Notes under the pieces: generated by a model
Database searches by the model: none
What the model saw: the letters and a program-made list of their open reading frames with translations, nothing else
What the model was told of the DNA's origin: nothing
DNA from: Negaprion brevirostris
Taxonomy: Eukaryota
Direction of reading: 5' to 3'
NCBI GenBank assembly: GCA_030324005.1
Contig: JARDVH010000179.1
Span: 5,794,776 to 5,858,775, forward strand
Length of the DNA: 64,000 bases
Program-made: the position numbers and the translations under genes
Shown here: positions 1-64,000 of the stretch, one piece after another
Position numbering within the stretch: position 1 is the first letter of the stretch
Layout: each line of letters opens with the position of its first letter

Positions 1-290
1 TAGACTGTATAGGTTTAAGTTGAGGGAGGGGAGAGGTACAAAAGGGTCCAGAGGGCAATTTTTTTCACACAGAGGATGGAGAGTGTCTGGAACGAACTGG
101 CAAGAGGTAGTAGTAGAGGCGGGTATAATTTTGTCTTTTAGATAGCGTTTAGACAGTGATATGGATAAGATGGATATAGAGGGATATGGGCCAAACACAG
201 GAAATTGAGACTACCTTAATGATAAAAAATGGACGGCATTGAGAAGTTGGGCCAAGGGACTGTTTCCATACTGTGAACCTCTGACTCTAA
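1..290 (+). mobile_element. CR1-type LINE 3' end fragment
   Basis: tttttcacacagagg..gtgtctggaac..gagggatatgggccaaac shared with copies at 23.3-24.1 kb and 38.0-38.4 kb. Confidence 0.8.
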
Positions 291-900
291 CTGAAAACAT
301 GAGCTGATACCACACAAATGCTGCAGCTTCACACCATTCAACAGTAGGGCAGACAACATAACGCTGCTGTTAGCTTCTGGAAAGCAGAGTGGCAGAACTC
401 AAGGAGGACTTTTGAATTTGAGTTTAACCACATGTCTGACACCTTATCTGAAGGTGCTGTATCTCCTGCGCATAAAAAACTGCAAATGCCCATTAGCCTC
501 ACCCTTATTTTAACAGGAAAATCTGCGCCAACGCCTTCAACTCTCCAGCTGCACTCTCGGATAAAGGGCTGCAGGTCAATGCTGGACTTGAACAGACAGC
601 TCCAGCCATCACTGAGTATTTATTAGCACACGGCAGGGAAGGAAACAGATGGGAGAGACCTTTATTCCCTCTGCTTGACGCCCCTCAGCATCAGCAAGGC
701 ATTTCCTGGCACCCATAGTGCTAAAGATTCCCTATCTACCAGTAAGTGCTGGCAGGTGCTAAGGTGGGATGACAAGTGCAAAAATGGGTTTGACAAAATG
801 TGGAAATAAGCTCTTCAGGTCAAATATTATTTACATTTGACAACTGAACTGAGGCAAAACACAGGTTTGATGATTCTACAACGCTAAGAGCTAGACTTGC

Positions 901-1127
901 CTTTGCCTCTCCTGTTCCATTCGGAGACGTTCTTTCTCAGCTGCCTCCTGCTGCATTTTACGGAACTCCTCCTGTGCTTTCAGTGCCTTTTCTCGCTCCT
1001 CCTTCTCTCGTGCCGCCCGTCGAAATTGCTCAAAGCTGTCGCTCGACGATTTTGCCGTAGATGATGGAGTAGAAGGTGTCTTTTTAACTAGACTTGCCCA
1101 AGAACCCATGTTCTTGATCTTAAGATC
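901..1127 (-). CDS. brd4: BRD4 long-isoform exon ([13 protein letters not shown]...[22 protein letters not shown]...)
   Basis: ctttag|GAT acceptor; ends at AG|gcaagt (GC donor), 227 nt phase 0-2; KNMGSWASL is diagnostic of BRD4 rather than BRDT. Remaining CTM exons lie left of the window. Confidence 0.93.
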
Positions 1128-1558
1128 CTAAAGTACACATACCCACAAAGAACATGGAAATCCAGGCAGAATTCTAGGCATGATTACAGACACTTCGCAG
1201 TAATGAGAAATTAAAAGACGGGAAAATTAGGTGTTTTTATTCAATTTATGAGCATGACATATCGGNNNNNNNNNNNAAAGCTGCAATTATAAGCATTTTT
1301 CTTTAAAAATTGAAACACTAAACAATCGTTCACTCAGACAACTAGGCAACTCATTCACTAATGCATAGATTTAAAAGACAACTGGTTGGGACAGAGAAGA
1401 ACGCAAAACGCAGCGAGAAAAATCAGAAGTAAATACGTATCAGAAGGTTTCACAGTGACAGCAACATCTTAGTGTAAAACTATTCAGGGCCAGAAAGTCC
1501 TGGGTCAGGGGCCACTTGGAAGAGTATAGTCAATCTCCTAGCTCCTGAGCGAAGTAAG

Positions 1559-1838
1559 TTTAAGTTTTATTTATTAGTGTCACAAATAGGCTTACATTAA
1601 CACTGCAGTGAAGACACTATGAAAAATCCCCTAGTCACCACACTCAGGCGCCTGTTCGGGTACACTCAGGGAGAATTTAGCAGGGCCAATGCACCTAACC
1701 AGCATGCATTCGAACTGTTGAAGGAAACTCACACAGATACGGGGAGAATGTGCAAACCCTGCACAGACAGTAACCCAAGCAGGGAATCGAACCCGAGTCT
1801 CTGGCACAAAGGCAGTAGTGCTAACCACCATGCTACCC
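1559..1838 (-). mobile_element. tRNA-derived shark SINE (HE1/V-SINE-like head, ctaggggattttcacagtaacttc tail)
   Basis: A/B-box head gtggttagcact..gggttcgattccc on minus; near-identical copies at 3.2, 13.7, 16.7, 59.2 kb. Confidence 0.85.
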
Positions 1839-1841
1839 ATA

Positions 1842-2215
1842 GGGCATTTTGTTGGACAGTGGGTTTGCGCTCCTGCCTCTGAGCCGGAAGCTCCGGGTTC
1901 AAGTCCCGCCTCATAACGCGGTCAAACAGGTTGAGAATCAACCTGCAAATCCTTCCAATTATGCTACTGGCTGGCAGTAAGAGGAGGAGAGACTCCTGGT
2001 CAGCCATGCTTGATGTGGAGTGGTGCCCCCTCAAGCTATAGCCCCGGTGACAGACTAATGACCTGTTCCAGGAATTGCTAGCTATGGCGAACATTGCTGG
2101 GAAGTTGTGGGTGATAACTATCAGGCCAGGCTCGTATGAAGAATGCTCAATTGGCCATCACTTGCTCAACTACATTCCAGCAAGAATCAGTGCTTTGAGA
2201 AGTGGAGTGGCAGGG
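1842..2215 (+). mobile_element. Probable second tRNA-headed SINE abutting the first head-to-head
   Basis: cagtgggtttgcgctcctgcctctgagccggaagctccgggttcaagtccc has tRNA-like A/B boxes; body has no other copy here. Confidence 0.45.
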
Positions 2216-2285
2216 GTACGCAAGGAAAGAGAGAAAGAAAGAAAGAAAGATAGTGGCATGCCAGCTAATGCATGAACTCACTCAC

Positions 2286-2416
2286 CTTTTTGGGAGCAAC
2301 AGGGGTTTTAGGCGTTTGTTGTTTCTGCTTGTCTTTGTCCTGAGGAGAAGGTTGCGTGCCGTGTTCTGGAGGGCGAATCACTGGCCCAGCAACTTCCATG
2401 TGTTTCATCTCTGGTC
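2286..2416 (-). CDS. brd4: BRD4 long-isoform exon ([18 protein letters not shown]...[18 protein letters not shown])
   Basis: cctacag|GA acceptor, AAAAAG|gtgag donor, 131 nt phase 1-0. Confidence 0.95.
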
Positions 2417-2865
2417 CTGTAGGTGGAAAAGTGCAGAAGTGGTTCAAATTCATCCTGGGGCAGTGTGACATCTATCCATTTGACCAACACTGGGAGACTC
2501 AACACTGCTGCTTTTTAGGAAGCGGCTGAAGGAGCTGGTTTACTTAAGTACTGCACTAGAGTCCCAACTCAGCCTATTAGCAAAATGGGTTTTTTTACGT
2601 TGGGACGCACCTGAAAAGTACAATTCACGAAAAGCCACAAAAAGTCCCACAAATAAAAGACTGGACCTTTTGAAATGCAAGTTCCAGATGGTGTGACCAT
2701 TTTAAACTTGAAATAGATACACAAGCTTAGCTCAAACATTTGCTTTCAAGCAAATACTGATCAATGCTGTATCTTAAAACCTGCTCACCCAAATAAGTGG
2801 TAAAATATATACGCGAGTGAATATATGGGAGACTGGAACACAAACAGGAGCTTGTGAGTACAGAA

Positions 2866-3133
2866 CTTGAGTATTGCAGTTTTAAAAAAAAAAAGTACTG
2901 TTGAAGCTTTTCATCTTATACTCATCAAGGCAGACATAAGTATGCCAATTTCAAAGGGAGCACGAATTTATACTGCATGACAAACAGCAGTATCTCAACA
3001 GAGCTGACTTGTCATCTTTGCTCAGGTGGTATGAATTATCACTCCCTTTGAAATTTGGTATTCCTCTGTCCATCTGAATGAGTGCAAGATAAAAAACTTT
3101 GACAGTGTATCTCTTTTTCGAGCAACAATCAAG
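2866..3133. mobile_element. Palindromic element with decayed hammerhead cores (Penelope-like pLTR remnant)
   Basis: Inverted arms about 2866-2970 / 3035-3133; minus TTGATGAgtataagatGAAaagcttc, plus cTGAATGAgtgcaagatAAAaaacttt. Confidence 0.6.
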
Positions 3134-3242
3134 ACTAGAATAATTAGAACATCATGTCCAGTTATAAAGTTTGTGTATTCTTACATTTTGTTCTCAGACT
3201 TCAATCACCCCACCACACCCAATGATCATGCTTTTAAGGCAT

Positions 3243-3533
3243 ATTTATTATTGTCACAGGTAGGCTTACATTAACACTGCAATGGAGTTACTGTGAAAAT
3301 CCCCTAGTCAACACACTCCGGCCCCTGTTCGGGTACACCGAGGGAGAATTTAATATGCCAAATGCACCTTACTAGCACGTCTTTCAGACTGTGGGAGGAA
3401 ACCGGAGCACCTAGAGGAAACCCATGCAGACATGGGGAGAACATGCAGACTCCGCACAGTCAGTGACCCAAGCCTGGAATTGAACCCCAGTCCCTGGCGC
3501 TGTGAGGCAACAGTGCTAACCACTGTGCCGCCA
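3243..3533 (-). mobile_element. tRNA-derived shark SINE, near full length
   Basis: Same family as 1559-1838 and 13703-13962. Confidence 0.88.
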
Positions 3534-3869
3534 ATTTATTTTATGTCAACATTTAGACTTCCTTGGATTGGAAATTCTGTGCGCGATTTACAAGAGTGAT
3601 GCCAGAACTAAAGAGTTCTAACTATCAGGAAAGACAGATTGAAAAAAAACTTCCAACTCAGAAATGAGACTGCCACCACACAACGTGTGCTGGATCATTC
3701 TAGCCAAGGCGACAGCAGCCCAACAGCTCTCACACCCCAGTGGTTTAAGGCAGCTTTGAAAAATCCAGATCAGTGTGTCACTCATTGGTCGATATCACAA
3801 TCCCAAAAGCAATCTTACTGTTGAAGGGTGAATGGAAGAGGACGGCAGGTCCGCATATTTAGGGAGGAA

Positions 3870-4415
3870 TCTGCTTGTAGTGGAGGAAGTTCAAGGGAAG
3901 GTTCACCTCGTTGATTTTTGGGATGAAACATTCAGAATACTAGAGTCTATACTAATTAGAGTTTAGNNNNNNNNNNNNNNNNNNNNNNNNNNNNNNNNNN
4001 NNNNNNNNNNNNNNNNNNNNNNNNNNNNNNNNNNNNNNNNNNNNNNNNNNNNNNNNNNNNNNNNNNTTAGACAAAAAATATTGAAACACAAGATTTGAGG
4101 AGCACTTGACAGAGTAGATATTGAGAGGAATCCAGAACTAAGAGATAAAGAGTGAGAGGGTCTTCTATCTAAGACGGGGAATGAGGAAAAATTTCCCCCC
4201 TCAAAGTGCTGTTAATCCTTAGAATTCTCTATCCTAGAGGCGAGGTCACTGAATGTATTCAAGGCTGAGATTCTTGATTTATAAAGGGAATCAAAGGCTA
4301 TGGGAAGGCAGACAGGAAAGTGGAGTTGAGGCCACAATTAGATCTTGATGAATGGCACAGGAAGGTCAACAGGCTAAATCGGCCTACTACTGGTCCTATT
4401 TCTTATTTTCTTTTG
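3870..4415 (+). mobile_element. CR1-type LINE 3' fragment (spans an N gap)
   Basis: Decayed 3' ORF2/tail motifs (gagtttag, gaattctctatcc, ggcctactactggtcctatttc) shared with other CR1 copies. Confidence 0.65.
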
Positions 4416-4831
4416 CTCTTAAATGCATGCTCAGCTGAGAGCGGCAGTCAGATAACCACAAATCCTATCAGTTCCTGATTCAGCTATGCTGTTAAGTTAC
4501 CTGCATCCTGTACTTAATGACTGGGTCTTCTGCTTGTCAGTAACAAATTATTTCATCCCTCCAGGGGAGGAGATCACAGTGGCGCCGCATATTGTGTTGC
4601 TGCTCTCTGCAGCGACAAGTGAGAAAATATGGTTAGTGGCACTCCATAGTGAGTTCGGATTTCTGGGTGTTTCAACAGATGGTAGTGGAGGGGGGTTAAA
4701 ATTGTTTCCCTATTAGCATTAATGATATAGGCACAGGGACACTGGAAAGAGTGTAGCAATAAAAAAACAAAAAGCCTCTAGAATTGTGGCTTTCTTTCAT
4801 ATTTCTAGAGGCACACACATCTGCTAGACTT

Positions 4832-5767
4832 TGTTACAATCCACGTGGAGACCAATAACTTAAGGAATCCCCCACAATGCCAAAGAAAACCGCTGGACAA
4901 GATTTCGCTTTTTAAAACTTTTACTGTAACAAACCAACTAAAATCAACACAACTCAAACATTAACAGGCGAAGGATTTTTCAAATAAAAAGTTAAATTTT
5001 GCTTAAATAGTCAATACAACAAAGATACGCCTCACGTAGTTACAAGAATTCACAATCCATGTGGCAGCGAGTGCAATCTCTCAGGCTTTCCATCTCGGCC
5101 TTCGATTTATGGGACCTCTCACTTCCCATCCAATCCTTTTGGCTCCAGTTGTGTTCATCAGCAGCTGCATTCCATCCGGAGTCTTACTACCAAAAGGCTC
5201 ACATCCACGAACCCTTTCTCACTCAGGTCACGGCAATCCCGATAATATAGAATCCCCAGAAACTTCCTTCTCCGACCTCTTTAAACGGTCTGGTGTGCTC
5301 TGGCACCACTTCAATAGCAGCAGTGTGCATTGTCCAGTCCATAATTCCTCACTCTTCCCGTCTTCAGTGTTCTGTCCTTTCCAACTGTATAACACACAAA
5401 GTAACACAATCTCTGCTCTGTTCTCAGAGATCTGCTTCAACACCAGGATCTGTTCGAAGACTGCCAAACTGATAACTGTTCCATTCGGAGAGAGCCTTGC
5501 TTGTTTCTCTTTGCATGAATTCCCAGTCCTCTGAACTGTCAAACAGAATAAAGCCCACCCTACTGTAATTAGCTTTCTATTTACCCTTTGCTTCTTTGCT
5601 CTTCATCCCCAGGTCACATGCATTACTTGGAACTTAATGTCATAAACAGGATACCAATTAACCTTCCTTCAAAACTGCTCCTCAGCACATTTTATTCTTA
5701 AAAGGACATTGCACAAAAAACCCCAGATCTTTCCCAGCACATGGTCATCAGTTTTTCAAATATGACA
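4832..5767 (-). mobile_element. Putative solo LTR
   Basis: About 936 bp block bounded by TGTTAC...ATGACA (TG..CA imperfect inverted termini); no coding potential; TSD only imperfect. Confidence 0.45.
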
Positions 5768-6067
5768 ACACTGCAAACTTATACCTGACATGGTTCAAAC
5801 TTAAGACTTCCTTCTGGGGATACAAAAGCTGCATAACAGGATTTCCATTTATAGCAGACAACTCAGCCAAATTTCAACTCAATCATTAAGCATTTGAAAT
5901 ATTAATAATAAAGGACCTTTTGAAATGCAGCAGCAGCAGCAGGGGGGTATGACATTTGCTATTAAAACATAGCTCTGAATTTCCATGTCCTTCATTGTTG
6001 CCAAACTTACTTCCCATTCAATCTAAACACTGCTCCATTATAAAACTGGTTTTCATGCATATCAGAA

Positions 6068-6300
6068 AAAGATCTGCATTGCTGTAGCACCTTTCATGAT
6101 CTCAATGCCCCAAAGCACTTTAGAATCAATTAAGTACTTTTCCAGTGTAGCTAGTGTTGCGATATAAGAAAAACAGCAGCCAATCTGTTCACAGAACGTT
6201 CCCATAAACTGTAATGTGATAAATGAGATCATCTATTTTAGTGAAATTGGTTGTGAAACGAATATTGGCTCGGACTGGGAAGAGCATCTTCTTTTTTTAA
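6068..6300 (-). mobile_element. Deu-type SINE (SacSINE1/AmnSINE-like) 3' part
   Basis: Aligns by eye with 21188-21620 and 33250-33670. Confidence 0.65.
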
Positions 6301-6829
6301 AACTTCATTTAAGGGAGGTGGGTGTCACTGGCTAGACCAGCATTTTATTGCCCACCCCAAATTGCCCTCGAGAAGGCGATAGCGAGCAACCTTCTTGAAT
6401 CCTGCAGCCATATATTCCCAAGTCAGGATGACGTGCGGTTTGAAAGGAAACTTCCAGTGATGGTGTTCCCATATGTCAATGCCCTTGTCCTTATAGCTGA
6501 TAGTGGTCGTGAGTCTGAGAAAGGAAATCCTAGCATTTGTGTTGCGCCTCATCACTTTTAAAAAACTACATTTACAATGGGTGCACCGCTGGCTGGGCCA
6601 GCATTTATTGCCCACCCCCAACTGTCCTTGAACTGAGTGGCTTGGCAGGCCACTTCAGAGGGTAGTTCAGTTAACCATTGTCAAACCTTTTCACATGCAA
6701 TGAATTCCTTAGAAGCAGTGCAACTGCTAAATTGGCAAACATTTCACAAAGCAATGCTCCAAAAAAAAAGCCAAGAAAAATGACCGCACAGTGATATCAG
6801 AAGGGGAAAACATCCTTTAAAGACACAGA

Positions 6830-7090
6830 TTACAAAAAGGGAATTCAGCCCTTTGAGCCTGTTCTGCCATTTAACTGGCTCATGGCTGACCTGCACCTTA
6901 ATTCCATTTACCCCCTTCAGTCCAAATCATTTAATGTATAGCAATCACTCCTAAATCTAGGTTATGAAATTTCCAACTGATGTTCAGCCATTATAACCAA
7001 AAGAAAGTGTTGCAGATTGCTCCTACGCTTTGTGTAAGTACTTCCTGACATCACCCCTGAATAGACTAGCTCTTATTTTAAGGTTGATGG
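6830..7090 (-). mobile_element. CR1-type LINE 3' fragment
   Basis: ttcagccctttgagcctgttctgccattt.. is the reverse complement of the CR1 tail seen at 13.4 and 36.4 kb. Confidence 0.6.
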
Positions 7091-7193
7091 AAGGAGTTCA
7101 TACTTAAATCAGCCAAAGAACTTCCTGCCCCTCTGTAGAGTGCCACATCATTTCCGATGGTGTTAATTTTCAGGGACTGCAATGTTTACTTAC

Positions 7194-7359
7194 TGTGTCC
7201 AAGATGTGGAGGAGGTTTGCCTCCCTCCCTCTGCTTTGATGGCTCCTGGCGCATCGAAGGGCTGAATGCCTCATTTCGGACTGCTGGTGAAGAGTGGCTC
7301 TTCTCCTCTTTCACGCTCACCATTGGTTGCGTTTGCACTATTGAGGGAGTTCGAGGCTC
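7194..7359 (-). CDS. brd4: BRD4 long-isoform exon ([40 protein letters not shown]...)
   Basis: Not in ORF track; cttacag|GAG acceptor, GGACACA|gtaagt donor, 166 nt phase 0-1; human [24 protein letters not shown]. Confidence 0.94.
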
Positions 7360-7644
7360 CTGTAAGACAATAAATTTCCATTAGAGTACACCAACCCAAC
7401 CTGTTGAGATCTCCATACCTCTGGACTGTAAAGCCTGTGAAATGTCTTATAGGATCGCAATAATCTGCTCCTTATGGCCAATGAGTGCTCTTAATGGCAC
7501 TAATTTGCAAAACTAAATAGAAAAGAATAGTTTTTGGAAGAAATTAAGGTAGAGGAGATCCCCTCTGAATGGGGCATTGCGAAAAAAGTAACCAGAGTAA
7601 CTACAGGAGAAACTTTATTCTTATCCTAACAGTTTGTATTGTAT

Positions 7645-7880
7645 AGAATAGAATCCCTCCAGTGCTGAAGGCGGCCACTCAGCTCATCAAGTCTGCACGA
7701 CAACAACCCCACTCAGGCCTATCCCCATAACCCCACATATTTACCCAGCCGGTTCCCCCCCAACACTAAGGGGCAATTTCGCCTAGCCAATCAACCTAAC
7801 CCACATATCTTTGGAGCGGGGGAGGAAACCCATGCAGACGCTGGGAAAATGTACAAGCTCCACATAGACAGTGACAAGAG
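7645..7880 (-). mobile_element. HE1-like SINE, 5'-truncated, CR1-type tail
   Basis: Reverse complement matches 40565-40889. Confidence 0.75.
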
Positions 7881-9343
7881 AAGTTCACAGCATTTTTCTG
7901 AAAGACAGTGATAAAGTCCCTTCCTAATGCTTGCAAGGCAGGACATTGCACTTGTAAACAATATCACGCTCCACACATTGGAGGTGCATGAGTGCGCAAC
8001 CAAGGTTCTGATTGGCATGTTTCTCCCGGGCAAAGCAGAGAGAAGATTCCAAGGGAGAATCACATCCAGGCCATCTCTCACATAGCTGTGAGTGATATGG
8101 AAGGCAGTCATTTATTGACAGGGGCTGCACAGCAGAAGTGGGAGGGAGAAAATTAAGAGCTCAAAACCTCTGTGGGCAGAGAAATTGAATGCTGCACATT
8201 CACATAGTTCAGGCATGCTTCCAGCAATTTCTGTCAGGTTGTAAGTTGCTCTAATTGCAGCCACTCCAGATAAAGATAGTGTGAAAATTCCTCGAATGAT
8301 TTTACAGTTATTGCCCACATACCTGACATTGAAAAATGATATGAGAATTATTAATAGGTTGATATTATACAGTTACAATTTAACTATAAGTTAAGGAGTT
8401 AAGCTCATGATCATTCCCCAAGTAAAGTAAAACTCCAACTTGCTTCGGAGAAATATTTGAATTTTAACTCACTCCCATCATTAGAAGCTAACACAATTAA
8501 GGTAAGTATGCAATAAAACTTGCAATGGAGATCCCTGGTCAGTTAAAATGAGTATATTTTAAAGCCGAATGAAGAGTAAATAACTGCACTTAAGTAATTT
8601 CCCTCCACTTGAACTACTGCACTCGGTTGCGACAGAAGGCTTCATTAACATTCAATAGCTTCAGGGGAACGCCGCAGATATCTATAGCAAACAGTCCTGT
8701 GGAAAGGTGGCTCCCAAACGGAACCCATTTCAGAAGTGTTAGGCTGTGTCGGGTGTTGGGATGAGGGGGAGAGGAGGGATTGACAGAATGGGCCCATTTG
8801 CAGCATTGCCAACCCTGTTAAGTGCATTCAGACTTGTTGAATCTCACTTGCTGGCAACAGTCCAACAAAGCCTTTTCAGTTGGTTACGTTTATCATGACT
8901 ATCACTGCTAACACTGTTGCACTCGGTGTTCATAATGCAGCAACGTCAACAGATCCTTCACAAACAAAGGCTGCTCCCCTCCCACCCCACAATGCTTCAG
9001 CTGGTTAGGGTAGCAAACAGATGAGCTGTACACATCACAAATGGCCCCAGGCCTGATCTTGAGTCTGTGCTGATCCCAGAGGGGGAACTGGCAGGGAAAA
9101 AGGCTGGTTAGGGCTTCCGTTACTAATTGCTATCCAGTGAATCCTCCTCGAAAGCGTACAAGCTATCCTGTTGAGGCAGAAAATGATCTAGATTCAAGTA
9201 TGGTGTTTCCTGTGGTCAAAATGTGTGNNNNNNNNNNACGCATGATTCAAACTGCAGCCCCCCCCACCCCCTCCACCCAGGCCAACATTCCACCCAAGTG
9301 GAATGGACTACACACTAAAGTGACTAATTCCCGTTTTGTTTAC

Positions 9344-9450
9344 CTGCTTCTTTGTTTGTACAGTTCTTGGTGGTGACTGGACAAGAGATGGAAATTGTGG
9401 CAGCGGCGGGGAATGCATCAAAAGCGGGGAGGGAACGTCTGCCAAATGAG
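9344..9450 (-). CDS. brd4: BRD4 long-isoform exon (AHLADVPSPLLMHSPPLPQFPSLVQSPPRTVQTKKQ)
   Basis: Not in ORF track; ttccccgcag|CT acceptor, AAGCAG|gtaaa donor, 107 nt phase 1-0; human HLREAPSPLMIHSP...QPKKQ. Confidence 0.93.
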
Positions 9451-9984
9451 CTGCGGGGAAAAAGAGCAAAGAATCAAAAGTCAATTTCCCGTTGAAACAG
9501 TGTGCATGAATTCTGACTCCTTTCTCGCTGAATTACAAGTAAAGTAGGTATGTTTCAGCAGATGTGTGCTACTGCAGGTCCTCGCAACTAGACATTCTTA
9601 CAACAGAATAGGCCCACTTTTCATACACAAAATCCAAAATGGTGATAGCATATCCACCCATTCGAACAAAGCTCTCACTTTCTGCTCCAATTTGCAGCAT
9701 TTTCTATTCATGATTGAAGAAAACGCTTTGTGGCTCATGGGAGTCATACACCCCAGGAGGCATTCAGCCCATCCTGCCTTGGAAAGAGTCATCAAGTTAG
9801 TTCCACTTCTCCCACGTCACCCTGAATGTTTTTCCTTTTCCGATATGTATCCAATTCCACTTTGAAATTTGCTCAACGGACTCATGTCGGAAAATGTGAA
9901 AGATGCCCACACTCCAGACCTCTTCCCAAGTATTTTCACACATTTATCGTGCACAATCGGCAGAGTGATAGCGAGACTCCTTAC

Positions 9985-10569
9985 CTGTGGAATAGGGGTC
10001 AGGTTTCGGCTGTCGTGGCGAATGGTGGTGCTGGATGACTTGCTGGGGTTTCGCCTGCTGGGAAGGTTGGTGCTGCTGTGGTGGCGGTGGCTGTGGCTGT
10101 TGAATGTGGGGTGGAAACTGCATAGATTGCATGTGAAGCGGCCTGGGCTGATGCTGCTGCTGCTGCACCACCTGCTGCTGGGGTAGAGGCTGAGGTTGGG
10201 GATGCGGTGGAGGCTGGGCGTGAGGCAGAGGCTGGGGTTGCGCGTGGGGTGGTGGGGGCTGGCTGTGGACCGGCTGGGGTTGGGGTTGGGATGAGGTCTG
10301 GACTGTTGAGAGAAGTGGCGTTTGATTCTGGGCTTTCTGCAGCTGCTGCAGGTACAGATGCATTTGACTTGGGTGTAAGGGGATCGAGAGACGAGGTGGC
10401 GGTTCCTCTTCTTCCAGCATTGCTGGCGGCTGCGTCATCTGTGGTGGCTGTAGTATAGATTGCGGGACCATGGGCGGGGACTGTGCAAGAGGCCGCTGCT
10501 GTTTCGGAGGTAGTGGTGCAGCTTTACCGCTGGGTCTGGATGGCTGTTGAGGCAGACTGCTGTGCAAAG
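9985..10569 (-). CDS. brd4: BRD4 long-isoform P/Q-rich exon ([14 protein letters not shown]...KPDPYST)
   Basis: cttacag|CT acceptor, TCCACAG|gtaag donor, 585 nt phase 1-1; [10 protein letters not shown] and [13 protein letters not shown] motifs of BRD4. Confidence 0.96.
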
Positions 10570-10852
10570 CTGTAAGGCAAAATACCACAAAAGGAGTTAT
10601 AACATTTTTCTTTTCAAAAACAAGTTCAGTACACAGTAGAATTTCACAACCAGGCAGAATCAAAAATGATGCCGGGTCCGAAGTGCTTTCCATTTTCTAC
10701 CTCAAAGTAGAGTACTTCATCCTTCATACACCACTGTGGCAAAAGTTGCAATTCTCCCAGAACTGTCCATAGCATACTGCTCCACCACGTTCATTAACAT
10801 TTTTATGCTAATCAAATAAGAATTTGAAAAATAATAGTTTAACATTCAAGCA

Positions 10853-11158
10853 GGAGGCGATGGCCTGGTGCTATTAATCCAGAAGCTCAGCTAATGTTCT
10901 GAGGACCCGGATTTGAATCCCGCCACTGAAGATGGTGGAATTTGGATTCAATAAAAACACCTGGAATTAAGAATCTACTGATGATCATAAAATCATTGTT
11001 GGAAAAACCCATCTGGTTCACTAATGTTCCTGGTCTGGCCAATATGTGACTCCAAAGCCACAGCAATGTGGTTAACTGTCAACTGCCCTCTGAAATGGCA
11101 GGCCGACTAGGTCACTCAGTTCAAGGGCAACTAGGGATGGGAATAAATGCTGGCCCAC
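10853..11158 (+). mobile_element. tRNA-derived SINE family 2 (ggaggcgatggcct..gaatcccgccac..ctagggatggg tail)
   Basis: Copies at 22829-23181 (+) and 22140-22475 (-); fragments at 6310-6680. Confidence 0.8.
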
Positions 11159-11585
11159 GAAAATGCGCACCATCTAAATTCAGGTAAAGATCCTCACGTC
11201 ACTTCACCCATCTCAGTCTCTTTAAAAGGAACTTAGCCTTAGCAACTAAGTTTTCACATTTTGTCAAAAGACTCCAACGTGCACAGGTTAATGGGATTGA
11301 GAAACAGCAGCATAAGTATGTAGGGAAAGGATAAGTCATCCATGTTTGCAAAGTCAGCAATATAATGAAAATAACAAAAGAGAAAGAAAAGCACACTTAG
11401 CCCAACACACTTGCAGGTACTTTGTCAGGTTTCCAGCGGATATAGTATATTTCCACCCACCCAGCAGGAGGGCGCACTGAATGCTAGTGGAAGGAAGAAC
11501 TACAAAGCAGCTTCACAAATCCTCTCAAAGCTTGATGCTGCACTTTCCAGACAGGCGAGAAACAAAACTGCCAGTGCACACAAAC

Positions 11586-11823
11586 CTGGAGGAGACACCA
11601 CCGAATGCTGGGTGAGGTGAGGGGGTGAATGCTGCTCAGGCAGGGGCGGTAAATGTGTCTGCAGCTCACTCTGGTGAGGAAGGTGCATCATAGGCTGTCC
11701 GAAGTGTGGCATGGCATCATAGGCATTGGTCAATATCTGCGGCTCAATGATCGGAAGCGAAGTAGGTACAAACTGTGGAGGCGACTGCTTCATTGGCTGC
11801 GGCTGCTGATGGTGGTGGTGGTG
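11586..11823 (-). CDS. brd4: BRD4 long-isoform exon (HHHHHQQPQPMKQSPP...QHSVVSPP)
   Basis: ctttag|CAC acceptor, CCTCCAG|gtttg donor, 238 nt phase 0-1; His tract and PEQHSPPHLTQHSVVSPP as in BRD4. Confidence 0.93.
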
Positions 11824-12329
11824 CTAAAGCAAGAGGGAAGAAATTCTTCATTAGACAGTGTTGAGTAATGAGTTGATGATATCACATTATTGGTTTAATT
11901 TTAACAAGATCATACACTGTAGTGCTCCCTTTCAAGATGCCCTGTGTATTTTTCTAGCATTCGTTTAATTAGTGTCAAACCCTGCCGATCACCTCACCCA
12001 ACATCTAATTGCCACCAATTTGCTTCCAGGTTTCATATGATGCCATTTTGGAACAAGCTGCTGGCATAATTAAATAACCCAGACATCATAACTCCACTCC
12101 ATATGGCCCTTCCTTTCACCAAAGCAGAAAGCAGCAGCTCTCCCACTTATTCAGTGAATAGGAATCAATTCCCGAGGACTGCAAGATTAAATAAATCATC
12201 ACTTCCCAATTTCTCTGCTGTAAAAAACTGGCCGCTGCATTGTACAGTTGCACCACTCCAAAGAATTGGATATGTAACTTCAAATAGCATGCACCGCGTG
12301 CTTACACTTTGAAACACTGGCCTTAGGAG

Positions 12330-12550
12330 GGGTAGGTACAGTAAGACTCAACACCAGGCTAAAATCCAACAGGTTTAATTGGTAGCACCAGTTTTCGAGC
12401 ACTGGCCCTTCATCAATTCAGTCACTAACCTGATGAAAGGGCAGCGCTCCGAAAGATCGGGCTACCAAATAAACCTGTTGGACTTTAACCTGGTGCAGAG
12501 AGACTTCTTGCTGTCTCTAACCCAGTCCAATGCCGGCATCTCCACATCTT
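12330..12550. mobile_element. Palindromic element with hammerhead core (Penelope-like pLTR remnant)
   Basis: Arms caccaggctaaaatccaacaggtttaattggtagc / gctaccaaataaacctgttggactttaacctggtg; CTGATGA-aagggcagcgctcc-GAAA at 12430-12454. Confidence 0.75.
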
Positions 12551-13099
12551 GGGAAGAGAGTGTTATATTGGATAAGCACAATCTAAAATTTTCTGAGGTG
12601 AGGGGAAAATTAAAACTTCCTGGGATGAGGTTTTTAATTTGACATCCTTCAGGGAAAAAAGGGGGAGAATTAGGGCAGGGCAGGACAAATTTATGTTGAT
12701 GCTGCAAATCGTGTCAGACTAAAAGCCACTTCAATGAGAAAATCGCTGATTTCCACGTGCTGAATGATCTGTTTTACTGTGCTCGAACACACCACAATCA
12801 CCCTGTCCTGCCCCGCTGCCCTTCCAGAAGCAAGGATCTTGCACAACCAACAGCAACACTAAAGTAAACTTTTCAGTCTTATGACAAAACCTTTGGCAAA
12901 ACTTCCTTTGGTGGTGCAGTTGGCTGAACGCGACCCTAGCTTCAGGAATCCACAGTACAATAAATTAAATAAAACGCAACAAACAGGCAATCAAGCAAAG
13001 CAGAGTCACAGTTTGGAAATGTTATCATTTGACTTGGTATAAAATAGCATCTGAGAAGAGTGTTTGACAGTATGAATAGATTTCACCAGCGAGCTGCAC

Positions 13100-13465
13100 A
13101 TAGGCATAAGAATAAGGTTTGTATTCCCTGACATTGAAAATTTAGGGGTGACCTGATCAAGGTGCTTTAAGTGTTAAAAAGATTTGATTTGAGTAAATAC
13201 AAACTGTTTCCTCTCCCTGGGGAGATTGCCAAGGAGTGGATGCAGTCTTAGAATTAGTGCCAGGCTGTTTAGAAGAGAATTCAGGGGTACTCGTGCCCCA
13301 TAAAGGTAGCAAAAATCTGAAACTCCTTCCCCCCAAATACCGTGGATACTAGTGGATTAACAAATTCTTGCAAGGGAAATGAAGTTGAGGTACAGATTAA
13401 CCATAATCTAACTAAACAGGAGAAGCAGGCTCGAGGAATAAAGAGCCTAACTCCGTCATTCCTAG
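13100..13465 (+). mobile_element. CR1-type LINE 3' fragment
   Basis: tttaggggtgacctgatcaaggtg..aaactgtttcctct..gagcctaactcc tail. Confidence 0.65.
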
Positions 13466-13702
13466 GGATATGCATGTTACAAAATTTACAGATTTTTGAT
13501 GATTTACCAGGAGTGCTGATAAACACGAGGGGAAGAAGTTGGCAGGTCTTGAACTTGTTTATTTAAACTAACACTTGGTGACACTTATTAAATTTTAACT
13601 TTTCAAGCATGGCACAATTATTTATGAAAATGTTTTCTGACATTCACATTTTTCAAATTCATGTCCATGTGCAGATTAAGAATGGCCTCTCTGTTCTGCA
13701 TG

Positions 13703-13962
13703 GGGCAGCACAGTGGTTAACACTGTTGCCTCACAGCACCATGGACCTAGGTTCAGTTCCCAGCTTGGATCACTGCCTGTGTGGAGTTTACATGTGTTTC
13801 CTCCCACTGTCCAAAGACACGCCAGTTAGGTGGATTGGCCATGCTAAATTCTCCCACAGTGTACCCGAATAGGCTCCGCCAGAATGTGGCGACTAGGGGA
13901 TTTTCACAGTAACTTCAATGCGGTGTTAATGTAAGCCTACTTGTGACTAATAAATAACCTTT
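13703..13962 (+). mobile_element. tRNA-derived shark SINE
   Basis: gggcagcacagtggttaacactgttgcctcacagc head; gactaggggattttcacagtaacttc..aataaataa tail. Confidence 0.88.
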
Positions 13963-14839
13963 AAAGCTTCTAACTTTAGGGATTTTACATAACACCAAGC
14001 AATCGAGAAGCAAAGAAAAGCATTTTTCCAGCATTTTACTGAGCTCTCTCATTTTTAAATTCCTCTAAGGCTCTAAAAATCTTTAACAAAAATACTATAT
14101 TACAATTCTCTTCCTTCCAAATGGAAAACAAACATTTACAGTCCCTTTTCTTCTTTACACTGCCCATCAGCATTATTCCTTCTGCACAAAACCTCTGACC
14201 AAAGCTGCAGCAAACAACCAACTTGCAAATAGTTTGGCGTCACTCGAGAGGTGAAAAGGAAGTGACCGACCAGAGAAGACACAGGCATCAGATTTCCCTG
14301 CTGCAAAATTAGCCCCAGTTTAATTCTGAGCTGATGAATAACTTGTGGGGGACAATGTGTGGGGGAAGGGAAAAGGCAATCCTGCACCTCTGAGATGCAT
14401 CATATTCCACAAGTGTGCAGCCCATAGGCAATCTCTCCCAGGCCTCCTCATCCCCACCCCCGCCAAAAGTAATATCTCAAGGTTAAAAACACAGTGATGG
14501 GGCCTTACTCGAGTCTTATGCGGAAAGCGAAAGCTGCAAGATCAAGCTCACAGTTACCGATGATCCCATTCTCAGGGGAAATCACAAAATGGGCCAATTT
14601 TTAAACACATCAGAAGAGCTGATTCCCTTGGCCAATAGCAGTGGAAACATTAAAGGTCAGGTGTGAGGAGGGAGAAGCAACAGAAAATGCAGTCAGAGCA
14701 GTAACAGCAGTGTCTGGTAAATTTACTTATTTTACGCAGGTTTTCAAAGTAGCAAGTGAAGAGATGTTAAATCCAAACCCTCCGACCCACCCCACAAGTA
14801 TACAAAGAGTAGCAGTCTCAGCCCATCGGTTATTCCTAC

Positions 14840-14901
14840 CTTCTTCTGCTCCCGTCCAGAGCGACTCTTGTGGCTGCCATGTTTGGCTTTAGGTGGCATC
14901 T
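14840..14901 (-). CDS. brd4: BRD4 first long-isoform exon (EMPPKAKHGSHKSRSGREQKK)
   Basis: cttctgcag|AG acceptor, AAGAAG|gtagg donor, 62 nt phase 1-0; human EMAPKSKKKGHPGREQKK. Confidence 0.93.
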
Positions 14902-16664
14902 CTGCAGAAGAGAGTTGAAATTGAGATGTGCTGGCTGACGGACAACCACATCTAATCCATACTGTACACAAAAGAGCTCCAGCTGACATTTTTTTCCTCT
15001 TTAAACAGCTCCAACAGAGGGCCTGCTCACAGCTGGTTACAGCAAGAGTTGTGTTCACGTCCCCAAAAAAATGCATAGCAGCCTTTGTTGTAGAGTAGGN
15101 NNNNNNNNNAATTTAACTTTTGCTTTTAAATAGGGATAGATTTCCACCAAACTCCCTCCCCCCCCCCACCCATTTCTTTGAACGGTCACCCGATCTCATC
15201 CACCTGTAGCCAACAAGGTAGGCACATGTTATGTCGTCAAGTGGCGTGGTTTGCCCAGTTGAAGATGTCCCCTCTGAATTGTCCCTCCTTTCTTTAGGAA
15301 CCTGAATTCTACATCGATAATATAACAAATATCCCCAGACCTGCTCAGCGTCATACTTGGTTCCACTTTTCTTATGAAATTAATGAGCATCTCAGAAATA
15401 CCTACTTCACCAGGGCACCTCGGTTTGCAAAGTCTTATTCTAAGAGAGAGATAGGCACCAAACGTGGGCAATTGGGACTAGCTGGGAGGGCGCCATGGTT
15501 GGCATGGACCGGTTGTGTTGTATTGCTGTATAACTATATTCTATTAAGATATGCATTGGCTGCACATTAATCTATTCCTTCTGTACTCAATAATTAAACC
15601 GCGCTAGTTCAAGATTTATGTTCCAGAAGCTCGTTCTTGCACTTTGGGTGCCGTCCTCTGCTCTGCCCCAATAAATTATGCCTCCTTTTCCTAATATAAC
15701 GGGATACAGGCATCACGTCTCTAGGTCTTATCGTAACTAGCTGCAAATGGACATTTTCTCTACTAGTAAAGAGATAGTCGACAAGTTCCTTTGCTTCAAT
15801 GTCTCCCCGTAGTGGGGCAGCTGTGGTTAAATAATCATTGTGCGTAATTGCGAATGCAAACCGTGCCCAGCAATCCTGTGAGCCGATTGCCCCATCTCTC
15901 ACAGGATTTGTGAATTGATCAAGCTGTGTCTTCTAAATTCAACAGCAGGCAGTNNNNNNNNNNCTCAGCTGTGCAAACAATATTTTGTCTGCTCACGAAA
16001 AACAATGAGCGTCGAGAGTCACTGAATCTGGTTAACTACATGCATGAGACTGTTTTTGCCCATTGTGCTACCAGCTGTTGATCTAAGGATGAGGAAATCA
16101 CAGGATCATGGTTTCCCCAAATGTAACGCAAGGGGAATGGCTGTCTTCAGCAGTTCATTTTAATTAGCATTCTCATTAACAGGATACATGTAGCACTGTC
16201 CTGTGGATTAATAGAATCACAATCAAATCCATTAAGGATTGCTTGTGGCATAGATAATAAGGTGATTTTTGAACGCAGGTTCAACACATTATAAACAAGA
16301 GTCAAGTCCTCAGGGGTTGAAGAAACACAAATGCTTACACCTCCTTGCACACAGACAGCATCATGGTATTTGTGGGCTTTGTCTTTTATGTGCTTTGTTT
16401 TTTCCTCCCCCAGAGAGCATGCCTACCACATAAATCTAGGTGGAGCACCTAATTGTATTATCTTGCAGAAAATCTAGTTAAATGACTCAAATACTTCCTT
16501 CAAAATAATTTACAGCAAATTTGAACACAAGTGTTTTGTACATGCTGAAAATTTACCAACAAAACAATTTTCTACCATTGTTTTCCCTTAACCATTATAA
16601 AAATATCTGTGGTCCAAAACAAAGCTGTCTTGCAATGCAGTAGAAAGCAGTACACATGGAAGGA

Positions 16665-16812
16665 AGGTGGACTGCTTAGGTACATTGTCCATGCTAAATT
16701 CTCCCTCAGTGTACCTGAACAGGCGCTGAAGTGTGGCAACTAGAGGATTTTCACAGTAACTTCATTGCAGTGTTAACGTGAGTCTACTTGTGACACAAAT
16801 AAACTTTAAACT
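16665..16812 (+). mobile_element. 5'-truncated copy of the same SINE
   Basis: catgctaaattctccctcagtgtacctgaacaggcg..ttttcacagtaacttcattgcagtg. Confidence 0.8.
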
Positions 16813-17039
16813 TAAAGGAAGTAACATTAAATTAAGTTTGAGGAAGTCCCTTAACTACACTGGCCGTAAGTGGAGTACCTCAGTCACAACAGAGTTTCCA
16901 ATCAGCTCCTCTCTCCATCCCTGGTTCAACTTTGTTAGTAGTTTACCCTGCAAAGTGTTTGCAACAAATGCCTTTGACCACAATCTTCTGCAGGTTGGAA
17001 ACTACAAGATTTAAAACAGAAATCATATATTCCAAAAGA

Positions 17040-17182
17040 GAAAATGCTTTGACAAAGGGTCATCTGGACTTGAAACATCAGCTTCTTTCTCTCCTTACAG
17101 ATGCCGCCAGACCTGCTGAGACTTTCCAGCATTCTCTCTTTTGGTTTCAGATTCCAACATCCGCAGTAATTTGCTTTTATCA
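17040..17182 (+). mobile_element. Penelope-like pLTR fragment with decayed hammerhead core
   Basis: TTGACAA-agggtcatctggactt-GAAacatc followed by cagatgccgccagacctgctgag, related to 53140-53355. Confidence 0.6.
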
Positions 17183-20100
17183 TGTGTACCAATTCGGATC
17201 ATAAAGTTTAAAATGGACTGAGTCTACGTGCACAGACAGCCCAAGAGATAAACGTATAGCATCCCAGTTGCTAAATGCCATACATGGACAAACATTCTGA
17301 AGTTGAGAGATCTATTACAAAAACCTGTACTTATATGGCACACATCTCAAGATGCAAGGAACAAATTTAATACCAAGCCATGGGGGGAATATTAAATAAA
17401 AGTAACCGGACGTTTGTTCTGAGAAATTTAAAGAAGAGTTGGGTTTAAAATGGACGGCTTCTGAGAATTTTGCTTTGAAACAGAACACTGAGGTTCTCAA
17501 TATGAACCTCTTATCTTTACAAAGCTCTGTATGAAGCTACCATAAGTAGAAATTAAATTAAATTTGTCTAAATAGGTAAAACTATTTGACAAAGCTGGAG
17601 CCATTGGCAAAATAAATAACGCTAAAGTTGTGCTTTTAATTAGGTAAAATATTTCTTGCAAATTTCTTTGTGAGATGGATTTTTTTAAAAATTGGACCTG
17701 CTGCAGGACATCTTTTTTAAGTTGTATGAATAAACCTGACAGGTACTTAATTACAAGAATCCACTGTTTTCTCTCAGTTGCATTTTACCTTCATGGGTAC
17801 CTTCAACTGCTCAGATATTGTTCCTTCAGCACAGCACCAAATGTAGTATAAATAGCATATAAATAGTATAAATATAAATTACCCACCTCCCATCTTTAAC
17901 AACAAACTGCAAAGCCATGAAGTTTCATCAAGCACCTATCAAACCAGTAGTTGTTTTTATTCCAGTTACCCGCATGCACTGTGTCACCATGACTAGTAAT
18001 TTTCTGTGAATGCTAACCTGAGTCAGTGCAAGAAGTGCATACCTAAAGAGCTTAGCTAACACATGCAATGCATCAAATTAAAGAGAGAGCGCGCGCAAGC
18101 AGGGGAGTGGAGGAGTGTGTCTTGAGATTTGTGTGTTCCCTCAGTGGAGAGGGAATGGCTGACAGCTTACAATTCGCCTCAACATTACTGGGCTAGTGGC
18201 GGAGACAGAAGTCAAGGTTCTCCACTTCAGTTCCATCTTCCATAAAGTCATACCAGGAAGTGCATCTGTGCAAACGTTCAGGAAGATGCCAGAATCAGGC
18301 AGTCATTAACTCAGAATAGAGATCAAACATTAAGAATGGCCACTGGGATGAATAGATACCACACCTTTGGGACAATACACGAGATCCAGCAACTTTAGAG
18401 GAGCAAACAAAAAATCTGAACACATGAAACATTACTTTCATTATCACCAATTTAGTTTAGAATTCAAATTGGACTGCTTATCAAATTGCTTTTATTCGTT
18501 TGTTGGCAGCTAGTGTGATGTACAGGACTCAGGCAAAAAGTATTTTTTCCTAAAACAGTGCATACTGCAACATCAGACTGAGAAACCCAATTAAGCTTGC
18601 CATGATTTTGCTTATTGCTACGCACAAGTGTAGGTTGGGAGTGCTAACAGCACATAGCCCAATATAAAAGCAGCTTGAGTTGCTCAACAGCAGAGCCATT
18701 CCAACATCACCAAAGATGTCCAAGGAGCGTGTGTCCATAGCAAACTTCAGCAGGTTAAGCCTTAATTTTGTCAGCTGCAGTCAGAGAAGCAAGCCAGCCA
18801 AAGGTGTGCCCTTATTTACATTCAACTCTTTCACCAGTAGATAAAATTATTTCACAATTCCCCAAAGAGCCTCCTTGATACACATTTGATGGGGTGCCAC
18901 ACACTCCATGTGCCAAAATGTAAGAAAGAGGATTTATTTTGAGTAGTTAAAACAGAATTAATTAGACCAGGCTGCTTTAAAACAGATCCCTTCAGGTTCA
19001 TAATTTATCTTGCTCGCTTGTGCCCAATCGCTTCACGTAAAGCTGAAGATTCCACGCCATTAATTCACTGACTTAACCATTCCAAAAAGCAAGTAGAATT
19101 TCTTTGCAATCCAAGGGTTTTGTGCTTTTTAAGGTTTTCCTTTTATCTGCTCCTGCTTTTATACAAACTGCTCCATTGACTCACTTGGCAAATTACACAC
19201 CAGGTATTGGTGATAGTGTAGGGAAGCTCCTAAACATTGTTTCTTGCAGTTGTTGGTCAGGCTAAAAGGATGAGTGGGCAAAATGAAAAAATTGGGAAGA
19301 CACTTCAATTCAGGCTACAATTGTTTTTCTCGCCCTGTGGAGCTGAGGTTTCTGCTTCCCAGCACCTTGACAGCTAATGGTTATGGTCACATTTTATTGG
19401 GTTTCAGATGAGTGCGTGTGAACAGGCAGTAATTTTCCTCATTTAACAAATTGCTCAGATGAGCAGCCAAACTGCAGCCACATATTTACACTGCAGCTAA
19501 CTGGTAGTTACTGAGGATGGGCCTATCATTTAGCCAACATCTCTCTTGGGGAAAAGTTCGACTTTTCAACAACTTTGAAAGCTGTGGCACAATCATCCTA
19601 TCACTGAGGGAAAACATGTTCGAATATCTCCAGTGGATGAAACTAAAAATCAAAACTAATTTGCACATCAGTGGGCAAGATGTGGGAGGAAACAAATGAA
19701 AATCAGTACAGGAGATTAATATGGCAAAGGTAAGTTCTCTAGAAACAACGATGCAAGTTTTCATATTTAACATGTTACATGACAACATACACAGCTGTTC
19801 AAAGACTTCTACATTTTTTTTAATGAGGGAATTATCACACTTGAGACTCCTCTATAATCAGATAATTAATTTTCAAGATACTAAAATGAACCAAATGAAT
19901 TCAGCATTTTGCTGACTATTCAAACAGAACCACAGAAATCCACACTGTTATCTTAGCAATGAATCATCTTTTGCATTTTCTTGCTAACATTAAAAGGAAA
20001 TGTATTAGCTCCTCTGCTATTCCCTGGTCTGGGAATTTCACAGGGCATTCAGGGAGTCACCAGAAATGCAGCATGGTGCAAAACACCATCATTTGCATAA

Positions 20101-20420
20101 AAGGAGCAGGCACCTCCACCAAATGTAATGTTCACAATGTTACCACCTGGTGATGGGTAGAAATATCAGCAGCAGCTGACATGGCTGGAGAGGTGAAGGG
20201 TTTTCAAATATTCTGCCAAATGTCTCAATACTCACTAAGGATTTGGCATTGGGACCCTATTTCTTAATTTTTGAGTGTGCCTGCGTCACTGATGTACTTT
20301 CTCTTAGCCACAAAAATCTTGGAATTTTAAGTTGAATCATCGAACATTCTTATAATCATTTTGTCTTTACAGCTTGCATCTTTCTTTTCCCAAAGGCACT
20401 GAGCTATGGAAGCAATTAAT

Positions 20421-20621
20421 ATGATGCGGAGATGTCAGCATTGGACTGGGGTAAGCACAGTAAGAAGTCTCACAACTCCAGGTTAAGTCCAACAGGTTTA
20501 TTTGGCAGCACAAGCTTTCACAGTCTCACTCCTCATTTGAAAAAAAGAACGAGATTGCAAAAGCTTGTGCTACCAAATAAACCTTCTGGTCTTGAACCTG
20601 ATGTTGTGAGACTTTTTACTG
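20421..20621. mobile_element. Palindromic element, same family as 12330-12550, opposite orientation
   Basis: cagtaagaagtctcacaac..ggtttatttggcagcacaagcttt / aaagcttgtgctaccaaataaacc..gttgtgagactttttactg. Confidence 0.75.
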
Positions 20622-21187
20622 AAGTTAATATGGCAGCCCCCTAATCTGGGCCAAGCTTGACTTTCGACCCAGCCATGCAGCACGGCATCAAAAGACATCT
20701 GCTCCCAATTAGAATTGGGAGTGGAATCGGGGCTGCAAATTGGCATCAACGACTTGGGGAGAGGAAGACTATGGGGATGGGGAGGAAAGTGAAAACAAAT
20801 GGGGCGAGGAAGGGAAGAGAATAAAATGGAGGGAACAGGGAATGATGACAGAACAAGAGAATGAAGGGTGAAGGAATGAGGCAGAGGGAGAAATGACCAG
20901 GGAAAATCAGCTGGCTTAACCGTTGTACAGTCAAGGAGAGGCACACCCTGTCTTCAGGCACAGCAGAAGGTAGCCCTTACAGTTAAGGTACTTTTTTTTA
21001 AATGGCTATTTCAATATTGTAGAAATGTTGACAGAATGCCAACCCAATTGAGGGAACTTGGGGGGAACTACACAAGGATATAAAAAATGGTTCAGAAATG
21101 CAATGTTCTGTCATTACCTCAATGCCAACAAGATAAAGTCTTGATCATCAAATGAACTTAACTTTAATTTACAATGCATTTAATAAA

Positions 21188-21620
21188 AACTTCATTTACA
21201 TTAGGTCTTTCATAACCACAGAACATCCAAAAGTATTTCACAACCAACTTTTGTAGCGTTGACACTACTGCAATGTAAGAAAATGGCAACCAATTTGCAC
21301 ACAGCAAGGTCTCACGAACAAAATGTGACTGATCAGACAACTGTGATGTTGGTTGAAGGATGAATGTTGGCCAAGACACAAAGGATAGATCCTTGCCCCT
21401 CTTGAAAGTCATGCCATGGGATCTTTATCATCCACCTGAAGAATGCAGACCAACTTAGGTTTAATATTTTGTCTGAAAGACTGTACCTCCGACAATATAA
21501 ACATCCTTGCCATACTGCACTGGAGCGCCAGTTTAGACTTTTGTGCTCAAATCTCTAGAGTAGGACTTGAACCCACAATCTTCCGACTCAGAGGTGTTTG
21601 TGCTACCTACTGAGTCACTG
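21188..21620 (-). mobile_element. Deu-type SINE, near full length
   Basis: tRNA head (ggacttgaacccacaatcttccgactcagagg on plus) and gccatgggatcttt..ccacctga central domain. Confidence 0.78.
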
Positions 21621-21839
21621 TTAACATCAGAGAGACTTTTTCATGCAGTTTACACAAAGTCAGCTACTGCATCCTATTGGTAACACTGATAAATGGAGTT
21701 TAAATTAGCCTGGTTAGTTTGACTGGACGGTTTATATTGCCTTTACCCCAGTTTTTCTTGATTTTCCTTTCAATGTTATTTAAAAAGAGCTGACGATTTA
21801 TGCTGACTTCACCTGTTATAATAACAGCTGAGCTTTAGA

Positions 21840-22080
21840 ATTGAGCAACCCCATGTGTTCAGCATTTAACCTGGGTTGACACATTTGTACAGTGCCAAGG
21901 GAGTGCAGCAGTGTTAATGTTCCAGCTTTCAAATGAGCCATTAAATCAATATCTGATAGACATAGGTATTAAAGGTCCCTGGTGCTTTTCAAAGGCAGGT
22001 TCTTAATATCTTGGCTAATACTGCTCCCAACCAACACCACCAGAACGATTACTTGGTCATTCATCTCAATGCTATTTATG
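21840..22080 (+). mobile_element. Deu-type SINE, degraded, opposite orientation
   Basis: cagtgccaagggagtgcagca..ctttcaaatgag..ccaaccaacacc is the reverse complement of the adjacent copy. Confidence 0.55.
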
Positions 22081-22139
22081 TTACTCAGCTTCCTACCACT
22101 TCTGCTTAACAAATGAACCTTTTGATTGTTTTTCTCTTT

Positions 22140-22475
22140 ATCCTTTCATAGGATGTTGGTGTCACTGGCAAGACCAGCATTGTTCTCCACCCCTAATGGT
22201 CCTTCTTCGACTGAGTGGCTCGATAGGCCATTTCAAACAGCAGTGTTGTGGACCCAGAGTCACATGTAGGCCTCGCCAGGTTAAGGGTGGCAGATTTCCT
22301 TCCCTGAAGGGCATAGTGAACCAAACAGATTTTCAAAATGTGACAATTGACAATGGCTTCATGGCTAGATTTATTAATTGAACTTAAATTTCAACATTTG
22401 CCATGTTGGGATTTGAATCAGTGTCCCCAGAGATTTAGTATGGGTCGTTGGATTACGAGTGCAATGACATTTTCA
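22140..22475 (-). mobile_element. tRNA-derived SINE family 2
   Basis: Reverse complement matches 22829-23181. Confidence 0.75.
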
Positions 22476-22828
22476 CTGGATATGATGCTATCCAAATGCA
22501 ATTAACTTCAACCTCAAATCCAACTTGCTAGTGTGTTTTGGGGTCTGTAACAGTTTAACTATATTGCATCTGAACACAGGTTGGATTTCTTGGGGATAGG
22601 GGGTGGTAGTGTGTTACTGCAGTTGCCTCAATGGGGCAGAATCAAAAATGCCGCCAGGTCCGAAGTGCTTTCCATTTTCTACCTCAAAGTAGAGTACTTC
22701 ATCCTTCATACACCACCGTGGCAAAAGTTGCAATTCTCCCAGAATTGTTCATGGAATAATGCTCCACCATGTCAATACTTTTATGCTGATCAAATAGGAA
22801 TTTGAAAAATAATAGTTTAACGTTCAAG

Positions 22829-23181
22829 GGAGGTGATGAACTCGTGATATTGTCGCTATTAACCCAGAAACTCAGATAATGTTTTGGGGACCTGGATTCG
22901 AATCCCGCCACGGCAGATGGTGGAAGTTAAATTTAATAACAAAAATCTGGAATTAAGAATCTACTGATGACCATGAAACCATTGTCCATTGTCATAAAAA
23001 CCCATCTAGTTCATCAATGTCCTTTAGGAAAGGAAATTTGCCAACCTTACCTGGTTTGGCCCACGTGACTCCAGAGCCATAGTAATGTGGTTGACTCTCA
23101 ACTGTCCACCAAGGATAACTAGGGATGGACAACAAATGCTAGTTACCAGCGATGCCCATGTTCCGTGAACAAATAAAAAAA
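22829..23181 (+). mobile_element. tRNA-derived SINE family 2, full length with A-rich end
   Basis: ggattcgaatcccgccacggcagatggtgg B box; ends aaataaaaaaa. Confidence 0.82.
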
Positions 23182-23279
23182 GATGCATATAAACACTTCT
23201 TGCTTCCAATATTTCACTCAGACATAACATACTAACATACCAAAAATTTAAGATTTATATTTGACAATTCCAAAAGCAA

Positions 23280-24108
23280 ACTTGGTGGCACAGTGGACAG
23301 TGAAGAAGGTTATCTAGGATTGCAACAGACTCTTGATCAATTGGTCAGTGGGCTGATGAATNNNNNNNNNNNNNNNNNNNNNNNNNNNNNNNNNNNNNNN
23401 NNNNNNNNNNNNNNNNNNNNNNNNNNNNNNNNNNNNNNNNNNNNNNNNNNNNNNNNNNGGTTCATAGCTCCTTGAAAGTGGTGTCACAGGTGAACAGGCT
23501 GGTAAAAAAGACATTCGGCATGCTTGGTTTCATTAGTCAGAATATTGAATACAGGAGTTGGAATGTCTTGTTGAAGCTGTACAAGACACTTGAAATACTG
23601 TGTGCAATTCTGGTCCCCTATTATAGATAGGGTATTATTAAACTACAAAGAGTGCAGAAAAGATTTACTAGGATGCTACCAGGACTTGATGGTTTGAGTT
23701 AAGGAGAGGCTGGATAGACTGAGACTTTTATTCTCTGGGGCATAGGAGGCTGAGGGGTGATTTTATGGAGGTCTATAAAATAATGAGGGGCATAGAATTG
23801 TAGATAGTCAACATCTTTTCCTAAAGGTAGGGGTATCTAAAACTAGAGGGCATAGGTTCAAGGTGAGAGATACAAAGGGAGTCCAGAGGGGCAATTTTTT
23901 CCAGAAGGTGGCCAGTGTCTGGAGTGAGCTGCCAGAGGTGAGTACAATTCTCTCTTTACAACAGCATTTAGATGGTTATAATGGTAAGATGGGTATAGAG
24001 GGATATGGGCCAAACTTGGGCAATTGTGACTAGCTAATGGTAAAAACTGGGCAGCATGGACAAGTTGAGTCAAAAGGCCTGCTTGCACGTTGCAAACCTC
24101 TGACTCTA
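23280..24108 (+). mobile_element. CR1-type LINE 3' region (decayed ORF2 C-terminus plus tail)
   Basis: gaaatactgtgtgcaattctggtcccc (EYCVQFWSP), gagtgcagaaaagatttactaggatg (RVQKRFTRM) CR1 motifs. Confidence 0.88.
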
Positions 24109-24795
24109 AGAGTTATCTATCTTTTCAGCCAAATTTGTAGAAAGTTTCCACCGAATTACTGGAATGTTTACCAACAGCATTTTCCAACATTAGCAATCTT
24201 GTCTCAATGTCACATTCCTACCAGTACATTTTCTTTATAAATATAATACACATTTTTGTAGTGCTATACCTAATATGTTAGATGGAAAGTGCTTGAAATC
24301 GGAGTTTAAATTATCACCTCAGATAACAAATAATGGAGCATTAATTCTAGACGGGGGAAGAGCACGAGGAAGTTCTCCACACTCAAAGTGATCACAACTT
24401 GGCTTGGACTGCTTGGTAGGAATGAAGATACTAGACAGCAGTAAGCAGATGGACTTGGAGGTGGCCCAGAGAGGGGTCTTGGGAGCCAACTATATTCATT
24501 TTTGTCTTGTATTTTGACCTTTATCTGCAATGCTATTGGACCTGCTTTAGAATAAAATGCAGTGGGAAATAGAATATGCAATGGAGTTTTTCATCTTATT
24601 ACTTTTTGATCAGAGACTCAGTTTCAAATTACCTGCATTTTGGATGCATCAACAACTTACCTGTCTAGCTGGTCACCTGAGGTACATCACATTGCTTAAA
24701 GGTTTGTCATACATTTTTGATCCAAGGCCCTAAACAGACCCAGACAGCATATAACTCAACCCAGCAAGCAAGCACATTCTTGTTTGTAAACGTGT

Positions 24796-24801
24796 TTTAT
24801 T
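24796..24801 (-). terminator. Candidate intronic polyadenylation signal (AATAAA) of a short BRD4 isoform
   Basis: Minus strand ...tttttactttgtatagttttctacttttcatcagttctcaAATAAAacacgtttacaaacaagaatgtgcttgcttgctgggttg: U-rich/UGUA upstream, GU-rich downstream; inference only. Confidence 0.5.
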
Positions 24802-27800
24802 TGAGAACTGATGAAAAGTAGAAAACTATACAAAGTAAAAAAAATACATATATAATTTAACCCGAAATATAGAAAGTCAACATGCATCGGATACATATTA
24901 AACTAGAAAAGTAGAAAGAGTAAAAAATATATTTTTATATATACTACAAAAGCTGCATTTCTGGTAAAAATCAATATCCAGTTAATAAATGTGTCGGGGG
25001 GGCGGCGGTGAGGAAGAGTTATAATGGTGAAAATAGCTAATGAAAGATGGCAGTTTGAAGAGATTTTGCCGACTTCATTTAGCCACAATCCCCTTTATAT
25101 CCAAGGGGGAGTGTCCGTGAAAGAACTTCGGCCGTCTGTGAATGGCTACAACTAGGGATTGCACAGTTAGGAAATCTCCAAGAATGCCTCCACTTAAAAT
25201 GTTTGTTCTGGTGATCGACGTAATTAAGTTTAATTGCAAGCCGAATAAAGACACTATATCCTAACACTTCAAAGCATTTGCAAATTCAGTCTTGGAAAGG
25301 TTGGTTATGAAGTCACTCTGTCTCAAAACTGATACAGACACAGCTGGGGAACTGTCAGATATCTCTGGAGATCACCTAAAAGAGTCCCAAATCCCAAGCA
25401 GAGAATCAGACCAGTTTTACAGCCGAACACAAATACCGTACTCATTTAAGATTGACCGAAGTGACTTGGAAAGTGTTTACCCAAGAATAAAATTGCTCAA
25501 GACTTGTTGCCATGTTGCGTGTCCCATGGTGTAATGTTACTGCATTTCCTACTCATCAACAGTTGACACCAGTCACACAGCAAGATTACAAATGGAAGAA
25601 TCAGGATCTTTAGGCTGATACTACCCATTTGTATACCTACAAAGAAACAACCTTAGCATCTGGCTGATGGTGGAATAAATCCAGGCCACACAGACTGTAA
25701 GCATCCTTTTACTTTCCTAGTTTGCCAAATAAGTTAGGCCAAGCTACACCATTAGATCATAGAAACTAGGTCTGACCAATGGACAAGAGGATAGAGATCG
25801 TTAACAGCAACATATCTCGAGCCACACAGTTTAACCAACATTCTTCTGCTGCATAAGCGAAGCTAAGCTAACTGAAACAAAAAGTCAAACCTCTGATGCC
25901 CACTCGCAGCATCAATATTCACCATTCAGAACGTAGCACATGCCAGATAAAATAAAGCCAATTCTATTATGCTCCAGCCTCATAGCAGCATCCTTTTCCA
26001 TTGTACTGGTATGATCATGTGGCCATATTTATTGTATCAAATATTCCTGTGATCTCTAACAGAAACTGCAAGTTGAGGCACACGAGTAGTTTTGTGCTGC
26101 AAATTTGTTTCCATTAAGAACAGGGTTGAAATTTCTGAAAATTATTCACAGAGGATTCTTACAGCTGACAGAGAGTTGCTTCCATCCATCAGTTCAAGCA
26201 AGTTTTAAGCTCAGGTTCCCAGAGGTAAAAAGAATAGTTTTCAGCATGCTGTCTCGTGCCAATTTTGACCATGCCATGAATATCAGCATAACTAACCAGA
26301 CAGACTTTGCAACTAAACACCCATTACTAATACTAATGGTGGAAGATCCAGCAACATCAAAGTCCCTTGATCAAATATGCTTTCGACCTCTTACAAACGA
26401 ACAGATAATCACACCACTTGTGAAAATGTCAAACAACCCATTAATCTATTGCACATTGTTTTTTTCTTTCTTCCCAAGAGTACAATATCAAGAAACGAAT
26501 GGGCATTGGTCAACGAACAGCAATCTCCAAACTGCCAGAAGCTTGAAAAGCCGCCAAGTGGCAGCCATACTGAATAACTTCTGCCTCAAGTGCTCTGGAT
26601 GGAGCGCATATCACGGATATGATGCAATGCCAAAAAAAAATCTTCTAATTTAACAATTTTTCACTTTAATGAATGCACGTTCTAACACGAATACAACATA
26701 TATCTCAATTAAGCTGCAGGTAGAGCAGGCCACAGACTAAGCAACTCGGAGGAAAATCAGACATGCGATAAACAGGATAAGGTGTTTTAAGCTCCAGTTG
26801 TCATACAGCTGTTTTTACCAGAAATACAGCTTTCCGCCTCATTTTAATAACTGCCAAACACTACGTGTAGACATTAACTAGGGTTCTCTCTTGCATGCAA
26901 TGCGTATAAAAACAGCTAGTCCTTGCGACCCCAAAGTCAAAAATAAAATACAAAATGTTTTAAAAGCAAAAAAAGATTTCCCCCCACAATTACAAAACAT
27001 GCAAAGTCAAAATAAATAAGATATACAATTGCATACAAAAAACAACAGTTTTGGAACACTGAATTGTTTCATCACAATAAAATTGGTATACATAGTCCAG
27101 TTTCTTTTCCAAAAAAAATCACAAATTTCATCTTTTAGCTTACAAAAATTTTCGAAAGGAAAAAAGTAGCCAACGAGTGCTAAGGTTTTGACTGAGGGGC
27201 CAGCTATGCCATTCTAAAAACAGAAGTAAAAGCTCCTGCTCTGATCAGGTTTAAAAAGGGATTGTTTAAAAAAAAACAAACCTTGCTGCTTATACTTGTC
27301 CTGTCTACCTGAAGTTAGGTCTGTCTAAATGAATGCATCATTTCAAAGCCACACAATCTAGATTTCAGCAGAAGTGCAATGAATTTTGAAACATGTTCCA
27401 AATCAACTCCAAAAAGGATTTCAATTCAATATTCTCAAACTCTTGAACTTTGCTCTGAGAACAGAACAGCGATGCACCTATTCCCGAACTCGCACCAATT
27501 CTGAACCAATCTATACTGGAAACAGCACCAATCCCTATTTCGCACAAATCCAGATCCTAAACTCAAATCTACACCAATCAGGATACAAAAAAAATTGCAC
27601 ACCACCAATCCAGATCTAAAAATGTTGACACTGCACTTTTCAAATCGACAGCAATCCGGATGCAATCAAAGATTTATTCATTTACCTCTGAAGACATGAG
27701 TTACAAACTACAGATGCGAACAGTAGATCTGACCAAAGTTTGTTTAGTAACAACTTCTCCATAGTCTTCCTCCCCATACTCTCACATGGATCTAGCCCCA

Positions 27801-30800
27801 CAGTCAAAAGCACCATCAGCGTAAGCAAAACAGCAATGAACCTAACCGTTGTTTTTGCCCCCAACAAAAAATACGGGCAGCAGTTCTTAAAATCTGCAAT
27901 TTATTTAAATTGATGCATCATTTTTTTCTTAAAGACAGGAGTCTGATTGATGCATTAGTTAAAATCGTACCATATCATGCAAGTCATACAAATTGTGGGC
28001 TAATAAGGCACTTTTTAAAAAAATGTTTAGGCACACCAAAATCCAAAGGATTGGATAGGATAAACAATAACATCAGATTCACTACAAAAATATCAGTGAA
28101 TGCAAAAACATCGCCAAACCATAGTAATATAAAAATTTAGTAATTCAAAAATCAGATAAGGATAAGGTAGGGTGGGTTCTATTTTAACAATGCAATGAAG
28201 GTAAACTCTAATCAGAGTCCAGACGAACAGAAGCAACCAGACCAGAAAGAACTTGAGCATGCTAGCTATTTTGTCAGCAGAAGCAACTTGGAATTTGACC
28301 TAGTTGATCTTGCCTTCCAGAGAGACTATCAAAAGACTAGGCCCCGATTTAATTCAATTAAATTATATTTTTCTGCAACACTCTATCAAGTATCCTTTAT
28401 TCCAAATCAGATTGGGACTCGTAACTATAGAAGCTGTGGGTCTCCCAACCAAAACCACAAAAAAGAAAATGTGGAGGTTCGGGTTTGGGTGAGAAAGTAG
28501 TTCCTGTGCCATTTTAATCAAGGTTAGGATAGTAAAGTGCTGTACACACCAGTTAATAGGAGAATCACAGAATTTATCATCAACTTTTCTCAACAAAGCA
28601 TAATGAAGATCGAAAAATTTGTACATAGCTACACTACAAAGCACTCCTTCCCCCAGCGAGAATTCCGATGCACAGTAATGCCAGATTGGTTACACACAGC
28701 ATTTTGAATTGATGAACAATGATGAAGTTGTGGATAAAGCCCTACAACTGGTGGCAATAGTGGTAGGGACAATGAAGCATCAGATGTTGATTCCATATTA
28801 AAGCAAATTGTCTTAAATACAACAGACTATCACTGCAATATAGATAAGTTTTCTCTAAATCACTCATCCCTGTGGTATTCAAGCCACTTGTGCCCAATCA
28901 TGCATATTTCATCTTTTGAAGATGGTCAACAGTGAGAGCAACACCAATAATTGCAGGAGAAAAATACAGGGAAAGGACTGTTACATGATAGCATTTTTGA
29001 TCAAACAGGTTCAACTGCACCTTACCACTAACAGAATTGATCTGGAGACCAAAAGGCCAAGCACTCCTCATCCCAATTTAAATTCTTAACTAAGGCCTTC
29101 TTTTCAGAGTTCAGTGGGATTTGTCAGAAGGACCAATTCTAAGCTCACTACTACCTCATATACATTCACAAACTTCAATGAGAAATCAACAGCTGAAAAT
29201 ATTACACAAACTTCTGGGACGACTACAAGTGATAACTGAAGTTCTAAAAACTTTTAATCCTATCTTATTCCATATCTTGCTGTTCCAGCTCCTGTGATCT
29301 GATATCCAGCTACGAAATAATTCAGCCTGAAGTACACACGTGGTCTGGGATCCTGGAACTATTCTGTATGTCACACTTGTTAGGAGTTAAAAGCTACACG
29401 AGTAAAACATCTGCCAGTTGGCGAACCAGACAGTGAGTCAGATAGTGACATCTTAATATAATGTACACTGTTTATGCATGTCTGATTTGGTTGCACTAAC
29501 CATCGAAGATGGGAAAGTTCCAAAGTTTGATATTTGATTTGTGATGAAGGAGTTCATTTCTACCACAGCAACTGTTAACATTTCATCTGGAATGCTACCA
29601 CTGACGGCTGGAAATTGAACGAAGGTTTGTGTACGAATGGGGAGTTTTCAGCCATATCACCCTCAATAGTCAAATTCGTTTCTAAGATCACATGAAAACT
29701 GCTCACTTGAGTGATATACCAGAGTGTTGCTGTCACAAGAAACTGTATACCATGGGTTAATAGCCATAATGGCTGTAGATCTTTAAAAAGTTCATAATAA
29801 TGTATACTTAGCTGGGATAGTGTATACAGTATGTGTCTCTATGCCTGGTATGTACAGGGAAAATTTTGTACTTAAGATCTGAATTAAACAACTTTTGAAC
29901 TAATGTTTGAAAGCTTTATCCATAGTTTGTTCAAGTTAATAGAACATAAAACTTGGGAGAATGCCCTGGCAAAGTATGTTTCTCCAACACAACACACAGC
30001 ACAGTCTTACATAAGCCTACACAGAGACGATGATAAACTGCTAAGTTTCAAGTGGCGTCCAACTGAAATTACTCCAATTTTGATTTTTTTTTTTAGAAAA
30101 GAAATGTTTAGACAAGATAGCAGTAGATCTAATCAAAATGTTGGCTAATACAGATGGACTAATGGCCATCTTGCAAAGCTGACAGCAACACATTCTTTTC
30201 TGGGATGGCTATCCCATACTTCAAAGATCCCAAGATTTGAAATTGAATTTTTATTTGGTGCTTTTACTAAAGCAGGTGAGCTATCCAGGTAATCTTGAGT
30301 CCAGGAAGTTTTCAGGCCTTTTGGGCTGTTATGTACAGTTCACACAACCTCAATCTCCAAACATGCCCAGCCCCAATGTACAAAGATCGCAGCTGTTTTT
30401 TGTTATTTCACCGCCATGAGAATCACAACATGTAGTATTCAGCTGGCTGACCTCTCAGTTCCAAACTCGGCACTCTGTGGCTATTACACAAGTTAATCTA
30501 TAGAAAAGTACAACTTACAACTAAAAAAAAAATTCACTCATTTGAAAGACAGCATTTGTGTATGAAATCACAGCATCCAAAGGCTATACATATCGTAACG
30601 CATTTGCGATAATGGAGTGCATAATACAAAAATAAAATTGTCAACAGATATCTTGGGTGTATTAAATACATACAGCAAGAGCCCCTTAGAACAGTTCTGT
30701 TACCAAATCTTATTCACTAACTAGTGTATATAATGAAATTCACCTACTGTAAACTGAAGCTCCAGTTTATACGTTGCTAAGAAATCCATTGTCCAATTTT

Positions 30801-32314
30801 TCATCCAACATTATATAAATAATTAACAGATGACAGCTTCTCTCGGTGGAATGACATACAATCTTTTTAAGGGCATTTGGGAGGTAAGTGCTCCCTGGAT
30901 CTACATTGAAAAGTTCTAACATTTGAAATGTCCCAAAGCTGTAAAGCAAGCATAAACGAAACTTGACCACAATAACCTACATGGTAGACCAGTTCAAAAT
31001 GTTGGGTTTCAAATTGTGAAGTATTCTCCCATGGTCAATGTAAGTACAGAATGCAGGATAGGGAAGAATTACAAGCCTGTGCTTCAGTCAAGGGACTCAG
31101 AGTACAGCTCCCGAGTCAAAGGACGTAGACCGAATTATAGCTTTTGCAGTAAAAACTGTTATAGGATACAAGGTAAGAGAGATGATCACTGGGTCTTACA
31201 GAATGGCTCTTTGTCAAAATGTTGCACAATGGCTCTTTGTTATGGGTGATGAGAGTTGGTTAAGAAGGTCCAACATTGTCACAGATGCACAACAGGTATT
31301 TTCTGAAGATGATTAGGTGCACATATCTCGGTAGGACATTACATGATTGCAATTTTGTAGACTGTCACCAATCCATGTTAAATTGCACAAGTCTGAGTTC
31401 CAGCCTTGCAACTAGTTAAGTAGGGAGCATTTTCTACAAAACCAAGAATAATTTTACAAATTACATAGCTTACTTGCTATTCTTGTGGTAGCTTCGTTGA
31501 GTCAATGGCCGTGAGGGTGAAGTGATAGAACGCAGGACCTAGATAATTCCTGCCAATTGTGGCAGTTGAGGGATTTATCACAAGAACTGTAGCCCACCAC
31601 ACTTTTTTCCTCCTTTTGCTGTGTTTTTACTGTTTATAGAAACTATATTTAAAAAACACACATGTATCTTATTGCGCAAGAGTCCACAGTGCACAAGGAA
31701 TTGGGGAATATCTTGAACCTGCCCCAGTGACCATAGAATGTATTTTGTTCGCACCAACCATGTGGAACACTACACGGACTGCGCACAGGCGTACACCATG
31801 TTTTGTAAAGTGCATTCCGTGTGTTCTGACCAGAAATCCTTCATAAATTTTAGATAGGTGAAGCAAATTTCATTTGCCGGCAGTCAAGCGTTGATCTTTC
31901 GTAAGATGAGAGGTAGAAAAAAAAACATAATCCTGTTTTTTTCCAAGAAGAATTTTTTACAAATCTCTGTTGAAGCTGCCTTATAACTTAAGTGCAATTC
32001 AAGCTCTTTATGGCTTTCCATGGTCATTAATGTCAGCATTATTGCACTTTTTTTTCTCTATGCAGCTTTAACAGACTAATCGCTAAATTTCTTCCAGACA
32101 TGTTGATCTTTTAACACAAGAGACTATTGGCAAAGAGCTCCAACTCCATTAATCGGACAAACTGTATGTATTGCAGCTGTATTTAGAAGTCACTGGTTGT
32201 CGCTTGGAAACTATCGTGGGTGGTGAATGGAGAGTAGGTGGGGGCAGAGGGGAAATGGACACCACCAGCGCCAGGCTAGCAACAGGCTCAATTACTGAAA
32301 GAATTGACGCTAAC

Positions 32315-32437
32315 CTGTTTCAGAGTCGTTGCTCTCAGAGGAGCTGGAGTCACTGCTACTGTCTGACTCAGAAGAGCTGCTGCTGCTTCTCATCCTTGAG
32401 GGGCCTCCCACATCCATGCTTATGTCATGCTTCTCAG
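32315..32437 (-). CDS. brd4: BRD4 coding exon: SEED/CPS serine-rich tail (AEKHDISMDVGGPSRMRSSSSSSES...NDSET)
   Basis: ttttgtgcag|CT acceptor, GAAACAG|gttag donor, 123 nt phase 1-1; equivalent to human AEKVDV...SEDSET exon; read-through gives G-stop (TAG 32312-32310). Confidence 0.95.
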
Positions 32438-33249
32438 CTGCACAAAAAGAATTATCATATAAGTAAATAGACAGCATAATCCATTCAAGTTCAATAAAAG
32501 ATACTGCAGCTAAACATCCTTCATACAAGCTCTTTTTAAGTGCAATCATCAACTTAGGGCTTCGTTGGTGCTTATCAAAATTTTCTTAACTGCTTATTCT
32601 TGGAACAATCACTGCATATTATAGCTTATACACACAGTACATATAAAGGCTATATTTTTAAAATGGACATTTTATTGTAAAGTCAAGTTCTTTACTTGGT
32701 AACTTTATGCCTCATTAATTTAGAAAAAAATCAACACCCAAATTTAAGTTCACCTGCTTAGGAGTACTTTTTAACTCTCGAATAAATGTTAAATCACTAT
32801 TTATTGCATAATATATTATACTCCATACAACACCATCTCTCACGTGTTTAGAACTCAGTGTATGGTACTTGAAGTCTGCACTGCACCACCTCATTGTGCA
32901 TTCCAAGTAACCTGCACCAGGCAACTCCTGTTTCAAAAAAAACAAGCAAACTAGCAATTTCCTCAGTCCAGATGAAATTACAAAACTCCTAGTAGAATGT
33001 TTGACCCAATTAATATTTTCTCTTTTGTAAACTTTACACAGACTGGAAACGAACAATAAGGACACTAGAAGAGATGCAACACCACATATAATAGGAAAAA
33101 CTTTTTAATCTAATCACAAGATATGCACATAACCTAAAATGTCAAACAGGGTTGTCCTTTGTTGATTCTTCCCTTAGCTGCCCTGTCCCAGGCTAATAAT
33201 ACTTGAGGCTTATCTGTAGGTGAAGGATAGCAAAGAATCTTTCTCAAAA

Positions 33250-33670
33250 AAAAATGGCATTTATATTGCACCTTTCACCACTGCAGGAGGTCCCAAAACA
33301 CTCTACAGCCAATAATCACTGTTGTAATGCTAGAAAGGTGGCAATCTAATTTGCATGACGAGTGCTCCTATTAAATGGCCAGATAATCTGTTTTAAGATG
33401 TTGATTCAGGGATAAATATTGGCCAGCATTCCATGCGCATTTCTTGCTCTTATTTGAAATCATACATGTGGTCTGTAATATTCATCTGGAGGGGCAAACA
33501 GGGCTCAATAGTTCAATGTCTCATCTGAATAATGGATCCTCAGACAGTGCAGAACGCCACAGTACTGCACAGTAGAATCAGCCTTGATTTTTGTGCTCAG
33601 TTCCTTCAGTGGGACTTGAACCCACAACTTTCTGACTCAAGAAGCGAGAGTGCTACCTGAGCCATGGCTG
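33250..33670 (-). mobile_element. Deu-type SINE, near full length
   Basis: gggacttgaacccacaactttctgactc head; matches 21188-21620. Confidence 0.78.
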
Positions 33671-34779
33671 AGAGTTCAAAGGCCACCTTAGTATGCGGAT
33701 TTTAAGTTAATTTAAAATCAGAAGACAGATTGAATAATTACACAAAAATGAATGATTTAGGCAAAGTTTCAGATTCCTGATGGAATGGTCCTCAAAGCAT
33801 TCACTCAGACAAAAGGGGTAGAAGTACTTTGCTCTTTAACACTTGCTCACAGGTTGGTGGGAGGGAGTAAGACACCTGCTCCTACTAAAGAGTAACAAAA
33901 AAAACTTAACAGAAGGAGGCTCAACCAGTTTGACCAAATGGCCTATTTTTATGCTATTTAATATGTGGAATTCTACATATTGTTTTAAAGTTTGAATTTC
34001 AAGAGAGGCTTGAAGTATTGTCTTCAATGCTTCAACATGACAGTATGTTCAACTGAGGCGATACCTCATGGACATATTAAGTTGACGTAAGCCACGGATT
34101 TGGGCTGAGTGTATTGGAGCCCAGCCAGCAGTGAGGAGTACCCTTCCGTTGTTGATCTAAAACAGCCAAATCTTAAATAATGTGGTATCAGCAACTGAAG
34201 CAATGCTGATTCATCCCACTGTGATAATAAATATATAAGTCCCTAGATTTTCCTCAACCATTTAGGCATTCAATTGATGACTCCAATATGTTTACCTGGT
34301 AAAGAATTAAAGTTGAGGTAAGTACAGACTTCAGCCCCTTTACACATTCCATATTCCAATGTTACTTTATCAAGTTCACGTTGATGAAAAAAACAACTTG
34401 CATAGCTCATCCAATAAAAATATTTGATATTGCCACGATCGTCTGTCATATCGACTGTTGGGAACAAGACATGACTGACACCATTTTATACTGCACAGCT
34501 CTTGCTTAGAAGTAATTACTATCACTGACTTTCCAGTTTGAGATAAAAATTTCAATTTCTTTGCATTGTAAATCATTAAAGATTTACACCTCCCTAATGG
34601 AGATGACAGGTAGCTGAGACCAAGGTCACAGGACTGATCTTGTTTGTGTAGTTATTTGATCTCAATCATAAGACCATCAGGTAGTTGTTACACTTGGCCT
34701 TAATGTTCCTGGCTTGGCTAGGGGCTTCAGGAGAGTGACCACGTCTCCCACACAAGATCACTATTTAGCACAATGGGCA

Positions 34780-35075
34780 GTTTACTTGTTATTCAGAGGA
34801 ATTTGGGTTTTCTTGCACATGAATCACAAAATTAATATGCAGTTACAAGCAACTACGGCAAAAGGGATGTTAGACATTATTGCAAGGGGGTTAAGAGCAA
34901 GGACATTTTACTGCAATTATGAAAGGCTGTGATGAAACCACACAGTATTGTGCAGTTTTGTCTCTTTTCCTAAGAATACACTTGCCTCAAAGGGGATGCA
35001 GCAAAGGTTCACTACATTAGCCCCATCATGCAGAAACTATCTTATGAGGGTACATTAAGTAGAATAGGCTTATGT
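34780..35075 (+). mobile_element. CR1-type LINE fragment
   Basis: agtattgtgcagttttgtctc..gcagcaaaggttcact motifs. Confidence 0.6.
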
Positions 35076-36169
35076 TGAATGTATACAGTGAAAGTTACAT
35101 TATCACAATTGTATTGAAGCATCTCAAGGGTGCAAGTTTATCTATGCAGACAATTTAAATACTTTTGACACCATTGGTGATGACCATTTTAAACTAATTG
35201 TCTAATGCTTGACGGCATTGAAGCACCTCAATGTAACATGTACGTAGAAAACCTGAATATTATTGCACTGTGTTTGGTGCCACTTTGAAATGCTCTTTCA
35301 CATACTTTTGCAAAAAATGTTGACTGTAGTGAAGAATAACAGATGATTTCATTGAAATGTAAAAAACTTGGACTCAACTGGAGATGCCAACTGGCTGTTC
35401 TCCTTGACAGAAGTCCTGGTCTAGAGGTCACCCATTTAGGATTGAGACGAAGAGAAAGTTCTTCACATAGAGTTCTAAAGCTTTGGAATTCTCTAAGGCT
35501 TGCATATAATTTTTTGTTCAAATCTTATGAAGCTGCTTTCTCCCTGCAATGGTTGTTAATAGTGAAGTTAAAAACAGCCGAATGCAGGGAGAAGCCAGCA
35601 TGGACAAGGTGGAAACTGCAAGGAAGTAAGGCCTCAATGGTCCAGGTCAGGGCAAAAGTGAAGAAGAAAGCAGGTGGCGGAGCACAGTGGCCAGAGGACG
35701 GAGTGAGAGACCCGGGGTGGGGGGGCGTGGTGGTGGTGGAGGAAAGGGAGTTGACCTCTTATGGTTTATATTCTGAATATTTCTTTTCCTACCCTATCCT
35801 GGTACTCTTAGCACGAGACAGACAATTAAATCAATTTTAAAAAATAATAAATAATAAAAGGGGAGGGAGAGAGAGAAAAAAGGGGGGTGTGGGAGAGAAA
35901 GTGGGGAAAGAGAAAAAGAGAGATGGGGGGAGTGAAGAGAGAGGGGGAGACAGACAGACACTGGTGAAAGTGTGTACACAAGAGGTGTGATATTGAGCAC
36001 GTAAGCTTGCTCGTGGAAAAGGCGCGGAGAAGTGTGTGCATGTGTGATTCAGAGAAAACTGCAGCTCTNNNNNNNNNNGAACAGTAAACAGATGCGACAG
36101 TAGCATCGCTCCTCTCATTAAAATGACAAAAAGGGCAAGACTTGAGTACTTTGTTGAATAAGAAAACTT

Positions 36170-36227
36170 ATTTATATATATATACATATATACATACATA
36201 CACACACACACACATACATATATATAA
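36170..36227. repeat. Compound (AT)n/(ACAT)n/(AC)n microsatellite
   Basis: Directly visible. Confidence 0.9.
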
Positions 36228-36499
36228 AATACTTTTATAAATTTGTTTTTATAGAGGTTTAGCTTCAATGTAGTAAGAATGTTTCTCAGGGGTTCTGTCA
36301 ATTCCATGGTCTGAAAAGTTTGAGAACTCCTTGCCTATGGATGCTCAGTGACTTAAATATACACAAAACAGAGGTTGGGAGAGAATCCACAGAAATGGGG
36401 ATCGAGTGGCAAAATGGATTTGAAATAGAAGGTGATCTTATTGAATGGTGCAGAGGATTGAGGGGCTGTATGGCCTATTCTTGCTCCTATTGTGTTGTT

Positions 36500-37445
36500 A
36501 CAATGCTCATTTTATTACTGCTTTTAGAGTATTGTATACAGTTTTGGTCCCTTTATTTGAGAAGGGATATATGCATTGGAGGTGGTTCAGAGGAGGTTCA
36601 CTAGGTTAATTTGAGATTAGGAACTCAACTTACGAGAAGGAATCGAGCAGTTTAGGCCTACACTCCCTGGAGTTTAGAAGAATGAGAGGAGATCTAATTG
36701 AGGTGCACATGATAAGGAGGATTGACAAAGTAGATGTGGAGAGGATGTTTCCCTTTGTGGGGCAATCTAGAACAAGAGGTCATAGTTTAGGATAAGAGGA
36801 TTTAAAACAGATGAGAGGAAAATTACTTCTCTCAAATGGTTCTGAGTTTGTAGCGTTTGCAACCCTAGAGTGCGCTGGATACCAGGACTTTGAGCAAATT
36901 TAAGGAAGAGAACAAAGAACTAAGAAAATTACAGCACAGGAACAGGCCCTTTGGCCCTCCAAGCCTGCAATGATCATACTGCCCGACTGATCTAAAACCT
37001 CTACCCTTCTGGGGACCATATCCCTCTATTCCCATCTCATTCATGTATTAGTCAAGACGCCCCTTAAAAGTCACTACCGTATCTGCTTCCACTACCTCCC
37101 CGGTCAAGTTCCAGGCATCCACCACTCTGTGTAAAAAAAGCCGCCTCGTACATCTTTTTTATAACTTGCCCCTCGCCCTTAAACCTACAACCCTTAGTAA
37201 TTGAATCTTCCACCCTGGGAAAAAGCTTCTGACTATCCATTCTGTCCATGCCTCTCAATCTTGTAGACTTCTATCAGGTCTCTCCTCAACCTCAGTTGCT
37301 CCAGTGGACAGATTATTATTTAGTCAGAGTTTGAAGGGATATGGTGAACAGGCAGGTAAGTGATGTTGAGAGTGAAATCAGACATGACCGCATTAAATGG
37401 TGGCGTAGTCAAGGATCTGAATGGCTACTCCTGCTCCTGATTTTT
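36500..37445 (+). mobile_element. CR1-type LINE 3' region interrupted by an inverted CR1 insertion
   Basis: LEYCIQFWSLYLRRDI; host breaks at aaatttaaggaagaga (about 36911) and resumes gacagatt (about 37306). Confidence 0.8.
36912..37305 (-). mobile_element. Nested CR1-type LINE 3' end
   Basis: Minus ORF MRGMDRMDSQKLFPRVEDSITKG is a CR1 ORF2 C-terminal remnant; tail ends in ttctttgt repeats. Confidence 0.85.
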
Positions 37446-37999
37446 ATGATTAAAGGAAAAAAACAAAATCCCATTTGGAAGTTTTCTGGATTGTTATTGT
37501 CAATTTCAACAGTCCTTCAAAACTTCATGCAACCATACCAGAAAAATCACCTCACGCTCTGACCCCATTGGTGTTATACCTTTTAGTATGCATTTGGTCA
37601 GAGTTATTTGATGCCAGTTATTGCAAAATATAATGATAGTATTTGCAAGAAATCAGGGGAAAATCCTCAACTTTAGCAAAGCAATTACTACTGTCACCTA
37701 GTACAGAGTACCCCATGCAAAAGAGAAATTGAACGAGAGATTGGGAATACAAGTTTACTTCGTTAGCCAAAATCATCTGTAAAGTCAGGTGTGATGAGTA
37801 TGTCTTAGTTCTCCTTTTCAAGTGAGTGATCATAATCCTATTATCCCTAGAAGTGAGTGAGGACAAGAAAGGGATAGGATTTCCAGCGTTAACCCTGTGG
37901 TAAATGCCATCAGGACTCTCAGAAGACCACAGATCACTTTGGGCCATTACCACAAGTAATCAGAGATTTTGAGAGAAGCAAAAATAAAGTAACCTGAGG

Positions 38000-38435
38000 A
38001 GCACACAAGGAGCGGCTGGATAGACTGGAACTTTTCCCCTCAAGTGTTGGAGACTTAGGGGTGATCTGATAGAGGTCTATAAAATGAGGGACATAGATCA
38101 GCTAGATGGTTAGTATCTTTTCTCAAAGGTAGGGGAGTCTAAAACTAGAGGGCATAACTTTAAAGTTGAGAGGAGAGAGATACAAAACAGCTCAGAGGGA
38201 CTATTTTTTCACACAGGGCGGTGAGTGTCTGGAACAAGCTGCCAGAGGTAGTAGTGGNNNNNNNNNNNNATTGTGTCTTTTAAAAAGCATTTAGAAAGTT
38301 ACATGGGTAAGATGGGTATAGAGGGATATGGGCCAAACGCAGACAACTGGAACTAGTTTAGGAGTTTAAAAAAGGGCAGCGTGGCAAGTTGGGCCAGAGG
38401 GCCTGTTTTCATGCTGTAAGCCTCTTTGACTCTAT
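38000..38435 (+). mobile_element. CR1-type LINE 3' end
   Basis: High similarity to 23700-24108 and 1-290. Confidence 0.85.
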
Positions 38436-39639
38436 GAAAAGCTAACCACAATGCAGGGGTGTCCTCCAGAGCACTAAGAACAAGCCAAAATAGCCAAACC
38501 TTCAATTTAGGCCAATGTAACACAATTGAAAGCAACAGCTTTCTCTATATATTCCTCCTTTGCAAGACCTTACTCTATTTTCTAAAATTATCTTAACAAG
38601 GAAAATGCAATATAGGTTACAGTTTCCTGGTGCGCTGAGAATTTTCCCTTTGGGAAAATCTAACGAGAAAAGAAGCTTAATAATATGGTATTATATTTAT
38701 GCTGTAAAGCTGCATTTATTGGTCGACCCCCAATTCCTGGGCTACCCAATGGCTTCCAAAGCAATACAAGGCAGCATTAAAAGTTCAGACTGTAAAGTGG
38801 ATCAGGAATCAAGAGACAGTAGATAGTGGATGGGTTACATTGTCCGGCTGACGGACAATTTTAATCAGTTGAATATTTGTGTCGAAGTGCTTTAGTATCT
38901 CTTTTTCCAATGACAGTCCACGAATTACCCGATTTATTGAATTCAATTTCACAACTGTGACCACTAGGTCAATAACTCAGGATCATGGTCATTACATGAA
39001 TGTCCAATCATTACATTAACGTCCAATCAGTCTGGAATCAAAATGCACGTGCATGCTTTGTTAGTGGTCAAATCTATTTTGTTGTTAATGGGGCGGCAGG
39101 AAGTACGTAAGGCACATTTTCTCCAACATCTATCCAGCATCATCTCAAAATTCAGAGTTACCAACAGTGAGAGGACACAGTGGTTTCTTCACACTACCTC
39201 AAATGTTAAGGTAGCATAGGAAGCATGAATCACCAATAAAGCAGAATGCAGACTTTGGTGTTAAGTTACAGACATTGCCATGTTCACTCAAACTGCAATC
39301 CAATACTCTGTTGGCTGCACACGGGAGTTACAAGCTTATCCTTCAACCCAGATTAGCAATGTTTCACTGTATATGAAAAGTTACTTCAACTGACAGACTT
39401 TTTCAATCAGGTGCTATCCCACTCACAGACTGACCTCGTTTGCCCTCAGCTTCCTAAAATGCTCCAATGAAGGTCAGTATAAGTTCAGGGAAAAGCATTA
39501 TCATCTTTCAATTAAGTACGTAATGGTCTTCTAGACTTAATTTTAGATCATGCATTGCTTTTTGTTTTCAGGTGGCAGATATCGTGGATAATTCTGTTTT
39601 CCCATTTACCCCATTCCTAGACCTCTTTTCATTACTTGA

Positions 39640-39810
39640 TTCATTAACATCCTCCCTACCTTGCGGCATCCATTTTATCAGTGACAGTTTTTTGTTCATC
39701 TTTCACTCCCTTTCCCTGCCTCAGAACTTATTTAAAAACAGTCACATCTGTAACTTCTTCCAATTCTGACGAAAAGACAAAGATGAAAAGTTAACACTTT
39801 CTCCCACTAT
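39640..39810 (+). mobile_element. Penelope-like pLTR fragment with hammerhead core
   Basis: ttCTGACGA-aaagacaaagat-GAAaagttaac at about 39766-39795. Confidence 0.5.
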
Positions 39811-39949
39811 AGAAAAATTCAGGTATGACACCATCTATCAGTGGGTTGCTTTTTCCAATCAGTCACACTGTGCACATGACGTGTGAAGTCTGTCTGTTGA
39901 TTGGGCTAAAAAGCAACAGGGCCACTAAAAATATTTTCACATTTATAGG

Positions 39950-42730
39950 AGCAAGCGTGAGTGCTACAATCAGAGCCTGATCAAATCCAACGCAAGTAGT
40001 TATTTTGACGCTTTGGTCACAAGTTTATCCTGAAAGTATCTCCTCTTAGGCAGTTTCTCAGGCTCAAGTACAACTTGCTTCCATTTCAGTCCAATGGTTC
40101 TGAGATCATGCATAATTTGCAGACTTTCAACTGTAGGGCAGATGGTGCTTATAAGGTCAGAAAGATGACTTGTTTGGAAGTTTGCACACTCCCGGCACCT
40201 TAACTTCACCTTGGTGCATTCCCAAAGTCTCAAACTGTTCAGCACCTTCCCAAATGAACCTTTTCCATTTCAGTCAATCACTTGCTTCCCTAAGTCAGTG
40301 AGGATACCTGACCTCGTCAGGGACATTTTTAGGGCATCATGAAAGTATATCTGCTATTCCCGTGACTGAGTAAGAGCTTCAGGACGCTGGTTTCAAACAT
40401 TCAAACTGAGCTGGATTTGAGTGATTGACACTTGATGTTAAGCGTATTGGCTTGAGATAGGATGTTGCCGTTGGATGCCTTTCTTTCGGAGAATCCTGTG
40501 AAGGAACCATTGCTTTGAGGTGCCTGTGCTAGGTTTTAATTCTTTAAAGGATAAGAGAGCCGCAGGGCAGCACAGTGGTTAGCACTGCTGCCTCAGCTCC
40601 AGGGCCTGGGTTTGATTCCTGGCTTGGGTCACTGTGTCTGGAGTTTGCACATTCTCTCCATGTCTGTGTAGGTTTCCTCCGGGTGGTCCGGTTTCCTCCC
40701 AAATATGTGGGGGTTAGATTGATTGACCATGCTAAATTGCCCCTCAAGTGTCCCGGGATATGTAGGTTAGAGGGATTAGTGGGGTAAATGTGTGGGGTTG
40801 TGGGGATAGGACCTGGGGTGGGACCATTGTCAGTGCAGACTTGAGCTGAATGGCCTCCTTCTGCACTGTAGAGTTTCTATGATTCTATATGCATGAAGAT
40901 CACTGTTGCCCAATAAGCGATGTCCTTAATCTCTCGGTTTGAGATTCTGGCCCTCCAATACCTTCTTAGTGGCTAAAAGGCTGAGCTGGAACTTTGTCAT
41001 CTATGTCAGCCTTTGTCAAGGGGAGGCTCCCAAGGTACAGAAAATGGTCCAGATTCCAGGATGTCACCATTGATCTTACTTAAAAGTGGGAGGTGCTGTG
41101 CTGTGGGAACTGGTTGGAAAAGTGTTTTTGATTTCTGGCTATTTAGTGAAAGGCCCATTTCCCATGCTTCTGAGATGGAATCGACTATGATCTGGTGCTT
41201 AGTTTCAGCGGGCAGAGGCAAAAGCATCATCTGAATACTGAAACTCTGTGACTGCAGATGGAGTGACTCTGGCTTCAGACTGAAGGCAGCACAGATTAAA
41301 CAGCTTCCTGTCTGTGCTACTGTTGATTATCTCCATGTCCAGCAAACTGCTCAAACGTGAAGTGCATTACACTAAGGAAGATGGAGCGAAGTGTAGGCGT
41401 GATGACACAACCTTGTTTGATTCCAGTCTTCAAAGTTCTGTTGGGAGAAACATGGCTTGCATATCACCATGGATCAGGGGAGAATGGTGACAAGTTGCCG
41501 CAAACACACAGATGCTCCATAAGCCTTCACAGTCGACAGAGGCAAAGGTCTTTGTGAGATTGATAAGAAGATTTTGTAGCAGGTGGTCCTGTTCTTCGAA
41601 TTTTTCTTGGCATTCGCTGCACTGAAGATCACATCGCCTCAATGGGTGAAAAATGCACTATGATTATGAAAGGAGCTCTTTGACCGTTGGGAGATAACAG
41701 AGGAGGATCCTTGTGGGAATCTTCTCCCTGGTAGATAGCAAGTAGACCTTCCTATAGTTACGTCAATCAGATTCATCACCCTCCATGAATACAGTCACAA
41801 TCACAGCATCCCTGAAATCTCCCTATTCTTCCTGGATGATGGGTAGGAGATTGTGCACATGCCAGCAATGTATCTCTTCAGGCTTTCAGAATTTCAGCAG
41901 GAATTCCAACTTCTCAAGAGGTTCCCTTGTTTTTCAGCTGTCAAATGGCATTCCAGTCCTTGGTGGTGCCAAGGCAGTGCTGAACAGGTCAGAGGAACAG
42001 GAATTGAGTTGAATTGTTCAAGTCAAAGATGGTCTGGGTGAGGTATTCTTCCGAATCTTCTCTCGCAAGTACCATCTACTTTCATTTTCTTCATTAGAAG
42101 TGCCTGTGCTATAGATAACCATGACAAGGCACAGATTGCTGGTGAGTGCGGTTTCCCATGCCATTTCTGCCCACCATTTGTACTTTTAGTTTGGGGATTT
42201 TATATTGTACCATTCTGACAATGTTGGGTCCCTTTAAGAGCGAACCAAGACCAGCTTCAGAGTGAATTGAGAGCAGGTAATGTTCATTGAAGCTTGTATT
42301 TAAGTGCTGGGTTTTAACTCCCAGTTGAGGAGTTGCTTCTGAACAGGCAGCGGACTCAGGAGGGTAAGGTGGAAACCAGTCTTTGTACTGGACCATCGTT
42401 TCACAAAAGAATAGTTGTGAACTATCCTCTAATTCAGTAAAATGGATATCCATCAATTTAACAACGTTGCCTTCAGATGGTAGTAGAAGAAAGCTTCTAC
42501 TCACGCTGGATGGGGTCCTGTATCTGTCATTTTAGTCAGGCCACTCACAATGTTATCTGGCAGAAGCACCAGGGGCCTCCCTAAAGCACTTGATATGAGA
42601 AATCTTTCCCTCAGGATTCACACAATGGTGAAGCCCAATACCAAAATAGTGCAAGGAAAGTATGTCTCCAGGTCAACATTTCAATTTTGCCTGCACTGTC
42701 TGGAGAGTGCGTGGATATTCTGAAAACAAT
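39950..42730 (-). mobile_element. Decayed RTE-clade non-LTR retrotransposon (reverse transcriptase remnant)
   Basis: Minus-strand fragments LTKTFASVDCEGLWS, TGIKQGCVITPTL and EFQYSDDA match RT motifs DLTKAFD.V.R..LW, GVKQGC..APTLF, YADD; many frameshifts; ends approximate. Confidence 0.8.
40565..40889 (+). mobile_element. HE1-like SINE, full length, inserted in the RTE remnant
   Basis: gggcagcacagtggttagcactgctgcctc head; gaatggcctccttctgcactgtag..ttctatgattctat CR1-type tail. Confidence 0.88.
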
Positions 42731-43109
42731 TGGTGAATACTTTCAGGCCACTTAATCACCAGCCTAAGAGTTAGCTCAACATTAACGAGCAAATCTCCTG
42801 CCTACTCCAAAGTTAATGGTGAGTGGGTCATTTATTACTAATAGCAAACACTAAGTCCAGCAGCTGTCAAAACCAGTTATTACAGAGCATCACTGAATTT
42901 CAGTCCAAACTTACAAACACTTGGCAGTAGTTTCTAAGTAGCTCCAATACATGGATTAGTCTTTTTTTTTTAAGATCAGTGACTCCAGAGNNNCACAAGC
43001 CAGGTTAGCAGCCAAAAACACACAGCACAGGTGCAGGACAGGGGACAGCAACATCTACAAACTCATTCAACCATGTACATTTATTAATAAAAAAATCCAA
43101 AACACGTCA

Positions 43110-43610
43110 GAACCATTATAGGACAAAATTTGATGAGCTGCAGAAGGAGATACAAGGACAAACGGTCAAAGAATACAGGTTTAAGGAGTGTGCTAAAGAA
43201 GGCACGTGAGGTACAAAAGCAAAGAGGTGTAGGTAGAGGGCATTCCAGAGCTTGCGGGTCTAGACAACTGAAGGCATGGCCACCATAATGCAGGAATTAA
43301 AATCAGGTTGCTTAAGTGACCAGAAAGAAAGAACAGATATGGTGATGGGGGAGATTACAGAAATACAGATTTGAAATCAAGAAATTGTTTGGTTAGGGAC
43401 CAATGCAACTCAGTGAGCACAGGGGTGATTGATGAGCAGAACTAGGACACCGGCAAAAGCTTTAGCTGACTTCCAGTTTACGATGGATAGAATTGTGGGA
43501 AACCAGCCTGGAGTGCGTTGAAACAGCCAAATCTACAGCCAACAAAGCCAGAGAGTTTCAGCAGATGAGCTAAGATGGGTGCAAAACGAGGCAATGTTAA
43601 GCAGGTGACA
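43110..43610 (-). mobile_element. L2-type LINE 3' fragment
   Basis: ggtttaaggagtgtgctaaag..gcattccagagcttg..aaggcatggccacc resembles reverse-complemented L2 ORF2 end; recalled consensus only. Confidence 0.5.
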
Positions 43611-44127
43611 AAGATTCTTGGCCGATTAGATAGAGATGTTTAAAATAATGAAGGGTGACAATAGCTGTTTTCTCCCCAAGAGGTTAGCAGACCTAATGAC
43701 CAAGTTGTCGGCTCACGCTGTGTGTGAATGCTCTGCTTTTAAAAGAGTGCTTTATGTGTAATGGGCTGGGCAGGTCATCATGGCATATGAAAGGCAAGTA
43801 AAATTGATGGCCAATCTGGACCAGGACTAGTTTTGATCAGCTAAAGATGTCAGAGGGGAATTTTCCAAAGTTTTTCTTATCGATATCAAGGATTTAAAAC
43901 ATCATTTTTGTCATCTCACTCATGATTGCTGATGAGTATATGGCATTATAACGATATGGAGCAGTTCATCTTTTCCTATAATGACATTTTGTCCTTTACT
44001 TTGCTAATCCTACACTAGTGACAATTAATCCTAATCAATTTGAATTGGTTTTATAAATTTGGAACTTCCATCGCATTGCAAAGTCTCTTTCATAAAATCC
44101 CAGGGCATTAGAAGCCTTTAGACCTCA

Positions 44128-44253
44128 GGTGGAATTTACCCATCCTGCCCGCTACAGGAATCGTAATGGGCAGGGCACAGACCATGCAAAGATGCAGTGA
44201 CCTTGGGCAGGATTTTCCAGTCTTGGGGTGAGCAAGGCCAGAAAATCTCACCC
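44128..44253. mobile_element. About 126 bp MITE-like element
   Basis: Reverse complement aligns end to end with 56066-56192; imperfect terminal inverted repeats. Confidence 0.65.
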
Positions 44254-44264
44254 ATCGAGTTAGC

Positions 44265-44515
44265 ACCAACTCTGGCCCAGGCCTTATCCCTATAACCACC
44301 ACATTTACCATGACTAATCCCCCTAACCTATACAACTTTGAATACTAAGGGACAATTTAACATAGCCAAACCACCTAACCTGCACAGCTTTGGAGGAAGC
44401 CCATGCAGACATGGGGAGAATGTGGAAATGCCACACAGTCACTCAAGGTGGGAACTGAACCCAGGTCCCTGGAGCTGCGAGGCTGCAGTGCTAATCACTG
44501 TGCCACCATGCTGCC
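44265..44515 (-). mobile_element. HE1-like SINE
   Basis: gaactgaacccaggtccctggagctgcgaggctgcagtgctaatcactgtgcc head on minus. Confidence 0.82.
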
Positions 44516-46897
44516 TTCCCCCCTGAGCTTTCCCAATGAAAGATGGAGTCACTGCAGTGCATGAAGTTAAGAGGAACAATAACACTGCCATGTGGCACAA
44601 GAGGTACCTACCGCAAGATCAAAATGAATTAGGATTGAGCACATAAATCAAGTCACCCTTCACAGCTTCTCCAAGCAGCTATTCTTAATGTTTGAGCACC
44701 AATACCAAGGGTTACCTGCCAGTGATCATACCCAATCCTCTGTCCACCTAACCTTAGAACATGCCAACTTTATGGCTGGAGTGACTGGAAAGTAAACTGG
44801 AGCAAGAACATTGGCTGCTTTTTAACCATAAATAGGCCAGGAGCAAGAAGCCAAAAGAAGCATTCTTATCACTCAGAGGCAGAGTGAAACGTAGGCCTGA
44901 AACTGAAACTAGAAGACAAGTAAAAATTTTTCAAAAGGCTGCATTAAAATACAAATCTCAAAAAGCCACACAAATCTTGAGATTGTGTTCTAACTCGTGC
45001 TTCTGAATTTGTGTTGTGTTTGGTAGGGTTCAGATTTAACACGAAGACTGAAAATAAACCTATGTCATATTGGATAACTGTTTTGCTGGACGAGGCTGGA
45101 TTTCCAGTCTTCAACTGATTTCAGTTAGATCAACTGTTAGTGTACTAAATTATCCTAATAGGTCTGATCGATGCCTTGGGACCGCCAGTGATGCATAAAG
45201 AGTCAGTGCCCTCAGGGAAATGAAAAGAGGATTAAGACAAGACAAGCAATATGATGCTTGTGAAATCCAAATTACACAGTACCTCATTGCTCTTGATTTC
45301 ATTTCCAAAATGCCACAAATTATTCAGAATTTTGCAACATCGAAGGCTACCAGATAAGCTATAGTTACCAAGGAAACGAGTTGTCTGATCTCACTAGTTC
45401 CAAATAAACAAGAGTGCAATTCTGCAACACAGCATACAAAACTGTGCAGAATGCCTCAAACAGGCTTTAACTGGACAACCCTATCTAAAGAAAAGATAAA
45501 CTTCAACCTTCGAAACAACTCCCAAGTCAGTGAGTGACTGTATCGCAATGACAACAGGAACAATGAAATCAGTCAGAAGTTTCATTAGCTTATGACCAGC
45601 CACCTGTAGGGAGTGAAAAATCAGGAGTGGAGGATGGAAAACCCGGTGAGATAATGCATCATAACTCTCTGCTAAATAGTGCAACTTAAATTCAATACGA
45701 AAACTTCGAGGAATGTTTAGCTCATGATGGAAACAGTCTGTAGACATACTGAAAAGGAAAATTGGGGTAAAGGTTGCATCACACAGACTTGAAACATTCA
45801 TCCCTTTAAATACCCACAATGAGAGCTGCAGTCTATAACAACCATTAAGAGTAAGAATAAATGATTTTGTGGCCTTAGGAGGCTGTGCATCAAACGTGGG
45901 TTGCTTCATAAACTCTTCAAAACATCCAATGTTGGCCAAACAAAAGTGCAGTACAAATGCTTTTAAAGTGCAAAAGCTGAAAGCATACCATTTCCATACC
46001 ACAATGACAAAAGATGCACTGTCCATAACTTGGCCCAATATTACTTTTCCCTGGGATGCGGGGGAGGAAGAAAGAAAGGAATATGCTTTTATCAAGCCTT
46101 GGTTATCATACTGTTGAGACCAGGACATGAAATTCTCGTGTTACCAGATGTGCAAATCATTCATTGCTGGTTTCGTGAAAGAACCAGAGGGAAAAAAAGC
46201 AACTTCAATTCCAATCAACTCAGTTTGGTAAAACAGACAAGGCTCTGGCTCAGTGCATCATTAGTCTCCTACTTTATGTAAAATATTTAGATACAAGTAT
46301 TGCCATATTAGCAAGGATCATCATTACAATTAATTGATTACATGAATTTTAACTCTGATTCAATTTGTAGGTGAGGCTGCTGTTCTTGAATTAATAAGAT
46401 TGTTCATTATAAAGAGTAACAGTACCATGTAGACTTATTCATTCATAGCTCAGTTTCAGGAAATCAAAACATCTTACCCCCACCTGCAATTAAATCATTT
46501 GAATGAAAAAGTACCATGTTAGCTTTGGTACATAACCAGAAATAAACATTTTTTTTTTAAAATCACTTTCAACCCAGTAAACCAAATTAACTAGATTTAC
46601 CACCATACCTCTCAACTGTACTGTTTTAAAATCACTGTGCCCCAACAGGAAGCTTCACCACTGAGCCAAGTAGCAGCGCAGTGCAAGCAAGTAAAATTAG
46701 CCAAAATGGCGACTCTACAGATGCCACACTGCCTCCAAACTAGAGCCTGAATTCCAGCATTCAACATGTTGCAGTTTGAGAGGTATGTGCACCGTAAAAT
46801 CAAGGCTATTTATTATATGTACAAACAAATTGACTTTAGCCTTGACCCCAGCCTATTTTGCCTAAGGATCTACTTCACAAGGTTGCACTACACCAAC

Positions 46898-47017
46898 CTT
46901 TTCTGCCTGGTTTCTTCCCAGAGCTCAGCTGGCCGCTAACGTCATGTAACCTGGTATCCAGCTCACTCTTCGAGTCTAGCTGGAGGTCATCGTTCGATTT
47001 CCCTGGGACTTTTTTCA
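46898..47017 (-). CDS. brd4: BRD4 extra exon: post-ET coiled-coil segment ([40 protein letters not shown])
   Basis: tttgcag|TG acceptor, AAAAG|gttggt donor, 120 nt phase 1-1, open in the frame set by flanking exons; matches BRD2/BRD3 [13 protein letters not shown] motif. Confidence 0.85.
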
Positions 47018-50000
47018 CTGCAAACAGCATCACACAACAAGATTTGGACCAAACACTTTGGTACCGGTACACAGGTACAACACAGTGAATAAAATTACTC
47101 TAGTTTGGCACGTGGGATCAGATGCAAGGTTTCTGCAAATTTAAAAAGAAAAAAGAAAGAAAGCAGCTGTAGGAAAACAAAAACCCATTCACAGTTTGTG
47201 ACTGCTCTTGAAGGCCATCAATCTGAAGAGACTTTTAACAAATATTGGGAAGCATATGGATTTTGCAGTAGTGAGGTCAGAGTCTTTTATTAACAGATTA
47301 AATCACTTTAGGGTAAAAATATAGGGCTCAATTCATTGCTAGTGACCTCAGTTGTGCTGCTGTAAACAGCTGCGTAGGGAAAACCAGGCCAGAGGCTAGA
47401 GTAATCCCTGGTTGCTGCTTCCAATTAAATTACAAAGGGCAATATCAAATGTAAGCTATAGCCAGCACAGGGATTTCTCAAGGATTCTGGAACAGAAAAG
47501 AAAATTAAAACTATCTGCTCCTGCCACTTAAAATATGAGACCAAGTAAACCATTTCATTTTAATAGCTTCCCCCCCCCACACCCCACCCGATGGCAAGAG
47601 GATAGAAGACACAAAAGCCTCCACAGCCACCATAAACCAGCTGTCACAAGGGCCAGCGAATTCCATGCTCTCCGAGGAAGTATTTAGTATTTCCCCACAG
47701 TGACACAGTTGATATTATGAACTCAGCACCGTGAGTGACAAAAGCCCCACCAAGTGGCATGACAGAAACTGTGATTCAGTACACCACCTGACTTTTTGTT
47801 GGGCATATTATTTTCCCTGCAGGCAATCACAAATATCTTCACACACAAATGGTTTTGCACAAAGACAGGTTTAATATTAAATCATGACATCACTACTCTG
47901 CAATTAGCGAATTTTGCAAAATTACAATAAAAAATTCAATTTCACAGGAAGAGATAATCAGGTTCAACATTAAAAAGGAAACAGTGTACCTCTGAAAACC
48001 AGCTGTTGCTTTGACCCCTGGTTAAGAAGCCCAATAATGTCATTGCTCCACCCGTGCATGCCCATACACAAGTGGATATGATAGAACAGAGCAGATCATT
48101 TACCATGATCTGTAAATGATCACACCCAGTGCAAAAAAGTTCAAATCATCTCCTAGCAGGGTAAGAACACCACATACAACACAGAAGAACAAGATACAGA
48201 AGAACAGATCACCCAAATCATGTTGGTTTAGAACATAACAGAACCCATTCAGTTAGAGATGTAATGAAAGGCATTTTGTATTAGTAATCATGTTCACTGT
48301 CCCAACACCATTATTTTTGCACTAAACCCTGTAATATTAATCTACAAACCAATTAATGGTCTAGCTTATTTATAAATGCTCAAATTCTCAAAAATGCATT
48401 TTTCTTTTTAACAGCATGGAGAGGCACATTTCCTCAAGTACTGAGTAGTGCACAGAAAGTCCCTTACCCAACCCAACCCAACCCCATACATACAATCTCA
48501 AATGTGGTTATCAATGGCCTTTATGGCAAAATTTACAATCATAGCCTGGAGTTGCAAGAACCGAGTTGTGTGTGTGTGGAATCTTAAATGTTTGAGTGTT
48601 TAAAAGTTGCCTTCAGGGCAGGAGAAAAATACTGTGGCCTGGGAGCTGGAAGGAACCCCGAACCACAATCACTAATAGACTCACAGATGTTCAATGATGT
48701 TGTCTGCCAAAAAAAAGCATGCGAATTCCAAGCCCAGTCACACAGCCTCCGTCAAATCATTGGCATGGANNNNNNNNNNNNNNNNNNNNNNNNNNNNNNN
48801 NNNNNNNNNNNNNNNNNNNNNNNNNNNNNNNNNNNNNNNNNNNNNNNNNNNNNNNNNNNNNNNNNNNNNATTGGCATGGAAAACACCAAATTAACAAGCA
48901 GCTGGTCAGAGTTGCTCCATTTTCCCCCTACAGGGATACAATTTTTATTTTTAAGCACTTGTCATGTGGACAGTACATTTAATTTGGAAACGCACATGAA
49001 CACTCAGTTAGAATCGAGGTGTGCAAGGCTGTTGACCCACAATTTTCCCATTTCTATTTATTTCTCATTTCATATAAATAAATAAACTACATATTTTGTG
49101 AAATTTTTCAGATGGTGACTTTGCTTCAGACAATGGCAAAAGATGTAATATGGCATGACAGTTTCAAAGAGAAATGGGGGGAGAAAAGCGAAGGAAAAAG
49201 GTTGAGCATTTTGTTTGTTGATTTTATTTTAGTCAAGCTTATGAAAACCAAGCCTAATTCCACAATCCAATCCTAAAGAATGAGCTAATTTTGAAAGCAG
49301 CCATTGTGTACAGATGCTACACAATTTTATACAGCAGTCATCTCAGGCCCACAACTGCAAGAGTTGCGCTCTCACTGTTCACATGATTAACACTGACCAA
49401 GTGCCATGTACATGACTACGAATGGTGTGTATGCATTCCTGCCTTGACAAGATATTAGGCTTGCTGGNNNNNNNNNNNNNNNNNNNNNNNNNNNNNNNNN
49501 NNNNNNNNNNNNNNNNNNNNNNNNNNNNNNNNNNGGGGGGGGGTGGGTGGTGGTGTTAAAAGAAGTTGTTTCCCCTCAAATATATTCAATCACAATAATG
49601 TCCTATGCACTTAAGACCAACGGCAACACTGAATAGAAATCCAAGAGATTTGATAACCTCAATTATCTTCAACAATTTCCCCTACAAGTTCCAAGAAAAA
49701 TCTACGCAGTCAGCTAATCGTGCAGTGGCAGTAATGTGTTGGTAAATGGGGACACAGATTTGGCTTTGCAGCTGTATCCACAGTGAGAACCCAACCATTA
49801 CCAGGCATTCTGGATGGTGCAACACGAGTAGGCAAAGACGGGAAGAAAAAATAACGTGAATAATCTTGGAACATTCATATGCTCCACAAAGGCAGGAGAC
49901 TGATAGGTTATTTTGGACAAAAGAATCAAGGGATATGGAGATAGGATTGGAAAGTGGAGTTAGATCAATCATGATCTAATTGAATGGCTCAAGGGACAGT

Positions 50001-51249
50001 ATGGCCTACCCTGCTATTTCTTATGTTCAACTTGGATCATAAAGAGAAGGGTTAAGTAATGAGACTGGGAACCACATTCTACCATCACTGAAATTTGGGG
50101 TTTGATGCACCTTGGATGGATGGGCTTAAAGTCCCTCCTATCATTGCTCAAAACAAAATTAGTTTCTGTAGTTTTGACTCTCAGTTGATACAGGCCCACA
50201 AGAACAAAATTAGCTATAAATTGGTAATCTCAAAGGACACAAAGATAATTCATGCAGAAAACAGAGGATTCTGAAGCTGCAGAGGACTGATTTGAAAGTA
50301 AATAAGGAGACTTTAACTCTTCATCTGGATACATACGAATGAGGAGAATTTGATGTTGACCCTAAGTTTTAACACAAAGGGTCCCATTCCTCTGCATAAG
50401 CATCTCCTTCCACATGAGCACAAAAATGTGAAATGTAATTTTAAATTTTTATTCATCAGACAAATTAAATCTTCGATTTCCTGACATGTTTGTGACCAGA
50501 CAGCTGAAAACTTTTGGAAAACAAAATGGGATGCGCCTTGCAGAGAGCAGCAGCAAGATTAGATTTGATTTTAGGCTGGTATTTGTCCAGAGGGAGTTTT
50601 TGAAATAGACTTTTACTGTAATTTCTCTGGACCTTATGGGCTCAAAATTCATTTAACTAGACAAAACTTTGGGCCAGTCACCTCTAACCTTCAATCAAAC
50701 AGCGCCAACATTTCCATAATTTGAGATTCATTAGTTGCTTGACAGCAATAACCAATTCTGCATTTGGCCATGTGCAATAACTTAATCTGATTTCCAGCAC
50801 AGCCAAGTTTTTGGGCCAGAGGAAGCTTCCAATTCATTTTTGTGGGTCAACATTGTTTACTACCTATCCTAAGAGACCAATCTTTTGTATTATAGTGCAA
50901 TAAAATATGTGCAACTGCATAAGCTAAACACACCAAGTAACCTGGCCATAGAATGAGGCTGCAAGTGAGATCTACAGAAATTAGTTTGTCTTATTTGAGA
51001 CAAATGCTTGCTGTGTTATGAAAGGTCAGCAGCTTCCCTCTGCATTTGTGTTGATATTTGATGCTGCATTTTTCAATTAGTTAATCTAGTCTGAATATTT
51101 GGCAAGCGCTGCTCCAAACTTCCACATAAAAGATTAGTAAAGCATCTCAACACTACCAAATAAGCAAGCATGTAGTCAAAGTGCACATTTCTCTGCATCA
51201 ATATTACAAGCCAATTGATTCATTTTGGTAGGAAGAACTCACGACATTA

Positions 51250-51950
51250 CAGATATAAAGTAAAACGTACAAATCTAAAGGGGGGGAATAAAGAGCAGAA
51301 GGGCAGGCATGCATGTGCATAAATCATTGAAGGTGGCAGGACAGCCTGAGAGCAATTTATAAAGCAAAACCCCTGTCTTGGGTTTTATCAAAAGGGGGAT
51401 AAAAGAGTACAAAAGCAAAAAGCGTTATGAAATATTGGTCTGACTTCAACTGAATATTGCATCCAGGTCAGGGTATGACAACTTAGGAGGAAGGATGTGA
51501 AGGCATTAAAAAGGTGTATTAAAAATTCATTAAAAAGGCCGCAGAGGTTGAGGACCTTCCGTTATGTAGAAAGACTGAAGATATTGGGATGTTCTTGGAA
51601 AAGTGACAGTTGAAAGGAGATTAGATAGAGCCATTCAAAATCATGAGGGTCTGCAAAGATATAGATAGGGAGAAACTGCTCCCACTGAAATGGCTGAGAA
51701 CAAAAGGACCCAGGATTTAAAATAATTGGAAAAAGAAGCAATGGCAATATGAGGAAAAACTCTCATGCAGCAAGTGGTTAGGATCTGAAAGTCAAGACAG
51801 GGTCAACTAGGGCTTTCAAAAGGGAATAGGATCCTATGCAAAGGAAACGTTTGCCAAACTTTACTGTGTATATAGACAGGAAATGGCATTAAATGAATTG
51901 TGCCTTCAGCAGGCGAGCAAAGGCATATGAGCTGAACCTGCTACAGCCAT
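51250..51950 (+). mobile_element. Old CR1-type LINE 3' region
   Basis: gaatattgcatccagg..aggaaggatgtgaaggcatt..gagaaactgctcccact motifs. Confidence 0.65.
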
Positions 51951-52029
51951 TCTCATTCAATGAGCCATTTTCTTCCCACTCTTTCCCATATCCTTCTATC
52001 CTCTGGATTTCTGAATTGCTGTCACCTTG

Positions 52030-52900
52030 CCTGTGCTAGTCAATGTCACCCTATTAGCCACCTACCCTAACTGCAACAGCTACTGTCTTACAGGGCCAAT
52101 TTGCATGCATAAGGAAACACGAAATGCAAAACCTCAGTACTTTATTTTTCAAATTGAAAACTCTGGTGTTAATTTATCAGACAGATTTTATACCTTTCCT
52201 ACCACAAATGTTAAGCCCACTTGTTTACTGTTCCCAGGATTAGATACACCTCCCTTTTTGAAGACAGGAATTACACCTGTTACTCAGAAGTCCTCAATTC
52301 CTTTACCAATTGAATTTTTGTATGTCAATACCCTTATTTCAAATGTCAAGTTTGTATTTGAGCATTGGTGCTCTGGATGGGGAAAAATTTGCAAAACTGG
52401 GTTTAGATAGATATTAGATATTGGCATATCATTTAGGCCAGACTGTAAATCTTCATGATACTGCCTTCATAGATTTTGACCATGTATAGATGCAATCAAT
52501 TTGAACACGACACTGGGATCTGAAGCTTGGGATGTATTTCTTATTTCTTCCGACCTTAACTATTGTACGAGCCCTCTCAACTACTACCACATTTTCTTTA
52601 CTTCCTTAACAGAAATTGTGGCAAAATCCCAGTCAAGCATCCTCATCCTTTCACTATCACCTGCTGTGTATATGTCTTGGAGGTGCTAAACTTAATTATC
52701 CTTCTGTTACTGATGTGCTGATACCTCACCCATTTCTTTTTGTAATTTTTTAACATTTTCATTTCACGTTCATTCTTTGTCTTCCTAAACTCATTCTTTA
52801 TGTGCTTTGTGCATGCCTTCTTCATTAGGTTATCCAACTCCATAAATGCTCATCTAACCTCAATGACTAGTCAAATGACTCTTCCTACGTGTGGTACGCA
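52030..52900 (-). mobile_element. Probable old LINE ORF2 fragment
   Basis: Minus ORF KHIKNEFRKTKNEREMKMLKNYKK resembles the CR1 ORF2 linker; heavily decayed. Confidence 0.4.
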
Positions 52901-53139
52901 TGTGTCTGGAGAGATGGTCCAGATATTCCCACCTTCCACTCCAGCTCAACAACCTTCCAGTTGAATGACTTAAGTCACAAGCAACTTCATCAGAGTCTCA
53001 TTAAGCTCCCACATTCTGCAGTTTCAACAATGCCTGAGCTCCAATAATCTAAATTTATGCATTTATTTACAGTAGAATATATATTTCTAGAGACAACTCA
53101 TTACTTTTTAAATGCTACATGATTAACAGATATTGTTTG

Positions 53140-53355
53140 CAATAAAAACCAAAGTGCTGGGGAAAATACTCAGCAGGTCTGGCAGTATCTGTGGAGAGTG
53201 AAACCGAGTTAACGTTTTAAATCCAATATAACTCTTCTTTGGAAGAAGTTGGACATAAAATCATTTTTCCCGCAGCAGGTGCTGCCTGACCTAGGTTTTT
53301 CTCCCAGCACTCTCTTTATTTCAGATTTCCAACATCCACAACATTTTGCTTTTAG
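53140..53355. mobile_element. Palindromic Penelope-like pLTR remnant
   Basis: aataaa..gtgctggggaaaatactcagcaggtctggcag / ctgcctgacctaggtttttctcccagcac..tttatt; decayed core aagaagagttatattggatttAAAACGTT on minus. Confidence 0.65.
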
Positions 53356-54829
53356 ATGGATGTAATTTGATTTTGTCTAGTTAACCTATTTCCTCCTCTG
53401 TTGGTGACATTAATTTCCAATTAATTATTAACTTATAGCTGACAGATAATTTCCCCCAATCCTTATTCATCAATTCCCATAAAAGTTGCCCCTTTATGTA
53501 CTGAGTAGTCAGATACGGTGCATGTAAATAGTTGAACAAAGCCTTTCATCGCCCAAGGTCTGCTGCTCTTCCCTGTGTCAGCTAGAACAGTTTGCTAAAT
53601 ATTCCCCCGTGTTGTTTTAAATCCTCTCCCTGGGCCTTTGCTTTTGGTGGATGGCAATGAAGTACACATGCGTAAGGAAGGCTGGGACTTCACAGTGAAG
53701 ATGTTGGCAACTGATACATCAGCCAGTACTTTTAGTTTGTGATAGTGCTGTATGCAAATTTCTGGTTACACTTCACCAAGATATACCATACAGAATTACA
53801 AAAATCTTGTGAGGGGGAGCACAACCATTCTAGCTATCAGACCCACAATGGTGGTGGTGTTGCTGTGGGGAGCGAGCGAGCAATGATACATCTGTTGAGC
53901 AAACAGGAAATAGTCACTAGCTGCCACGCACAAGAACAACTCATTCTGACAAGACATGGGGCAGTTGCCATGACACTTTATTGCACCTACTGCTGCAGAG
54001 GATAGGGAGCCAAAGGAAAACAAAATAAAGGATCTTTGAAACAATGAAGCAGCAACTTACAGCATTACAACATGCAGCAATGCTGCTCATGTTTCACCTT
54101 CATTACTGAACATAAAAGGTAATATTCTGGGGGCGTGGGGGGGTGCAGTATCATGTTTATTAAAAATGGAAGACTGCGCTCAATAGATTCAAATTGTCCA
54201 CTGAGGAAGTAAACTCATCTAGTTATCAGTTACTATACACAAGGGATTGAAATTCAGTACAGAAAACTACACAGTCTGATACCACTGGCACTAATTTCTG
54301 ACATGTTTCTTAACAAACCTCCATCAATCTTTGCTTAAATTACTTCCAACCATAAAATACACCTCTAGTGTTTTCTGCTTTTACTTCTGACTTTACTGTT
54401 TTTACTACAGCATTCGCAAGTTTCTTATTTTAAGCTAATGACTAGTCACTGTTTCAACCAACCATTCTTGGCACAAAGATAGTGCATTGACAACACAGAA
54501 TGGCAGCGACATGGCTTAGGGCCAAAAAAGAAACTAGCATCCTAGAAACAAGTCAACCCCATATTCGTCTTGTACACNNNNNNNNNNNNNNNNNNNNNNN
54601 NNNNNNNNNNNNNNNNNNNNNNNNNNNNNNNNNNNNNNNNNNNNNNNNNNNNNNNNNNNNNNNNNNNNNNNNNNNNNNNNNNNNNNNNNNNNNNNNNNNN
54701 NNNNNNNNNNNNNNNNNNNNNNNNNNNNNNNNNNNNNNNNNNNNNNNNNNNNNNNNNNNNNNNNNTAAAAGCATTGGATTTATTGTGCTATCAAAATATC
54801 AATTATTTTTTTTTAATCCGCGAGGGCTA

Positions 54830-55186
<357 letters not shown>

Positions 55187-56065
55187 CTATTCCGATATCT
55201 CTCTCTTTGGCAAATGATTAGCACTGCCAGCATGTGGACAGGCAACTGCACATTTGGAAAACACAAGAAACAGTGCGGTGATCAAGATACTACAGGACAT
55301 TTAAGCTGAACAGTCAGAGACTGAGAAGGCAAATGAAGGGATTTTTTAATGGGAGCCCCATTCCCTCCAAGAACCACCTTTATGCATTGTAAATTATAGT
55401 TATAAGTAGCCTCAAAATAGATTTTTCAGATGGAACCCCCTCCTCCCCCATTCAAAGTTCTCAACAGCAACCAGAGTCTGTATCCAACAGTCCTCATTTT
55501 CATTGCACTTCAGGAATTCAGATCTTCTCTGCATATTTAGAGCAGGTCTGGAAGTATGACAACCTGACTGTACCTAAACTGAGCAATGACGATCACATTA
55601 TTAGTAAGTGCAGCACTTCTTTGGTTACTTGTTGAATAATTGAGGGGGCAACAGGACAAAAGCTGGCCAAATTGGATTTGTCCTGCTTTGTGTGGACAGG
55701 AGATACCTGCCAATTTTCCACCTTAAGACTAGGCCTAGAGCATATACTTCCTGAGCAACTGCCAGAATTCTTGTCAGGCCACACGGTCTTTCTTGTACTC
55801 ACGTTTCTTGATCTCATGTGAAGTGCTACCCACTTTTTAATTCCTGATGCATGTTTAGAGCACACCCCCAGATAGGTAGTATTCCTGTCTTTACATAAAG
55901 TTCTTCAATTCTGGCTGCAACTTTATAGGTATCAAAACTTACAGACACACTCATGACTATACTTCCGTTGGCTGCACGTTGCTCAAGACACGTGCTGTTG
56001 TGAAGGATCCTACGTAAGTGAAAGTCCAATGGAATGTTAAGATACATCCAGAACATCCACACCAT

Positions 56066-56192
56066 GGGTGGGATTCTATGGCCTCGCTTGTCCTGAAACC
56101 ATAAAATCCCACCCGAGATCAATGGACTTTCCCGTGGTCAACCCCTCCACTGCTCCGATTACCATAGTGGACGGGACGGTAAAATTCCAGCC
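56066..56192. mobile_element. About 127 bp MITE-like element with internal hairpin
   Basis: gggtgggattctatgg..ccataaaatcccaccc hairpin; second copy inverted at 44128-44253. Confidence 0.65.
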
Positions 56193-57448
56193 TGAATCAC
56201 ACAACCCCAGCACCTAAACATTTGGAATCAGAGTTATTGCTTTTAACATGTGTTTAGTCTGAAGTTACAAGTCCACTGAGCAATCATCGACAGGTTGAAA
56301 AGCTTTCGTCCTCCAAGACGGACACTGAGTATGCGATCCATTCAATGACATTGATATGGCATCAAGTTGACAAACTCAGCTCCACAATCTACAACCAAAT
56401 AGAGTTGGAATTTAGAATGTGGTCCTCTAGTTGGTCTATCAGATTCATGAAGCATGTATCAACCACTTACTTTCCAGGAATTGGCAATGTAGACAAATTA
56501 AATAAACAGTTTTGTTTGCATACATCCAAGCCCCTCTTACCTTTACTTACATCTATCAATGAAGTTACTCGAATCAGAACTGATTACTTAACTGAAAGAG
56601 GTGATTGCTATTCTCATGGGGTCTGCAAAGTTGTCAAAATAGGGGCAGAAAGAGAAAAGAACCTACCCATGTGTTTCATTCTTGGGCACTGCCTGGCCAA
56701 AATCGCCGTTGCTATCAGCAATAACAAATAGGATCCATTGTGAATGTAACTGTTTGGATCATGGTTGAATTCTGCATATCCAGGTGTCTCTACTGCAACA
56801 TCTTCAGTTAACAATCCAACATAAGTATCAGGGTCAAACTGAGACCACACCAAGCACCTCTACCCCAAGGGTCTGAAAGACCCTTGCTCTGGAGACATGA
56901 TTCATCCTTTAATGGTGGCACCCACAAGCAACCAATGCCTCACGCGCACACCTGACTAGGAGGTAAAAGGATGAAAACCTCAACTGTTTTAGAACATGGA
57001 ATGAATCGCAATTGATATTTTACTGCAGAAAGGCAACTGGTGTCAGGAACTTCCGCACTGAGTTTAGTACCAGTTTCTTCCCTTGGAACAGCCATATGCA
57101 TTGGAAAGCAGCAAAGTTGGCAGAATATGAACCAGAGTTCAGAACTCAACTGATGCACTACCAGTTGGCCAAAGCAGACAGATTATGGACTGAAAACTGT
57201 ACATGTTAACAGGCTTCACAAAACCGTGGATGGAGAGCATGTTTTCTACATCAATTAGCTCTCAAAGAACTTGCATTAAAAATCAAAAAGGACAATATCC
57301 ATAAATACTGCTCTCCCCTTGAATGGGAATAATGCAATTTGTAGACCACTGAAGCAGAAAACTGTACAGTTGACAAAAGTTTGATTTTGAGTTAACCAAT
57401 ATTTAAAGTTTTTCCTAAATGTGTAACCGGTTAAGTGAACAGAATTAC

Positions 57449-57663
57449 CTGGTATTTGCATTGTTCTTCTTTGATTTTTTTGGCTGTTGCTCCTTAACTT
57501 TGCTCTTCTTCTTTTCCTCCACGTCCTCTTTCTTTTTCTTTTCCTCCTTCTTGTCTTTTTCCTTCTCTTTCTTTTTCTCTTCTTTCTTGTCCTTTTCCTT
57601 TTTCTTTGGTTTTGACAGTTGTGGTTGGGAGAGGGCAGCCAGCTGCTCATGCACCGCTTTCAA
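57449..57663 (-). CDS. brd4: BRD4 coding exon: motif B / basic BID region ([14 protein letters not shown]...KKKEKDKKE)
   Basis: cacag|TTG acceptor, ACCAG|gtaat donor, 215 nt phase 0-2; conserved BET motif B followed by Lys/Glu tract. Confidence 0.96.
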
Positions 57664-59227
57664 CTGTGTGGTACAAAATTATGCTCATCAGACTTAATTA
57701 CAGTTCCCTTGAACCAATGCCGAACCCACGTGAAACAGTATGCATGCACTTGCCATAACACAGCTGTTGTTTCACATTTATCTGCTGGGAATCGATGGGT
57801 ACAAATCCACACAAAGATCAAGGGGGCTAAGAAATACCTTTTAAAAAAAAAAACAATTTGTACTCTGACATTATCAAGCATTGCAAAGGTCAGTTATGAC
57901 ACAGATCAAATGCAAAGCAGAGCACCTCCAACAATATTCTCTCATGCTCACAACCACACAGTACATTTCTGCAATGGCTTGGTCAAAAGAACTGCTCTAT
58001 TATCATCTCCCTACCATAAGGCATGTACAAGGGATACCATTTCCTCTTTGCATATTCAACATTTAATATGTGACAAAGCAAAAAATCCCGAATGTCTGCT
58101 ATCATTTAATTCAACACTTTTCAGATAAGATAGCTAATCTTTGTAGTTCTCAGGAGTACTGCACTTATTCCGTTGGCTTCTCAGAAAAAATGCCGTCAAG
58201 TCATTCCATAACCACCATTCAGCGCATCAATGTTAAAAACTGCAATTTACTTACACAATTAGGGACTGTAGCTAAGCATTCTTACCTGTTCTCTAGCTAA
58301 GACGGCCAGCCTCTAACATTGTATCTGGCTTTGCCCTTGACTGCCATAACTTGCCTTCATCCCATTGGACAAATAAAATTGAGGCCAAACATCCAAGTTA
58401 ATAACTATTCTTAGGTGGACACGTTCATGTGCTCGATTGGATTAGTACATATTCAAGATTAAATGTGATCAACCATTGCTATCACAAAAGATAAGACTAC
58501 AATTAAATGCCTCATCAAGTGGGATGGCACCACAATGTCACCACCCACGTTGCAAAGTTTCAAGATGGATTTATTCATAAAGAGAAGCGTGGACGTGAGA
58601 ATAAGTAGAGGATTTGACCTTTGAGTAAAATGCAATATTTTGTGTCCACAGTTCTAACCTTAAGTCACAAACACACAACTATCAGCTCAAGTCACTCCTG
58701 ATTAAATACACTCGGCAGAAATTTAGTCAAAAGAAAAGGGCAGCAGATTCAGAAAGTATCTCAACCAATCCAAAGTTAAAATCGTACATCAGTTTCTACA
58801 CATTTCAAGTTGACAATTATTGATAATTTATTCTCCAGCAGAGTAGATAAAATCAAGGCTGCTTGAATTCTGAGCTCAAAGCAGTCCCTAAGATTGCAGT
58901 TTAGATTGGAAGAGAAGAAAAGAGGCCCAGGTGTATTACATTGTTCATGATGGATATCAACAATATCAATACTGGGGCATTGATAACCTGCATTGAATGC
59001 CACCACTTTGGACTCCAAATGATCTTACCAAGGCTAAAGAAACCACCAAATTTTTAACCAATGAATTGCAGTGGGAAGTTCAGTCAATATGGTGACTCAG
59101 CACAAAATTTAAAAATGCTTTCCATGTAAATTCAACCATTTTGTTTCCANNNNNNNNNNATTAGCCCACGAAGTCAGCCATTATGCATAGAGATTGTCCG
59201 CTTAAAAAAAATTTTAAAGCAATATAT

Positions 59228-59511
59228 GGCACGGCATAGCGATGAGCAATGTTGCCTCAGTGCCAGGGACCCGGGTTTGATTCCCAGCTTGGGTCACTGT
59301 CTACGTGGTGTTTGCACATTTTCCCCTTGTCTGCATGTGTTTCCTTTGGTTTCCGCCCACATTCTGAAAGATGCGCTGATTAGGCGCATTGGCCATGCTA
59401 AATTCTCCCTCAGTGTACCCAAACAGGTGCCGAAGTGTGACGACTAGGGGATTTTCACTAACTTCACTGCAGTGTTAACGTAAGCCTTACCTGTGACACT
59501 AATAAATAAAC
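59228..59511 (+). mobile_element. tRNA-derived shark SINE
   Basis: Same family as 13703-13962. Confidence 0.87.
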
Positions 59512-59889
59512 TGCAACTATAACTTGTTTTCTGTGATTTTAAGGTATTTGAATGTCATTTAGATTAGCAACAAAAATTATTCAAGATTAAAGAATTTTGG
59601 CAGTATGAGAAGATCACAACTACTTTATAGTGCAGGTAGGAAACTTTCCGAAGTGTTCCAAAATATTTCTACTATTCTGCCACCACGAGTTCAGCAAAGT
59701 TTTTCTGACCAATTGACCTCTGCTTAGTTGGAAGGGAGATTTCAGAATTATTTGTGAGTCCAGTAGGATTGGATGCAATGAATCAAATCAGCTCCAAACT
59801 TCAATTCACCATCTAGCCCCACGTTCATTTTGTTTTCAACTACAATTTGATAATTACACTTCATGTCTCATTATAGCTTTTATCCATTG

Positions 59890-60930
59890 GGCAAATGGAA
59901 CTGAATTCCAGGGGTGAGATGGAAGTGACTACTCTTGACATCGAGGCTGCATTTGGTGAGTGCAACATCAAAGAATCCCATCAAAATGGAAATCAGGGAG
60001 AAATCATTCCAGTAACTGGAGTCATACTTTGCACAAAGGAAGGTGGTTGTAGCTGTCATCGTAGAGTCCCTCAGAGTGCTGTGCTGGGCTGCTTCATCAA
60101 TTTCATTCCAATGCAAGGTCAGAAATAGGGCTGTTTGCTAATAATTTCAGTTTTAGTACCATTCAAAATTCCTTAGATGAAGGTACTGCATGCCTTACGT
60201 ACAGCAAGATCTGGACAACATTCAGACTGGGGAGGAGTGGCAAGTGACATTCATGCCCCAAGTGCCAGACAACTAGCATTTCCAACAAGAGAGAATCTAA
60301 CCATCTCCTTCATGATGTTCAATGGCATTACAATGTTGAATCTCCACCAAACTCCTGGTATCACCACTGACCAGAAAGCTAACTAGACCACCCATATTAA
60401 ATACTGCGGCTATAAGAGGAAGTCAGAGGATGGGAATTCATAAGGAACTCATTTCTTGACTCTCCAAAGTCTGTCCATCATCCGCAAGTCAGGAATGCAA
60501 TGGAATACTCCACTTGTTAGATGAGTGTAGCTCCAAAAACTAGAAGCGTGACACCAAAGCAGAAAGTCACTTGACGGATATCCTAACTACCACAAACAGG
60601 GTCAGGAGCGTGTATGATGTACAAGATGCTCTGCATCAACTCTCCATGTCTTCTTCAAAAGCACTGTTCACCCCGTGACCTCTTCCACCTCAAAGGATAA
60701 GGGCAGTGTATGCGTCAGCACACTACCACCTGTAAGTTCCCAAGCCACACATGATCCCAAGTTTGAACTATATATTGTTTGTTCACCTGTCAACGGGTCA
60801 AAATCCTGGAACTTCCTCCCTAACAGCATGGTGAGAATACCTACACCACATGAACTGCTGTGGTTCAAGGTGACAGCTCATCACCACCTTTGGGATGGAC
60901 ATTACATGCTGGCCTTGGTAGCAACACGCT
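59890..60930 (+). mobile_element. Decayed non-LTR retrotransposon RT plus 3' UTR (CR1/L2 group)
   Basis: ELNSRGEMEVTTLDIEAAFG = LDIKAAFD RT motif; gagtccctcagagtgctgtgctggg = GVPQGSVLG; tgtttgctaataat = FADD remnant. Confidence 0.8.
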
Positions 60931-62445
60931 GAATGTATGAAGCTCTTTTCTTAATATCAAAGCCCTGAGGGGGAAATATGTCAAATAACTCAATGCAAAT
61001 GGGTTTCAAGCCCATAATTATTCCAATTGTACATTTGATCAAATTTGATAGAACCCAACAATATATTTAAGCTGTAATCAATTATATAAATAGGAATTAG
61101 ATCAAAAATGTGTTTGGCCTAGACTTAACATTTGTTCTTGGACAGTTTTCCATGGGTACAATCCAGTGTCCCATCCTTGACTACAATAAATTCAGGCTGT
61201 TAGGGATAATGTTTTAAATACAAATCATAAAAAGCAGATTTATGGAAAATAGTGTATGAGAATAAGGATTGGAATCAAAAGATGCTGACAGAAGTCAAAA
61301 AAATTGAAGTTATAGATATGTTCGACTCCAAACTTTTAAGAACCAATCAAATAAAAGTTGGGTTTCAATGGTGACATGAGAGAAAGTCGACATNNNNNNN
61401 NNNNNNNNNNNNNNNNNNNNNNNNNNNNNNNNNNNNNNNNNNNNNNNNNNNNNNNNNNNNNNNNNNNNNNNNNNNNNNNNNNNNNNNNNNNNNGTCGACA
61501 TGAAGGGATTATAAATGAAACAGGGCAGGAAGAAGTGATCAGGGACATCATTGCTATGTGCGGTTAAACAGCGATGCTCATTAGTTGAGCTGCATGGCCC
61601 ATTACTGTTGGACTTTAACCTGGTGTTGTGTGACTTTTTACATGCCCATTACTGTGTCACAATTTGTTTGTAGCACTGTGCAATCCAAGCAAGTGTGGGG
61701 AGCCCTTGTTAAATCAGGCAAAGGTGTGGGATGAATAGAAAAAATGAAGTTGCCTCAAATTTAGAGTACAGTACTTGCAGGTGAAGACAGCATTTCCACA
61801 TGAACATTCCAGCACCCCGCGCTGAAAGGTCAAAACATCCAGAGTAATCAGCTGGGAAGGGAATTAGAAACATGCAGAAAATAATGGAGTGTCAAATAGG
61901 CAATGCTATCAATAATTCAGCTAGCACAGAGAGCCAATTTCAAATAGTTCATAAACACCGGATGCAATGGCACTTTTAACCTGCAGAATATTTGTTATTG
62001 TAAAGGTATACATACATTTTAGGGAGAAAAAGTATTCAGAATTTGAGTCTTTTACCAAAGCTTGATCTGAGAACATTCATTGATCGTTAACAATATAATC
62101 ATAAGAATATGTGCTGCTAACAGCGATCATTGTANNNNNNNNNNNNNNNNNNNNNNNNNNNNNNNNNNNNNNNNNNNNNNNNNNNNNNNNNNNNNNNNNN
62201 NNNNNNNNNNNNNNNNNNNNNNNNNNNNNNNNNNNNNNNNNNNNNNNNNNNNNNNNNNNNNNNNNNNNNNNNNNNAAAATTCCCCAATTTACACAAAAAA
62301 TTGTAACTCATGTACCGTTAGGAAATTATTTCACAGCTGTGTATTTTCTGTACATTCACCTGCCTAAAATAAACATACAGGTATGGTGAATGCCAGGTAT
62401 GAAAATCTACCTGCAATCACTTTATTTCTACACCTTGAGTAGTAC

Positions 62446-62652
62446 CTGTTCTTGAAGCTCAGCTAGCCTCTGCGCCCGCTCCTCCTCAGAATCATCTGTG
62501 CTACTGTCACTATCAGAAGAACTGTCACTGCTGCTGTCACTCGAGGACGAGGATGACACCTGGTTGGTCGGAGGCGGCACGGGAGGAGGAGATGGGACAA
62601 CTGGTTCAACAGGCTCATCTGGCATTTTTGCAAAACGCATCTCAAACACATC
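62446..62652 (-). CDS. brd4: BRD4 coding exon: end of bromodomain 2 plus NPS serine tract ([14 protein letters not shown]...RLAELQEQ)
   Basis: tttccag|GAT acceptor, GAACAG|gtact donor, 207 nt phase 0-0; peptide nearly identical to human BRD4 [14 protein letters not shown]...[25 protein letters not shown]. Confidence 0.97.
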
Positions 62653-63869
62653 CTGGAAAGAAAACAAAAATTCCAAAAATATGAAAGCATACTTCTGCCT
62701 CCTTGATGTGTTTTGACCTACAAGGTTGCATTCGGGAATGCAGCTTTTTTATACGCCGTATATAAAAAGGTGACAAAGTGATTCACAATTCAACACATTG
62801 GTANNNNNNNNNNNNNNNNNNNNNNNNNNNNNNNNNNNNNNNNNNNNNNNNNNNNNAACAAATCCTCAACTTAAGATGTCAAGGTGAAGCATTTTCTCAC
62901 ATAAGCAAAAAGAAACTAGACAGCAAGTTGAGCCTGACAATATCACTTCCTTGAGAGGTTCGCTTGTCAGTAGAGGTACCCTCTGCTTCCTGTGGTTGGG
63001 AACACGTCCTGTGCCAAGTTAAAACAAAATCCTTTTTAGTGTTTTACTAACGTGAGCCAATATGCAACCTCAACAACTGCAGGGATCGAGTAATTGCCCC
63101 TCTCTTCGCACCCCACTTCAAACAGAAGGTTGTGGAGCTGTAAGTTGGTGAAACAAAGGTTGCAGTGAGCACACTGGCGCAAATTATCTCTTAATTGGGG
63201 ACTTAGTACCAGTTAGTTCAGAAGAGCAGTTTGGAAAGCTAACTGCTATCCAGGTTTTCCTAGCCTGAATACATGGAAGACTGTTGAAGCTCTAAAACAT
63301 GCGAATTTAATGTAGGGTGATGTTGCCTTAAGTACTGTCTCTCATTCAGTTTTATGTCTTCCTTAATGATTGCTTGTGCAAGAAGTAATCATAACAGTTA
63401 TACTAAAAGGAAACTATTCACTACATTGTGCTTATTTTAGTGGGTGATCGTCAACTGGGCTTGTGTTCTAACCCAAGTTCCCTATTGCTCTCCCATTTAA
63501 TTTTAAATTCTTCCTTTTCAAATACGCTTCACTTTATAGTTCTTACATTCCACATCACAATAATCTCAACAATCCCTCTTGCTCATTTGTTACCAATTGG
63601 CCAGTGGAAATAATCTGTCACTATTTACCTTTCATACTTTGAATATCCTATTAGAATGATCCTCAACCATTTCTTTTTCAGTTAACATAATTTTCAATCA
63701 TTCTTTATGACTTTTGATTCCCAGTTCCTTAATAGTGTTTTACTAGTGTCCCCTTTTCACAGCTCTTACTGTAGCGTAACCAGAAACAAACACCATCTTC
63801 CACTGTCTCCAGAAAAATAGCAGGTAGTAATTCATCATAATTAACTTACACTTTCATTTACAATGATTC

Positions 63870-64000
63870 AATGTGTGAAAAAACATTTATTTGTCATCTT
63901 TCACATCCTCAGGATCTCCCAAAGTGCTTTGCAACCAAGCCATTTTTTTTTAAAAACAGCAAACAGAGAATACAGGTAAAAAGAGCAATTTGCACAAAGT
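63870..64000 (-). mobile_element. Deu-type SINE 3' end (runs off window)
   Basis: ttttcacatcctcaggatctcccaaagtgctttgcaacc..aatttgcaca as in 21.2 and 33.3 kb copies. Confidence 0.55.

Follow-up and report, generated by a model that had tools for sequence, protein, structure and literature searches.

A coiled coil (CC) directly behind the ET domain, the ETCC module of BRD2, BRD3 and BRDT, was reportedly described by Werner et al. in 2020. Further background on this module is given in PMC11939847, PMC8446420, PMC13083254 and bioRxiv 10.1101/2025.09.20.676678, and according to PMC11939847, BRD4 as described in mammals has no CC behind its ET domain. The 2025 preprint reports that TFIID binding was mapped to a BRD2 fragment containing the CC, and it supposes that BRD4 gained a P-TEFb domain and then lost an initiation function (bioRxiv 10.1101/2025.09.20.676678). 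The functional difference between BRD2/3 and BRD4 has been mapped to few features; the CC is among them, and reviews credit it with BRD2-like rescue. The loss of an exon that is partly skipped elsewhere is a known pattern. According to PMC12992808, exon 3 of TNNI3 is lost in some lineages and partly skipped or constitutive in others. The case reported here is similar in that one exon is constitutive, partly skipped or lost depending on the gene or lineage, but it spans different paralogues and a much older divergence, and it involves a remodelled peptide.

In this study, we examined an exon of the BRD4 gene, which encodes a major transcription regulator, of Negaprion brevirostris within a window of 64,000 nt (the whole stretch of DNA analysed). 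The CC module is known; no prior description of a CC in any BRD4 was found in the openly accessible literature searched, and public shark gene models may well include the exon. The finding concerns one gene's history in detail and represents no new type of system.

The exon and the gene that carries it

The features of the locus are listed in Table 1. When the sequence was re-read, the coordinates, strand, length, splice sites, phase and peptide given by an earlier sequence-only reading were all reproduced. The acceptor reads ..TTTGCAG, the donor reads AAG/GTTGGT, and the frame is open. The exon is separated by 7,820 nt from the end of the ET exon (54838) and by 14,460 nt from the start of the SEED exon (32437). 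It had been claimed that the exon is symmetric and that its skipping yields the human-type KPQ-AEK junction. This was borne out, as the frame is kept in both joined forms and skipping gives KPQ-AEK, a junction also found in yak, horse, gecko and newt BRD4. The donor of the CC exon scored 1.85 compared to 6.43 for that of the ET exon on a donor-site matrix. This is a mild hint only, because another, constitutive-looking donor in the window scored even lower with the same matrix (0.76). No RBFOX or QKI motif was found within 300 nt of the CC exon. A possible 6-nt microexon (TTGCAG/GTGGGG/GTAAGA; 46478-46483, minus strand) lies 415 nt 3' of the CC exon and was without cover in the runs compared. 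The window contains 16 assembly gaps, none of them at the CC exon, and interspersed repeats in the ET-CC intron (51200-51790 and 53160-53360) showed very deep contig cover.

Table 1. Features of the shark BRD4 locus in window coordinates
Feature	Position	Strand	Remarks
Retained post-ET coiled-coil (CC)-derived BRD4 exon	47017-46898	(-)	120 nt, phase 1-1, 40 codons; likely cassette exon
ET-domain exon (PF17035), splice partner 5' of CC exon	54838..55124	(-)	54838-47017 joint in run X1
SEED exon (serine/acid-rich), splice partner 3' of CC exon	32315..32437	(-)	123 nt; loose end in run X17 = CC exon
Intron flank 5' of CC exon, conserved, including acceptor	47018..47234	(-)	likely splicing-regulatory
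Intron flank 3' of CC exon, including weak donor AAG/GTTGGT	46768..46897	(-)	X1 piece 46768-46927: 18 differences
SEED-donor read-through to stop (Gly, then TAG)	32310..32314	(-)	contigs 6.0, 7.3 and 7.5 kb into intron (X1, X11, X12)
Next exon of long isoform, start	14872..14901	(-)	exact match of loose end in 4/4 runs
Conserved C-terminal-region exon	900..1127	(-)	best matches BRD4, 64-91% identity; 51% to BRDT-like paralogue

Judged by its place, phase and sequence, the exon is the post-ET CC exon of the BET family, as had been proposed. A search of the 2.69-Gb genome with its peptide gave only three other matches, each located directly behind the ET exon of another BET gene (identity 54, 54 and 45%; E 2e-4, 2.7e-4 and 0.085). 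The paralogue exons are also in phase 1-1. Those of BRD2 and BRDT are 120 nt long, that of BRD3 has 129 nt, and their nucleotide identity to the BRD4 exon is 61-65%. The peptide also matched residues 100-131, the chain end, of the solved BRD2 structure 6cui_A (E 5.6e-5). The paralogue-only matches, the 6cui_A match and a spliced 54838-47017 contig show that the peptide is not a chance product. The exon shares with the CC exons of BRD2, BRD3 and BRDT its position as an exon of its own, in phase 1-1 and placed between those for ET and SEED, the hydrophobic core L-x3-L-x2-V-x3-L and the DVSGQL motif; it differs from them in belonging to BRD4, in being likely skippable and in its long introns (7.8 and 14.5 kb). 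In a collection of 5.8 billion sequences, the peptide gave one hit among six candidates, a bat BRD3. Among the 50% representatives, 15 matches were obtained, of which 14 were canonical CCs and the remaining one a repeat protein; the changes of shark BRD4 occurred in none of them. Pfam has no family for the peptide, and the ESM Atlas returned short clusters only, with a recognition value below the useful level. The CC exon of shark BRD3 (C149:692009-692122) is itself somewhat divergent, with MSGQP for VSGQL and a profile score of 69.5.

The gene in the window is BRD4. The genome has four ET exons. In a tblastn exon map, the window and 80 kb upstream contained two bromodomains, motif B and ET in BRD4 order, and with gecko, newt and gar BRD4 as queries, the N-terminal, bromodomain, ET, proline-rich and C-terminal exons were found in order. 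The ET domain matched PF17035 (E 1.2e-29), and the long proline/glutamine-rich tail ends in the C-terminal domain PF17105 (E 2.9e-7) at C179:5791700, which lies 3 kb outside the window. A tree of 25 BET sequences and 328 columns was built without a named BRDT, and its shark rows are tblastn pieces with some border errors; in it, the window gene was sister to eight bony-vertebrate BRD4 proteins with a support of 99; its identity to bony-vertebrate BRD4 over these conserved columns was 82-90%. Of the other three shark loci, one joined BRD2 together with skate and catshark (support 97), one joined BRD3 (100), and the third stood by itself next to BRD4 (79). Five PF04988 (AKAP95-family) matches lie at C179:5.955-6.043 Mb, approximately 96-184 kb past the upstream end of the window. 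In the human genome, AKAP8 and AKAP8L adjoin BRD4. The assignment to BRD4 in the sequence-only reading is therefore upheld by the tree, the C-terminal domain, the AKAP8-family neighbours and the exon map.

A CC and a C-terminal domain occur jointly in BRDT too, and the tree held no named BRDT, so we considered whether the window gene could be BRDT or a different BET, or whether a paralogue fragment had been misassembled here to give the exon. This is extremely unlikely: the locus at C84:13.7 Mb, alone beside BRD4 in the tree, is separate, possesses a CC exon of its own as well as the second C-terminal domain, and is assigned to BRDT by elimination. The window gene itself clusters with BRD4, transcripts connect the CC exon to the exons of its own gene, and its DNA is too little like that of the paralogues.

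Several further observations were made on these loci. The shark BRD2 locus shares 96% identity with BRD2 of skate and catshark, and its CC reads ELALEKK as in named sharks, with ELAMEKK in named rays and skates. None of ten reading frames of the window was present in the protein collection. A glycine/valine-rich insert of approximately 20 residues directly before bromodomain 2, about 8.5 kb beyond the window (L015 8421-8846), is not in the aligned gecko, newt and gar proteins. The four BET genes lie on three contigs (C179, C149 and C84), which also carry four NOTCH NOD matches, and the BRD2-like and BRDT-like genes share one 102-Mb contig. The co-location of BET and NOTCH genes fits the MHC paralogous regions.

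Inclusion and probable skipping of the exon in transcripts

The stretch was contained in 23 sequencing runs from 11 studies, and the contigs of seven of them were compared with the genome. None of the runs is recorded as RNA; some must be RNA, because spliced joints were seen in them. In run X1, one contig joined 54838 to 47017 over a GT-AG intron at a depth of 18.2. In run X17, a contig passed from the SEED exon directly into the CC exon without a branch (depth 184.5). These results show that the CC exon is spliced into transcripts. In run X6, the contig departed from the genome exactly at the CC donor, also without a branch, and in X2 and X3, the CC exon was present only unspliced. The ET exon was without cover in the contigs of X2, X3 and X6.

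In X1, X11 and X12, the SEED contig had a length of 126 nt, consisting of the 123-nt exon and three further letters, AAG, at which it stopped. The third of these letters misfits the intron, and the intron was without cover. The ends of the ET and CC exons share exactly AAG and differ from the fourth letter, and a branch after AAG therefore indicates two upstream partners, as expected if the exon is included in some transcripts and skipped in others. The depths in X1 were roughly consistent with this: subtracting the inclusion contig (18.2) from the SEED exon (30.1) leaves about 12, and subtracting it together with the unspliced contig (12.3) from the ET exon (41.4) leaves about 11. Inclusion in X1 would then be roughly 60%, although contig depth is a poor measure. 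The branch points, seen in three of four runs, suggest that the CC exon is probably skipped in some transcripts. Of the two forms that the sequence-only reading had envisaged, inclusion was observed as joints in X1 and X17, which contradicts an exon never spliced in, and we infer skipping from these three runs.

The exon might instead be constitutive in sharks, with the branch before SEED arising from another small exon or a variant. The unbranched contigs of X17 and X6 agree with this, and no contig contained the ET-to-SEED junction, whose partners lie 22.4 kb apart, further than the 20 kb that the contig comparison spanned. A possible second upstream partner could come from the intron, which has 16 xAAG/GT sites, 13 of them with x other than A and mostly weak donors. 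However, the branch falls exactly where the ET and CC ends diverge, in three of four runs and three organisms, and the two remainders in X1 add up with skipping. In addition, the CC contig of X1 is unbroken, so no variant there explains the branch. We therefore regard a constitutive exon as very unlikely and continue with an exon that is probably optional.

The contigs reading through the SEED donor (Table 1) likely mark where a short BRD4 isoform with an extended 3' UTR ends. This putative shark isoform resembles the mammalian P0136 and P0187, which end ETGPA-type.

A remodelled peptide in an exon under constraint

The peptide was compared with 61 distinct CC sequences from 121 proteins, numbered from the E of ELxxRL as 0. 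In shark BRD4, K-10, E-8, E-4, K-3, E+2, K+3 and Q+6 were replaced by N, D, D, S, D, T and H, respectively, each of which occurred in 0/61 sequences. The replaced positions are 72-100% conserved among the 61 CCs (E-4 and K-3 in 61/61, E-8 in 60/61, E+2 and Q+6 in 58/61, K-10 in 53 and K+3 in 44). In contrast, K-12, K-2, E0, L+1, R+4, L+5, D+7, V+8, G+10, Q+11 and L+12, which are 89-100% conserved, were retained. The hydrophobic register is kept, as the sequence-only reading had described.

As a coiled coil, the peptide is atypical. The profile score was 38.5, compared to a mean of 89.8 and a minimum of 52.9 for the CCs, and the mean helix penalty was 0.47 against 0.358 (sd 0.018, maximum 0.414). 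Only one E-K/R pair at i+3/i+4 was found (mean 7.1, minimum 3), the 22-residue core contained four E/K/R residues (minimum 9), and the net charge of the core was -3 compared to 0 to +1. Single-sequence AlphaFold2 predicted a helix at residues 17-32 (16 residues, pLDDT 75.9) compared to 9-31 in the BRD2 exon (23 residues, pLDDT 85.6), which amounts to a predicted loss of the first helix half; on 40 residues this is weak evidence (pTM 0.32 and 0.45) that points in the same direction as the sequence scores. A canonical EEK-rich helix of approximately 23 residues was accordingly rejected. The new S and D residues create three S-x-x-D/E (CK2-type) sites in the core, where 44 other cores have at most two, and a control by phosphorylation at these sites is a speculative possibility.

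The exon was next compared between organisms. In X1 and X6, which come from two other organisms, it showed 0 differences in 120 nt, whereas the neighbouring ET and SEED exons in X1 had 12-14 differences in 406 nt (one-sided Fisher p 0.025-0.043, a post hoc test on one run). The X1 piece at 46990-47234 had seven differences and nine gap letters, compared to 38 differences in 193 nt at 47614-47806, and the deep intron was about 80% alike. The flank 5' of the acceptor was also covered in X2, X3 (to 47086) and X6, and approximately 200 nt were strongly kept. A conserved exon with a conserved intron flank is typical of regulated optional exons. These differences indicate that the CC exon is under present constraint, the protein and RNA levels being inseparable in these data; the absence of synonymous differences speaks for the RNA level. 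Of the idea of an intermediate of exon loss, the weak donor and the likely skipping remain, but there is no current decay.

If constraint lay on RNA splicing signals only, the peptide could be a functionless relic in a frame-neutral exon that persists in slow shark genomes. This would fit the loss of the CC-defining charged residues, the absence of differences even at third codon positions together with the conserved flank, and the weak donor; bony-vertebrate BRD4 and nine otophysan brd3a-type proteins also do without the exon. However, what has been kept is the invariant core of the motif's second half (L+1, R+4, L+5, D+7, V+8, L+12), which is unlikely under long neutral drift, and the length is still 120 nt. 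The neighbouring exons do vary in the same run, and the exon is included substantially in X1 and unbranched in X17, by rough depths. We consider a relic unlikely, and a protein-level role of the exon is, in our estimate, fairly probable.

At the other extreme, the exon could encode a fully working BRD2/3-type CC, with splicing toggling between a BRD2/3-like protein (TFIID, PAF, initiation) and classic BRD4. The peptide retains the hydrophobic register together with the second motif half, and the likely short isoform could produce the BRD2-like layout of ET, CC, SEED and stop. In a review (PMC8446420), CC and ET are reported to confer BRD2-like activity on short BRD4. Nevertheless, the seven conserved residues are replaced by ones never seen in the 61 CCs, the E-K/R pairs fall below the minimum of the family, and half of the helix is predicted to be lost, which makes this reading unlikely. 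The claimed switch to a BRD2/3-like protein is an overstatement, given that the charged residues replaced are the most invariant ones of the CC.

Taken together, our somewhat favoured explanation is that an ancestral CC exon has been kept and is spliced in shark BRD4, likely as a regulated optional exon, and that its predicted short helix would retune the binding of BRD2/3-type partners without fully restoring it. After the BET duplications, the BRD4 copy would have lost the EEK-rich first half of the helix and its donor would have weakened; bony vertebrates would then have lost the exon, and sharks fixed it. When included, the exon may add a short amphipathic helix directly behind the ET domain with one old CC face kept, in which K-2, E0, L+1, R+4, L+5, D+7, V+8, G+10, Q+11 and L+12 could together still form a binding surface. 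Where the first helix half used to be, an acidic linker that is possibly phosphorylated would retune the choice of ET partners. The skipped form would be BRD4 of the bony-vertebrate type, and a short isoform carrying the CC exon, if the two occur jointly, would have the BRD2/3 layout.

History of the module and meaning for the BET family

Among 58 proteins with an ET end, 57 were bony-vertebrate BRD4 (yak, horse, newt, gecko, gar and 52 teleost or teleost-like), and none of them had the CC (0/57); the 58th, a bat BRD3, had it. Seven more newt BRD4 isoforms also lacked it. The BRD4 set was chosen by its C-terminal exon, independently of CC state, and consists of annotated isoforms, so that a rare exon could escape. 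The CC exon is thus not widespread in bony-vertebrate BRD4, and the absence of the CC as a hallmark of BRD4 is valid for bony vertebrates but fails for shark BRD4, where the exon is present and spliced; this hallmark describes the protein and is no criterion of orthology. The shark protein is otherwise like bony-vertebrate BRD4 in its proline-rich tail, C-terminal domain, likely short isoform and, when skipped, the tetrapod junction. The shark SEED exon retains VGGPSR of invertebrate BETs and BRD2/3, which is altered in bony-vertebrate BRD4. No chondrichthyan BRD4 protein, with the CC exon or without it, was among the 120 listed of 234 matches, nor among the 120 listed of 3,645. An ET fragment, P0124 (95%), reads into its own intron and is uninformative on the CC exon.

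All 32 invertebrate (or arthropod-like) BETs with a C-terminal-domain motif among the matches listed had the CC (32/32). Since shark BRD2, BRD3 and BRDT carry it as well, the module is ancestral to the BETs, in agreement with the sequence-only reading. The invertebrate single BETs (fs(1)h type) and BRDT combine CC and C-terminal domain as the shark inclusion form would, but their own CC is canonical and EEK-rich. From these sequence comparisons, the simplest history would place both the CC and the C-terminal domain in the BET ancestor, with the tail lost in BRD2/3 and the CC lost in BRD4 on the bony-vertebrate side. BRD4 likely lost the CC on the bony-vertebrate stem, before the gar/tetrapod split. 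The loss that had been assigned to the lineage leading to human is therefore real but older and not specific to that line, as gar, teleost-type, newt, gecko and mammal proteins all lack the CC. Nine brd3a-type proteins of characiform and gymnotiform fish (P0214, P0216, P0217, P0220, P0223, P0227, P0228, P0229 and P0232) also lack the CC between ET and SEED, likely by a second, independent loss or skipping after the teleost duplication.

The co-occurrence of the C-terminal domain and the CC in invertebrate BETs points to the reverse of the first step supposed in the 2025 preprint. Since the two occur together there, BRD2/3 would have discarded the C-terminal domain and BRD4 the CC; shark BRD4 has both. 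A further, doubtful reading is that shark BRD4 is the ancestral two-function BET, in which splicing and the choice of short or long isoform yield BRD2/3-like initiation, elongation and dual forms, and in which bony vertebrates fixed skipping. If true, the initiation form would be ET-CC-SEED binding TFIID or PAF, and fixed skipping would have been the last step in dividing labour between BRD2/3 and BRD4.

The shark exon is a natural seven-residue mutant at positions that are nearly invariant from arthropods to mammals. It is thereby well suited to show which binding partner belongs to which CC half, and it would provide a natural test of how BRD4 diverged from its sister proteins.
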